DNA from: Hanamia sp. | GTDB taxonomy: Bacteria; Bacteroidota; Bacteroidia; Chitinophagales; Chitinophagaceae | Direction: 5' to 3' | Assembly (NCBI GenBank): GCA_036566285.1 | Contig: DATCWN010000146.1 | Location: forward strand, 1 to 43,538 | DNA length: 43,538 nucleotides | Shown: positions 1 to 43,538 of the stretch, one piece after another | How positions within the stretch are numbered: position 1 is the first letter of the stretch | How the letters are laid out: every line of letters begins with the position of its first letter | The notes under the pieces: model-generated | What the model was told of the DNA's origin: nothing | What the model saw: the letters and a program-made list of their open reading frames with translations, nothing else | Databases searched by the model: none | Translations under genes and position numbers: made by a program

Positions 1-1
1 A

Positions 2-1780
2 GCCGAAAAAAGAGAAAATGAAATCTTATTGTATTCCCGTAATGGTATTAGCTTTCAACAGACTTATCCCATTGTAGTTGACCAACTAAAACATATCAAG
101 GCTGATACGGTTTTGGATGGAGAAATTGTAGTTTTAAATGATAAAGGCCAACCCGATTTTCAATTGCTTCAGCATTATTCCGAAAACCAAGAGCGTCCCA
201 TTCAATACCAGATTTTTGACCTACTTGAACTTAATGGACAGAATACAACCAGCCTTTCACTTATTGAGCGGAAAGAATTATTACAAAAAATAATTCCTGA
301 AAATGAAGTGATTAAATATTCGGATCACATTGTTGAAAAAGGGAAATCATTTTTTACTGTTTCCGAAGAAAATGGGCTGGAAGGCATCCTGGCAAAAAAA
401 ATGGATTCTAAATATTATCCTGGCAAAAGATCTTCTGAATGGTTAAAAATAAAACATCATAAAACACAGGAAGCAATCATAGCGGGGTATACAGCGCCTT
501 CCGGTTCAAGAAAATATTTTGGCGCTTTAATTCTTGCTTCCAAAGAGGGAAATCATTTTAAATACATTGGGCACACCGGCACCGGCTTTAATGACGTTGC
601 TTTAAAAGAAATGTACGATCTGCTTCAGCCGTTGGTGCAAAAAGAATCTCCATTTAATGAGAAAATAAAAACCAATTCGCCTGTAACCTGGGTAAAGCCA
701 GAGTTGATTTGTGAAGTAAAATTTTCAGAAATAACCCGTGATGGAATGTTTCGCCATCCCGTTTTTCTGCACCTACGGGAAGATAAAGATATAAATGAAG
801 TAAGTATGAAAAGTACAAAACCGGTTAGGAATCCAAAAGCCGTTTCTCCACCGGAAGAAGCCAAAAATGAAACCGATAAAATTTTCACTTTCGGGAAGTC
901 GAAAGTAAAAGTTACAAACGTTAATAAAGTTTATTTTCCGGAAGACGGGGTCACCAAAGGCGATGTGGTAAACTATTATATATCTATGGCGGATTACATT
1001 CTTCCTTATCTGAAAGGCCGTCCGGAATCGCTTTTGCGAAATCCCAACGGCATTCACGAAAAAGGTTTTTTTCATAAAGATGCCGGAGAGAATGTTCCTT
1101 CTTTTGTGAAAAGTATAAAGGTTTATTCAGACTCTAACGATAAAGAAATTGATTACATCATTTGCGATAATTTGGCCACTCTTGTGTATTTAAATAACCT
1201 GGGTTGCATAGAAATAAATCCCTGGCACTCTACCGTAAAAGCTTTGGAAAATCCGGATTATCTTATGATTGACATAGACCCGTCCGATAAAAATACTTTT
1301 GACCAGGTGATAGAAGCGGCTCTTATGGTAAAAGAAATTTTGGATAAAGCCGGCGCCGAAGCGTATTGTAAAACTTCCGGTGCATCGGGCTTACATATAT
1401 ATGTGCCAACTGGGAAAAAATATTCTTTCGAACAGGTAAAAGATTTTACTTACCTCGTGTGCATGATGGCCAATGACCAGTTAAAGGATTTTACTACGCT
1501 GGAAAGAAATCTGCAAAAGCGGGGTAATCAACATATTTATATGGACTATTTGCAAAACCGGCGTGGGCAAACCATTGCCTCAGTTTACAGCCTGCGGCCA
1601 AAAGTGGGAGCCACCGTTTCCACGCCTTTGTTATGGAAAGAAGTAAAGAGAGGACTATCTCCAAAACAGTTTACCATCCATAACATAGAAAAGCGTGTAA
1701 AAAAGATGGGAGATATTTTTACCGGTGTGTTAGGAAAGGGAATTGATTTGAAAAAGTGCTTGAAAAATTTAGGAGGATAA
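2..1780 (+). CDS. ligD: NHEJ DNA ligase D (ATP-dependent ligase + OB + PrimPol polymerase domains), 5'-truncated by window edge
   Basis: Frame is open from base 2 (AEKRENEILLYSRNG). Ligase motifs LDGEIV, FDLL, EGILAK, WLKIK; OB domain; LigD POL motifs RNPNGI..FFHK, DIDP, KTSGASGLHIY, DYLQNRRGQT. The KxDG motif would lie upstream of the window. Confidence 0.93.
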   Translation, partial: AEKRENEILLYSRNGISFQQTYPIVVDQLKHIKADTVLDGEIVVLNDKGQPDFQLLQHYSENQERPIQYQIFDLLELNGQNTTSLSLIERKELLQKIIPENEVIKYSDHIVEKGKSFFTVSEENGLEGILAKKMDSKYYPGKRSSEWLKIKHHKTQEAIIAGYTAPSGSRKYFGALILASKEGNHFKYIGHTGTGFNDVALKEMYDLLQPLVQKESPFNEKIKTNSPVTWVKPELICEVKFSEITRDGMFRHPVFLHLREDKDINEVSMKSTKPVRNPKAVSPPEEAKNETDKIFTFGKSKVKVTNVNKVYFPEDGVTKGDVVNYYISMADYILPYLKGRPESLLRNPNGIHEKGFFHKDAGENVPSFVKSIKVYSDSNDKEIDYIICDNLATLVYLNNLGCIEINPWHSTVKALENPDYLMIDIDPSDKNTFDQVIEAALMVKEILDKAGAEAYCKTSGASGLHIYVPTGKKYSFEQVKDFTYLVCMMANDQLKDFTTLERNLQKRGNQHIYMDYLQNRRGQTIASVYSLRPKVGATVSTPLLWKEVKRGLSPKQFTIHNIEKRVKKMGDIFTGVLGKGIDLKKCLKNLGG

Positions 1781-1815
1781 TTAGCTAATGTGCTAATATG
1801 CCAATTAGCTAATGC
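1779..1815. repeat. Degenerate tandem octamer array
   Basis: aattagct aatgtgct aatatgcc aattagct aatgc directly at the ligD stop. Confidence 0.7.
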
Positions 1816-1887
1816 TTCCATTGTTAATTTTTTCTTCATCCCTTTTCTACAAAAATTAAGTGGCTATTAAAAAAACAATTGTCGTTT

Positions 1888-3714
1888 TCATTTCACTTCC
1901 TGCATGGTTACCCATTTTCTATAAAAGCCATTCTGCGTCATCAGGCTCATGTGGGTACCGCGCTCTACTATTTTCCCTTTTTGCAAAACAATAATTTCGT
2001 CTGCATTTCGGATGGTGCTTAACCTGTGTGCGATTACAATACTGGTTCGGTTACTCATCAGGTTATTAATCGCATCCTGAACCAATTTTTCACTCTCAGT
2101 GTCTAATGATGAAGTGGCTTCATCAAGAATTAGAATGGGTGGGTTTTTTAAAACCGCTCTGGCAATGGTAACCCTCTGCTTTTCGCCACCACTTAATTTA
2201 TTGCCACGCTCTCCAATGTTGGTTTGGTATCCAGATTCTTTTTGCAAAATAAACTGGTGCGCATTGGCTACCCGGGAAGCGCTTTCTATCTGCTCTTCGG
2301 GGGCATTATCCATACCGAGAGAAATATTGTTGGCAATGGTATCATTAAACAAAATAGGTTCCTGGGTTACAATGCCCATGTGGTTTCGGAGCGATTCAAG
2401 AGAGTATTTTCTTACATTAATACCATCTATCAGCAGTTCACCTTTTACGGTATCGCGAAAACGCGGTATCAGGTCCACCAATGTACTTTTTCCAGCACCC
2501 GAAGCGCCAACCAATGCAACAGTTTTTCCTTTCTCAATCTTCAGATTGATGTCATGAAGAATTACTTTATCACCATAAGAAAAAGAAACGTTTTTAAATT
2601 CAATGCAATCTTTAAAAGATTCTAATACCGTGGGGTTTTCGATTTCTTTTATAGAAACTTCTTCATTAATTAAATGCTCTATACGGTCCACACTTGCGGC
2701 GCCTTTTCTTATATTATATGATGCGGCGGATAACGATTTCAAAGGCTGAATTACCTGTGAAAAAATTAAAATGTAGGCAAGGAAATCTCCAGGATCCAGA
2801 AAGGAATTTCTCAAAACCAATCGTCCGCCATACCAAAGCACACAAACTACAGCGGCAATTCCCAACACTTCACTTACCGGCGAAGCAAGGTCGCGCCTCC
2901 GGTTTACTTTATTTTTTATGTCAAGTAATTCTTCATTTTGAACATCAAATTTCCGGTATTGCCTTTTCTCTGCGTTAAATGCTTTAATGACCCGTATGCC
3001 TCCCAGCGTTTCTTCAATAGTAGAAAGTATAGCGCCCAGTTTTTCCTGAGCCTGGGTGCTTTGCCTTTTTAAGGAACGCCCTATTCTGCCAATAACCAAC
3101 CCTGCAACAGGTAAAAATAAAATGAGAAAAAGCGTTAGTTGCGGGCTTAAAATAATCATGTACCCAAAAAACAAAAGAATGGTAACAGGCTCCCTGAAAA
3201 GGGTTTCCAATAAATTGACAACAGAGCTTTCCACATCACTGAGGTCATTGGTAAGCCTGCTCATAATGTCGCCTTTTCTCTGGTCATTAAAATAACCTAC
3301 AGGCAACACAAGAATCTTTTTATACATACCCGTACGCATGTCGTTCACTATCCGGTTCCGGATGGGAGTTAAAAAATAAATGGAGAGGTATAAAAAAATA
3401 TTTTTTAAAATGATGAAACTTAAGATGAGAATGCAAATGACCGCCAATGCTTTTATATCTCCGTCGGGAGTTTGAACTACCTCAAAAAGGTATTTTTTTA
3501 ATTGATTAACCGGATTTAGCCCGGAAAAGAAGTTTGTGTTTTCTGAAACTGCTCCAAGGGTATTTTGTTTTTTAAAAATCAATAATAAAAAAGGACTTAA
3601 TAGCCCCAGGGAAATAACGGAAAACAAATTGGAAAGCACATTAAAACTGAAATAAGCAAAAATCAGTTTAGGGTATTTTGCCACGTATCGGAAAACGGCT
3701 CGTAAACTCTTCAT
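1888..3714 (-). CDS. ABC exporter, fused permease/ATPase (MsbA-like)
   Basis: N-terminal TM domain; Walker A GASGAGKST, signature LSGGEKQR, Walker B ILILDEATS, AHRLST. Confidence 0.92.
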   Translation of the reverse strand: MKSLRAVFRYVAKYPKLIFAYFSFNVLSNLFSVISLGLLSPFLLLIFKKQNTLGAVSENTNFFSGLNPVNQLKKYLFEVVQTPDGDIKALAVICILILSFIILKNIFLYLSIYFLTPIRNRIVNDMRTGMYKKILVLPVGYFNDQRKGDIMSRLTNDLSDVESSVVNLLETLFREPVTILLFFGYMIILSPQLTLFLILFLPVAGLVIGRIGRSLKRQSTQAQEKLGAILSTIEETLGGIRVIKAFNAEKRQYRKFDVQNEELLDIKNKVNRRRDLASPVSEVLGIAAVVCVLWYGGRLVLRNSFLDPGDFLAYILIFSQVIQPLKSLSAASYNIRKGAASVDRIEHLINEEVSIKEIENPTVLESFKDCIEFKNVSFSYGDKVILHDINLKIEKGKTVALVGASGAGKSTLVDLIPRFRDTVKGELLIDGINVRKYSLESLRNHMGIVTQEPILFNDTIANNISLGMDNAPEEQIESASRVANAHQFILQKESGYQTNIGERGNKLSGGEKQRVTIARAVLKNPPILILDEATSSLDTESEKLVQDAINNLMSNRTSIVIAHRLSTIRNADEIIVLQKGKIVERGTHMSLMTQNGFYRKWVTMQEVK

Positions 3715-3790
3715 TGAAACAATTGAAATGCTTTATTAATTGTAATAGCGGCAAAGTAACTAATTTTACAAAGAACCTTAATGATATAAA

Positions 3791-4177
3791 ATGACAGAAG
3801 GAAAAAGACAAAAGCAGGTAGCCATTGAAATTGCGAAGGAACTCAACGATATTTTTTTGAAGATGGGCCTCAATATGCAGGACGGTGGAATGGTTTCCAT
3901 ATCTTCAGTGAAAATTACTCCTGATCTTTTTGAAGCAAGAGTTTATTTAAGTTTATTCCAGGTAAAAGATGCAGAAGCTGTTTTAGAAAAATTTAAAGAA
4001 CGTGGCAGTGAAATACGGGGTGAATTGGGAAGAAGAATGCGGCACCAGCTTCGGAGTATTCCTCAACTCACTTTTTATATGGACGATACACTTGATTATG
4101 TTTTTAAAATGGAGAAGTTGCTGGATGAGATAAAGAAAACCCCGACCCCTAAAGGGGAGAAAGACGAACCTCTCTAA
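3791..4177 (+). CDS. rbfA: 30S ribosome-binding factor RbfA
   Basis: VKITPDL..ARVYLS and LRSIPQLTFYMDDT motifs; 128 aa. Confidence 0.95.
   Translation: MTEGKRQKQVAIEIAKELNDIFLKMGLNMQDGGMVSISSVKITPDLFEARVYLSLFQVKDAEAVLEKFKERGSEIRGELGRRMRHQLRSIPQLTFYMDDTLDYVFKMEKLLDEIKKTPTPKGEKDEPL
4140..4157 (+). repeat. REP-like C/G hairpin element inside the rbfA 3' end
   Basis: ccccgacccctaaagggg; shares the 13-bp core acccctaaagggg with the reverse complement of 21781-21799. Confidence 0.55.
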
Positions 4178-4180
4178 CTA

Positions 4181-4208
4181 ATTCACTATTCACCATTTAC
4201 CACTCACC
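4181..4208. repeat. Tandem heptamer array
   Basis: attcact attcacc atttacc actcacc fills the rbfA-lolC/E gap. Confidence 0.7.
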
Positions 4209-4209
4209 A

Positions 4210-5430
4210 TTGCATTTCAAATTCGCCTGGAGATATTTTAAAGCAAAAAAAAGCACGAATGCTATCAATATTATTTCGTGGGTAACTGCTGGTGTCATCG
4301 CATTTTCTACCATGTGCCAGGTATTGGTATTAAGTGTTTTCAATGGTTTTGAAGGATTGGTACAATCTCTTTATTCCAGTTTTTACGCCGACATAAAAGT
4401 GGTTCCGGCCAAAGGAAAAACAATTATGCTAACACAAGCGCAGTTAAATCAAATACATCAAATGCCCGGCGTAAAAGGCATATCAGTGGATGTGGAGGAA
4501 AAAGCGCTTTTGCAAAATGGAGAGCAGCAAACCGTGGTTTTATTAAAAGGTGTTGACAGTAATTATCATAAAGTATCAGGTGTGCCGCAAAAGATGTATC
4601 ATGGTGATTTTAATATAGGAACCATTGATGATCCCAAATTGGTTTTAGGCTCCGGTATTGAAAGCGCTATTGGAGTACAGGCCGATAGAAACCTTTTTCC
4701 CCTCACTATTTTTCTTCCTAAGAAAACAAACAGGGAAAATTCAAACCCTTTGTCATCTCTGAGCGAAGGAAACGCCACTACTTCTGGAAGCTTTGCCATT
4801 CAGCAGGATTTTGATAATAAATATGTAATTACTAACATTGGCTTTGTAAAGCAACAAATGAATTATCAGCCGCAGGATTACAGTGCGCTGGAAATTTCTT
4901 TATCTGATCCTGAAATCTCTGAATCCTTTACAGAAATACTTCAAAACAAATTAGGCTCGCAATATAAAGTGCTTACCAAATTTCAACAAAATACCAGCCT
5001 TTACAATTCAATGCGCCTGGAAAAATGGTTTATTTATGCGGTGCTTACTTTAATTCTGATCATCGCCGCATTCAATATGATAGGCGCTTTAACCATGCTG
5101 GTACTGGAAAAAAGAAAAGACATCAGTGTGTTGCAGGCATTGGGCGCCGATAAGTCGCTGATTAAAAAAATATTTTTGAGCGAAGGATTATTATTGGCTG
5201 TGGCTGGCGCGGGGACAGGAATTTTTTTAGCATTGATCATTGCATTTTTACAATTGAAATTTCATTTTATTAAGCTGGCAGGCAATTCTTTTTTAATTGA
5301 TTATTTCCCGGTGAAACTGGTTATCACAGATTTTATTCTCGTAATACTTACCTCACTTGTTATCGCTTTCGTCGCTTCCTGGTTTCCCGCAAAAAAGGCA
5401 TCTCAACAATTATTTAATTTAAAAGCATAA
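4210..5430 (+). CDS. LolC/E (FtsX-like) lipoprotein-releasing ABC permease
   Basis: AWRYF..K N-terminus, LSVFNGFE, periplasmic domain, EK..DISVLQALGA..IF..EG FtsX motif; TTG start. Confidence 0.88.
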   Translation: MHFKFAWRYFKAKKSTNAINIISWVTAGVIAFSTMCQVLVLSVFNGFEGLVQSLYSSFYADIKVVPAKGKTIMLTQAQLNQIHQMPGVKGISVDVEEKALLQNGEQQTVVLLKGVDSNYHKVSGVPQKMYHGDFNIGTIDDPKLVLGSGIESAIGVQADRNLFPLTIFLPKKTNRENSNPLSSLSEGNATTSGSFAIQQDFDNKYVITNIGFVKQQMNYQPQDYSALEISLSDPEISESFTEILQNKLGSQYKVLTKFQQNTSLYNSMRLEKWFIYAVLTLILIIAAFNMIGALTMLVLEKRKDISVLQALGADKSLIKKIFLSEGLLLAVAGAGTGIFLALIIAFLQLKFHFIKLAGNSFLIDYFPVKLVITDFILVILTSLVIAFVASWFPAKKASQQLFNLKA

Positions 5431-5759
5431 GTTTTTTTTTCAGCTAATGAAAAAAATATTTAAGTAAAAGCTTTGTTTATATAAATGGATGGCTATTTTT
5501 GCTGTCCAATCCCTCTGCAAAAGTTCCTCAAGATTCCTTTTTAATTTATTTCCCCATTATCTTTTAGAAAAGCAAATGCTTACGATATAACTGCATTTAT
5601 GATGGTTGATTACACCATTCCAATTCCTTAAACTTTAATTAGAACATTTTTCAGGTACCAATCCACAATTCCCAGGAGAAGCCATGCTTAATATTTCTGC
5701 CAAAAAATAATGATTGTCCTTGTATCATCATTAATTATTTGACCACAAAATTAATTAGT

Positions 5760-7922
5760 ATGCAACCTTTTTCCTTAAAGGCTTCTTTAAAAATGAAAGT
5801 AAGCCGTGAGATATTTTTCTCGTTTTTCCTTTTGGCGATTTCTTTTGCAAGCCATGCTCAGCAAAGGAATTACAGGCTTGTGTATTCTGAAAATTTAAAA
5901 GGCGGCACTACTATGTTTGGAAATTCGCTGATGCATATTTTCGATGACGATAAACCGAGCGTAATAAAAATGAATGACAACAGTGCTAACGGTAATAGCT
6001 ATTATGGCAACGATTATGAAAACATGCAGTATATTGATATTGATGGAAGCACCGGTAATGGGAATGTTACCAGGAATTCCTCATCCGCTGACCTGATTTT
6101 GCCAGGTGGAACTAATATTATTAAACTTGCAAGATTGTATTGGGGAGGGCGTGTAACAAATTCGGATTTTGATTTAAATCAAGATGCCAATAAAAAAATA
6201 AAAATAAGAAAAGGAACCAGCAGTACGTATTCGGATGTAAATGCATTGGGCATTGACCAATCAACTATCAGCGAGGGCTACACCCAATATCAGGCGTATG
6301 CAGATATTACTGCATTTATAAAGCAGAACGGCGGCGGCACATATACGGTCGGTAATGTTCCTTTATCCACCGGCAGTATATCAGGCGGAGGTAACCACGG
6401 AGGCTGGTGCATCATAGTCGTATATGAAAATGCTTCTTTAAATTATAACAGTGTTCGCATTTACGATGGGTTTCAAAAAGTTTATGATGGAGGCGCTTCT
6501 ACTATTGCCAATGTTTCTTTAACCGGACTTGATGTGCCATCCGGGGCGCTTGCTTCTGCCGATGCACAAATGGGCGTAATGACATGGGAAGGAGACGCCA
6601 ATATTACCGGCGATTTTTTAAAGATCAACGGTAATTCGTTTTCAAACGCAGTGAATCAATCCGATAATCCATGGAATGGAACTATTAGTAATAATGGCAT
6701 ACATGTTACTACAAAAAGTCCAAACTATACCAACCAAATGGGTATTGATATAGACATATTTCAGGTGGGAAATGGCTTTGGTATTTTGCCAAATGCCAAT
6801 TCAGTAAACTTGCAATTTGGTACTGAAGCAGATCAATATTATCCGGGTTTATTTTCTTTTTCCATTAAAATGAAAGACCCTACTATTACTTTGGATAAAA
6901 TAGTAACGGATGCCAATAACAACCATTTAGGCGAAGAAGATGAAATATTAACTTATACGCTTAAAGGATCTAATACAGGTGTTGGAAATGCTAACCACAT
7001 TGAATTGATTGATACATTGCCTAATACGGTTACGTATGTTGCCAACTCTTTGAATGTAATTAGTTCTCCGGGAATTAGTACAGGAATTAAAACAGATGCA
7101 TCGGGCGACGACATTGCCGAATACATTTCAAATGGCCAGATAAAAACAGTGAAATTTAGAATAGGGGCTGGCGCAAATGCTACTACTGGCGGCACCCTGG
7201 CCGAAAACGAATCTTATGAAGTTCAATTTAAGGTAAAGGTAAATAAACCTAATAGCGGGCAGCGTGTTCCATCAATTATGAACATCGCAAGGGTTAGTTC
7301 CATGTCTGATGCGAATGTTAAGTTTACGGACGATGGTACTGCCATAATCAATCCTGAAGAAGGCCCCATGCCGGTAACCCTGGCAAAATTCACTGCCACA
7401 CTTTTACAGGGAAGCAGGGTACAACTTGATTGGAGTACTTCCATGGAAATCAATTGCAGCAAATTTATTGTAGAAAAAAGCTATGATGGAAACACGTTTA
7501 GCGAAGGTCCGGTGGTTGCAGGAAACGGAACTACTTCGTTGTATCATTCTTATTCAGTAACAGATGATATTTCCACTGCCGGCAGCATGATTTATTACAG
7601 GTTGAAGCAAATTGATTTTGATGGTAAGGCTAATTTATCAAAAGTGATTGCAGTAAAAATTAATAAAGAAAGCCAGGTAGTGAGTGTATCTCCCAATCCT
7701 TTTACAAGTTATATAAATGTAAACATGGAGTGGAGCAAGAGCGAAGTAGTTACCGCAAGAGTAATCAACATCCAGGGTAAAGAAGTAATTTCAAAAACCA
7801 TACAGGTAAATAAAGGAGCCAATTACATCAGAATTGATGAATTATCTAAACAGCCTTCAGGAAATTATTTCCTACAGTTCATTTCACCAACTGAAAGGTT
7901 CACACACAAAATAAGTAAGTAA
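5760..7922 (+). CDS. Secreted T9SS cargo protein with DUF11-like domain and type A C-terminal sorting domain
   Basis: Signal peptide (ASHA-QQ); NSSSADL..LYWGG domain; K.VTD...LTYT..NTG...DTLP DUF11-like repeat; PVTL..F, YYRLKQIDFDG, SPNPF..GNYFL CTD. ATG at 5760 or 5793 is preferred over TTG 5739. Confidence 0.85.
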   Translation: MQPFSLKASLKMKVSREIFFSFFLLAISFASHAQQRNYRLVYSENLKGGTTMFGNSLMHIFDDDKPSVIKMNDNSANGNSYYGNDYENMQYIDIDGSTGNGNVTRNSSSADLILPGGTNIIKLARLYWGGRVTNSDFDLNQDANKKIKIRKGTSSTYSDVNALGIDQSTISEGYTQYQAYADITAFIKQNGGGTYTVGNVPLSTGSISGGGNHGGWCIIVVYENASLNYNSVRIYDGFQKVYDGGASTIANVSLTGLDVPSGALASADAQMGVMTWEGDANITGDFLKINGNSFSNAVNQSDNPWNGTISNNGIHVTTKSPNYTNQMGIDIDIFQVGNGFGILPNANSVNLQFGTEADQYYPGLFSFSIKMKDPTITLDKIVTDANNNHLGEEDEILTYTLKGSNTGVGNANHIELIDTLPNTVTYVANSLNVISSPGISTGIKTDASGDDIAEYISNGQIKTVKFRIGAGANATTGGTLAENESYEVQFKVKVNKPNSGQRVPSIMNIARVSSMSDANVKFTDDGTAIINPEEGPMPVTLAKFTATLLQGSRVQLDWSTSMEINCSKFIVEKSYDGNTFSEGPVVAGNGTTSLYHSYSVTDDISTAGSMIYYRLKQIDFDGKANLSKVIAVKINKESQVVSVSPNPFTSYINVNMEWSKSEVVTARVINIQGKEVISKTIQVNKGANYIRIDELSKQPSGNYFLQFISPTERFTHKISK

Positions 7923-7942
7923 TTCAACACACCGAAACCAAT

Positions 7943-7976
7943 AAAAATAGCCGCCTGAAATGGTGGCTATTTTTTT
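7943..7976. terminator. Bidirectional intrinsic terminator
   Basis: aaaaatagccgcc-tgaaat-ggtggctattttt hairpin with A/T tails between convergent genes. Confidence 0.85.
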
Positions 7977-7996
7977 GCCTTTAGTGGTTATGGGGT

Positions 7997-8284
7997 TTAT
8001 AATTTCATATAACTCTGCAAAGCTTGTACATAATTTTCAAATGCCGTAACACCTGCTGGTGTTATTTTACAAATAGTCTGAGGATAATTGTGATGAAATT
8101 GTTTTACAATTTCTATATAACCGGCCTCTTTTAATTTGCTTATCTGAACACTTAAATTACCGGAAGTAGCATTTGTTTTTTCTTTTAAAAAAGTGAACTC
8201 GGCCTCCTTCACACTTATGAGAAGCGATATTACGGCCAGCCGCAATTGGGAATGCAATATTGGATCGAGGTTTTTAAACTCCAT
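7997..8284 (-). CDS. Winged-helix transcriptional regulator (ArsR/MarR-like, HTH_34 type)
   Basis: LDPILHSQLRLAVISLL..EFTFLKE...TSGNLS.Q..KL.EAGYI; start at MEFKN preferred, with alternative ATGs at 8302 and 8320. Confidence 0.85.
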   Translation of the reverse strand: MEFKNLDPILHSQLRLAVISLLISVKEAEFTFLKEKTNATSGNLSVQISKLKEAGYIEIVKQFHHNYPQTICKITPAGVTAFENYVQALQSYMKL

Positions 8285-8326
8285 GGTTACTTTTTCAGTC
8301 ATTTTAATTTCTTCATTCATGTAAAA

Positions 8327-8968
8327 TCATTTGTACTGCGATAAAAAATAATCCACATTGGCTTTTCCCCAAACCGGCGAAAGATCCGTTTCCGGCTTAA
8401 ATGTTTCAAACATTTTAGCTGCTTTTTCAAACAAGGGTTTGGCCACTTCTTTGCCTCCGCCAAAAGCTTCGGGAGTATAAAATTTACCTTGTGCTTCCAG
8501 CAATACAGGCCGTGGGTTAGTAGGGTCAAGCGCTGCCGACTTTTTTAAATTCTCCGCAGATTCAGGGCCATAAGTCATATACCGGTTCTGCGGATCTACC
8601 GTCAGGTGTACCGTGGCGATTTCACTTTTAATTACATTCGTTTCAGAATTTTCATTCCCCAGAACGATCTCCGCCTTCTTAATTAAATCAGCGGCCTTAT
8701 CTGCTATAGCATCTTTTTTCGAATTATCTTTTTCTGTGAAAGCCTGTACCACTGTACAATATGCCGCATAATAATAAGGAAGCCATTGCGTTTTTTCCGC
8801 ATCGGCTATTCTTGTAAAATTGTTAGCCAGTTCCGCACCATTGTTTTTTTGATAGATTGAATCCAGTTGTATAATGTTAGCTTTCATGGCATTCATGTAT
8901 TTATCGCTTTGCGCAAAAGCAAGGCTAACAAGGCAAATGGCCAAAGCTGTTACAATTGATTTTTTCAT
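8327..8968 (-). CDS. Exported helical (TPR-like) hypothetical protein
   Basis: Signal peptide; WLPYYYAAY, ALDPTNPR, P..FGGGK..A motifs typical of proteins following Bacteroidota TonB receptors. Confidence 0.75.
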   Translation of the reverse strand: MKKSIVTALAICLVSLAFAQSDKYMNAMKANIIQLDSIYQKNNGAELANNFTRIADAEKTQWLPYYYAAYCTVVQAFTEKDNSKKDAIADKAADLIKKAEIVLGNENSETNVIKSEIATVHLTVDPQNRYMTYGPESAENLKKSAALDPTNPRPVLLEAQGKFYTPEAFGGGKEVAKPLFEKAAKMFETFKPETDLSPVWGKANVDYFLSQYK

Positions 8969-9002
8969 TTTTGATTTATTTTTAAATTTTTACAAAATAA
9001 TT

Positions 9003-11255
9003 TTATAAACTATTATCAATCGCATCCTGTGTTCTATCTATTCCTACGCTAATAAAACATCCCAAATACAAAAATCTTTTGGCCGGAGGTAATACGGCAA
9101 CCTTATTCTTTCCATTGGCCGAAAAATTATAAGAATAAACATTATTAAAACCTATTACATTGGTAACAGATAAAACAAAAACGGTAAATGATTTTGCATT
9201 TGTCTTTCCTATAGAAGGCAAATAATTCACACTCAAACTTAAATCATTATAATCTTTGGTGCGGCCCTGCTCTTTTATTTCATAATTATTTCCATTGTCA
9301 TAAATCAAATTATAATAAGGTCTGCCGGTAGCAAACGTATAGGATGCATTGAACTGGGTTCTTATGGGCAACACAAACTTCTTTACCACCAGCGATGTGG
9401 TATGCTTTGCAGAGAAAGTTGGTTGCAGGGCAAAAGGATAATTTAAAAAATCACGTTTGGTATCTAAATAAGAATAAGAAACCCAGTAATCCACATTTGT
9501 AATTGTTTTTTTATCGCGCCAGAAAAATTCAATTCCTTTGGCATCGCCGAAGCCATTATTATTAATTGCTTTAAAAGCTCCGTTACTGCCATTTGTCTTT
9601 ATAAGGTCATTGTACTTTTTATAAAAGATTTCTGTACGAAAAGTATAGTCCTTTGAGATTTTTTGATATTGTGCAATGTAGTGTGTCGCCTTTTGAAAAT
9701 GAAGCGCATTTACAGAAGGCAAATATTTATTTTCCGGATTCTGGTAAAAAGTTCCATAAGCAATAGATGCCTGGCTATTGTCAGGAAACTTATAGGCCAG
9801 TGAAATCCGCGGTGCAATATTCCACTTATCAAGCATTTGAGAATGTTCGGTCCTGGAACCAATTTTCGCAGCTAGATCATTGGTAAGGTAGATGTCGGTT
9901 TCGGCGAAGCCTGAAACAATATTTTCTCTTAATCTTTGAGGATATTGAGCGCCGTCGTATTGTGTATAGGTTGCTTTCTCATCACTGTAATTATATTCAC
10001 TGCCAAAACGAATAGCGCTCAATCCGTTTAATCTTTTTTCAAAAACTACTTTGGCATTTGCATAATTGCCTGTATTGTTGATGCTGAAATTTTTGTAAGC
10101 ATACAATGGCTCATCTGCAATAATCTGCTTCTGGTTATTGGCGTCCTGTAACTCCATCTTGATGTCATCTTTGTTATTGCTGTAAGAGACGCCCGTATGC
10201 AATTTCCAGCCACGCCCAATGGTTTCTTTCCATGATACGTTATGATACATGTTAAAATTCTTCAACCCAAAAGCATCTTTCATGTTTAATGAATCTACAT
10301 CCTGGCTTCTGAAACCTACGTCAGTATTGCCTATGGTTCCGTAGTATTTTAGCATACCTGTTGGCGAAGTCTTAATCCTGAAATTGGCATCGCCCTGATG
10401 CACCACGGGCACACGGAAATAATCAGCCTTTTGTTTGATAAGATTATATACTAAGGAAAGGTTGGCGTAAGCATAAGTAACGCCCCATGAAGATTTTTTA
10501 TTTTTCGATAACTTCTGAATGCCCACATTTGCGGCAAGATAAGAGATGCCAAAATCCGCGGAAGTTTTTTCAGGAAGGTCTATAGACTCCAGCAGAAGCA
10601 CAGAAGAAAGCGCCTGCCCATACAAAGCCGAATATCCGCCGGAACTGAATATGGTTCCTTTGAATAAAAATGGATTGAACCTTCCACGGGTGGCCTGCCC
10701 CGGTTCGCTGCTGTAAAAAAAATTATTGACCAAAGTTCCATCAATGAAAATTTTAGTCTCCGTAGCAGTGCCGCCTCTTACAAACAATCCTTCGCTTTCG
10801 CCAACCTGTTGTGTACCCGGCAGGGTTTTTATGGCATTCGTAATGTCCCCATTAGCGCTTGCAGTGGTTACTATATCAATCGGGTTTAATGCGGTCGCTT
10901 TTTTCTGATCGCTTGCTTCAAAAGTTCCGGCGCTGATGAGCACCGCTTTCAATTCTGTTATTTCTTCTTTAAGTGAAATGTTTACAACAATGGGGGTACT
11001 GACTATGTTTAATTTTTGTTCAAAAGATTTGTATCCGGATGAACTGGCTTTTAAAACAGACACTCCTTTTTCTGTTGTGGTAAATGAATAATTGCCTGAT
11101 GAATCTGAAGTGGCTCCATCATAAGAGTCCTGGATACTTACGCTCACTCCGGGTAATGGTTTACTTTTATTGTCTGTTACCAGGCCACCAATTCTCACTT
11201 GGGCTATTCCATTTATACTTGTAAATAGAAAGGAAAAAAAAAGTAGCTTATTCAC
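9003..11255 (-). CDS. TonB-dependent outer-membrane receptor
   Basis: GTG start, signal peptide, carboxypeptidase-regulatory-like N domain, plug (TLPG..LFVRGG..FSSGGYSALYG), beta-barrel. Confidence 0.88.
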   Translation of the reverse strand: MNKLLFFSFLFTSINGIAQVRIGGLVTDNKSKPLPGVSVSIQDSYDGATSDSSGNYSFTTTEKGVSVLKASSSGYKSFEQKLNIVSTPIVVNISLKEEITELKAVLISAGTFEASDQKKATALNPIDIVTTASANGDITNAIKTLPGTQQVGESEGLFVRGGTATETKIFIDGTLVNNFFYSSEPGQATRGRFNPFLFKGTIFSSGGYSALYGQALSSVLLLESIDLPEKTSADFGISYLAANVGIQKLSKNKKSSWGVTYAYANLSLVYNLIKQKADYFRVPVVHQGDANFRIKTSPTGMLKYYGTIGNTDVGFRSQDVDSLNMKDAFGLKNFNMYHNVSWKETIGRGWKLHTGVSYSNNKDDIKMELQDANNQKQIIADEPLYAYKNFSINNTGNYANAKVVFEKRLNGLSAIRFGSEYNYSDEKATYTQYDGAQYPQRLRENIVSGFAETDIYLTNDLAAKIGSRTEHSQMLDKWNIAPRISLAYKFPDNSQASIAYGTFYQNPENKYLPSVNALHFQKATHYIAQYQKISKDYTFRTEIFYKKYNDLIKTNGSNGAFKAINNNGFGDAKGIEFFWRDKKTITNVDYWVSYSYLDTKRDFLNYPFALQPTFSAKHTTSLVVKKFVLPIRTQFNASYTFATGRPYYNLIYDNGNNYEIKEQGRTKDYNDLSLSVNYLPSIGKTNAKSFTVFVLSVTNVIGFNNVYSYNFSANGKNKVAVLPPAKRFLYLGCFISVGIDRTQDAIDNSL

Positions 11256-11446
11256 CTTTATAAATTTAGCATAAAATTAAAGTAGTTTATTTTATAAATC
11301 TAATTTTGGTAAAAATATTTTATAATTATTTTACGAACCCATTTTCGCTTGATAACTAGTTGATTATCAATAAAAAATATATTTTTAAGGTAACAGCGTA
11401 CTATATAAAACGGCGAATAAAATTTATTCACATCCCCCAAAAATAA

Positions 11447-11477
11447 TTTGTTTATCTGCCTGCAATTTGTAATTTAG
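11447..11477 (+). promoter_or_regulatory. Bacteroidota sigmaA-type promoter (-33 TTTG / -7 TAATTTAG)
   Basis: tttg at 11447-11450, 19-nt spacer, taatttag at 11470-11477 (one mismatch to TAnnTTTG). Confidence 0.5.
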
Positions 11478-11505
11478 CAATAGAATTTAATGGGTTAGTA
11501 AGTAC

Positions 11506-11540
11506 AAAGAGCTGGTAGCAATACCGGCTCTTTTACTTTT
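11506..11540 (+). terminator. Intrinsic terminator-like hairpin (possible end of a ~55-nt sRNA)
   Basis: aaagagctggta-gcaa-taccggctcttt, a 12-bp stem with GNRA loop followed by a T-rich tail; it lies between divergent genes. Confidence 0.7.
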
Positions 11541-11661
11541 TAGTTTCCTCATCCTATTTCTTTGATGATTCTTTCTTGCTCTTCTTCATTCGTTTTTCTG
11601 TTTCTATTTTGTTTTCGCATCGCAATGATTGTTTAATTTCATTGCTCCTAAACTTTTTTAA

Positions 11662-13035
11662 ATGAGTAAAACGAAGACTGCTTTTTTTTGTAGTAACTGC
11701 GGACAGGAAAGTGCAAAGTGGGTGGGTAAATGTCCTTCATGTAATGAGTGGAATACTTTTATAGAAGAAGTAATTGTACGCGGAACTGAAAAGCCTTCTA
11801 CAGAATGGAAAGAATATTCAGGACTAAGCGGCGGGCTTAAAACCATTTCATTACAAGATGTAACCAGCGGCGAAGAGAAAAGAATCGTCACCGAAGATGC
11901 AGAATTGAATCGTGTGCTTGGCGGAGGAATCGTAGCGGGAAGCATTGTGCTGATCGCCGGCGAACCGGGCATTGGTAAGTCCACACTTTTTTTACAGGCA
12001 TCGCTTCAATTGAAAAACATTGTTACCTTATATATTAGTGGCGAAGAAAGTGAGCAGCAAATTAAAATGCGCGCCGACAGGATTCAGATTGAAAACGATA
12101 AATTTTTTCTTCTTACTGAAACGAATACGCAAAGTATTTTTAAAGAAATAAAAAAACTGAAACCGCAATTGGTCATTGTGGATTCTGTGCAAACACTTCA
12201 ATCGCCTTATGTGGAATCGGCGCCCGGTAGTGTTTCCCAGATAAGAGAAAGCGCCGCGGAGTTTCAGCGCTTTGCCAAAGAAACCAATACGCCGGTTTTT
12301 TTAATAGGCCACATCACTAAAGATGGAAGCATTGCTGGGCCAAAAATTTTGGAGCACATGGTGGATACCGTTTTACAATTTGAGGGCGACCGCAATTATG
12401 CTTACCGCATTTTACGAACCTTAAAAAACCGTTTTGGCTCCACTTCCGAATTGGGTATTTATGAAATGACCGGAGAAGGAATGAGGCAGGTGAGCAATCC
12501 TTCGGAAATATTAATTACACAAAAAGAAGAATTGTTGAGCGGAGTGGCTATCGCCGCGACAATGGAAGGCGTTCGCCCGCTATTAATAGAAGTGCAGGCG
12601 CTGGTAACGCAAAGTGTATATGGCACGCCACAAAGAACCAATACCGGTTTTGATTTAAGAAGACTCCAATTGTTGTTGGCGGTTTTGGAAAAAAGAGGAG
12701 GCTTTCATTTCGGAGTAAAAGATGTTTTTATTAATATAGCCGGTGGAATAAAAGTAGAAGATCCATCTATTGACCTTGCTGTTTTAAGCGCACTGCTTTC
12801 TTCTTATGAGGATGTAGCCATCCCAATGCTTACCTGCTTTGCAGGGGAAGTAGGCTTGAGTGGAGAAATAAGGGCAGTAAATCGCATTGAACAACGGATT
12901 GCCGAAGCGGAGAAACTGGGTTTTGAAAAAATTATTGTAAGCAAATACAATTTGAAAGGGATAGGGAAAAATAAACAAAATATAGAAGTAGTGCCTTTGG
13001 GTAAAGTAGAAGAGTTGTATAGGTATTTGTTTTAA
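11662..13035 (+). CDS. radA: DNA repair protein RadA/Sms
   Basis: C4 zinc finger CSNC..CPSC, Walker A GEPGIGKST, KNRFG motif, Lon-like C-terminus. Confidence 0.97.
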   Translation: MSKTKTAFFCSNCGQESAKWVGKCPSCNEWNTFIEEVIVRGTEKPSTEWKEYSGLSGGLKTISLQDVTSGEEKRIVTEDAELNRVLGGGIVAGSIVLIAGEPGIGKSTLFLQASLQLKNIVTLYISGEESEQQIKMRADRIQIENDKFFLLTETNTQSIFKEIKKLKPQLVIVDSVQTLQSPYVESAPGSVSQIRESAAEFQRFAKETNTPVFLIGHITKDGSIAGPKILEHMVDTVLQFEGDRNYAYRILRTLKNRFGSTSELGIYEMTGEGMRQVSNPSEILITQKEELLSGVAIAATMEGVRPLLIEVQALVTQSVYGTPQRTNTGFDLRRLQLLLAVLEKRGGFHFGVKDVFINIAGGIKVEDPSIDLAVLSALLSSYEDVAIPMLTCFAGEVGLSGEIRAVNRIEQRIAEAEKLGFEKIIVSKYNLKGIGKNKQNIEVVPLGKVEELYRYLF

Positions 13036-13069
13036 TGAAATTTAAATCATCTTTTTAAAAAATGATTTA

Positions 13070-13771
13070 TTGAAAAGTTCCTTCATTACATCATCGCCTC
13101 TTTTTCATTTGTTTTATCCGCATATTTGTATCGGATGTGGAAGTGATATAATTGACCCTGATAATTTTTTATGCCTTGAATGTATCAACGATTTGCCACA
13201 CACCAATTTTGCCATGCACGCCAATAACCCGGTGGAAAAAATATTTTGGGGACGTGTAGCAATTACAGCTGCCATGAGTGAATTTTATTTTTCAAAAGCA
13301 TCCATTATACAGAATCTCATTCATGAATTTAAATACAAAGGCAACAGGGAAGTTGGCCATTATCTTGGAGGCCTTATGGGCAAAAGCCTTTTGAACAGTA
13401 ATCGCTTCAACGATATAAATGCGATTATTCCCCTTCCTCTTTTTGAAAAGAAGGAAAAGAAAAGAGGATACAACCAGGCCGAAATTCTTTGCAACGGTAT
13501 TTCAGAAATTACCAATATTCCTGTCATAAAAAAGAATGTTACCCGGATAGTTCATACAGAAACGCAAACAAAAAAAGGCCGTATCCAAAGATGGGAAAAT
13601 GTTGAAAAAATATTTTCAATTGCACAACCTAAACAGTTGGAAGGCAAACACATTTTATTGGTGGATGATGTAATCACAACAGGAGCCACGCTGGAGTCTT
13701 GCGCTAATGAAGTCCTGAAAATCAGCAATGTTCGTTTGAGCATAGCCACCCTAGCGATGGCGACGCATTAA
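13070..13771 (+). CDS. ComF family phosphoribosyltransferase-like protein
   Basis: N-terminal CxxC..CxxC, RGYNQAE, LLVDDVITTGATL. Confidence 0.9.
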   Translation: MKSSFITSSPLFHLFYPHICIGCGSDIIDPDNFLCLECINDLPHTNFAMHANNPVEKIFWGRVAITAAMSEFYFSKASIIQNLIHEFKYKGNREVGHYLGGLMGKSLLNSNRFNDINAIIPLPLFEKKEKKRGYNQAEILCNGISEITNIPVIKKNVTRIVHTETQTKKGRIQRWENVEKIFSIAQPKQLEGKHILLVDDVITTGATLESCANEVLKISNVRLSIATLAMATH

Positions 13772-13775
13772 GATA

Positions 13776-14675
13776 TTAGGGTTGTATTAACCTATAGGCC
13801 GAAGGCAAAATTTTTATTGAAAATTCTTCAGAAGAAAGTACCGGATCGCCATCAATATGCAACGGCGCCCTATCTAGGTTTTTTATTTTTAATTGACTTG
13901 CCTGAAAGTAAAGTACATTTTGTTTGTGTAAGTCTTTCTCTTTTATACTTTTTATTTCGCCTGAAAATACCTGTTTTACCAACTCAAAAAGAACCCGTGG
14001 TTTACTGGTTTTTTTCATAATTACTATATCAAGCAAACCGTCTCTGAGACTGGCTTTTGGAGCAATTTTAAAATTATTGCCAAACTGGTTACTGTTGGCG
14101 ATGCATACGCAAAAAGCTTCTTCTTTAAAAATACGGCCTTCTATTTCTATTTCAAAAGGCCAGGTTTTTGCAGAGAAAAAATTTTTGAATACTTGTTTGA
14201 TATAAGTGCTAAGCCCGCGTCTTTTTTGAAGAGAAAAATCATACGCCACTTTTGCATCAAAGCCCAATCCGGTAATCTGGCAGCTTAGCCGGTCATTGAC
14301 TAAAAAGGCATCCACACAAGATGCGCTTTTATCAAAAATAATTTTAAATGCTTTATTTAATGACTTCGGAATTCCTGCAGCAGTGGCCAATCCATTTCCT
14401 GAGCCAAGTGGCAGAATGCCAATATTTATTCTTGTGTTTAATAAAGAAGAAACGATGGGGCTTATACTCCCATCACCACCGCAGATAACAACTTCTGTAA
14501 TACTCTCTTTTTCTATTTTCTTTTTTAAAAAAGCATAATTACCATCTTCAGAAGTAAATAAAATTTCAAACGCAATATTTCTTTCCGTGCATTTTGTAAT
14601 GATTTTTTTTTCTAATTGCAATTTGCTTGCAGTGCCTGAAATGGGGTTTATAAAAAATAAAATTTTTCGACTCAT
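13776..14675 (-). CDS. Diacylglycerol/lipid kinase family protein (YegS/BmrU-like)
   Basis: INPISG, GGDGS, PLGSGNGLA, GLGFDA, HIDGD. Confidence 0.92.
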   Translation of the reverse strand: MSRKILFFINPISGTASKLQLEKKIITKCTERNIAFEILFTSEDGNYAFLKKKIEKESITEVVICGGDGSISPIVSSLLNTRINIGILPLGSGNGLATAAGIPKSLNKAFKIIFDKSASCVDAFLVNDRLSCQITGLGFDAKVAYDFSLQKRRGLSTYIKQVFKNFFSAKTWPFEIEIEGRIFKEEAFCVCIANSNQFGNNFKIAPKASLRDGLLDIVIMKKTSKPRVLFELVKQVFSGEIKSIKEKDLHKQNVLYFQASQLKIKNLDRAPLHIDGDPVLSSEEFSIKILPSAYRLIQP

Positions 14676-14732
14676 TAGTTTGAAAATACTTTATCAAAGT
14701 TTTTTATAATTGTCATTCAAAAAAATGTCATT

Positions 14733-15719
14733 TTAATTTAATGATTCCCACAGTATGTCTTTCAATTCTACCAGGCCTTTGTTGGTTAAAGAAGAAATAA
14801 AAACATGCGGTATTTTTTTAGGAAGTTCTTTTTCAACAGCCTCTTTTAATTCATCATCAAGCATGTCGCTTTTACTAATGGCAATTACAAATTTTTTATC
14901 CAATAATTCAGGATTGTATTCCTTTAATTCATTATGCAAAATTTTAAATTCTTTGCCATGATCATTGCTGTCGGCGGGTATCACAAAAAGTAAAACCGGA
15001 TTGCGCTCAATGTGGCGCAAGAACCTATGCCCAAGCCCTTTGCCTTCGGCAGCGCCTTCTATAATGCCCGGTAAATCTGCCATGCAAAAACTCTTTTGGT
15101 CGCGGTATGCCACCATGCCAAGCTGTGGCGTGAGTGTCGTAAATGCATAGTCGGCTATTTTTGGGCGGGCGGCGGTAATTACGGAAAGCAATGTTGATTT
15201 CCCTGCATTCGGGAAACCCACAAGGCCGACATCGGCAAGCACTTTTAATTCCAGGTTTACAAAAGTTTCTTCGCCCGGCTCACCTGGTTGGGAATGTTCG
15301 GGAGCCTGGTTGGTGGGCGTAGCAAAATTGGAATTTCCCAAACCACCACGGCCACCTTTTAATAAAATTTTTTCTTCGCCATCTTCCAAAATTTCTACGG
15401 TAGCACCGGAGGTTTCAATAGTGGCAATGGTTCCCAGCGGTACTTCTATAATCACATCTTTCCCATCGCGGCCGGTACAATTATTCTTGCTGCCATTTTC
15501 TCCGTTCTCTGCAAGAATATGTTTGAAATACCTTAAATGAAGAAGAGTCCATAAATTTTTATTGCCCCGCAAAATAATGTGGGCGCCTCTTCCTCCATTA
15601 CCACCATCAGGCCCTCCCATGGCCGTAAGTTTGTTACGCATAAAATGTCTGCTTCCTGCGCCACCGTGCCCGCTTTTACAAAAAACTTTTATCAGGTCTA
15701 TAAAATTTGTTTTTTCCAT
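14733..15719 (-). CDS. obgE: GTPase ObgE/CgtA
   Basis: [19 protein letters not shown] Obg fold; [18 protein letters not shown]. True start MEKTNFID at 15719; the longer ORF extension overlaps the divergent gene. Confidence 0.96.
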
Positions 15720-15783
15720 TGGGGGTAAAGGTCGCGAAGTTTTTTTTAGGAATTGTTTTTGTATCGTTACAGAAAAAAGAAAA

Positions 15784-16170
15784 ATGACCCATCCGGTTTC
15801 TATTATTTTATGCAGCATTATTTTGTTTTCATGTTCGGTAAATAAAAAAGCCACTACAGGAAATGAATTAGCTTCCGGCATAAATGAAATTCCTGCCTGC
15901 CTTGAAACAAAAATTAAAACCATGGCCGCAGACCCAAATGAAGGCTCCCCCATTTCAGTTACGCGTTATCAATACAGAAACCAAACCGTATATTATATGG
16001 TATCGCCATGTTGTGATAAATACAATGTGGTGTATGATAGCGCTTGTAATGTGTTAGGTTATCCTGATGGCGGATACACGGGAAGAGGCGATGCCAAAAT
16101 GCCCAATTTTAAAAAAGAGGCAACGGATGAAAAAATGATTTGGGAAAATGGAAGCCAAAATAAAAATTAG
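15784..16170 (+). CDS. Putative lipoprotein with a Cys-rich domain (DUF6970-like)
   Basis: Lipobox-like ILFSC; [24 protein letters not shown]; ATG at 15784. Confidence 0.7.
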
Positions 16171-16226
16171 TTTTACAATTTGTAGATGTATTTAGTGTTC
16201 AATTTTTTTTCAAAAAGAATTAAGAA

Positions 16227-17150
16227 ATGGCGCAGGAAATAGAAAGAAAATATTTAGTGGATCGCAAAAAATGGCAAGCGCTTACGAAGCCTGCCGGGCA
16301 ACTATATCGTCAGGGTTATCTATTAACAGATCCACAAAAGACCATCCGGGTAAGGCTTACAGAGGCCAGCGGGTTCTTAACGATAAAAGGAGCAACTAAA
16401 GGCGCCACACGACCGGAATATGAATATGAAATACCGGTTAAAGATGCGAAAGAATTATTGGATAATTTCTCCGATGCTGAACTCACAAAAACCCGCTACA
16501 AAGTAACCTATAAAAATAAGTTGTGGGAAGTTGATGAGTTTTTGGATGATAATGAAGGGCTTATTGTCGCAGAGATTGAATTGAAAAGCGAAGGTGAATT
16601 ATTTGATGTTCCTGACTGGATAGGCAAAGAAGTTACGGGTGAAGAAAAATATTATAACGCTAATTTGGTGTTGAATCCATACCAGAATTGGGAACCCGAA
16701 TCTCCGAAAATTTACCATTCTAAAGTTCCATGGGAAATACTAAATGACATTGCCGACAGCATGGAAGCTGGCCTGAAATGTTTTTTACACAAAACCACAT
16801 ACGAAGTGATAACCATTCCTGATGAAGACCGGTTTCCAGGAATTGACTGGGAGGCGGGAGATTGGGAAGAAGCAACTGACAAAGTTTTTGGTAATCCGGA
16901 ATACATTGAAATTGAAAAAATGGACTCTTCTGAAAGTTTCAGCGTAATGGAAGATTTTGTGATTTCGTTGCCCAATAATGCTACCAAAACCCGTTTACTT
17001 ACAGCACTTGAAGGCCACAAACCATTTGGAAATTTTAATCACCAGATTCATAACGCCGGTAAAGAAAGGGAGCAATGGTTTAAGTTTAGAAGAGAAAGAG
17101 GAATTGAATGGGTGAGGGAGCAGGTGGAAATGAGACTTCAGAATAAGTGA
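16227..17150 (+). CDS. CYTH (triphosphate tunnel metalloenzyme) domain fused to a UPF0158-like domain
   Basis: EIERKYL, QGYL, RVR, TIKG, EYEY, K.RY, WEVDEF, AEIEL; C-terminal S.ESF.VMEDFV..L..AL.G.KPF.NF..WFKFR. Confidence 0.8.
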   Translation: MAQEIERKYLVDRKKWQALTKPAGQLYRQGYLLTDPQKTIRVRLTEASGFLTIKGATKGATRPEYEYEIPVKDAKELLDNFSDAELTKTRYKVTYKNKLWEVDEFLDDNEGLIVAEIELKSEGELFDVPDWIGKEVTGEEKYYNANLVLNPYQNWEPESPKIYHSKVPWEILNDIADSMEAGLKCFLHKTTYEVITIPDEDRFPGIDWEAGDWEEATDKVFGNPEYIEIEKMDSSESFSVMEDFVISLPNNATKTRLLTALEGHKPFGNFNHQIHNAGKEREQWFKFRRERGIEWVREQVEMRLQNK

Positions 17151-17151
17151 T

Positions 17152-17748
17152 TCATTTTCCTTTTCTTTCACCCCAGGTTTTATAGCCAATATCATTTGTA
17201 AAATGTTGCTCAGGAATTTCCCGAAGGGCTTCACATTCCTTCCAATCCAACTTCATATCCGCCGCCAGTTGCTGGTAAATTTTTGTTCCTTCTGTTTTCC
17301 ATGCAATCATTTCATCACTTACTTTTTTTATAACTTTTGCTGGGTTTCCAACCAATAAACTTCTTTCAGGAATATTTTGATCGGCGTTTACAAAACTCAA
17401 TGCGCCTACAATGCATTCATCACCCAGGATAACATTGTCCATGACAACAGCATTCATTCCTATTAAACAATTTTTACCAATGGTGGCGCCGTGTACGATG
17501 GCACCGTGGCCTATATTTGCATTCTCTTTTAATAAAACCGTTACACCCGGAAACATGTGAATGGTGCAATTTTCCTGCACATTACAACCATCTTCAATAA
17601 TTATTTTTCCAAAATCACCACGGATAGCGGCGCCCGGACCGATGTAAACATTTTTTCCGATAATTACATTCCCTGTGATTGCGGCCTGCGGATGAACCCA
17701 TGAAGATTCATGTATTACAGGAATAAAAATTTTATACTGATAAATCAT
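17152..17748 (-). CDS. paaY: PaaY-like gamma-carbonic-anhydrase/hexapeptide repeat protein
   Basis: Hexapeptide repeats, RGDFG, NVQENCTIH, WKTEGTKIYQQL; next to the paa cluster. Confidence 0.8.
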   Translation of the reverse strand: MIYQYKIFIPVIHESSWVHPQAAITGNVIIGKNVYIGPGAAIRGDFGKIIIEDGCNVQENCTIHMFPGVTVLLKENANIGHGAIVHGATIGKNCLIGMNAVVMDNVILGDECIVGALSFVNADQNIPERSLLVGNPAKVIKKVSDEMIAWKTEGTKIYQQLAADMKLDWKECEALREIPEQHFTNDIGYKTWGERKGK

Positions 17749-17842
17749 TTTTTTATAAAATTAAAAGAAAACCTGCGGATTGAAATTTCCATTTCTGTAA
17801 CACCTTTTCCCGATTTTGAAAATGCTTTATGGCGCATTCAAA

Positions 17843-17850
17843 TATATTTG
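17843..17850 (+). promoter_or_regulatory. -7 promoter box TATATTTG
   Basis: Exact TAnnTTTG 12 nt upstream of ATG 17863. Confidence 0.6.
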
Positions 17851-17862
17851 CGATATAAAATA

Positions 17863-17988
17863 ATGGCTGTAGAAAAAAATAAAAAATCTTTCGTAACCTG
17901 GATCAAGCGAATTGGCTTCTGGGGATTTCTTTTCTTTTTAATTAAAGGATTGGTATGGCTTGCTGTAGGTTATTTTATTATTAAATGA
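17863..17988 (+). CDS. Small (41 aa) single-pass membrane protein
   Basis: MAVEKNKKSFVTWIKRIGFWGFLFFLIKGLVWLAVGYFIIK; basic N-terminus plus a hydrophobic helix; own -7 box; fills the paaY-paaI gap. Confidence 0.65.
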   Translation: MAVEKNKKSFVTWIKRIGFWGFLFFLIKGLVWLAVGYFIIK

Positions 17989-18028
17989 TGTTTTTATAAC
18001 ACGAACCTTTAGTCACCAATTCCACCAA

Positions 18029-18451
18029 TTATTGAAGAAGTTCTTTCCCGGTTCGGAAACAGGTTCCTTTAAAAAGCGCAACAATGTGTTGATGCTGATT
18101 GGTTACAGTTATTTGATAAAGTCCTGTTGATTTTCCATTGTGTATTTCATTTGCTTCAGCCACCAGCACATCATCCACGTTTACAGGTTTCAAAAAATTA
18201 ATGGAAGTATCCAGCGCCAGCGATAAATTATTGCGGTTGTTGCAGGCAAAAGCAAATGTGCTGTCCGCAAATGAAAATGTAACTCCACCGTGCACAACGC
18301 CTAAACCATTGATCATTTCTTTTCTCACTGTCATTTTGGTTTTGCTGTATCCTTCTTTGATTTCAATAATTTCTATTCCAAGCCATTGGCTGAATAAATC
18401 TTTTTCCATCATGTGAGTTACAACAGCTAAAGCTGGTTTGTTTTTTCCCAT
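18029..18451 (-). CDS. paaI: Phenylacetyl-CoA thioesterase PaaI (hotdog fold)
   Basis: D.FSQWLG, NGLGVVHGG..FSFADSTFAFACN. Confidence 0.9.
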   Translation of the reverse strand: MGKNKPALAVVTHMMEKDLFSQWLGIEIIEIKEGYSKTKMTVRKEMINGLGVVHGGVTFSFADSTFAFACNNRNNLSLALDTSINFLKPVNVDDVLVAEANEIHNGKSTGLYQITVTNQHQHIVALFKGTCFRTGKELLQ

Positions 18452-18470
18452 TTTTTAATTTTTTTAAAAT

Positions 18471-19247
18471 TTATTGGCCGGTAAAATGTGGTTTCTTTTT
18501 CTCTAAGAATGCTAAAACGCCTTCTTTAAAATCATTGGTAGCTGCGGCTTTCTGTTGCAATTCATCTTCTTTTTGCAATTGCTGTTCTATATTTTGTGCC
18601 AAAGAAAGATTTAAAGCTTGCTTGGTAAACGCCAGGCCCTTGGTGGGCATTTCTGCAAGAGTTGTGGCAATCTTTTCTGCTTCAATGAAAAAGATTTCAT
18701 CAGGGAAATATTTATAGATCATGCCAATGCGTTCAGCTTCTGAGGCAGCAACTTTATCACCAAGCATCATTAATGCGGAGGCTTTTTGAAAACCAATTAA
18801 TCTTGGTAAAAAGTAAGTTCCACTGCTATCCGGTATTAATCCTATTTTACTAAAAGCCTGTATGAAAGAAGCGGATTCCGCAGCAATGACGATGTCGCAA
18901 CATAAAGCTATATTAGCGCCTGCGCCTGCAGCCACACCATTCACCACTGCTATCACCGGCTTGTTTAATTTCCTGATTTTGATTACAATGGGATTGTAAT
19001 GTTCACTGAGAATTTTTTTCATTCCAGGGCCGTTTGGGTCCACTACTTCCGCCAGATCCTGCCCGGCACAAAATGCTTTTCCGGTACCGGTAATATAAAC
19101 GCACCGCACTGAAATATTTTTTTCACATTCATCCAATTTTTCCTGTAGAGCAAACGCCATTTCTCGATTGAACGCATTGAACTTTTCCGGGCGATTCAAG
19201 GTAATGAACGCGATGGAATTTTTTATTTCAAAAAGTATGGAAGTCAT
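18471..19247 (-). CDS. paaG: Ring 1,2-epoxyphenylacetyl-CoA isomerase PaaG (crotonase family)
   Basis: AFCAGQDL, HYNP, VNGVAAGAGANIAL, FIQAFSKIGLIPDS.G. Confidence 0.88.
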   Translation of the reverse strand: MTSILFEIKNSIAFITLNRPEKFNAFNREMAFALQEKLDECEKNISVRCVYITGTGKAFCAGQDLAEVVDPNGPGMKKILSEHYNPIVIKIRKLNKPVIAVVNGVAAGAGANIALCCDIVIAAESASFIQAFSKIGLIPDSSGTYFLPRLIGFQKASALMMLGDKVAASEAERIGMIYKYFPDEIFFIEAEKIATTLAEMPTKGLAFTKQALNLSLAQNIEQQLQKEDELQQKAAATNDFKEGVLAFLEKKKPHFTGQ

Positions 19248-19267
19248 AAGTGGAAATGATTATGAGC

Positions 19268-19301
19268 AAATCTAAAATCTAAGTTCCACAATCTAAAATC
19301 C
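19268..19301. repeat. Degenerate tandem heptamer array
   Basis: aaatcta aaatcta agttcca caatcta aaatcc between paaD and paaG. Confidence 0.6.
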
Positions 19302-19799
19302 TCAGTGGCATTTAAAATAATCAAAAGGTTCCTGGCAATCTAAACATTGATACAAAGCTTTGCAGGCTGTAGAGCCAAACTGGCTTATCAGTTTTGTATT
19401 TTTCGAGCGGCATAACGGGCATTCAACCACAAGGTTTTCTAAATAATTTTTATCAAATGTTTTTGCAGAAGGTGGCGCTATTCCATAAGATTTTAATTTT
19501 TGTTTGCCGGCTTCTGTCATCCAATCTGTAGTCCAGGCGGGCGAAAGCTGATGTGAAATTTTTATGGAAGTAAACCCTTCTTTTACCAATGCCATCCTGA
19601 TGTTCATTGCAATTACGTCCATTGCAGGGCAGCCGCTATAAGTGGGAGTAATTATTATTTCTATTTCTTCTTTGTAAATATTTATATCTCTTACAATGCC
19701 TAAGTCAATTACAGACAACACAGGAATTTCCGGGTCGTAAACTGTTTCCATCAATTTCCACAGTTCTTCTTTTGTAATATTTTTTGAAATTGTTTCCAT
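19302..19799 (-). CDS. paaD: Phenylacetyl-CoA epoxidase subunit PaaD
   Basis: DPEIPVLS..DLGIVR, TPTYSGCPA, PAWTTDW, FGSTACKA..C..C.EPFDYFK. Confidence 0.95.
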   Translation of the reverse strand: METISKNITKEELWKLMETVYDPEIPVLSVIDLGIVRDINIYKEEIEIIITPTYSGCPAMDVIAMNIRMALVKEGFTSIKISHQLSPAWTTDWMTEAGKQKLKSYGIAPPSAKTFDKNYLENLVVECPLCRSKNTKLISQFGSTACKALYQCLDCQEPFDYFKCH

Positions 19800-19817
19800 T
19801 TAATTTAAACTAATAAA

Positions 19818-20615
19818 TTACCACTGGCAACCCGGATAGGCTCTTTGTAAAAATTGCATTTCAGAAAGTAAGTAACCAAGATGCTCGGTATGTATTCCAT
19901 TCTTCCCACCCGTATGCATCCAGGTATCTTCCTTTGGAAGAGGAAGAGTCGCTTCTTCTAAAACAATTTTTATTTTATTCAGCCAATTATTTTTTATGTT
20001 ACTAACGGCAATGCCTACCCGATTTATAATGGCTTCATTCTCATAACCGGTTGGCTCAAACATTTCTCCTGTATATGGCCACAATTCTTCCAGGGCTTTT
20101 TCCATTCTTTCATGGCTTTCTTCAGTTCCGTCTCCCAATCTGATTACCCATTCACTACTCCATCTTACATGATAAGTAACTTCCTTCAATGACTTTTCGG
20201 CAATTGCAGCCAATTGAGCATCAGAAGAATCAATTAATTTTTGATAAAGATAAAATTGCCATGTGCTGAAAAAAAATGTTTTAAAAATGGTTTTTCCCCA
20301 ATCACCATTTGGTAATTCAGTAAGCAATAGATTTTTAAATTCTCCCGCATCACGCAAATATGCCAGGCTATCTTCGGTAATAGTTTTATCATCTTCTGAA
20401 ATAGAATTGGCAATCAGGGCTGCATGCTGATAGAAATTTCTTGATTGCCCTATAAGGTCTAAGGCAATATTGGTAATAGCCATATCCTGCTCCAGCATTG
20501 GGCCATGGCCTGTCCATTCACTAAGACGATGCCCCATAATTAAGGAACTATCGGCTAAATGCAATACGTAGTCGAAAGGTTGTATGGCTATATCGTTGAA
20601 TTGTGAGACGTTCAT
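19818..20615 (-). CDS. paaC: Phenylacetyl-CoA epoxidase subunit PaaC
   Basis: LSEWTGHGP.LE.D.A..NIALD, KEVTYH, RLGDGTEES, HTEHLG..L.EMQ.LQRAYPG..W. Confidence 0.95.
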   Translation of the reverse strand: MNVSQFNDIAIQPFDYVLHLADSSLIMGHRLSEWTGHGPMLEQDMAITNIALDLIGQSRNFYQHAALIANSISEDDKTITEDSLAYLRDAGEFKNLLLTELPNGDWGKTIFKTFFFSTWQFYLYQKLIDSSDAQLAAIAEKSLKEVTYHVRWSSEWVIRLGDGTEESHERMEKALEELWPYTGEMFEPTGYENEAIINRVGIAVSNIKNNWLNKIKIVLEEATLPLPKEDTWMHTGGKNGIHTEHLGYLLSEMQFLQRAYPGCQW

Positions 20616-20649
20616 TATTTTTTAAAATTTTTCACTTTTCATGGATGCT

Positions 20650-20937
20650 TTACATGTATTTCACTTCATCGGGTAAATTATAAAAAGTAGGATGGCGATA
20701 GATTTTATCATTAGCAGGGTCAAAAAAACTTCCAGCATCATCAGGGTTAGTAGAGTGAATATTTTTTGATTCCACCACCCAAATACTTATACCTTCCAAA
20801 CGGCGTGTATAAACATCGCGCGCATTTTCAATAGCTGTTTTAGCATCGGCTGCATGGAGGCTACCCACGTGTTTATGATCGAGTCCTTGTTTACTTCTTA
20901 TAAAAACTTCCCAAAGTGGTTCAATTTGGCTCTTCAT
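20650..20937 (-). CDS. paaB: Phenylacetyl-CoA epoxidase subunit PaaB
   Basis: WEVFIRSKQGLDHKHVGSLHA, ARDVYTRR.EG.SIWVV, YRHPTFY. Confidence 0.96.
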   Translation of the reverse strand: MKSQIEPLWEVFIRSKQGLDHKHVGSLHAADAKTAIENARDVYTRRLEGISIWVVESKNIHSTNPDDAGSFFDPANDKIYRHPTFYNLPDEVKYM

Positions 20938-20985
20938 TATTTAGTATGTTTAATTTCTAAGAACATAATTTGCAATATCAATTCT

Positions 20986-21513
20986 TTATTTAGCATCCTC
21001 AATTATTGTATCCTTTTTGAAACCAATTCGCTCTCTTTTAGCAAAATCTTTTTCTTCTTGCTTATCAGATAATAACAAATTTAAAGCTTGAAAAATTTGT
21101 TTGAAATTGCTATTATATTTCTTTTCTAATTTACTTATTTTTTGTCGTAAATCTTTATAGGTTAATGCAAATTCACGAATCAAAACAAAAGTTCTGATGA
21201 TAATTATATTTACTTCAATCGCCTTTTCACTATTAAGAACGCTTGAAAGCATGGCTACTCCCTGTTCAGTAAATGCTGATGGAAGATACCGTGTTCCACC
21301 TTTCTTTGAGGTCGCAATTTGCGACCTCAAACTCTGAAACTCTTTCTGAGTAAGGGTAAACATAAAGTCGGGAGGGAAACGAGAGGCGTTTCTCTTTACG
21401 GCTTCCTTTAGCCTTTTCGTTTCTACTTCATACATTTCAGCAAGGTCAAAATCGAGCATTACATTTTGATCACGAATTTTGTAGATTTTGTTTTGGATAA
21501 CAGTTAATTGCAT
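20986..21513 (-). CDS. ORF6N (KilA-N-like) domain DNA-binding protein
   Basis: IY.IR.Q.VMLDFDLAEMYEVETKRL.EAVKRN..RFP.DFMF.LT..E...LRSQIATS...RY.P.AFTEQGVAMLSSVL.S..A..VNI.I.R.FV; C-terminal coiled coil and R.RIGF. Confidence 0.92.
   Translation of the reverse strand: MQLTVIQNKIYKIRDQNVMLDFDLAEMYEVETKRLKEAVKRNASRFPPDFMFTLTQKEFQSLRSQIATSKKGGTRYLPSAFTEQGVAMLSSVLNSEKAIEVNIIIIRTFVLIREFALTYKDLRQKISKLEKKYNSNFKQIFQALNLLLSDKQEEKDFAKRERIGFKKDTIIEDAK
21305..21331. repeat. 27-bp palindrome within the ORF6N coding sequence
   Basis: tttgaggtcgcaa-t-ttgcgacctcaaa (perfect 13-bp arms). Confidence 0.95.
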
Positions 21514-21600
21514 GGTAGATTCAGAATTTTTTATTTAAAAGATTGCGATTTTTAAATCTTATCTATTCTTGTAGTTTCCCAATTTAATAAAATTCCCAAC

Positions 21601-21750
21601 TTTTCTAAGGTCACAATTTGTTACCTTAGAAAATAAACCGATCTTTTTATACCTGCCTTAAAGTTTTGTTTGAGGTCGCAAATTGCGACCTCAAAGAGTT
21701 GCACCTGGAAAGGGTTTCAGAGTTTGAGGTCGCAATTTGCGACCTCAAAC
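21601..21750. repeat. Array of three palindromes homologous to the ORF6N-internal palindrome
   Basis: 21601-21633 ttttctaaggtcacaa-t-ttgttaccttagaaaa; 21669-21695 tttgaggtcgcaa-a-ttgcgacctcaaa; 21722-21750 gtttgaggtcgcaa-t-ttgcgacctcaaac. Confidence 0.95.
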
Positions 21751-21763
21751 GTTTCTCATTTGT

Positions 21764-22720
21764 TTAAACTGCACTTAAGGCCCCTTTAGGGGTTTGGGGT
21801 TTCTTTTTCTCCGCGTAGGCAAGCGCCGCTGCTCTTACCCAGGCTCCATTTTCGTGAGCACTAACTCTCATGGATAGACGCTCTTTATTGCAAGGGCCAT
21901 TTCCTTTTATCACATCCCAAAATTCGCCCCAATTGATTTCCCCAAAATCATAATGACCTCTTTCTTCATTCCATTTTAAATCCGGGTCGGGAATAGTGAG
22001 TCCCAAAATATCCGCTTGTTCTTTGCAGATGTCAACAAACTTCTGCCGGAGTTCATCATTAGTAAATCTTTTAATTTTCCATTTCATGCTTTGCTGCGTA
22101 TGTGGCGATGCGTCATCATTCGGGCCAAACATCATCAGGCTTGGCCACCACCAACGGTTTAGTGCATCCTGTGCCATTTCTTTTTGTTCTTTGGTGCCAC
22201 GGCAAAGCGTCAATAGTATTTCATATCCCTGCCGCTGATGAAAACTTTCTTCCTTACAAATTCTTACCATCGCCCTTGCATAAGGGGCATACGAAGCGCG
22301 GCAAAGCGGCACCTGGTTCATGATTGCTGCGCCGTCCACCAGCCAGCCGATGGCGCCCATATCGGCCCATGTAAGAGTGGGATAATTAAAAATAGAAGAA
22401 TATTTTGCACGGCCGCTCAACAACTGGTCCGTCATTTCTTCTCGTGAAATATTCAATGTTTCGGCGGCGCAGTATAAATACAGGCCGTGCCCGGCCTCAT
22501 CCTGCACCTTTGCAATTAAGGTTGCTTTTCTTCTTAAAGATGGCGCACGGGTTATCCAATTGGCTTCGGGCAACATGCCTACAATTTCGCTGTGGGCGTG
22601 TTGGCTTATCTGCCTTATCAAAGTTTTACGATAGTCGTCAGGCATCCAATCTTTCGGTTCAATCTTTATTTCATTCGCAATTTTATCGTCAAACGTTTTT
22701 AATAATTCATCTGTTTGCAT
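21764..22720 (-). CDS. paaA: Phenylacetyl-CoA epoxidase catalytic subunit PaaA
   Basis: [44 protein letters not shown] (di-iron ExxH); ATG 22720 preceded by TAACTTTG at 22736-22743. Confidence 0.97.
21781..21799 (-). repeat. REP-like C/G hairpin element inside the paaA 3' end
   Basis: Minus strand reads ccccaaacccctaaagggg, encoding PQTPKG. Confidence 0.55.
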
Positions 22721-22908
22721 AAAAAACTTTATTCTCAAAGTTACTTATTTCAAAAATGGAAAAGCTTTGGATGTAGTTAAATAAAGCAATAATGAAAAGA
22801 CTTTCTTCAGATGGAATTTTGTAAATTAATCCGGATAATTTTTAAGAAGAAAAGCAAAAAGTCTTCTCAGTAATAAAAAAATAAAAGGAGGGATTTTAAT
22901 TTGAAAAA

Positions 22909-23976
22909 TTATTTTTCATCATAATCCACCACTACCTTTTTGCTTCGTGGATGCGATTGGCAGGTTAATATAAAGCCTTCTTTTACTTCACTGTCTTCGA
23001 GGCCGTAATTGGCTTCCATTTCTACTTTGCCCTCCATCAACTTTGCCTTGCAGGAGCAGCATACACCGCCTTTGCAGGCAAAAGGCAGGTCTATTCCCTC
23101 TGCGAGGCCCGCATCCAAAATAGTATTGCCATTATAATCAAGAATCAGATTGAAACTGCGGCCATCTACTTTTATAGTTACCTCACTTCCTCCTTGAGCT
23201 GTTTCTTTGACGGGAGTATAAATTTGTATGTTCTTTCGTGTAGGCGTCGTGAATAATTCAAAATGAATTTTTTCAGGCGCAATGCCCCATCCGGTCAAAA
23301 AATCTTTTACGGTAAAAATCATTTGTTCGGGGCCACAGATAAAAAAATCATCAACGGCATTAAAGTTAACCAGCTTAGAGAGATGGCTTAATTTTCCCAC
23401 ATCTATTCTTCCAAAATTGAAATCAGACTCGGTGCGCTCCCTGCTCAAAATATGATACACGCTGAATCTTTGCAGGTACCTGTCTTTGAGGGCTTCAATC
23501 TCTTCTTTGAAAATAATGGAGGATAAGTTTTTATTCCCATAAACAAGAGTAACATTACTGTATTTCTCAGTAAGAAGGATCGTTTTAATTATTGAAATTG
23601 TCGGTGTAATACCACTGCCGGCAGCGAAGAAAATATATTCTTTTTTATTAGAAACTTTTACCTCAGTAAAAAAGGTACCCGTCGGCGTCATTACTTCAAG
23701 TACGTCTCCCTTTTTAAGTTTTTCCATAGCAAAAGTGGAAAAAATACCGTTCGTAACTTTTTTCACCGCTACCCTTAGTTCATTGTCTAAAGGACTGGTA
23801 CAAATGGAATAGGACCTTCTTGCTTCGTCCAATTCTGTTTTAATAGTAATGTTTTGACCCTGGATAAAACGGAATTCCTCTTGTACTTCTGTAGGGATTT
23901 CGAATGCAATGGAAACACAATCCGAGGTTTCATGTTTGATATCCTTAACGGTAAGCTTGTGAAAATGTAACGCCAA
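22909..23976 (-). CDS. paaE: Phenylacetyl-CoA epoxidase reductase subunit PaaE
   Basis: FAD-binding RRSYSIC, NAD-binding AAGSGITP, CGP, [2Fe-2S] CKGGVCCSC..C; TTG start; TACATTTG box at 24002-24009. Confidence 0.92.
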   Translation of the reverse strand: MALHFHKLTVKDIKHETSDCVSIAFEIPTEVQEEFRFIQGQNITIKTELDEARRSYSICTSPLDNELRVAVKKVTNGIFSTFAMEKLKKGDVLEVMTPTGTFFTEVKVSNKKEYIFFAAGSGITPTISIIKTILLTEKYSNVTLVYGNKNLSSIIFKEEIEALKDRYLQRFSVYHILSRERTESDFNFGRIDVGKLSHLSKLVNFNAVDDFFICGPEQMIFTVKDFLTGWGIAPEKIHFELFTTPTRKNIQIYTPVKETAQGGSEVTIKVDGRSFNLILDYNGNTILDAGLAEGIDLPFACKGGVCCSCKAKLMEGKVEMEANYGLEDSEVKEGFILTCQSHPRSKKVVVDYDEK

Positions 23977-24151
23977 ACTATTTTATTTTTTTGAATTGGC
24001 TCAAATGTAAGCAATGGAAAAATTTTTAATTTACGATTTTAGAACTTTACCTATAAAATAACGAATAGCAGTATCCGATCTAATTTTTATTGGAGAATTC
24101 CACTAAAAAACGTTTCATTAAAACCCTAATTTTGCCACGAAAATCTTTTTT

Positions 24152-25039
24152 ATGCAATTGCACTCAATAGATACTGTAGAAAATATTTCACCGGAAGATT
24201 TTAAAAAGAATTATTATGATCTCCAAAGACCCCTGGTAATTACAGGCCTGGCAAAAGAATGGCCCGCCTATAAAAAATGGTCGTGGGATTATTTTAAAGA
24301 AATAGTAGGGGATAAAAAAGTGGGGTTGTATAATAATATAAAAAGCGATGCTTATACCCCCATTAACACCGCGGATGATTATAAAACTTTTGGTGAATAC
24401 GTGGATATGATTAAGCAAGGGCCGGCTGCCTGGAGAATTTTTCTTTTCAATATCTTTGATCATGCTCCTCAACTAATTAATGATTTTACATGGCCGGAAC
24501 ACCTCATGAAAGGCTTTGTAAAAAAATACCCAATGCTTTTTACCGGGGGCGAATCTTCCATAACGCACATGCACTTTGATATTGATCTTTCTCACATTTT
24601 GCATACCCAGTTTGCAGGACGTAAAAGAGTGCTTTTATTCCGTCATGAAGAAAAAAATAAATTGTATCGCAAGCCATTTGAGGTGTTGAGCCTGGCTGAC
24701 TTTTCCAATTACAGCAAAAGCTCTGGCACACCTGATTATAAAAAATTTCCCGCATTAAAATATGCTACGGGATACGATCTGATCTTAAACCCCGGTGATA
24801 CTTTATTTATGCCTGCTGGTTATTGGCACCACATGGAATATATTGACAGTGGATTTGCGTTGAGTCTTCGTGCCCTGCAAAGTTCTTTTTCCGGAAAGGC
24901 AAAAGGCGTGTGGAATCTTTTTGGAATGAGAAGCATTGATACCGTTATGAAAAAAACCAATCCAAAATGGTGGTACAATTACAAAATAAAAAAAATTGGC
25001 CAGCACGCTAGCCAGGAATTAAAAAAATATTCAAACTAA
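24152..25039 (+). CDS. JmjC/cupin-like 2-oxoglutarate Fe(II) oxygenase
   Basis: P.VI.GL...WPA..KW, THMHFDID (HxD), GRKRVLLF, PGDTLFMPAGYWHH; TAATTTTG box at 24127-24134. Confidence 0.88.
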   Translation: MQLHSIDTVENISPEDFKKNYYDLQRPLVITGLAKEWPAYKKWSWDYFKEIVGDKKVGLYNNIKSDAYTPINTADDYKTFGEYVDMIKQGPAAWRIFLFNIFDHAPQLINDFTWPEHLMKGFVKKYPMLFTGGESSITHMHFDIDLSHILHTQFAGRKRVLLFRHEEKNKLYRKPFEVLSLADFSNYSKSSGTPDYKKFPALKYATGYDLILNPGDTLFMPAGYWHHMEYIDSGFALSLRALQSSFSGKAKGVWNLFGMRSIDTVMKKTNPKWWYNYKIKKIGQHASQELKKYSN

Positions 25040-25254
25040 TTACTGAAAAAGTTGTTTTTATAAATAAATTAGTATTATTTTAGCAGCCCATTCTGTTTCC
25101 CTATTCCTATAATTTAAAACCGTACACAATTCAATATCTAAAATCACGTGTAATCGGGTTTTCCTTTTAATAATTTAATAATAAAATCCTCTATAATTTT
25201 TTATTCTTTCCGCGGAAGAATTAACCTTTTTCTTGTGGTTTCAGAGGTAAGCAA

Positions 25255-25286
25255 GGCCGGTGATTTTTATCACTGGCCGTTTTTTT
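25255..25286 (+). terminator. Intrinsic terminator
   Basis: ggccggtgat-tttt-atcactggcc followed by a T run. Confidence 0.8.
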
Positions 25287-25295
25287 AATACTCTC

Positions 25296-25964
25296 TTATT
25301 CAAACGATCTGTTCATAAATTTTAAAAGTGGCGTTAATGCTTTAAAGTAATTAGCAACTTCGTTGATCAATTCCGACTCATGCAGCGCTTTATCAGGAAT
25401 GTATTTTGTGGCCACAAAACTTTTGAGTTTCAAAAATTCCCCAGCCGGATTTTCTTTATCATATCCTTTGGGAATATTTATCAGTACCTGGCCCTTTTCT
25501 CTTTCCAGCTCACCATAGTTTTTTTTAAAAGAGGCAGCGCTGATTATTTTCTTAAATTCAGGAAAACAATAATCAATTTCCTGCCTTACTTTTTTTAATT
25601 CAATTGCTTCGGGCATCCAAAGGCCGCCGCCGGCGAAGCTATTACCTCCGGGCTGCACATGAAAATAATAACCTGCGTTAATGGATTTTTTCCCTCCTTT
25701 GTTGAAAGAGGCACTGATATTGATTTTGTAAGGCGTTTTATCTTTTGAAAACCTGATGTCACGGTTAATTCTAAACAGGCATTTTTTGGCTTCCAGTTCT
25801 TTCATATCCGCATCGAACGGAATCATTTTTTGTAAAAGCCTGTTCACAAATTTTTCAAAATCATCTCTGGCAATTAGATACTTTTCTTTGTTTTGATCAA
25901 ACCAGATTTTATTGTTATTTTTTTTGAGATTCTTTAAGAAATTAAGAGTTGAAGGCTGGAGCAA
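25296..25964 (-). CDS. DUF2461 family protein
   Basis: FL..L..NNN..WF, FRINRDIRFSKDKTPYK, GYYFH..PG, PKGY. Confidence 0.9.
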   Translation of the reverse strand: MLQPSTLNFLKNLKKNNNKIWFDQNKEKYLIARDDFEKFVNRLLQKMIPFDADMKELEAKKCLFRINRDIRFSKDKTPYKINISASFNKGGKKSINAGYYFHVQPGGNSFAGGGLWMPEAIELKKVRQEIDYCFPEFKKIISAASFKKNYGELEREKGQVLINIPKGYDKENPAGEFLKLKSFVATKYIPDKALHESELINEVANYFKALTPLLKFMNRSFE

Positions 25965-25966
25965 TG

Positions 25967-26041
25967 TTTGAGGATTTAGGAGTTTAAAGGTTAGAGAGGT
26001 TTAGAGAGTTTAGAAGGATTTAGAAGGTTTAGAAAGTTCAG
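25967..26041. repeat. Degenerate 8-10-mer tandem array (tttagaagg-like)
   Basis: ..tttaggag tttaaagg ttagagagg tttagagag tttagaagga tttagaagg tttagaaag ttcag. Confidence 0.7.
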
Positions 26042-26124
26042 TTGATATTTTTCAAGGTCCATCTATTATTAGAACCCGGTATTCATTACAAATTCAAACT
26101 GTTTACTACAAACCTGCTCATTTC

Positions 26125-26685
26125 TCAAACCGCACTCCAGTTTTCTCCCTTTTTAATTCTATAAATGGTCATCTCACTTACCTTATACTTATCCGCAATT
26201 TGTTTGTGAGTAAGCTTTCGGCGCGGATTTGCCAACGCAGTTTTTATACTTTTTACCTGCGTTGCATTTAATTTCAATCCTTTGGTTCTTGATTTTTGTA
26301 CCTTTTTGTATGCCAATCTTTGCGGGTTTTTTTGCTGATGTTCAATCACCTCTTTTTGCGAAACCCATTTTAAATTTTTAGCCTGATTATCGGCCTTATT
26401 GTGGTTGACATGGATAACAAATTTCTGTTTTGGAGAAGTTCTTTTGTTAAACGCTTTAGCTACTTCGCGATGAAAATAAATGGTTCCGTTGTTGCCATCA
26501 ATATGTAGATTTAAAGTTTTGTAACCGGAGGTAAATGAGCCTTGCAACAGCTTTCCATCTGCAAGAATATCTTCTTTGTAACTTGCCGCACGCCCATGAG
26601 AAGAAATGGCGTATTTATTTCTCAAAAGTTTATGGCCCTTAAACTGGAAAGGCTTCCATATTTCACCATTAATTTTTTTGATCAT
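26125..26685 (-). CDS. NUMOD4/HNH-like protein with a C-terminal helix-turn-helix
   Basis: EIWK..Y.ISS.GR (NUMOD4-like); FHREVAKAF..VIHVNHNKADN...NLKWVS (HNH_3-like); KL....VK.IK...QIADKYKVSEMTIYRIK.G.NW HTH. Confidence 0.75.
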   Translation of the reverse strand: MIKKINGEIWKPFQFKGHKLLRNKYAISSHGRAASYKEDILADGKLLQGSFTSGYKTLNLHIDGNNGTIYFHREVAKAFNKRTSPKQKFVIHVNHNKADNQAKNLKWVSQKEVIEHQQKNPQRLAYKKVQKSRTKGLKLNATQVKSIKTALANPRRKLTHKQIADKYKVSEMTIYRIKKGENWSAV

Positions 26686-26712
26686 TGTGTTCGTTTAAAA
26701 TAAAGTTACAAA

Positions 26713-28794
26713 CTAACCTTGTATCATTTTTAAAAAATCGGCTTCACTTATTATTTTAATAGATTTTATTTTCTTTGCCTTTTCCAGTTTGCTTCCGGCC
26801 GAATCGCCCACAACAAGATAATTCAAATTGCTGCTTACCGATGATAGTAGTTTGCCGCCGTTATCCTCTGCCAGTTTTTCCGCATCGCTCCTTTTTAAAG
26901 TGGGCAGCGTTCCGGTAAACAAAAATGTATTGCCAGTAAATTTCCCCGATACAGTTTCGGTTTTATCGCCATTGATATTTATTCCCTTGGCGGCAAGTTG
27001 TTCCAACATTAAAAGATTGTCTTCGTTGTGAAAAAAATCATAAATGCTTTCTGCCACTTTATTTCCAATATCTTTTAATTGTTGCAGGTCTTCAATGGAA
27101 AAGTTTTTTAAATCAAAAATGGTATCTACACTTTTCGCCAAAGTTTTTGCAGTAGTCTCTCCTACATACCTGATGCCTAAACCAAAAATTAATCTGTTTA
27201 AACTTTGCTTCTTTGAATTTTCAATGGCTGTGCGCAGGTTATCAATAGACTTTTGTTTGAATCCTTCGAGCGATGCAATTTTTTCAAAATCCAATGAGTA
27301 AATAGATGGAATGTTCGTGAGTAAACCCAGTGCGTAAAACTTTCTTACATTGGCTTCTCCAAAGGTTTTTATATCCATCGCATCCTTGCTTCCATAATGA
27401 ATGATGCGTTCTACCACCTGAGCTTTGCAATTGATATTTACACAACGCCATACGGCTTCTTCTTCCGGTTTTATCAATTCATCACCACAAACAGGACAAT
27501 GAGTTGGAAAAATAATTTTTTGCTCATTTCCGGTTCGTAATTCTGACAGTGGTTTTACAATATAAGGAATTACATCACCTGCCCGCTCCACTATAACGGT
27601 ATCACCTAAACGCAAATCTTTTTCTTCAATAATGCCTTCATTGAACAAAGACACAGAGGTAACCGTAACGCCTCCAATATGCACGGGTTCTATTTTTGCT
27701 ACGGGCGTTATTGATCCGGTACGCCCCACCTGGAATTCTACGTTCATTAATTTGGAAGTAGCCTGCCTTGCTTTAAATTTAAAAGCCATGGCCCATCGTG
27801 GATGATGCGTGGTGCTGCCGGTCTGCTGCTGCAGCTCTATTTCATTTACCTTCACTACCATACCATCTATTTCATAAGGCAGTTTATCTCTTTTTACTTC
27901 AAATTCCAGGCAAAATTTTATTACGTCGTTTATGTCGCCGAAAACTTTTTTTTCATTTACAGGAGTTTTAAATCCAAGCTCTGAAAGAAGCTGTAAAGTA
28001 CCTGCGTGTGTATTCAACAATTGAGGATATTTTTCGAGGCCATTTTTATTTAATTTAATAAAACTTACATGGTATAAGATAGCTTCTAATTTTCGTTTTC
28101 TTACCGCAGCAGGATCTTTCATTCTTAATGATCCTGCCGCAGCATTCCTGGGATTGGCAAGCGGGGAAAGGCCTTCTTCCGCAAGAGAGTCATTGTATTT
28201 TTTGAAATTTTCTTTAGTCATTAAAACCTCACCTCTTATTTCAATTCTTTCAATTCCATAATCTGAAAACCGTGCCGATAAAGGGACGGAGCCTATTTGT
28301 TTAATGTTTGTAGTGATGTCGTCTCCCGCCGCGCCATCGCCCCTTGTAGCTCCGCGATACAGCATATCATTTTCGTAAATAAGAGAAATACTGGCGCCAT
28401 CAAATTTGGGCTCTACGCTGAAATGAATTTTTTGATGATCCACCAGCCCGCTCAATCTTTTGTCCCAGTCAACAAGATCCTGCAGGTTATAGCTATTCTC
28501 AAGACTGAGCATGGGTACCAGGTGAGGCACCGTTACAAAATCTTTGTTGAGGCTGTTGCCCACTCTTTGCGTGGGCGAATCTGCGGTGATTAAATCAGGG
28601 TTTTCTTTTTCAATTTTTTCTAACTTTTTATAAAGCTCATCATATTCTTTATCGGAAATTAAAGGGTCGTTTAAAATGTAATACCGGAATTCATGGAAAC
28701 GAAGTACGTCCCGTAATTCACTCACAGTACCATTGGCAGAAAGAAGTAAATGGGTTAGAGTTTGTAATTCCTGTATCCGGTTCTTAGTATACAT
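26713..28794 (-). CDS. ligA: NAD-dependent DNA ligase
   Basis: EPKFDG adenylation motif, ANPRNAAAGSLR, QVGRTG, zinc finger, HhH, BRCT; TAACTTTG box at 28826-28833. Confidence 0.97.
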   Translation of the reverse strand: MYTKNRIQELQTLTHLLLSANGTVSELRDVLRFHEFRYYILNDPLISDKEYDELYKKLEKIEKENPDLITADSPTQRVGNSLNKDFVTVPHLVPMLSLENSYNLQDLVDWDKRLSGLVDHQKIHFSVEPKFDGASISLIYENDMLYRGATRGDGAAGDDITTNIKQIGSVPLSARFSDYGIERIEIRGEVLMTKENFKKYNDSLAEEGLSPLANPRNAAAGSLRMKDPAAVRKRKLEAILYHVSFIKLNKNGLEKYPQLLNTHAGTLQLLSELGFKTPVNEKKVFGDINDVIKFCLEFEVKRDKLPYEIDGMVVKVNEIELQQQTGSTTHHPRWAMAFKFKARQATSKLMNVEFQVGRTGSITPVAKIEPVHIGGVTVTSVSLFNEGIIEEKDLRLGDTVIVERAGDVIPYIVKPLSELRTGNEQKIIFPTHCPVCGDELIKPEEEAVWRCVNINCKAQVVERIIHYGSKDAMDIKTFGEANVRKFYALGLLTNIPSIYSLDFEKIASLEGFKQKSIDNLRTAIENSKKQSLNRLIFGLGIRYVGETTAKTLAKSVDTIFDLKNFSIEDLQQLKDIGNKVAESIYDFFHNEDNLLMLEQLAAKGININGDKTETVSGKFTGNTFLFTGTLPTLKRSDAEKLAEDNGGKLLSSVSSNLNYLVVGDSAGSKLEKAKKIKSIKIISEADFLKMIQG

Positions 28795-28896
28795 ACCTTT
28801 TTCTTAAAAAATGAGAGCTAAATTCCAAAGTTAAAAGTGATGTTTAAATATAACTGAATAATTTTTTGGTATCCCTACATTTGTAAAAAAAACTCC

Positions 28897-29490
28897 ATGT
28901 TCGATTTTGGAAACATTTCCCGGGCAGAATTAATCACTATTTCGTTCACCTTATTTGCAGTGATAGACATACTTGGTTCTATTCCTGTTTTAATTTCACT
29001 GAAAGATAAGATGGGTGGGCAAATTAAGACTGCACTTGCCACCATTGTTTCTGCAGCATTGATGATTTTATTTTTGTTTTTGGGACAACAGTTTTTAAAT
29101 ATTTTAGGATTGGATGTGCAATCATTTGCTGTAGCAGGCAGTATCGTAATTTTTATTATTGGACTTGAAATGATATTAGGCATCGAGTTTTTTAAACCGG
29201 AAAAGGACCCCAAAAGCGGTAGTGTGGTACCCATTGCTTTTCCATTAATTGCCGGGTCTGGGACACTAACCACCGTAATGTCTTTGAAAGCCAACTACCA
29301 CGATATTAATATTTTGTTGGGAATCCTTATTAATTGTGTGATCATTTTTGTGGTTTTGAAATCGCTTAAATGGATAGAAAAAGCTTTGGGCCCAAATGGA
29401 TTATTGGTGGTAAGAAAATTTTTTGGAGTGATATTATTGGCCATTGCCGTTAAAATATTTGGCGCCAACATCGGACAATTTGGAGGTTAA
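28897..29490 (+). CDS. MarC family membrane protein
   Basis: LFAVID.LG..P, SF.VAG, VP.AFPLIAGSG, G.ILLAIAV; TACATTTG box at 28876-28883. Confidence 0.9.
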   Translation: MFDFGNISRAELITISFTLFAVIDILGSIPVLISLKDKMGGQIKTALATIVSAALMILFLFLGQQFLNILGLDVQSFAVAGSIVIFIIGLEMILGIEFFKPEKDPKSGSVVPIAFPLIAGSGTLTTVMSLKANYHDINILLGILINCVIIFVVLKSLKWIEKALGPNGLLVVRKFFGVILLAIAVKIFGANIGQFGG

Positions 29491-29624
29491 TTATTTTGAA
29501 GTAAACCTATTAGGTCGTTCTATTTTTGTATAATATCTTTTGTCTTTTCGGCATGATTACTGTTTATCTTTTAATTTCTGCGCTTTTCTCCAGGCGCATT
29601 TGTGGCAATTTTTAAACCCATTTT

Positions 29625-30044
29625 ATGGCCTTTAAAAATGAAATAGTATCTCCGCAAAATATTCCGCAAATGAGGAAACATCTTTTGCAAGAGCAATGGA
29701 AAAGCACTCATAATAAACTACCCGGAAAAATTGCCATTCCTTCTCCCAAAGGATATATTTTTATATCGGCTCTCGAAATCTTATACTGTCACTCTCAAAG
29801 CAACTATACCGAATTCTATCTTACCAATAAAACTAAAATTATTTCAAGTTATACCTTAGGGCTGTATGAAGATATTTTGAACGACCTCAATTTTTTCAGA
29901 ATTCACCGGTCTTGTATGATTAATCTGGAGTATTTAAAATTATTTAAGAAGGAGAATGGCGGATCTGTAGTTATGAGTGATGGACACGAGATCAAAATAT
30001 CACGCAGTAACAAAGTAAATTTCATGAAGTTATTTAAGGAATGA
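29625..30044 (+). CDS. Stand-alone LytTR DNA-binding domain protein
   Basis: ILYC.S.SNYT, FFRIHRS.MINL, V.MSDG...ISR; no receiver domain. Confidence 0.8.
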   Translation: MAFKNEIVSPQNIPQMRKHLLQEQWKSTHNKLPGKIAIPSPKGYIFISALEILYCHSQSNYTEFYLTNKTKIISSYTLGLYEDILNDLNFFRIHRSCMINLEYLKLFKKENGGSVVMSDGHEIKISRSNKVNFMKLFKE

Positions 30045-30308
30045 AATTTCTGAAAACCTTGTTACCGATTGGATTTTCAAATTAATTTCTTTTTGCTTTT
30101 TTCCCTAAGCTATTCCTGCAAAGAACCGGCATCCATAATTTCTATTCAATAAATGAAATCAGGTTATTCAATAAAATTTAATTAAAGGATTATAAAAAAA
30201 AGCTTGTTTTGCTATCCCAAAAATCCTTCCTATAAATTTCTTTCTCTCTCTTTCTCTGGAAATACTAAGAATTTTTAAACACTTCTTCATCATTTAAAAA
30301 TTTTTATT

Positions 30309-31508
30309 ATGCAGACAACATTTATTAAATCAAGATCAATTTTTAACATGAATGGATTAACCTTCATAAAAATTGAAAGTCTTTTTCTAATTGCAATCCT
30401 TTTATTTTTTGCTTCCTGTGTAAAGAATCATGACCATCCTTGCGCTGAGGATACTCCGGTGATAAAAGTAAAAGTTATGGCGACGGGATTAAACAATCCA
30501 CGGGGATTAAAGTTTGGCCCCGACGGGAACTTGTATGTGGCAGAAGGGGGGATAGGTGGCACCCAATCTTCCACCGGATGCGATCAGGTAATTCCGCCCA
30601 TTGGCCCTTATACAGGCAGCGCCACAGGCGGACGCATTTCAAAAATTAGTTGGAACGGAGAGCGTACCACTATGGTTGACAATTTACCCACCAGCCAAAC
30701 CAGCGCTGAAAGTGGCGCACTCGTTAGTGGCGTGGCCGACGTAGCCTTTATAGGCCGCAATCTTTATGCGATACTCGCTGGTGCGGGCTGCTCCCATGGA
30801 GTTCCTTCTTTGCCCAATGGTATCGTAAGAATTAAAGGTTATAATAATTGGTCATTGATAGCTGATTTAAGCGCCTGGCAACAAGATCATCCTGTTTTGC
30901 ATCCTGAAGAAGATGATTTTGAACCCGATGGCACCTGGTATAATATGATAACCGTGAACGGAAATTTTTTCGCAGTAGAACCCAATCATGGTGAATTGGT
31001 AAAAGTAAATGCCGGCGGGAAAATTAGCAGGGTACTTGATATTTCCGCCAGCCAGGGCCATATTGTTCCTACTGCTCTTGCGTTTGACAGAGGAAATTTT
31101 TATGTCGGCAATCTGAATCCGTTTCCCATTGTTGATGGAAGCTCCCATATTTATAAAATAACTCCCGAAGGGGAAATATCTATTGTCCAATCTGATTTCA
31201 CCACCGTATTGGGAATTGCTTTTGACGAATGGCATAGAATGTATGTATTGGAAAATACCACCGGCAATCCTTTCCCTACACCCGGTACAGGAAGGGTTAT
31301 AAGAATTAATGATTCCGGCACGCGCGATGTAATTGCTTCAGGTCTTAATCTGCCTACCGGCATTACGTTTGGCCCCGATGGAAAATTATATGTATCTAAC
31401 TGGGGATTCGGGCCACCGGCAATAGGAGGCGGACAAATTCTTCAGATTACAGTCAAAAACTGTGAAGGCCAGGACTTGCCATCTGCACCCAGGTTTGGGA
31501 AAGATTAA
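30309..31508 (+). CDS. ScyD/ScyE-like beta-propeller lipoprotein
   Basis: Lipobox FASC; ATGLNNPRGL.FGPDG.LYVAEGG.G, VPTALA, GL..PTGI.FGPDG.LYVSN.G repeats. Confidence 0.75.
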   Translation: MQTTFIKSRSIFNMNGLTFIKIESLFLIAILLFFASCVKNHDHPCAEDTPVIKVKVMATGLNNPRGLKFGPDGNLYVAEGGIGGTQSSTGCDQVIPPIGPYTGSATGGRISKISWNGERTTMVDNLPTSQTSAESGALVSGVADVAFIGRNLYAILAGAGCSHGVPSLPNGIVRIKGYNNWSLIADLSAWQQDHPVLHPEEDDFEPDGTWYNMITVNGNFFAVEPNHGELVKVNAGGKISRVLDISASQGHIVPTALAFDRGNFYVGNLNPFPIVDGSSHIYKITPEGEISIVQSDFTTVLGIAFDEWHRMYVLENTTGNPFPTPGTGRVIRINDSGTRDVIASGLNLPTGITFGPDGKLYVSNWGFGPPAIGGGQILQITVKNCEGQDLPSAPRFGKD

Positions 31509-31641
31509 AGATAGGAAGATCCGGATTTTCAATCATTAATTCAGACGGAATATGTTACCAAAGAAATTAATGAAGATAAGAGTAATAATTCTCTTAATGT
31601 CTTAAACAAAGTCTGCTAAGAAATACGCACTGTATCCCACC

Positions 31642-31687
31642 AAATAAAAAATAAAACCCTTACAAGTTAATACCAGTAAGGGTTTTA
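31642..31687 (-). terminator. Intrinsic terminator downstream of the tRNA-like RNA
   Basis: 12-bp stem taaaacccttac/gtaagggtttta (31652-31687) followed on the - strand by TTTTTTATTT. Confidence 0.75.
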
Positions 31688-31700
31688 ATGTTTAAAGTTG

Positions 31701-31874
31701 CTGTAGGGGAAGGGTTCGAACCTTCACGAGGCAGTTAGCTATAACACAAAGAAAGTTGAGTGGTCAACCCTGGTCGTTCAGATTTTCATCAGAGCGGCTC
31801 TATGCTACGTTTATCCTGTGCTCCTCACCCCCGAGACAAGAGGGCATGTCTGCCAAAAATTTCATCACCCCACA
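31701..31874 (-). ncRNA. tRNA-like RNA (GUC anticodon) with a ~102-nt structured variable-arm insertion
   Basis: Acceptor TGTGGGG/CCCTACA + G73; D arm ATG-AAATTTTTGGCAGA-CAT; anticodon arm CCCTC-TTGTCTC-GGGGG; T arm GAAGG-TTCGAAC-CCTTC; insertion 31726-31827; no encoded CCA. Confidence 0.8.
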
Positions 31875-31896
31875 ATATTTAAGAACTAATCTGATG

Positions 31897-31928
31897 CAAA
31901 TCTAAATACTAAGCCTTTATCAAACAAA
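31897..31928 (-). promoter_or_regulatory. Promoter of the tRNA-like RNA
   Basis: TAGATTTG (-7) at 31897-31904 and TTTG (-33) at 31925-31928, 20-nt spacer. Confidence 0.7.
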
Positions 31929-32012
31929 TATTTTAACAGAATTACTTGGAATATAGAAAAGTTTTAAATAGTTTAGCTTTTTTGTACAAATCATCTAAAA
32001 ATAAAAACTAAA

Positions 32013-32486
32013 ATGGCTGCAAAGTTTAATATTGATAAACTCGATTTACAGATCATCCAGGAAATGTTGGAAAATGCTGAAACACCTTATGCCGAGCTGG
32101 GCAAAAAACTTTTTGTAAGCGGTGGTACCATTCACGTTCGCATCAAAAAATTGGAAGAGCTCGGTATAGTTAAAGGTAAAAGATTAAAAGTAAATCTAAA
32201 ACAATTAGGTTTCGACATTACCGCATTCGTGGGAATTTTTTTAGAAAAAAGTTCTTTATATGATGTGGTCGCCAAAGAATTGGAAAAAATTCCTGAAATA
32301 GTGAGGCTGAATTATACCACAGGAAATTACAGCATGTACATCGAAATTGTTTGTAAGGATATCAATCAGCTACGAGGAATTCTGCACGATGATCTGCAAA
32401 AAATAAAAGGCATCGAACGCACGGAGACGCTCATTTCACTTGCAGAAAGTTTTAATAGAAGTGTGAAAGTGAGTGATGAAGAATAG
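32013..32486 (+). CDS. Lrp/AsnC family transcriptional regulator
   Basis: IDKLDLQI....TPYAELGKKLFVSGGTIHVRIKKL..GI HTH; YTTGNYS..C; L.KI.GIERTETLISL, close in pattern to AsnC. Confidence 0.93.
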   Translation: MAAKFNIDKLDLQIIQEMLENAETPYAELGKKLFVSGGTIHVRIKKLEELGIVKGKRLKVNLKQLGFDITAFVGIFLEKSSLYDVVAKELEKIPEIVRLNYTTGNYSMYIEIVCKDINQLRGILHDDLQKIKGIERTETLISLAESFNRSVKVSDEE

Positions 32487-32550
32487 CAATGTTTGATGTG
32501 CGTTTTAGCTTTGAATCTGATATTTTAAAGAAATGAGGTGATTTTCAAAA

Positions 32551-32573
32551 CCCTCCTTTGGAGGGTAGGGAGG
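32551..32573. repeat. REP-like C/G hairpin at the end of the permease gene
   Basis: ccctcc-ttt-ggaggg-tagggagg; same architecture as 4140-4157 and 21781-21799. Confidence 0.5.
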
Positions 32574-32575
32574 TT

Positions 32576-33658
32576 CTATCCTCTCACATCTAACGCATCT
32601 CTCAATCCATTTCCTAAAAGATTAAACGCTAAAACTAAAATCATAATGGCGATGCCGGGAGCCAGCGCCAGTGCGGGGTTATGAGTTATGATGAAATTGT
32701 AATTCTCCTTTATCATCAGCCCCCAACTTGGCGTGGGTGGTTGTATTCCAATTCCTAAGAAACTCAATCCGGCTTCAATTATTATGGCGCTTGCAAAATT
32801 GGATGCTGCGATGACCATTACCGGTCCCAACACGTTGGGAAGAATATGCCGGATAATAATTCTCATATCTTTCAAGCCTAACGCCTTTGCCGCCTGAATA
32901 TATTCCATTTCACGCAATGCAAACACCTGCCCGCGCACCACACGGGCCACACTCACCCACATCGTTAACCCGACAGCAATAAATATTTGCCAGAAGCCTT
33001 TGCCCAAAGTAAGCGTGATACCAAATACTAAAAGCAAAGTGGGCATACTCCAGATTACATTGATAAACCACATGATAATATTATCCGTTTTACCACCAAA
33101 GTATCCTGCTGTAGCGCCTAAAATAATTCCAATTGATAAGGAAATTAGGACTGTTATCAACCCAACTGCTAGGCTCACGCGCACTCCTACAATGAGGCGG
33201 CTGAGAATATCCCTGCCAAATTTATCGGTGCCCAGCCAGAAGGTTTTGGAAACAATATAATCTTCTGCCGGCAAAATATTTTTTGAAAAAATTTGTCTTT
33301 CCTGCAACCCTTCATCAATGTATTTTTCAACATAAACGGAATCTTTGGTTTCTGAAAAATCGTTGATAGGAACATAATTGAATTTGTCTTCCGCGCCAAA
33401 AAGTAATCTTGAAAAAAGCGCCGTTCGACCGATCTCTTTTTCTTTTTTTACTTTAATAAATAATTGTGTGAATCCCGGTTTACGCGCTTGTATTTCTACA
33501 ATTTGCCTGTCGGCATTGGGCGTGGTATCTGTCCCCAAAAAATATGCAAAGATGCCGATAAGCACAGATAGGGCAATAATAATAAGCCCGGTCATAGCGC
33601 CTTTATTTTTCTTGAGTCTTCGCCAGGCTTGTTGGGAAAAAGAAAATGAATGTTGCAT
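32576..33658 (-). CDS. Peptide/nickel ABC transporter permease (OppC/DppC-like)
   Basis: AWRRLKKNK, LGTDKFGRDILSR, EYIQAAKALG (EAA loop), HILPN, EAGLSFLG.G..PP.PSWG. Confidence 0.92.
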   Translation of the reverse strand: MQHSFSFSQQAWRRLKKNKGAMTGLIIIALSVLIGIFAYFLGTDTTPNADRQIVEIQARKPGFTQLFIKVKKEKEIGRTALFSRLLFGAEDKFNYVPINDFSETKDSVYVEKYIDEGLQERQIFSKNILPAEDYIVSKTFWLGTDKFGRDILSRLIVGVRVSLAVGLITVLISLSIGIILGATAGYFGGKTDNIIMWFINVIWSMPTLLLVFGITLTLGKGFWQIFIAVGLTMWVSVARVVRGQVFALREMEYIQAAKALGLKDMRIIIRHILPNVLGPVMVIAASNFASAIIIEAGLSFLGIGIQPPTPSWGLMIKENYNFIITHNPALALAPGIAIMILVLAFNLLGNGLRDALDVRG

Positions 33659-33744
33659 CAAATTAAAAATAGAAAACTTTTGAGTGAAAATGGGATGAAG
33701 CCATCATTTTTGAATTATAATCAAATAAAAAGGCTTTCTTGGTT

Positions 33745-34983
33745 TTAAATCAGATGCGAAGTCTTGCTGGCTTTTCGGGCTTCTTTCCATGCAGGAATAG
33801 AAAAATAAAATACAGAACCTTTTCCAATTTTACTTTCTACCCATATACGGCCGCGGTGGGCTTTAATAATTTCCGAGGAAACAAATAACCCGATTCCTGA
33901 TCCTGAAAATGAACTTGCCGATCCGCTCACCCGGTAAAAGCGCATGAAGATGTTGTTAAGGTCCTTTTCAGGGATACCAATACCGGTATCACGCACACTC
34001 AAGATTACATTTCCATCTTTTTGGTGAGTCTCAATAACAATATCCCCGGGCGAAGGCATATATTTTATGGAATTGCTGATGAAATTAATTATCACCTGCT
34101 CTATTCTTTGCCGGTCAGCATTTAGCATCAATTTGTGAACCTTGTCTTTAAATACCAATTTGTGATCTTTAGCGGTTTTCTGTAGGTTATTAATTATTTC
34201 TTTTACCAGCACTTGGAGGTTAAAAAGAGAGGTATTCAGTTCCAGACTTCCTGACTGTATTTTGGAAACGTCCAGCAGGTCAGATACCAGGCCGGATAAT
34301 TTTAAAACCTGTTTCAAGGACGTATTTACAAAAGAAATGTTCTTATCTGCTGCCATTATTTGCTGTAAAAGCTGGAGATTGGCTAATATTACGGTAAGCG
34401 GTGTTTTCAATTCGTGGCTTGTCATTACAATAAAGTCATCTCTGTGAAGGTTTAACTCCTGCAACCGTTGAGTATATAGCTTACGCTGGTTTTCTGCTTC
34501 TATTTTTGAAGAAATATCTCTTGCAATTTTGGAGGCGCCGATAATTTTTCCTTTACTATTTTTTACTGGCGATACAGTCAAAGAAATCTGTCTTCTCGTT
34601 CCATCTTTTGCGACCCTCACGGTTTCAAAGTGGTCAATTTTCTTGCCTGCTCGAATACTTTCTATAATTAAAGTTTCCTCGTTCAACCTTTCCTGTGGAA
34701 TGATAAGAGAAATATGCTTTCCGATAGCTTCTTTTTCAGTATAACCAAACATTTTCCTCGCCGCATGATTCCAGCTTGTAATGATGCCATCAAGTGTTTT
34801 ACTGATGATGGCGTCGTCGGATGAATTGACAATTGCGGCAAGTGTTGCCTGTTTTTCTTCAGCAGTAGCGGTAGTATCCTTTTTAGTATTTTTTTTAATT
34901 GAAACTTTAGCATTCAATCTTACGGTATCAATCCTGGTTTTGCCTTTTGTTTCAAAAGATTCTTTCTTCTCTTTCGTGTTCAT
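33745..34983 (-). CDS. Cytoplasmic PAS-domain sensor histidine kinase
   Basis: PAS (SSDDAIISKTLDG.ITSWN), H-box SHELKTPLT, N-box, D-G-G (DTGIGI), GSGIGL, G.GS.F. Confidence 0.92.
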   Translation of the reverse strand: MNTKEKKESFETKGKTRIDTVRLNAKVSIKKNTKKDTTATAEEKQATLAAIVNSSDDAIISKTLDGIITSWNHAARKMFGYTEKEAIGKHISLIIPQERLNEETLIIESIRAGKKIDHFETVRVAKDGTRRQISLTVSPVKNSKGKIIGASKIARDISSKIEAENQRKLYTQRLQELNLHRDDFIVMTSHELKTPLTVILANLQLLQQIMAADKNISFVNTSLKQVLKLSGLVSDLLDVSKIQSGSLELNTSLFNLQVLVKEIINNLQKTAKDHKLVFKDKVHKLMLNADRQRIEQVIINFISNSIKYMPSPGDIVIETHQKDGNVILSVRDTGIGIPEKDLNNIFMRFYRVSGSASSFSGSGIGLFVSSEIIKAHRGRIWVESKIGKGSVFYFSIPAWKEARKASKTSHLI

Positions 34984-35259
34984 TTCTTTTCTTTAATCTA
35001 CCCGGAATGGATATAAGCTAAGCTTTTTACTTTTGATGGATAAAAGTAATTTATTTTAAAGCAAACGGAAACAAAATAATAATGTTTCTGGGAACGATTG
35101 CGGAGACTAATAAAAATATAGTTGTCATAAACTTGATTTAATTGTTTAAAATTTAATTCCCGCGTTTATTACATACCCTCAAAAGAGAGGCCTGATTTAA
35201 AAAAGATTATTCTAAAAAAAAATTTTAAAAACCGGTGAAAGATAAATTTGAGTATGGCT

Positions 35260-35877
35260 TTATTCCTGGTGATCTATCATGGAGGGGCTGATGTCCGGTA
35301 CCGAGTAAATATTGAAGCTTTTGCGGTGATAGCAGCATATACCATATTGGTGAATGGCTGCACGATGCTCGCGCGTGCCATAACCTTTATTGGTAAACCA
35401 CGCATACATCGCATGTTTTTTATGAAGCTTTTGCATGTAGGCATCGCGGTATGTTTTTGCCAGCACACTTGCTGCTGCTATGGAAGTGTACATGCCATCT
35501 CCTTTGACGATGCAGTAATGTGGCATTTTCTTGTAAGGTTTAAACCTGTTGCCATCAACCAATAAAATGTCGGGTTTGTTTTTTAGTTTATTAAGGGCAA
35601 GGTGCATGGCTTTAAAAGATGCCTGCAAAATATTAATGCGGTCTATTTCATCATTGGAAACGCTGGATACCGCGTAAGCAACGCTTTCTCTTTCGATAAG
35701 CGGCCGCAGAAAATCACGCTCTTCCTTAGTAAGTTGTTTGGAATCGTTTAATAAAGGATGGTAAAAATCTTTTGGTAAAATAACCGCTGCGGCAAACACC
35801 GGGCCTGCGAAGCAGCCACGGCCAGTTTCGTCTAAACCGGCTTCTATAAATTTATTATGATAAAAAGGAAGCAGCAT
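35260..35877 (-). CDS. rnhB: Ribonuclease HII
   Basis: GLDETGRG..AGPV, LNDSK, VDGN, KGD..SIAAASVLAK..RD, NKGYGT..H. Confidence 0.96.
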   Translation of the reverse strand: MLLPFYHNKFIEAGLDETGRGCFAGPVFAAAVILPKDFYHPLLNDSKQLTKEERDFLRPLIERESVAYAVSSVSNDEIDRINILQASFKAMHLALNKLKNKPDILLVDGNRFKPYKKMPHYCIVKGDGMYTSIAAASVLAKTYRDAYMQKLHKKHAMYAWFTNKGYGTREHRAAIHQYGICCYHRKSFNIYSVPDISPSMIDHQE

Positions 35878-36053
35878 TTATTTTTTTCAAAAATAAACTT
35901 ACCGTTTAATTTTTGGCAATCAACTTTTCAACATTCGCTTTAAGATGGTTTGAAATAAAAATGTATGGCTGTGTGGAATTAACTTTGCGCATCATTTCAG
36001 ATTTGATAGAACCGAATCAATTTATTTTGAATCAAATAAACAAAGAGAAAATA

Positions 36054-37121
36054 ATGAAGAGAATTGAGGAAACTAAAGTCAACAAAAATGTAGTGCGCTG
36101 GCTTTATTTTGGAGTCTTTATGTTGATGGTTCAAATTTTATTAGGCGGAATTACCAGGCTTACCGAATCCGGATTAAGCATTACAGAATGGAAACCGATA
36201 ACAGGAGCGTTACCTCCATTGAATACCGCGCAATGGCAACTGGAATTTGATAAATATAAAAACACGGACCAGTTCAGGTATATCCATGCCGATTTTACTC
36301 TAAGCGATTTTAAATCTATTTTTTTTTGGGAATGGTTTCATCGTACCTGGGCGCGCCTGATGGGCATTGTGTTTTTAATTGGATTTTTTTATTTCTTAAT
36401 AAAAAAACAGTTCAGGCAAAACATGATCATCCCTTTTATTATCCTGTTTCTTTTAGGAATGATACAAGGCGCCATCGGCTGGATCATGGTGCAAAGCGGG
36501 CTGGTACCCGAAAAAATGTTTGTGGGCCACGTGCAGCTTGCCACTCATTTTATGGCTGCGCTGCTTTTACTTTGTTATACTTTTTGGTTTGCCCTCAGTG
36601 TATCTATTCCTCCAATGGAAATCACCATCAATAATTCTTTGCGAAAACTAACTCTTGTTATTTTCGGCGTTTTATTTTTCCAACTAATTTATGGAGCATT
36701 TATGGCAGGTTTGCATGCGGCCACCTCCGCGCCTACATGGCCCACCATAAACGGGCAATGGTTCCCGGATGTGATGAATCGTTTGTCGCCGGGGTGGAAA
36801 AATATTTTGGATAATAAAATTACAGTTCAGTTTATCCATCGTGGGTTGGCTTATATGCTTTTAATTATGGTAATTTTCTGGTGGTTGAAAGCCAAAAAAA
36901 TAAAGGGAAACATTTTGTTTAATAAAACAAAATTCATTCCGGCAGGGCTTATTTTACTGCAGGTAATTTTAGGGATATTAACCGTAACGCTTTCCCCTTA
37001 TGGCAATAACTTAGTCTGGTTTGGCGTTGCACATCAATTGGTAGCCATGTTATTTTTGATGTCAATCATTTTGATGTTGTATCTTATCAGGTCAAATAAA
37101 TTATTAAAAAGAAATACTTAA
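36054..37121 (+). CDS. ctaA: Heme A synthase (COX15/CtaA)
   Basis: GGITRLTESGLSITEWKP, FFWEWFHR, QGAIGW.MV.SGL, HF, QFIHR, HQ; TAACTTTG at 35980-35987 supports the 36054 start. Confidence 0.92.
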   Translation: MKRIEETKVNKNVVRWLYFGVFMLMVQILLGGITRLTESGLSITEWKPITGALPPLNTAQWQLEFDKYKNTDQFRYIHADFTLSDFKSIFFWEWFHRTWARLMGIVFLIGFFYFLIKKQFRQNMIIPFIILFLLGMIQGAIGWIMVQSGLVPEKMFVGHVQLATHFMAALLLLCYTFWFALSVSIPPMEITINNSLRKLTLVIFGVLFFQLIYGAFMAGLHAATSAPTWPTINGQWFPDVMNRLSPGWKNILDNKITVQFIHRGLAYMLLIMVIFWWLKAKKIKGNILFNKTKFIPAGLILLQVILGILTVTLSPYGNNLVWFGVAHQLVAMLFLMSIILMLYLIRSNKLLKRNT

Positions 37122-37144
37122 AAGACGATTCGCAACACGCTTCT

Positions 37145-39370
37145 ATGAAAACATTTTCCAGGAATTTTTATTATTCATTTCCCATCCAGTTATTGCTTCT
37201 CCACTTTAGGAAGTCGCAAATATTATTGGGTTTCTGGCTGGTACTTTTCTTAACGCTTACGGGAAATTTTATGAGAATTTTTGGCGCCAATGCGTTGTTC
37301 CTGGCTCCGGAATATTTGGGAAGTGCAAATGCTGCGGGCGCTGCCATTGTTGGCATTGCCACTGGTATTTTTATGATGAGCTGGAATATTACCACATTTA
37401 TTTTGCACAGCAGCAGGTTCCGCTTTCTGGCTACCACTTCAAAACCGTTTTTAAAATATTGTTTAAATAATGCCATTATCCCGATTGTTTTTTTGATCGT
37501 TTATTTTTGGGAAGCTTTGCATTATGATACTGTAAACGAATTGATTCCGTTATCACAATTTCTTGCAATTGCGGGCGGTTTTGTAGGTGGGCTATTTCTT
37601 CTGATCCTTATTTCTTTTGCGTATTTTTTTACTGCCGACAGAAGAATTGTAAGAGCCTTCAAACCCGGTTTTGTTGAATTTGATGAAAATAAAAACGTGA
37701 ATAAATCCGGGGAAAACTCCGAAGAGAATAATTTTGGATTGCCGGTGGGGTTTTATTTAAATTCCTATTTTAGATTTAGAAAGGCGAGACCGGTAGGGCA
37801 TTATAGCCAGTCGTTTTTAGACATTATTTTTAAAAGGCATCACTTTTCTGCAATGGTTACCATATTACTGGCCTTTATTTTTATGCTGTTCATTGCTTTT
37901 TTTCTGGATGAAAGAATTTTTCAGGTACCGGCGGCGGCAAGCATACTTATCATGTTTGCGATTATGGTGGCAGTGATAGGTGCGCTCTCCTATTTCCTGG
38001 GGAGTTGGAGTTTATTATTCGTCATTTTTCTTTTTGTAGTACTCAATTCTCTTTACCAATACGACATTATAGATCCCCGCAACAAAGCCTACGGTATTGA
38101 TTATACCAATAAAAGCAGACCGGAATATTCTCTGCATCATCTTAGCACATTAAACACTCCGGATAAAATACAGGCGGATAAAAATAATATGCTTGGTATT
38201 TTAAACCGCTGGAAAGAAAAACAGCAGGAAGAAAAACCCCTGATGGTGCTTTTTAATTTCAGTGGCGGAGGATTAAGAGGCGCCAGCTTTTCAATGAATG
38301 TTTTACAGGAACTGGATAGCGCCACCAACGGAATGCTAATGAAAAAAACGATGCTGATGAGCGGGGCTTCCGGAGGCATGCTGGCCGCGGCATATTTTCG
38401 GGAGCTGGCCCGGTTAAAAGAAAACGGCGCTAACATTAATCTTCACAGCAGCGAATACCTGGAAAACATTTCTGAAGATCTGTTAAATCCAGTATTTTCT
38501 TCCCTGATAGCCCGTGATCTCATTTCTCCGTCTCAGAAATTTTTATATGGGAATCAACGTTATGTAAAAGACAGGGGCTATGCTTTTGAAGAAAAATTAG
38601 ACAGGAATACAGGGGGGCTTTTAAATAAAAACATCGGTTTTTACAAACAGGCCGAAAGCCAGGCCGCCATTCCCCTGATGATTTTAAATTCTGTGGTAAC
38701 AAGGGATTTAAAAAAAATGATGATCTGTACACAGCCGCTAAGCTTTATGATGCAGGAAGAATTTAAAGACAGCACTTCAAGAATGACCGGCCCTGATGCC
38801 ATTGACTTTGCGGCCTTATTTGCAAACGACGACCCCATGAATTTAAGGATGCTTACGGCGTTGCGGATGAATGCCACTTACCCGTATGTGCTGCCTGCTG
38901 TGTGGCTCCCATCCAACCCGGTAATTGATGTGATGGATGCAGGGCTGAGGGATAATAACGGCCAGGAAACCACGCTTCGTTTTTTACATGTGTTTAAAGA
39001 TTGGATCAATCAAAACACCAGCGGCGTTTTAATAATACAGATTCGCTCGCGACAGAAAGGAAGCTGGGATGACACCTATAAAAACGGAGGTATTTCTGAA
39101 ATAGTAACCCGCCCGTTCACCATGCTGCAAACGAACTGGTTTATGTTGCAGGATTATTTCCAGGATGATGAAATTACTTATGCCCAAAGCTTTTTAGGCA
39201 GCCCTCTTCATAGGGTTGCTTTTAGTTACCTGCCGGAAAATGAACAAAGCGGCGCCACGCTTAATTTTCATCTAACGGCAAATGAAAAAAAGGAAGTCCG
39301 CTCTTCCTTAAAGAGGCAAAATAATGTGGAAGCCTTTGAGCAGGTGAAATTAATATTGCAAAATAAATAA
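37145..39370 (+). CDS. Multi-pass membrane protein with a C-terminal patatin-like phospholipase domain
   Basis: Several N-terminal TM helices; SGGGLRG oxyanion motif, GASGG nucleophile, DAG motif. Confidence 0.8.
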   Translation: MKTFSRNFYYSFPIQLLLLHFRKSQILLGFWLVLFLTLTGNFMRIFGANALFLAPEYLGSANAAGAAIVGIATGIFMMSWNITTFILHSSRFRFLATTSKPFLKYCLNNAIIPIVFLIVYFWEALHYDTVNELIPLSQFLAIAGGFVGGLFLLILISFAYFFTADRRIVRAFKPGFVEFDENKNVNKSGENSEENNFGLPVGFYLNSYFRFRKARPVGHYSQSFLDIIFKRHHFSAMVTILLAFIFMLFIAFFLDERIFQVPAAASILIMFAIMVAVIGALSYFLGSWSLLFVIFLFVVLNSLYQYDIIDPRNKAYGIDYTNKSRPEYSLHHLSTLNTPDKIQADKNNMLGILNRWKEKQQEEKPLMVLFNFSGGGLRGASFSMNVLQELDSATNGMLMKKTMLMSGASGGMLAAAYFRELARLKENGANINLHSSEYLENISEDLLNPVFSSLIARDLISPSQKFLYGNQRYVKDRGYAFEEKLDRNTGGLLNKNIGFYKQAESQAAIPLMILNSVVTRDLKKMMICTQPLSFMMQEEFKDSTSRMTGPDAIDFAALFANDDPMNLRMLTALRMNATYPYVLPAVWLPSNPVIDVMDAGLRDNNGQETTLRFLHVFKDWINQNTSGVLIIQIRSRQKGSWDDTYKNGGISEIVTRPFTMLQTNWFMLQDYFQDDEITYAQSFLGSPLHRVAFSYLPENEQSGATLNFHLTANEKKEVRSSLKRQNNVEAFEQVKLILQNK

Positions 39371-39476
39371 AGGCATCTTCATTAAAACAAATTATGGATA
39401 CACGAAGGGGTGTTCCTTGCGGCACTCCGTATTCAAGCTATTATCATGTCATCCCTTTGCGGATTTAGGGGCTTCA

Positions 39477-40532
39477 TCAATTCATTTGAAAATTAGGATT
39501 GCTATGTAACGCTTCATCTTCATGCAATTTCAATTCCCATTTCCAGGCGGTGGCCATCATTTCATCTAAAGAATATTTCGGATCCCAATGTAACTTTTCT
39601 TTGGCCAGAGAATTGTTGGCATAAATGGCCATAATATCGCCCGGCCTGCGCGGGCCTATTTTGTAATTGAGTTTTTTGCCGCTTACTTTTTCAAAAGCAT
39701 GAATAGCTTCCAGGACAGAAACGCCATTCCCCGTGCCCAAATTATACACTTCACATTTTGCTACATTTTTATTTTCCAATAAATGCTGCAATGCAAGCGT
39801 ATGTGCATGGGCAATATCACACACATGAATGTAATCGCGTATGCAGGAGCCGTCTCTTGTAGGATAATCATCACCATAAACTGTAACCTGCGGTAATTTT
39901 CCAATGCCCGTTTGTGTAATAGCAGGGACAAGATTTTCCGGCTTCCCTACCGGCAGCTCGCCTATCAGCGCCGTAGGATGCGCGCCCACAGGATTAAAAT
40001 ACCTTAATAATACACTTTGCATTTCTATGGAAGCGGTTACATCTTTTACTATTTGCTCGCCCATTTGCTTGGTAGCGCCATAAGGAGATTCAGAAGGCTT
40101 TATGGGTGATTCTTCTGTAACAGGTATTTCATCGGGGCTGCCATACACGGTGCATGATGACGAAAAAATAAAATGCGGCACTTTAAATTCTGTAGCGCAT
40201 TTTAAAATATTGATGAGAGAAAATAAATTGTTTTCAAAGTACATTAATGGCTTTTCAACCGATTCGCCAACGGCTTTATATGCCGCGAAATGTATAATGC
40301 CTTTTATATCTTTATTTTCCTGGAAGATGGCGTAGGTGTCATCAAAATTGCAGAGATCTACTTTATAATTCTTAACGCTAACACCTGTTATTTTTTTAAT
40401 TCCTTTGAGCAAGGCGTCTGTGGATCTGGAATTATTATCTACACAAATGGGATCGAATCCATTTTCAATAAGATCAACAATAGTATGTGCGCCAATGTAT
40501 CCGCAACCGCCGGTAACTAATATTTTATTCAT
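39477..40532 (-). CDS. galE: UDP-glucose 4-epimerase
   Basis: TGGCGYIG, HFAAYKAVGES, FSSSCTVYG, YGATK, LRYFNP.GAH, RDYIHV. Confidence 0.96.
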   Translation of the reverse strand: MNKILVTGGCGYIGAHTIVDLIENGFDPICVDNNSRSTDALLKGIKKITGVSVKNYKVDLCNFDDTYAIFQENKDIKGIIHFAAYKAVGESVEKPLMYFENNLFSLINILKCATEFKVPHFIFSSSCTVYGSPDEIPVTEESPIKPSESPYGATKQMGEQIVKDVTASIEMQSVLLRYFNPVGAHPTALIGELPVGKPENLVPAITQTGIGKLPQVTVYGDDYPTRDGSCIRDYIHVCDIAHAHTLALQHLLENKNVAKCEVYNLGTGNGVSVLEAIHAFEKVSGKKLNYKIGPRRPGDIMAIYANNSLAKEKLHWDPKYSLDEMMATAWKWELKLHEDEALHSNPNFQMN

Positions 40533-40577
40533 GTTACAAAGTAAGGAAATACTTCTATATGGCCGTTCAAAAATGTA

Positions 40578-41771
40578 TTAAATGAAAAGATGTACAATGT
40601 AATAAACGCCGCAAGCAAGTAAGCCACTGATTGGAATGGTAATGATCCATGCCCATAATAAGTTAACTGTAATGCCCCATCTAACTGCCGACAATCTTTT
40701 AGTAGCACCAACGCCTATGATGGAACCCGCAATGGTATGGGTACTACTCACAGGAATTTTCAGTGCTTCTGTTACAAATAAAGTGATGGCGCCCGCGGTT
40801 TCTGCGGCCACGCCTTCAAACGGCGTCACTTTTGTAATTTTTGTTCCCATTGTCTTAATGATCTTCCATCCGCCGCTTAATGTTCCCAATGCAATGGCTG
40901 AGTAACATGATATAGGAACCCATACCGGCATTTGATCGAAAGATTGAATAGTGCCATGGGCAATTAGAGCCGCGGTAATAATGCCCATTACTTTTTGCGC
41001 ATCGTTTCCGCCATGGCCCAGGCTGAATGCCGCAGAAGATAAAAGCTGCAATCTTTTGAACCACTTATTGGCTTTTGCAGTGTTTAATGTGTTCAGGTAA
41101 AAAGTGAACACAGCCATTATGATCAATATAAAAGCGAGTAAAACAAATTTAAAATTGGAATGAAAAAAAATAACCCTCAGGTAATAATTGGTATAATGGG
41201 AAACAATTTTCGCATTATCTGTTTCTAAAATCTGGCTGAGAAAAATAATTACAAAAGCGATTACTCCGAGGGAAATAATTTTAGGAATATGGCCTTTTCT
41301 AAAAGAATTAATAAACCATAAAGAGATAATGTATGCCATGATCATACCCACAATAGGAGCTATAAAAATAAACCCTGCTATTTTTATAATAGGCTCAGGA
41401 TTTACAGAATTAAATCCGGCGTGAGCGATAGCCGCTCCCGCAAAACCGCCAATCAGGGCGTGCGAGGAAGAAGAAGGAATACCAAACCACCAGGTAAGAA
41501 GATTCCACAGAATGGCAGCAACAAGGCCAGCGAAAACAACGGGTAATGTAATAAAATCCTGCTTCACGGTATTGGCGATAGTGTTGGCTACGCCATGTTC
41601 TTTAAAAATAAAAAAAGCGGCAAAGTTGAAAAGTGCCGCCCACATTACCGCCTGGAAAGGAGTAAGAACTTTCGTGGAAACTATGGTTGCTATGGAGTTG
41701 GCAGCGTCATGAAATCCATTTATGTAATCAAAAATTAAGGCTAAAGCAATAATCGTTATAAGAAAAGTCAT
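40578..41771 (-). CDS. pit: PiT family inorganic phosphate transporter
   Basis: NGFHDAANSIAT, GIPSSSSHA, HGGNDAQK, PVSSTH signatures. Confidence 0.93.
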   Translation of the reverse strand: MTFLITIIALALIFDYINGFHDAANSIATIVSTKVLTPFQAVMWAALFNFAAFFIFKEHGVANTIANTVKQDFITLPVVFAGLVAAILWNLLTWWFGIPSSSSHALIGGFAGAAIAHAGFNSVNPEPIIKIAGFIFIAPIVGMIMAYIISLWFINSFRKGHIPKIISLGVIAFVIIFLSQILETDNAKIVSHYTNYYLRVIFFHSNFKFVLLAFILIIMAVFTFYLNTLNTAKANKWFKRLQLLSSAAFSLGHGGNDAQKVMGIITAALIAHGTIQSFDQMPVWVPISCYSAIALGTLSGGWKIIKTMGTKITKVTPFEGVAAETAGAITLFVTEALKIPVSSTHTIAGSIIGVGATKRLSAVRWGITVNLLWAWIITIPISGLLACGVYYIVHLFI

Positions 41772-41776
41772 ATTTT

Positions 41777-41843
41777 AATTCGATAATGTGCCAATTCGAT
41801 AATGTGCTATTAGCATATTGCCTATTTGGCTAATCAGCATATT
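41777..41843. repeat. Octamer array in two opposed orientations
   Basis: aattcgat aatgtgcc aattcgat aatgtgct, then agcatatt gcctattt ggctaatc agcatatt (reverse-complement units). Confidence 0.7.
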
Positions 41844-41845
41844 AA

Positions 41846-42493
41846 TTAAGCGTATTTAATAATAATGGACTCAATTACGTTGGCCGCGTCTTCGCACTTG
41901 TCGGTTACAATTTCCATTACCTGGTAAATTTCTCTTTTCTTAATCACTTCTTTTGCATCAGGCTCGGTTTCAAAAAGCTGCTCGATACTCATATCAAACA
42001 AGTCGTCAGCCTGGTTTTCAATACTATTAATAGCTACCATGGCATCGGTAATTTTCCGGAGGTTTTTCATATCTCGTAATTCAGTTACTGCCTTGCGTAC
42101 TTCTGTGCAGCTCGCCAATATCAATTCAGCAAATTTGTGAAAGGTAGAGTCGTCCGGATTTACTTTGTAAAAATTTATTTTTTTTGCTGAAGCATAAATA
42201 TAATCACAGATGTCGTCAAGCGAGGTAGCGAGATAATGGATGTCTTCACGGTCGAAAGGAGTGATAAAATTTCTGCCGAGTTCGGTAAAAATGCGATGAG
42301 TATAATCGTCATTTACGTGTTCGAAGTCTTCAATTTCTTTGATTAAAGCCGTTCTTTTTTCAAAATCTTTTTCATGAACCACTTCATTTAGTTTTGCCGC
42401 CATTTGAATTACGGTTTCAGAAACATTTTCAAACAACTGGAAAAAAATTTTATCCTTGGGCAAAAAGATTTTTAAAATAGAATTAAATGCCAT
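41846..42493 (-). CDS. DUF47 (PhoU-like) phosphate transport regulator
   Basis: EH..D...H.I...L...FITPFDREDI..LA..LDDI.D, IENQAD, E...DKCED; upstream of pit. Confidence 0.93.
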   Translation of the reverse strand: MAFNSILKIFLPKDKIFFQLFENVSETVIQMAAKLNEVVHEKDFEKRTALIKEIEDFEHVNDDYTHRIFTELGRNFITPFDREDIHYLATSLDDICDYIYASAKKINFYKVNPDDSTFHKFAELILASCTEVRKAVTELRDMKNLRKITDAMVAINSIENQADDLFDMSIEQLFETEPDAKEVIKKREIYQVMEIVTDKCEDAANVIESIIIKYA

Positions 42494-42634
42494 TTATTTA
42501 GTTTGGCGCAAAAGTAATACTATCCTTATTGAAATGAGCCTTTTTGTAGTTGGAAATAATTTCTTAATAAAGAAATCAACGCTTTTGAAAAAAGTATCTA
42601 AGGAAAAATTGCTTCATGCGCGTTTCTTCATTTA

Positions 42635-42690
42635 TTAATATAAACTTAATGTAGCCTTAAACTTCCCGTAAGATTAATCTATTAATTTTG
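42635..42690 (+). promoter_or_regulatory. 11-bp-periodic direct repeats (pho-box-like) and -7 box
   Basis: ttaat 42635, ttaat 42646, ttaaa 42657, gtaag 42668; TAATTTTG at 42683-42690. Confidence 0.5.
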
Positions 42691-42702
42691 CATTCGAAAT
42701 TT

Positions 42703-43538
42703 ATGAAAAAAATACAATTAAACAAGAAGAGCCTTTTATTATGTCTATCGGTTTTTCTATTGCTGGCGTCATTGCCTGTAAAAGCCCAGCAGGACACTAC
42801 CAAAACAAAAGAGGAATTTAAACCTTCCGGAAAGCTTTGGGGATATGCTTTTGGTGATTATGCTTACAAGCTTCATGCAGATTCTGCATTAAGAGGGAGT
42901 GTTCAATATTCCAAACTTGCTAAAAATTATAATTCATTCAACTTTCGCCGCATTTATTTGGGATACGATTATAACTTCTCTCCAAATATTTCTTCTCAGT
43001 TGTTGCTGGCACATGAATCTTCTTTTGAAGCCAATCCGGATAATGCCGATGTGGTAACTAATAATAACAGGTCAGTGTTTATCAAAGCGATGAACATCCA
43101 ATTCAAGAATGTAATTCCACGGGCAACTATAATTGCGGGGCAGCAGTCCACTCCCACCTTTGCTACTTTAACAGACGCGGTTTGGGGTTATCGCTCTGTC
43201 GAAAAATCTATAACAGATATGAGGGGTATTTCAAGTTCTACTGATTTAGGGCTTGGAGTTTTTGGTAAAATTGGCAAAGAAGAAAATGTGGGTTATGATG
43301 TTTTAATTGGCAACAGCAATGGAGCTAAATTGGAGAATAATAATTTCAAGAAAATTTACACTTCTCTCTATGCCTATTTCCTTGATAAAAAATTAGTGAT
43401 ACAGGGAAACTTTGAACACGATAGAAAAGCTTTGCATCCTTTGAGTAAAGAGATAACAACGTTTAAAGCATTCGCAGCCTATAAAACTTCCAAAACCACT
43501 ATCGGCGCAGAAGCTTTTAAACAATTACAAACCAATAA
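42703..43538 (+). CDS. Outer-membrane porin-like beta-barrel protein (possibly phosphate-selective), 3'-truncated
   Basis: Not in the ORF track because it has no stop in the window. Reads MKKIQLNKKSLLLCLSVFLLLASLPVKA-QQ..GKLWGYAFGDY..FNFRRIYLGYDYNF..FIK..WGYRSVEK..DLG; divergent from DUF47-pit. Confidence 0.75.
   Translation, partial: MKKIQLNKKSLLLCLSVFLLLASLPVKAQQDTTKTKEEFKPSGKLWGYAFGDYAYKLHADSALRGSVQYSKLAKNYNSFNFRRIYLGYDYNFSPNISSQLLLAHESSFEANPDNADVVTNNNRSVFIKAMNIQFKNVIPRATIIAGQQSTPTFATLTDAVWGYRSVEKSITDMRGISSSTDLGLGVFGKIGKEENVGYDVLIGNSNGAKLENNNFKKIYTSLYAYFLDKKLVIQGNFEHDRKALHPLSKEITTFKAFAAYKTSKTTIGAEAFKQLQTN

Follow-up and report, generated by a model that had tools for sequence, protein, structure and literature searches.

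The genome of Hanamia sp. contains an ORF6N gene at the junction of two genes of the phenylacetate operon, and this gene raises the question of why a protein-coding sequence should contain a perfect palindrome, and why further copies of that palindrome should lie immediately upstream. The window referred to below is the whole stretch of 43,538 nt that was analysed, and its relevant features are as follows.

21764..22738, minus strand: paaA (PF05138), the host gene upstream of ORF6N
21722..21750: upstream copy U1, a 29-bp palindrome (14-1-14) of predicted cognate type
21668..21697: upstream copy U2, an inverted copy of 21303-21332, of predicted cognate type
21601..21633: upstream copy U3, with 16-bp arms and one unpaired position, predicted to be non-cognate (the type of Q37 proteins)
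20986..21513, minus strand: ORF6N gene, 175 aa (PF10543, E 2e-36; PADLOC PDC-S05, E 2.5e-60; mean pLDDT of the model, 80)
21391..21420, minus strand: predicted recognition helix in the model, codons 32-41 (TKRLKEAVKR), in which K33, R34 and E37 change along with the bases of the palindrome
21305..21331: internal palindrome I (13-1-13), encoding LRSQIATS, of predicted cognate type for K33/E37
20956..20982: decayed downstream copy D (9.5 bits), between the ORF6N stop codon and paaB
20650..20937, minus strand: paaB (PF06243), the host gene downstream of ORF6N

The ORF6N product matches PF10543 over the whole profile length with 124.5 bits (curated cut-off, 27.8), and those homologues that bear names belong to Chitinophagaceae. 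The gene interrupts the paaA-paaB junction and is surrounded by chromosomal genes. No phage structural or integrase families were found among the 38 window proteins scanned, no recombinase is present near the gene in the window, and a profile search revealed no recognisable effector domain in the protein. Two other features of the window were recorded in passing: another short hairpin motif in the final codons of paaA (21778-21800), which occurs 12 times in the genome, as against no occurrence of its reversed control, and lies in a paaA tail common to several relatives, and a free-standing NUMOD4/HNH endonuclease gene (26125-26685) that directly follows the NAD-dependent DNA ligase gene.

The internal palindrome is centred 195 nt into the gene and consists of two perfect 13-bp arms around a single central base. 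As the sequence-only reading had described, it encodes LRSQIATSK on the coding strand and reads LRSQFATSN on the opposite strand, and U2 is an exact inverted copy of 21303-21332 (30/30). U1, which had been called near-identical, proved to match even beyond the palindrome: the segment 21708-21749, flank included, matches the coding stretch in inverted orientation at 40/42 positions, and the flank at 21708-21721 corresponds to the inverted coding flank for K-E-F-Q-S. U2 and U1 share a reading frame on the plus strand and lie at a distance of 54 nt from each other. U3 had been taken for a variant with symmetric substitutions; it does show three symmetric pairs of changes relative to the gene copy, but a further change is one-sided and one position is unpaired. 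On the coding strand, U3 reads LR*QIVTLE and thus contains a stop. Copy D was found with a weight matrix built from homologues, by which 22 genome positions reach 8 bits, and an alignment places it where relatives that lack the gene have a lone palindrome.

Only about 0.12 perfect odd palindromes with 13-bp arms are expected by chance in this 3.9-Mb genome. The exact 27-mer of the internal palindrome occurs three times, always at the paaA-paaB locus, and all 12 genome sites scoring at least 20 bits are found within or next to the five ORF6N loci, which are of several types. The confinement of strong sites to these loci speaks against a REP-like family, one of the three options originally raised, in so far as such a family would be dispersed, while a role in local gain and loss is possible. 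The ORF6N sites do resemble REPs and REPINs in being short palindromes in an intergenic cluster, but they differ in that they are not dispersed through extragenic DNA, in that one copy is coding and in that their sequence tracks a helix of the protein. Four of the five ORF6N loci are at most 430 nt away from a contig end, whereas the paaA-paaB locus is located mid-contig; for the latter, an assembly error can be excluded only by indirect means, namely by the similar arrays of other assemblies.

Several other palindromic arrangements were seen in this genome. The second ORF6N locus (L004; G000:C407:8334-8826) follows one half of metH and has two tandem palindromes within the gene and three of mixed type upstream, the third of which lies 105 nt before the start and has the same outer arm as U3 (104 nt). 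At a contig end, two ORF6N 5' halves face each other with a palindrome between them (L005; G000:C454:5379-5680), which could reflect a genuine fold-back rearrangement or a chimera of the assembly. A weak lone palindrome of the ORF6N type directly follows a histidine kinase-like gene, with no ORF6N gene nearby (G000:C253:7550-7576). Both DUF1016_N genes of the genome also contain coding odd palindromes (L338:1742-1768 and L339:1553-1687), three of them in tandem at 54-nt spacing in L339, and a further repeated, REP-like palindrome family with a GTTGCCAACCTT-type arm is present on contigs C88, C90, C146 and C185 of G000.

To place the internal palindrome in its family, we collected 331 loci, which yielded 307 intact ORF6N domains and, after the removal of those more than 90% alike, 234 genes; two of the retrieval scans, unlike the others, used a peptide from the palindrome segment among six patterns, which may bias this sample. 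At least 10 of the 13 base pairs are formed in 229 of the 234 genes, as against 2.6% of synonymous resamples, and at least 11 in 212 genes, as against 0.4%. Palindromy is therefore conserved among homologues at the DNA level. Both arms covary at many positions, including those where the protein changes; seven genes even read the palindrome in another frame (VTNCD rather than RSQIVT), and 10 of the 234 contain tandem internal palindromes. In the wider family, a 17-nt core was found in 46 of 151 genomes (none with the reversed control), and an ORF6N gene lies within 1.5 kb in 26 of the 30 bacterial loci with the core that were fetched. Two arrays from this survey are recorded here as such: five sites with a 128-nt period upstream of an ORF6N gene (L704:1509-2021), and three sites of mixed type in a locus without the gene (L709:1449-1630).

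The palindrome is a DNA element rather than an RNA structure, because arm mismatches show no preference for G-U on the mRNA sense strand (35 G-U versus 66 A-C; 30 versus 27 in non-coding copies, which are balanced). An mRNA hairpin was rejected on these grounds. Rfam returned nothing over threshold and only sub-threshold hairpin matches to miRNA models. The central triplets are balanced in orientation (AAT 85, ATT 68; AAA 16, TTT 18), which fits the inversion of spacers by template switching; according to the available text of PMC8604942, this process makes the arms alike and flips the spacers, and mutation suffices for both. Template switching thus probably maintains the arm symmetry and the Ile/Phe flip, so that the Ile/Phe switch would be a by-product, and symmetry alone is no proof of selection. 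The earlier argument from symmetric changes to selection was, in this respect, too strong.

What template switching does not account for is the relationship between the palindrome and the protein. In the structure model, residues 21-28 and 32-41 form a helix pair and a long helix lies at the C-terminus, while the palindrome-coded residues 62-70 are modelled as a loop with a pLDDT of about 63. We counted residue-base combinations in the 219 genes with a single palindrome, leaving out 10 with two and 5 below threshold. E37 is accompanied by G at ±4 in 129 of 130 arms, Q37 by A in 193 of 198, R37 by C in 84 of 88 and K37 by C in all 18. Residue 34 changes along with residue 37, and the bases at ±4/±5 switch with residues 37/34. 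Similarly, K33 is associated with G on both arms at ±7 in 144 of 148 genes, and R33 with at least one A at ±7 in 50 of 55. Phylogenetically independent pairs change in the same direction in 14/14, 11/11 and 16.8/19 cases on a tree built with the helix and the palindrome segment masked; the number of type changes on this tree, about 80, is rough, because the tree was made by a fast method from about 150 columns. Among close homologues, 62 E/A and 45 Q/V pairs contrast with three crossed ones (E with V or Q with A; 113 of 120 scored). The ORF6N gene at the same paa site in L040, which is 82% identical to that of the window, has switched both helix and palindrome type, and one locus contains four tandem ORF6N genes with near-identical ends and different helix-plus-palindrome cores.

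Two indirect explanations of this code were rejected. The 65 nt between helix and site are not predictive of type (78 of 142 correct, 71.6 at random), so that helix and site do not form one linked block of alleles. Coevolution of two protein segments is contradicted by the seven other-frame genes, several of them related, in which the code is kept on both arms in six and on one arm in the seventh. The simplest explanation, we infer, is that the helix reads the site directly, and the palindrome is very probably the ORF6N protein's own binding site. By this code, I, U1 and U2 would be cognate to the ORF6N protein of the window, and U3 would fit Q37 proteins. The proposal that the copies are putative operators of the protein, with one of them inside its ORF, is thus well supported by the covariation between helix and bases, although no more than 30 of the 56 copies upstream of the gene in relatives belong to the predicted cognate type.

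A sequence search of the PDB with the ORF6N protein gave no match, Foldseek against the PDB gave none at E 0.001, and the best match of a wide fold search reached Z 6.5. In the model, the N-terminal domain weakly resembles pSK1 Par, RacA, KilA-N/APSES and Ski/Dachshund domains (Z 3.9-5.8); its helix pair may correspond to a KilA-N-like helix-turn-helix (Mbp1, weak match, Z 4.8), and clusters in the Atlas are automatically named KilA-N; neither KilA-N (PF04383) nor RhuM families were found in the source genome. The likeness to these proteins would extend to a winged-helix-type domain followed by a long helix. Their sites, such as the pSK1 Par centromere and the RacA ram sites, are not known to lie within coding sequence.

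Two described systems come closer in organisation. In Streptomyces plasmid pIJ101, the palindrome bound by SpdA2, sps, forms part of the gene for this protein and encodes a conserved peptide there, according to the available text of Thoma et al. 2014 (PMC4170104), and the layout of a site within its own gene with copies upstream therefore has a published precedent. A conserved palindrome within the coding region is what we found in 229 of 234 ORF6N genes. As described there, sps occurs in 2-3 copies, and one plasmid has three that lie upstream of the gene instead; it is a nearly invariant, plasmid-borne 12-bp sequence with a mild stability phenotype. The ORF6N site differs from it in its length of 27 bp, its specificity types tied to the helix, its non-cognate copies and the lone copies in viruses, and the gene is a chromosomal interloper between paaA and paaB rather than a plasmid gene beside replication functions. 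BstA is a prophage-encoded, KilA-N-like DNA-binding protein with demonstrated abortive infection, whose cognate DNA element, aba, overlaps its own gene; in the available text of Owen et al. 2021 (PMC8585504), BstA variants have distinct cognate elements, and an element carried by phage DNA is effective even though BstA is missing from that DNA. The covariation of helix and bases would fit a cognate element of this kind, specific to each ORF6N variant. aba is a 63-bp element with terminal direct repeats that spans the start codon, and the word 'palindrome' does not occur in the main text of that paper, whereas the ORF6N site is an inverted repeat well inside its gene, and the 38 window proteins scanned include no phage structural or integrase families. 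The ORF6N system thus lacks some defining traits of both SpdA2/sps and BstA/aba; it is similar to the former in layout and, if its site does serve as a self mark, would be similar to the latter in logic. In the literature searched by listings, with subscription papers outside its scope, no description of the ORF6N palindrome or code was found.

Copies outside the gene are not a constant feature of the family. Among single-gene loci with 400 nt of upstream sequence, 40 of 190 have upstream copies and 150 have none. Extra copies are three times denser upstream (59 in 116 kb) than downstream (19 in 112 kb); in 30 of 56 cases, upstream copies are of the predicted cognate type, as against 18.3 by permutation, and nearly half are not. 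Sites flank the gene on both sides in 3 of 188 loci. The paa site itself provides a series of filled and empty states. For the genus, paaB loci of 71 genomes were returned, and we examined 30 of these, among them that of the window. ORF6N is present at four of these loci (L034, L040, L048 and L059), and L048 and L059 have no flanking site. Four others (L036, L038, L042 and L057) lack the gene and have a lone palindrome, scoring 18-30 bits, that lies 38-51 nt upstream of paaB. Another small gene, presumably encoding a four-helix-bundle protein, occupies the site in two loci and a different ORF in one; three lack paaA upstream in the locus.

Lone sites are also found in viruses. The two main 17-nt cores gave 118 and 88 matches in viral contigs, as against 10 and 6 for the two composition-matched control palindromes used, and the two commonest site types are thus about ten times more frequent there than control palindromes. 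No ORF6N gene is present in 107 of 134 distinct viral contexts, or in 75 of the 88 with 1 kb on both sides; of the 107, 70 lie outside long ORFs, and one of the other 37 lies in a Bro-N gene. When the type positions were left open, 24 of 42 symmetric lone sites among the matches listed belonged to the two commonest ORF6N types, and a third type, with seven sites among those matches, is absent from the ORF6N gene sample. Another binder could explain these lone sites, because 43 of 108 resemble terminator stems (1 of 16 controls) and only two control palindromes were used. Of 40 hand-picked long viral records with a lone site, 39 were searchable, 10 of them near complete, and none contained an ORF6N or Bro-N gene. 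Most have one perfect site; a second main-type site occurs in 2 of the 39, and collections of site types in phages were thus not found. In annotated phage records, no lone site was found, only a match in a Bro-N gene: a Lactococcus phage antirepressor gene (L682:901-923; KX160206.1), which has a 21/23 match to the window palindrome and reads LGSQITTS. L489 is a further Bro-N gene with a site. Viral ribonucleotide reductase genes contain the core in frame in L461, L482, L496 and L530, either by chance or as a coding copy of a mark.

To account for these findings together, we tentatively favour, at somewhat less than an even chance, the explanation that the palindrome is the double-stranded DNA site of an ORF6N dimer, coded in a tolerant loop of the protein itself and used as a self/non-self mark. 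The dimer would read the palindrome through its recognition helix, and any DNA that gains ORF6N would gain the matching site with it, since the site is embedded in the gene. The mark would keep the protein from acting on DNA that carries it. U1 and U2 may add docking or titration, whereas non-cognate copies such as U3 and the lone sites could mark other ORF6N specificities and have outlasted the gain and loss of genes, and viruses without the gene would carry one such site and be treated as self. The weak link in this reading leads from binding to a self/non-self function. The type switching (about 80 changes), the tandem gene array, the viral excess and the PADLOC listing speak for the reading as a whole; the missing effector domain, the 150 of 190 loci without an upstream copy, the single sites of viral records and the weakness of the fold matches speak against it. 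The listing consists of matches to three PDC-S05 models (best E 2.5e-60); PDC-S05 is a phage defence candidate by association only, and neither it nor ORF6N is mentioned in the main text of the PDC preprint (10.1101/2024.01.29.577857). ORF6N neighbours are mostly not defence genes: in 60 of 111 eligible loci, the window's own left out, 2 of 114 neighbouring ORFs, partial ones included, matched defence models other than ORF6N itself (E 1e-20; NCBIfam also used for 61 of the 114). A defence-island context was therefore not found. Most of the neighbours that bear a name are housekeeping genes, for example metH, tyrS, ilvA and secDF, which argues against classic defence.

A less probable, though possible, alternative is autoregulation only, in which ORF6N would bind the internal site and the cognate upstream sites (at distances of 364 and 418 bp from it) and form a roadblock or loop that limits its own expression by read-through out of the host operon, the remaining copies being debris. 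The helix-to-base covariation fits this equally well, the threefold density of copies upstream and the excess of cognate ones (30/56 versus 18.3) agree with it, and PHROG labels the family anti-repressor. It leaves unexplained the switching of specificity, the arrays with different cores, the well-kept non-cognate copies, the lone sites at empty loci and the viral excess. Furthermore, no sigma-70-like promoter was found on the coding strand upstream of ORF6N, nor was TAnnTTTG, the Bacteroidota consensus, found in the spacer.

It is unlikely that the gene is a small mobile cassette that enters and leaves at the palindrome, leaving one copy at empty sites and a pile-up at filled ones. The window gene is indeed flanked on both sides (U1-U3 and D), gene-less paaB loci have their lone site at the same position (4/30), U1 contains an inverted piece of coding flank, and tandem internal copies exist in 10 of 234 genes. 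Against this, both-side flanking is limited to 3 of 188 loci, the filled loci L048 and L059 have no flanking site, no recombinase lies near the gene in the window, and the sites are not dispersed in the genome. Still less probable is a role in DNA maintenance, whereby protein and site would stabilise or position the carrier DNA. This would fit the layout shared with SpdA2/sps (available text of PMC4170104), the modelled long C-terminal helix and the weak fold matches, among them RacA (Z 3.9) and pSK1 Par in complex with its centromere DNA (Z 4.6), but these Z-scores fall within the common-fold range, the gene is single and sits in chromosomal housekeeping operons at many unrelated places, and one genome has five loci of several types.

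We consider it quite improbable that the palindrome is a by-product, namely a chance quasi-palindrome perfected and copied by template switching, or a duplication made during assembly. The evening of arms and inversion of spacers described in the available text of PMC8604942, the balanced centres and the proximity of four of the five loci to contig ends are in line with this, but template switching can neither yield the helix-to-base code nor explain that this code holds in two reading frames, and the window locus is mid-contig, with upstream arrays recurring in independent assemblies. Finally, the least probable explanation is that silent cassettes diversify this segment of the protein by gene conversion. 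Sequence does pass between gene and copies, since the flanks of the copies are still coding-like and near-exact matches to the gene of the same locus outnumber expectation (7 versus 1.2). Against this, U1 and U2 equal the gene's own copy and offer no novelty except Ile/Phe, U3 would mismatch the helix, the expressed segment is not hypervariable (all eight segment-covering members of the protein's 90% cluster read QIAT), mismatches between helix and segment are rare (3/113), and the segment itself, modelled as a loop of low confidence, tolerates a different frame.

The reading of the palindrome as a self mark could be extended, more speculatively and with less likelihood than it has at this locus, to ORF6N genes as a widespread self/non-self system in which every gene would encode its DNA password through a simple code of two or three residues, hosts would collect rival passwords beside the gene and phages would steal single ones, often built into terminators, as a means of escape; Bro-N, DUF1016 and related domains may share the design. 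ORF6N is a very common domain for which we know of no target, and the covariation yields a predicted target and a residue-to-base code; if true, this code would represent a compact natural set of orthogonal protein-DNA pairs. The value of the locus itself lies in the series of filled and empty paaA-paaB sites. If the lone sites in viruses are self marks, they would reveal a layer of defence and counter-defence that consists of DNA sites, not proteins.

Follow-up and report, generated by a model that had tools for sequence, protein, structure and literature searches.

On the minus strand of a 43,538-nt contig of Hanamia sp. (DATCWN010000146.1; this whole stretch is called the window below) lies a cloverleaf whose variable region alone is 102 nt long, and the question raised by this locus is what such an RNA does. 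An earlier note, made from the sequence alone, had proposed a stand-alone tRNA mimic carrying an extra binding domain. Comparison with homologues revealed a conserved tRNA-shaped RNA gene with a large folded arm, carried by many Bacteroidota and phages and missed by standard finders. Its recognition marks, its regulator neighbour and its gene co-occurrence suggest that it is likely to be a reusable carrier on which aspartate would be turned into asparagine off the ribosome.

A tRNA-like RNA gene overlooked by standard finders

The tRNA-like RNA is a 174-nt gene present in one copy in the genome (31701..31874, minus strand, tRNA positions 1-73), delimited by the cloverleaf pair list, covariation and covariance model R1. 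The cloverleaf is present where the earlier note had placed it, as is the 102-nt variable region (31827-31726). The 7-bp acceptor stem (5' strand 31868..31874, 3' strand 31702-31708) has U1 opposite A72 (31702) and G2 opposite C71, and is followed by the discriminator G73 at 31701. The D arm (31846..31865) is of the tRNA-Leu type, with a 3-bp stem, A15 (with U48), G18-G19 and an extra nucleotide 20a. The anticodon arm (31828..31844) has a 5-bp stem (31844-31840/31832-31828) and the 7-nt loop UUGUCUC, in which GUC occupies 31837-31835, U37 31834 and C38 31833. The variable region (31726..31827) is followed by the T arm (31709..31725), with G49-C65 and A51-U63. The gene ends G-C-A-A (C74 at 31700), so CCA is not encoded.

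Folded by itself the RNA is no more stable than its shuffles (z = -0.11), and the evidence beyond chance is therefore comparative. In the tRNA core, 97.6% of cells were paired compared to 52-58% in slid controls, and 13 of 28 pairs were changed on both sides, with covariation in the acceptor, D and T stems. Two of the three D-stem pairs were changed on both sides, and the D-stem layout is that of the genome's own tRNA-Leu genes. A covariance model (R1) made from 33 homologues scored the window RNA at 131 bits and most of the family above 95 bits, clear of ordinary class II tRNAs at 50-63 bits. The next-best matches of the model were class II tRNAs of 84-88 nt, with Leu anticodons in the three that were read. 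One 184-nt match (G049) was rejected as a partly duplicated tRNA-Leu.

ARAGORN found no gene in the window, and an Rfam scan of the window at E <= 5 gave chance matches only, with no match to an intron family; relatives of the RNA did not match Rfam either. RF00005 did not detect the long form and scored the short forms below its gathering score, and ARAGORN labels the 92-97-nt short phage forms tRNA-Asp. Resemblances to a hammerhead, a c-di-GMP riboswitch, a CsrA site and a tetraloop receptor found no Rfam match. The Rfam and ARAGORN checks proposed earlier thus recovered no family or tRNA gene, and the collection of homologues with its covariation check supported both the core and a revised arm fold, bearing out a conserved stand-alone tRNA-like RNA outside the Rfam families.

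In the Hanamia assembly (572 contigs, 98.7% complete), tRNA-Asp is encoded by a normal gene, tRNA-Leu by five genes, and a tmRNA is present as well. Genes for tRNA-Asn, -Glu and -Trp were not found in the assembly, probably through incompleteness, and tRNA-Asn was taken from relatives for comparison. Like tmRNA and YrlA (bacterial Y RNA), the RNA joins a tRNA-like domain to an extra domain, but it keeps a full anticodon arm and has no Rfam match. Identity with tmRNA was rejected, as there was no RF00023 match and the genome has a separate tmRNA; the earlier note was right on this and in holding that the insert is no anticodon-loop intron. A canonical decoding tRNA was also rejected: the long form departs from the rule of U33 with a purine at 37, and RF00005 and ARAGORN miss it. 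No Ro60 gene was found among the 12 neighbours scanned in the window. Elsewhere in the window, a NUMOD4-HNH endonuclease gene with a C-terminal HTH (26125-26685, minus strand) lies directly downstream of a gene for a 693-aa DNA ligase-like protein.

The variable arm is built from nested modules

The arm has the same order in 33 long forms: P1, a 4-nt bulge, P1b, an internal loop GAYAAA/CUAA, P2, a variable hairpin and a conserved GGUYGACCA hairpin. In the window, all on the minus strand, these are P1 at 31826-31823/31731-31728 and, after the bulge, P1b at 31818-31816/31734-31732, the conserved internal loop GAUAAA/CUAA at 31815-31810/31738-31735, P2 at 31809-31798/31751-31739 (9 of 12 pairs changed on both sides), the variable hairpin with its GAAA cap at 31796-31775 and the conserved GGUUGACCA hairpin motif at 31769-31761. 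Over the whole structure, 96.7% of cells were paired and 21 of 44 pairs were changed on both sides, a level reached by none of 500 shuffles; the sequences are related, so arm shuffle counts are not probabilities. The fold first drawn for the arm was partly replaced. Its basal GAGG/CCTC stem and GAT-GAAA-ATC cap stand, and the TAGC/GCTA pseudoknot falls within an ordinary covarying helix. The stems AGCACAGG/TTTGTGTT and GGGTTGA/TCAACTT were unsupported in the 33 homologues (64% paired, a level that 445 of 500 shuffles reached).

The variable region ranges from 7 to 141 nt among homologues, the arm growing by nested modules; the proximal module is kept down to ~40 nt, and the 92-97-nt phage forms have a plain arm. 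The earlier proposal had placed the function in the extra domain. Against this, the invariant marks sit in the tRNA part and the length of the arm varies; the part that survives is a possible role of the conserved internal loop as a binding site. The arm may block the ribosome, bind a protein at this loop or serve in assembly.

Promoter, terminator and transcript

A putative Bacteroidota-type promoter lies upstream (31897..31928, minus strand), with TTTG at 31928-31925 and a -7 box TAGATTTG at 31904-31897, 20 nt apart; we take these boxes to be the Bacteroidota consensus. In 51 of 75 homologues from relatives, TAnnTTTG occurs in the 70 nt before the gene (4.3 expected from shuffles), as it does in 38 of 77 in a second collection, among the matches listed (2.9 expected). 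Downstream is an intrinsic terminator hairpin with a T tract (31642..31687, minus strand; z = -4.79), and a hairpin with a T tract followed within 80 nt of 59 of 74 bacterial copies in one collection and 57 of 77 in another, among the matches listed. The claimed promoter boxes and terminator are both present and recurrent, and a simple sigma-70/terminator scanner listed neither of them. A LytTR gene standing alone and a gene for a ScyD/ScyE-family β-propeller (29625-31508, plus strand) converge on the terminator, which may serve both directions.

Five RNA runs held only sequence of relatives, as a small share of words. Contigs of relatives from four of the runs cover 31698-31874, and short contigs cross the arm (31700-31854, 31701-31851 and 31700-31845), with no joint removing the whole of it. 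This fits an unspliced transcript in relatives, as far as contigs that give no level, strand or ends, and that leave rare splicing possible, can tell; flanks that they do not cover prove nothing. The splicing check suggested earlier was thus answered at the level of contigs. One contig stops at 31700 with one further C before the adapter, a weak hint of CCA addition.

These contigs bear on the idea that the gene is an ordinary tRNA-Asp precursor with a spliced intron or mobile element, or a decayed tRNA. The ARAGORN label of the short phage forms and the unremarkable single-sequence fold would suit it. We nevertheless regard it as hardly credible: a normal tRNA-Asp is already in the genome, the arm shows covariation and grows by nested modules, the contigs read through the arm and none skips it whole, no Rfam intron matches, and excision would leave U1-A72 and U37 behind.

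The family in Bacteroidota and phages

Of 24 genomes of the same genus 21 have a homologue, as do 5 of the 16 other families of the order. Among 301 phylum genomes, a motif search gave 31 positives, 30 in Bacteroidia and one outside. A scan of named genomes gave at least 80 loci, all in Bacteroidota among the matches listed, with hosts including Chitinophaga pinensis, Pedobacter, Mucilaginibacter, Dyadobacter, Spirosoma, Cyclobacterium and Saprospiraceae. Some genomes have two or three copies, often in tandem. Two genomes have second, unlinked copies with U73 and an altered D loop (L223 in G339, L224 in G411), and one has a copy with a scrambled 5' end (L225, G098). A 78-nt armless form (L132:1501-1578, G193) has U1-A72, G73, the anticodon loop CU-AUC-UC and a 7-nt variable loop; it does not lie beside asnC, and its genome has AsnA and GatB and lacks GlnRS.

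Viral contigs gave at least 120 matches. The 80 viral loci examined from these all matched the covariance model; none had asnC and many lay in tRNA clusters, with terminase, exonuclease, PhoH and thymidylate synthase genes among the neighbours. The sequence of the window had no match in 50,697 GenBank phage records. Of 44 long phage forms, 37 have a perfect 6-12-nt palindrome after the GGUNGACCA motif (19 sequences; 8.8 expected from a shuffle that ignores hairpins, in copies that are related), which suggests that the phage forms may self-dimerise. Bacterial arms held palindromes no more often than expected (5 of 40 compared to 5.0, and 2 of 36 compared to 3.7). The D loop is much larger in some phage copies; within the viral contigs L242-L321 several copies carry an inserted hairpin there, and in one clade the internal loop is AAUAGA/UGAA. 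In one viral tRNA cluster (L315), a 97-nt short form occurs together with matches to tmRNA and permuted tmRNA that overlap each other.

A tRNA-Leu scaffold with aspartate identity

Identity marks were tallied in 208 distinct RNAs read by a parser (75 from relatives, 77 from named genomes and 56 viral); of the 80 named and 80 viral loci, 13 and 24, respectively, were set aside as incomplete copies or as outside its rules. Five marks at positions absent from the search motif were nearly constant, the counts for named genomes being among the matches listed. G2-C71 was found in 208/208 RNAs; G73 in 206/208 (73/75 relatives, 77/77 named, 56/56 viral); U1-A72 in 205/208 (75/75, 76/77 and 54/56); G49-C65 in 202/208 (74/75 relatives, 77/77 named); and A51-U63 in 185/208 (74/75 relatives, 71/77 named). 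A15/U48 was present in 75/75 relatives. The anticodon tally is limited to 34 model hits from a draw of 150 genomes of the class, since the search motif fixed the anticodon in two sets; it was GUC in 31, UUC in 2 and AUC in 1, with C38 in all. Among the relatives, position 37 was U in 68 of 75, G in 5 and C in 2, never A, and position 33 was U in 66, G in 5 and C in 4, which by general tRNA rules speaks against decoding. UUC is found in both copies of one genome (L063, G173) and AUC in three motif matches of another (L065, G252); these changes of G34, in two lineages, are unexplained under aspartate identity.

The scaffold resembles bacterial class II tRNA-Leu in its 7/5 acceptor branch, 3-bp D stem, A15-U48, GG-N-A-G-A-C D-loop end and geometry of the arm base. 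It differs in G73 (not A73), U1-A72, GUC, a non-purine at 37 and an arm of up to 141 nt. Identity with class II tRNA-Leu was rejected, with G73 and GUC standing in place of A73 and a Leu anticodon. With tRNA-Asp the RNA shares G73, G34, U35, C36, C38 and G2-C71, and the first five are strong aspartate determinants (PMC9976931). It lacks G1-C72, which aids E. coli AspRS (PMC9976931), and has U1-A72 instead. In bacterial GatCAB amidation U1-A72 decides and the anticodon is irrelevant (PMC1635274), and G49-C65 with A51-U63 holds Asp-tRNA(Asn) off EF-Tu (PMC1904265). At each of these three pairs the tRNA-Asp of the genome is the opposite (G1-C72, G49-U65, G51-C63), and it has a purine at 37 and a short variable loop. 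The presence of U1-A72, G49-C65 and A51-U63 in the RNA and of none of them in tRNA-Asp supports a carrier for aspartate and its amidation.

The RNA also resembles tRNA-Asn of the indirect pathway in U1-A72, G73, G49-C65, a U-containing 51-63 pair and strict co-occurrence with GatB (see below). It differs from it in its Asp anticodon, its Leu scaffold with 20a, its own promoter beside an AsnC-like gene and in apparently being no decoder. The host tRNA-Asn, taken from relatives, keeps U1-A72 even where GatB is absent. The stretch 20-25 of the RNA counts seven nucleotides, as it does in tRNA-Asp, so that 20a is present. This nucleotide is a GatCAB antideterminant (PMC1635274; PMC2811023): placed in tRNA-Asn it caused a 7-fold loss of amidation, and tRNA-Asp given U1-A72 was amidated 120-fold more poorly unless 20a was removed (PMC1635274). 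Its presence counts against easy amidation of the RNA by GatCAB. Collectively, these marks suggest that the RNA is a chimera of a tRNA-Leu scaffold, an aspartate identity set, the U1-A72 determinant for GatCAB and T-stem pairs predicted to exclude EF-Tu.

G73 and a long arm would also suit SerRS, and the RNA could be a class II tRNA that accepts serine and places it at Asp codons through GUC, as a missense suppressor like the allo-tRNAs. G73, G2-C71 and the long arm are SerRS elements, and GUC is common among allo-tRNAs (PMC5389517; PMC7609411). Allo-tRNAs and selC* tRNAs share with our RNA the long arm, G73, a common GUC and neglect by standard finders (PMC5389517). They differ in their 8/4 or 9/3 branches and Sec-like D arms, and the main text of PMC5389517 names no Bacteroidetes. 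The 7/5 branch, the Leu-type D loop and arm base, C38 and GUC that SerRS does not need, and a position 37 that is mostly U and never A make serine suppression very improbable; it also gives no reason for the link to GatB.

The RNA accompanies GatB and avoids AsnB

The Hanamia genome encodes GatB, a GatA-like amidase, GatC, GlnRS, AsnRS and one AspRS; each of gatA, gatB and gatC is on a contig of its own, and gatB shares no operon with the other two. AsnA and E. coli-type AsnB were not found in this genome. It has seven untyped Asn_synthase-family matches, some of which seem to lie beside glycosyltransferase-like genes.

In the 150-genome class draw, the RNA was found in 27 genomes, GatB in 111, AsnA in 5, AsnRS in 143, GlnRS in 57 and AsnB in 19. 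GatB was present in 27/27 carriers and AsnB in 0/27 (compared to 19/150 genomes), and the single carrier with AsnA has the armless 78-nt form. G410, one of the 150, is flagged as unpublished; it adds a single count to these tallies and is not the sole basis of any claim. The 57 genomes with GlnRS leave GatCAB without its glutamine job. Fifteen of them have a stand-alone GatB, and 14 of these 15 carry the RNA compared to 0/42 of the others; the one without it is an assembly of 210 contigs in which a deeper model search was also negative. GatB lay in a 1110-1120-aa frame in 4 (RNA in 0/4) and was not found in 38 (RNA in 0/38). The deeper model search covered G208, G137, G300, G439 and G351 and found no tRNA-like RNA.

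In G368, the one of the four that was read, gatC and gatA are followed by a gene for a 1106-aa GatB-AspRS fusion whose AspRS has the His of non-discriminating enzymes (L218:2141-7124). This arrangement is a predicted one-operon transamidosome, and such a fusion is an existing annotation category. G402, G429 and G454 have 1110-1114-aa frames with a GatB match, judged fusions by their length, and G300 has a similarly weak GatB score.

The phylum draw, which overlaps with the class draw, gave the same picture: among 76 class genomes, 30 had both the RNA and GatB, none the RNA alone, 4 GatB without the motif and 42 neither. One of the 4 (G193) carries the armless form. Within three families the RNA and GatB were absent from the same genomes (3/16, 2/5 and 2/4), and in the class draw, within genus g193, family f20 and genus g162, AsnB occurs in genomes without the RNA and GatB and is missing from their RNA-bearing kin; kin are not independent observations, and Fisher values for these associations are overstated on that account. 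Five other close kin without the RNA and GatB also lack AsnB. Among genomes with GatB and without GlnRS, 79/92 lack the RNA; of the 79, all but three have neither AsnA nor AsnB, which means that the majority of the class obtains asparagine another way. In seven genomes AsnRS had no match at E <= 1e-90, a cut-off that falls narrowly below a cluster of split hits; 4 of the 7 have an AspRS without the His, and the threshold probably missed their AsnRS.

An AsnC-like gene is divergent from the RNA

Divergent from the RNA, at a distance of 138 nt, is a gene for an AsnC-like regulator of the Lrp family (32013..32486, plus strand; Pfam AsnC_trans_reg). The earlier note had overlooked this gene, as well as the connection with GatCAB and asparagine. 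Its best NCBIfam match is AsnC, at 162.9 bits and so below the cut-off of 227, and its best solved relative is 2cg4, 'regulatory protein AsnC' (E 3e-34). An AsnC-like gene lies divergently within 1.5 kb at 53/67 loci from relatives and at 46/67 from named genomes, among the matches listed, and an AsnC orthologue at E <= 1e-41 was present in 27/27 carriers compared to 5/123 non-carriers. In E. coli, asnC is divergent from asnA. AsnC activates asnA there, and asparagine abolishes the activation (PMC4482635). An AsnC-like gene divergent from the RNA is also present in the one carrier from another class (L091, G162), the sole carrier outside the class in 225 genomes, where asnC-like gene and RNA are found together; this hints at transfer as a cassette, or at contamination of the bin.

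The tRNA-like RNA was not found beside 20 further asnC-like genes, and among 20 AsnC-like loci examined 1 lay beside asparagine synthetase and 19 did not. A non-carrier (L505:1534-3742, G145) has an AsnC-like gene and asnB directly divergent from one another, just as the AsnC-like gene and the RNA are in the window. No AsnC-like gene was recovered with the query used on the 1.5-kb flanks of 15 asnA/asnB loci; the asnB neighbour in G145 was found separately.

The absence of asnC from phage loci (0/80, of at least 120 matches) would fit the idea that the RNA, charged with aspartate or with asparagine made from it, donates the amino acid to a non-ribosomal acceptor such as a lipid, a cell-wall precursor or a protein. 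A precedent is the staphylococcal non-proteinogenic tRNA-Gly, which avoids EF-Tu and serves metabolism (PMC1904265), though that tRNA is of normal size, is a peptidoglycan donor and involves no amidotransferase step. Aspartate identity and EF-Tu-excluding pairs would suit any such donor. We consider it improbable: the RNA tracks GatB and avoids AsnB, the 29 loci read without asnC in their flanks have unrelated neighbours with no recurrent transferase gene, and none was seen among 22 recurrent phage neighbours scanned.

AspRS and GatB of carriers

The His that the fusion AspRS has in common with a PDB chain labelled tRNA(Asp/Asn) ligase is absent from 34/34 AspRS of carriers. The same holds for 47/48 AspRS rows from non-carriers, so the His test is imperfect. 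Some non-discriminating AspRS also lack this His. In the anticodon-binding domain, no residue separates the AspRS of 11 carriers from that of 9 GatB-lacking kin. In GatB, a comparison of 21 carriers with 20 non-carriers gave no residue that tells the two groups apart beyond permutation, and the carriers fall at scattered places on the GatB tree.

The only AspRS of a bacterium can be of the non-discriminating type, and for Bacteroidetes that have AsnRS, GlnRS and GatCAB a route through such an enzyme and GatCAB has been put forward before (PMC4206432). Asparagine could then be made by that known route on tRNA-Asn, with the RNA as a decoy or scaffold under AsnC control that tunes or assembles the pathway and is not itself amidated. 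This would account equally for the co-occurrence with GatB and the link to asnC, the 20a antideterminant would fit binding without turnover (PMC1635274), and the internal loop and GGUYGACCA motif could be protein-binding sites. We think it unlikely, if a serious contender. It needs a non-discriminating AspRS, of which the AspRS comparisons gave no sign, and it leaves unexplained both the mutual exclusion of the GatB-AspRS fusion and the RNA (0/4) and the retention of the T-stem pairs that exclude EF-Tu. A carrier that is itself amidated would not need a non-discriminating AspRS, since it has an Asp anticodon.

Discussion

On balance, the marks and gene associations described above lead us to favour a non-decoding carrier on which AspRS would load aspartate and GatCAB would amidate it, releasing free asparagine. 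At low asparagine, the AsnC-like neighbour would switch the RNA promoter on. After trimming and CCA addition, the ordinary, discriminating AspRS would charge the RNA with aspartate through G73, GUC and C38, and G49-C65 with A51-U63 would exclude the aspartylated RNA from EF-Tu. GatCAB would read U1-A72 and turn aspartate into asparagine on the RNA. The unprotected ester would then hydrolyse (the half-life of free Asn-tRNA is 7 min; PMC1904265), making free asparagine available to AsnRS. The non-purine at 37, the variable position 33 and the large arm would prevent misreading of Asp codons, and the RNA would stand in for asparagine synthetase.

Several observations weaken this carrier: the 20a antideterminant and the larger D loops of some phage copies, the absent G1-C72, the imperfect His test, the U1-A72 kept in host tRNA-Asn, the four genomes with neither an AsnRS match nor the His, and the 79/92 genomes without the RNA; the changes of G34, the five kin without AsnB, the seven Asn_synthase-family matches and the single AsnC locus in 20 beside asparagine synthetase; and the lack of a GatB residue that tracks the RNA. 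A fuller version is more tentative, and we put it forward as a conjecture with a reasonable chance of being right. In it, a non-coding RNA cofactor would replace asparagine synthetase, uniting a Leu scaffold, aspartate identity, a GatCAB handle and EF-Tu avoidance; switched by AsnC at low asparagine, it would cycle from aspartate to asparagine to the free amino acid and give GatCAB a job beside AsnRS, GlnRS and a discriminating AspRS, and phages would carry self-dimerising versions to steer the host's supply of amide nitrogen.

We found no published description of this RNA in the open full-text literature, and subscription journals or the supplements of ncRNA surveys could hold one; the passages on unusual tRNAs in PMC7609411 and PMC5389517 do not cover it. 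The known kinds that it comes closest to are class II tRNA and tRNA-dependent asparagine synthesis, of which it appears to be a variant, with a categorically new reading left open.

The RNA is a widespread family that annotation pipelines skip, and a tRNA frame that tolerates arm inserts of 40-140 nt and avoids EF-Tu would be a useful scaffold. If the carrier is real, these bacteria would have a purpose-built RNA route to asparagine that uses neither a synthetase nor a decoding tRNA. It would also explain why GatCAB is kept in many Bacteroidota that have AsnRS and GlnRS and no asparagine synthetase, a puzzle raised in PMC4206432.

Follow-up and report, generated by a model that had tools for sequence, protein, structure and literature searches.

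A conserved tRNA-like RNA beside asnC in Chitinophagaceae, proposed as an aspartate-charged carrier for asparagine supply

In the window (the whole 43,538-nt stretch of Hanamia sp. DNA analysed), a tRNA-like RNA gene lies back to back with a gene for an AsnC-like regulator, and we lean towards reading the RNA as a non-decoding carrier that would be charged by AspRS, amidated by GatCAB, and used to supply asparagine under AsnC control. Taken on their own, charging plus amidation of the RNA are probable, and control of the RNA by AsnC is quite likely. A broader proposal, on which we are evenly divided, is that the RNA gene stands in for asparagine synthetase: a carrier built from tRNA-Leu would form, with AspRS and GatCAB, a cyclic off-ribosome asparagine factory, regulated like asnA, evolutionarily interchangeable with asnB or with a GatB-AspRS fusion, and acquired by phages as both an Asp and an Asn type. 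The structure of the RNA, the conservation of its identity marks, its synteny with asnC, its co-retention with gatB, and its exclusion from genomes with asnA or asnB were established; every chemical and regulatory step of the proposal is one that we infer.

The gene was delimited by a cloverleaf reading and a covariance model. The original prediction had put a GUC anticodon, G73, a U1-A72 pair and U37 on the minus strand, with an lrp/asnC gene divergent across a 138-bp gap, and all were found in place (U1 at 31874, A72 at 31702, G73 at 31701; ORF at 32013-32486; gap at 31875-32012). The features are as follows.

31646..31686, minus strand: terminator-like hairpin and U tract, 14 nt past G73 (from sequence)
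31701..31874, minus strand: tRNA-like RNA gene, 174 nt, U1 to G73 (cloverleaf reading; covariance model R1, 116.5 bits)
31709..31725, minus strand: T arm with G49-C65 and A51-U63
31726..31827, minus strand: variable arm, 102 nt (base helix, 3-bp helix, A-rich internal loop, 7-bp helix, variable hairpins)
31759..31771, minus strand: small hairpin inside the variable arm, with UUGA loop and bulged A
31828..31844, minus strand: anticodon arm with G34 U35 C36 (31837-31835), U37 (31834) and C38 (31833)
31845..31867, minus strand: D arm of Leu type, with 3-bp stem, A15 and expanded U-rich loop (compared with the genome's own tRNA-Leu, tRNA-Ser and tRNA-Asp)
31868..31874, minus strand: 5' strand of the 7-bp acceptor stem (U1-A72; G2-C71, with C71 at 31703)
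31875..32012, no strand: divergent AT-rich intergenic region, 138 bp, presumed target of AsnC
31897..31928, minus strand: putative Bacteroidota-type promoter of the RNA, TTTG, 20 nt, TAGATTTG, ending 22 nt before U1 (from sequence)
32013..32486, plus strand: AsnC-like Lrp-family regulator, 157 aa (profile and structure-database matches)

CCA is absent from the DNA of the RNA gene, CAA following directly after G73. The putative promoter was called with what we take to be the Bacteroidota promoter consensus, and across 70 homologous gaps the downstream promoter element was present on the RNA strand in 53 versus 13 on the asnC strand. A sigma-70 scan picked up neither promoter nor terminator of the RNA; the terminator-like hairpin is missing from the list of the hairpin scan because its loop is longer than the limit of that scan. 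The span 31701..31874 was not called by ARAGORN (default) or Rfam, and the gene is missed by standard tRNA and RNA-family annotation; a call on it by relaxed ARAGORN was rejected, with both intron and anticodon wrong. The RNA is single copy in its genome (3.9 Mb, 38% GC), which also holds an ordinary tRNA-Asp and a tmRNA. Default ARAGORN listed 37 tRNAs there, without tRNA-Asn, tRNA-Glu or tRNA-Trp, probably owing to assembly gaps. Neighbours of the locus are a ScyD/E-family gene, which ends at 31508, and, at the opposite side, an oligopeptide permease gene.

Single-sequence folding was uninformative, the folding energy of the RNA being ordinary (z -0.05). In 36 homologues, cellular and viral, chosen for diversity, 99.3% of cloverleaf cells were paired, and double changes were found in 19 of the 24 cloverleaf pairs (0 of 500 shuffles as high; slid controls, 49-63%), which supports a cloverleaf that is more than chance. 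U1-A72 and G2-C71 were unchanged in all 36, and the anticodon loop was near-invariant whereas the stems covaried; the acceptor and T stems followed a 7/5 arrangement with covariation, not 8/4 or 9/3. Three further covarying helices in the variable arm (helices 4-6) were 94-100% paired in 30 long-armed copies, with double changes in 12 of 14 pairs. The small hairpin, 93% paired with little covariation, was found in 12 of the 26 copies from the class draw described below, and is a possible candidate for a protein contact. Arm length varied between 19 nt, in some phages, and about 140 nt, so that the giant arm counts as an elaboration rather than a defining part of the RNA. The arm junction and core (A15-U48, 20a) agreed with the tRNA-Leu genes of the genome, not with tRNA-Ser, and the distance of 8 nt from G19 to the anticodon stem places a base at position 20a, as in tRNA-Asp and tRNA-Leu.

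Identity marks were tallied on class copies, one per genome, found by covariance model without imposing the anticodon. U1-A72, G2-C71, G73, C38, G49-C65 and A51-U63 were each present in 26/26 copies and GUC in 25/26, so the mixed Asp/Asn identity originally predicted from one sequence is conserved. Among 108 distinct cellular sequences (one false parse dropped), U1-A72, G49-C65 and A51-U63 were present in 108/108; among 49 distinct viral copies, U1-A72, G2-C71 and G73 were present in 49/49, though outside the search pattern, with G49-C65 in 46/49 and A51-U63 in 44/49. Passages of PMC9976931 give bacterial Asp identity as G73, G34, U35, C36 and C38, with G2-C71 as a minor element, and with G1-C72 and G10 helping AspRS; G1-C72 is absent from the RNA and G10 is kept in just 4 of 26 class copies. 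Passages of PMC1635274 give U1-A72 as the GatCAB determinant, with the anticodon irrelevant to GatCAB, and report that tRNA-Asp given U1-A72 can be both aspartylated and amidated. The same source gives the extra D-loop base 20A as an antideterminant for GatCAB, with an effect of one to two orders of magnitude in tRNA-Asp, in agreement with a passage of PMC2811023. On the T-stem side, according to PMC1904265 in part, G49-C65 and A51-U63 stop Asp-tRNA-Asn from binding EF-Tu, EF-Tu does bind Asn on a T stem of tRNA-Asn type, and free Asn-tRNA-Asn has a 7-min half-life. Judged by these rules, the RNA would thus be Asp-like where AspRS reads and Asn-like where GatCAB and EF-Tu read. Marks added here to those first noticed were C38 with G2-C71, G49-C65 with A51-U63, the Leu-type frame, and the extra D-loop position, the last of which counts against amidation.

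Compared with tRNA-Asp, the RNA carries the Asp set (G34 U35 C36 C38 G73, G2-C71) and lacks G1-C72, G49-U65 and G51-C63, all three found in the true tRNA-Asp of the genome, as well as a purine at 37 and a short variable loop. Among features of tRNA-Asn and GatCAB substrates, U1-A72 is present, and a GUU anticodon and the absence of 20a are not found. The class II core of tRNA-Leu (A15-U48, 20a, long arm) is present, with G73 in 26/26 copies in place of the discriminator A73. Features of tmRNA were not found: the anticodon arm is intact, there is no Rfam match, and the tmRNA of the genome lies at another place.

For the neighbouring protein, the best NCBIfam match was AsnC (NF008384) at 162.9 bits, below the cut-off of 227 and ahead of other families by about 100 bits, and the best PDB match was E. 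coli AsnC (2CG4, E 3e-34; next best 1e-18). By sequence likeness alone, its C-terminal Y-T-T-G-x-Y-S and T-E-T motifs match 2CG4 and are kept in 26 orthologues. Proteins of Hanamia, Ginsengibacter and further Chitinophagaceae share 87-92% identity with the regulator. Synteny was surveyed from both sides. With the AsnC protein as the only query, 80 loci were retrieved; upstream DNA was long enough in 72 of them, and in 71 of these the RNA was divergent from asnC (70 full parses and one by covariance model), with gaps of 123-582 bp across 70 loci. Starting from the RNA, asnC was adjacent and divergent in 23 of 26 class carriers, with an orthologue somewhere in 26/26. The pairing is therefore not confined to this genome, as had been a concern for the original prediction. 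An adjacent asnC was missing from three f69 genomes, G230, G108, G179 and all 82 viral loci; linkage of RNA and asnC is general and not obligatory. Apart from asnC, the only common neighbour, no conserved release enzyme or transferase adjoined cellular copies. Two genomes (G239, G311) hold a second, unlinked RNA copy with U73 not G73 (L390:2009-2130, L391:2064-2189), and both have a second AsnC paralogue; in another genome (G143), canonical asnB has a divergent neighbour, a more remote Lrp/AsnC gene. In E. coli, asnC and asnA are likewise laid out divergently. AsnC of E. coli activates asnA unless asparagine is present, as stated in a passage of PMC4482635.

The genome holding the window has one bacterial AspRS, AsnRS, GlnRS (split over two contigs), gatA and gatB, and profile searches of it found neither asnA nor canonical asnB. 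gatA and gatB lie on separate contigs with unrelated neighbours. The AsnB domain had seven matches in this genome, one of them fused to a glycosyltransferase, and 3/3 AsnB-like ORFs tested passed the broad TIGR01536 cut-off and not the asnB equivalog. The AspRS carries Phe31 and Lys81. Non-discriminating AspRSs are marked by His31/Gly83, and His was seen at that position in a Mycobacterium alignment. Across 88 class AspRSs typed (G147 gave no usable piece; G310 was left out), residues 31/81 were alike with and without the RNA and never His, the signature itself being not decisive. According to PMC4206432 in part, single AspRSs of such genomes can be non-discriminating; together with the uniform residues, this means that the RNA may be dispensable.

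Presence and absence were scored in two draws of genomes. For the class draw, 150 Bacteroidia genomes at least 95% complete were taken and 21 candidates per genome scored; tallies take in one unpublished genome (G310: RNA-negative, gatB-positive, without GlnRS or synthetase), on which no conclusion hangs. Model scores were bimodal, with 26 genomes scoring >= 92 bits, three odd copies in the range 75-77, and the rest at <= 63; two low-scoring candidates inspected were tRNA-Leu, and in 5 genomes with gatB and no RNA call, searching more deeply with the model gave nothing above 58 bits. Over cut-off were gatB in 111 genomes, GlnRS in 57, asnB in 19 and asnA in 5. All 26 RNA carriers had gatB, and none had asnA or canonical asnB, versus 22 genomes of the draw with one. 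Among 19 genomes with both GlnRS and GatB, the RNA was present in 14 and a GatB-AspRS fusion in 4, leaving one 210-contig genome unexplained. Among 38 genomes with GlnRS and without GatB, the RNA was present in none, and 21 had no synthetase either; among 92 with GatB and without GlnRS, it was present in 12, and 76 had neither RNA nor asnA/asnB. The RNA is therefore not the only solution, and other asparagine routes or auxotrophy must exist (76/92 and 21/38). In the fusion, GatB is joined to a second, His-type AspRS directly behind gatA (two fetched: L407:1179-4493 in G302, L408:1138-4455 in G329). The fusion group is family f86, also including G268 and G355, with GlnRS present and the RNA absent, and amounts to a one-chain transamidosome. 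In other classes, the pattern matched in 0/150 genomes, though most have gatB.

For the family draw, 241 Chitinophagaceae genomes at least 97% complete were taken; the sampled genomes are related, so that counts overstate independence. The RNA was present in 0/59 genomes without gatB (51 with no pattern match, 4 with visible chance strings, 4 negative by model) and in about 178/182 with gatB (175 by pattern, 3 more by model, 4 negative, of which 3 were model-checked), where 178 may be about one too high because 88 matches lay outside the matches listed and the pattern background is about 0.2 per genome. Two of the four gatB-positive negatives are assemblies of 340 and 700 contigs. The contrast between gatB and RNA was repeated inside genera g248, g276, g126 and g157 and family f20, with asnB in RNA-free members of g157 and f20 and in 2 of 3 gatB-free members of g126; one g126 genome (G340) has gatB and no RNA match. 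Canonical asnB was found in 2 of 5 gatB-free family genomes tested.

By published identity rules, the proposed carrier would act as follows. AspRS would load aspartate through G34 U35 C36 C38 G73, G49-C65 and A51-U63 would keep the Asp form off EF-Tu, and GatCAB would amidate Asp-RNA through U1-A72; with a GUC loop, an AspRS that is poor at tRNA-Asn could still feed GatCAB. With less support, asparagine would then be freed by hydrolysis or hand-over and feed AsnRS, U37, the variable position 33 and the giant arm would keep the RNA from decoding Asp codons as Asn, and AsnC would switch the RNA on at low asparagine, as it does asnA in E. coli. Against a carrier stand position 20a, whose geometry in a Leu-type core may differ, the absence of G1-C72 and the rarity of G10. 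Also counted against it are the 102-nt arm, AspRS tolerance of which is presumed, the AsnB-like paralogues, the 76 gatB genomes without RNA or synthetase, the UUC loops of one genome (G171), and the lack of a nearby release enzyme. The two copies in G171 are in tandem (L240:1501-1610, 1723-1831), both with a UUC (Glu-type) loop, U1-A72 and G73; they are possibly a Glu/Gln version or a sign of relaxed reading by AspRS.

Viral relatives were collected as 82 stretches matching the GUC pattern, and with the anticodon left free, 71 viral loci gave GUC in 63, GUU in 5 and AUC in 3; the GUU loop was found in viral relatives only. A search of annotated phages returned one unannotated record and no short-form match, and plasmids gave no match. 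Next to one viral GUC copy lies a gene for an AsnRS-like protein without anticodon domain (L168:2553-3377), of a viral catalytic-domain-only family of about 275 aa found in at least 597 stretches (L168:2553-3377, L412-L491) and absent from the genome holding the window; the protein is possibly an asparagine synthetase or an RNA-dependent enzyme. In 80 loci of this family, a Leu-frame RNA (GUU loop, U37, G73) lay directly behind the gene in 11 (10 of these, all in related phages, have A1-U72) and an ordinary tRNA-Asn in 2, and the former tie the frame to asparagine independently. Further viral Leu-frame RNAs have U1-A72 with C2-G71, a tRNA-Asn-like acceptor, together with a GUU loop and U37 (L530, L545, L551, L552, L556). 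An AUC loop with U37 is found in short-armed forms (L521, L547, L554) and in a 76-nt minimal form (L244:1501-1576) in a genome, G191, that also has asnA and gatB. Many genomes hold two or three intact copies, and in L060, L080, L082, L089, L056 and L058 damaged tandem copies, which lack either the acceptor 5' strand or some of the D arm, lie beside an intact gene. An ATE-like aminoacyl-tRNA protein transferase gene is near the RNA in six phage loci (L142, L143, L155, L176, L182, L195); in this phage group the RNA lies beside a terminase gene, and Tad2-like genes recur. On one phage contig, two Mom-family genes are directly downstream of the RNA (L168:409-1853).

These viral neighbourhoods bear on an unlikely alternative, in which the charged and amidated RNA would be an activated donor (Asn-RNA or Asp-RNA) for off-ribosome transfer to a protein, a lipid, a cell-wall part or a DNA base. 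It would explain the joint loss with gatB equally well, the ATE-like gene in six loci and the single locus with two Mom-family genes and the AsnRS-like catalytic-only gene would fit it, as would the GUU-loop relatives behind that gene in 11/80 loci, and the conserved arm motifs resemble a partner-binding site. It is weakened by cellular copies, which have asnC and no conserved transferase beside them, and it predicts neither the exclusion from asnA/asnB genomes (0/26) nor replacement by the GatB-AspRS fusion.

The original prediction favoured a sensing module in which the RNA decoys, or is charged by, AspRS/GatCAB. Its tie to GatCAB stands, through co-occurrence with gatB, and sensing or decoy as the main role is not supported; a working substrate in asparagine supply is preferred because of the co-loss with gatB, the asnA/asnB exclusion and the replacement by the fusion. 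It is judged improbable that the RNA, under AsnC control, acts as a decoy or sensor by binding AspRS or GatCAB and adjusting their activity, with no net flux through it: synteny with asnC would fit, the 20a antideterminant (PMC1635274, in part) could give a poor GatCAB substrate that still binds, and homologues look abundant in RNA libraries, yet antideterminants against EF-Tu specific to the Asp form would be needless, absence from all canonical-synthetase genomes would be unexpected, and an AsnC orthologue is kept in 6 genomes that lack the RNA, of which 4 have asnA or asnB. The RNA-library contigs come from at least three studies of compost and soil; they accumulate over the RNA span of relatives (491 in one run) and are only a hint of transcription of homologues, being contigs of relatives with no silent control stretch that do not show ends, CCA or levels; uncovered flanks in these data prove nothing, because flanks diverge.

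A decoding role, as an extra tRNA-Asp or as a regulated mistranslator placing asparagine at aspartate codons, is thought less probable again. The cloverleaf is intact, ARAGORN calls short-armed viral forms tRNA-Asp, some of them inside tRNA clusters, and Asn on a T stem of tRNA-Asn type would bind EF-Tu (PMC1904265, in part); set against this, position 37 was U in 20, G in 5 and C in 1 of 26 class copies and never A, position 33 was other than U in 4/26, the same frame is found with AUC, UUC and GUU loops, arms can be as long as 100-140 nt, and a normal tRNA-Asp is already present. It is very improbable that the RNA is an allo-tRNA-like acceptor of serine or leucine whose anticodon plays no part, or what is left of a decaying tRNA-Leu or of an integration, since the long arm with G73 (SerRS signals in a passage of PMC7609411) and the tRNA-Leu frame are outweighed by a G73 that rules out the Leu determinant A73 (PMC9976931, in part), a junction and A15-U48 of Leu and not Ser type, a near-invariant anticodon loop with covarying stems, 7/5 stems, and a presence that follows gatB.

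Returning to the carrier for asparagine supply, it would offer a testable answer both to asparagine supply without a synthetase and to GatCAB retention; a passage of PMC4206432 poses as an open question, for Bacteroidetes among others, why bacteria with AsnRS and GlnRS keep GatCAB. If true, a free amino acid would be built on a purpose-made non-coding RNA in about three quarters of sampled Chitinophagaceae genomes, which are common soil and water bacteria, and AspRS and GatCAB would tolerate a class II frame whose arm is very long, a property of use in designing synthetic tRNAs. The literature covered, mostly outside subscription journals, gave no description of the RNA, and passages of PMC13440311, PMC7311316, PMC8007984 and PMC3927822 had nothing relevant to it. 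There is a real chance that an RNA carrier dedicated to the synthesis of a free amino acid would here be seen for the first time.

Among known systems, tRNA-Asn of the indirect pathway (non-discriminating AspRS with GatCAB; passages of PMC1635274 and PMC4206432) shares with the RNA U1-A72, G73, G49-C65 and A51-U63, as well as co-occurrence with GatCAB where a genome has AsnRS and GlnRS and lacks asparagine synthetase; the RNA differs in its Asp anticodon, C38, Leu-type core, U37, 102-nt arm and gene position beside a regulator, and in a product that would be released. Engineered tRNA-Asp(U1-A72) variants, aspartylated and amidated in vitro according to part of PMC1635274, have the Asp anticodon and U1-A72 in common with the RNA, which by contrast is natural and class II and retains the 20a that cut amidation in the variants. 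Bacterial tRNA-Leu has the same 3-bp D stem, A15-U48, 20a and variable-arm junction, and the RNA departs from it in G73 instead of A73, U1-A72, a GUC loop, and an arm five to eight times longer. Allo-tRNAs and selC* tRNAs (passages of PMC5389517 and PMC7609411) are also non-canonical and long-armed, some allo-tRNAs with GUC, but their stems are 8/4 or 9/3 and their anticodons vary, whereas this family has 7/5 stems and a fixed Asp/Asn set; the word Bacteroidetes is not present in the text seen of PMC5389517. At the E. coli asnC-asnA locus (PMC4482635, in part), AsnC likewise presides over asparagine supply, the target here being an RNA and not asparagine synthetase A. The staphylococcal non-elongator tRNA-Gly (PMC1904265, in part) is similarly set aside off the ribosome through weak EF-Tu T-stem pairs and donates glycine to the cell wall, whereas the RNA is tied to an amidotransferase and amino-acid supply. 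On the features tested, the RNA falls outside tRNA-Asp, tRNA-Asn, tRNA-Leu, allo-tRNA and tmRNA, yet it would appear to work like indirect-pathway tRNA-Asn and the non-elongator tRNAs.
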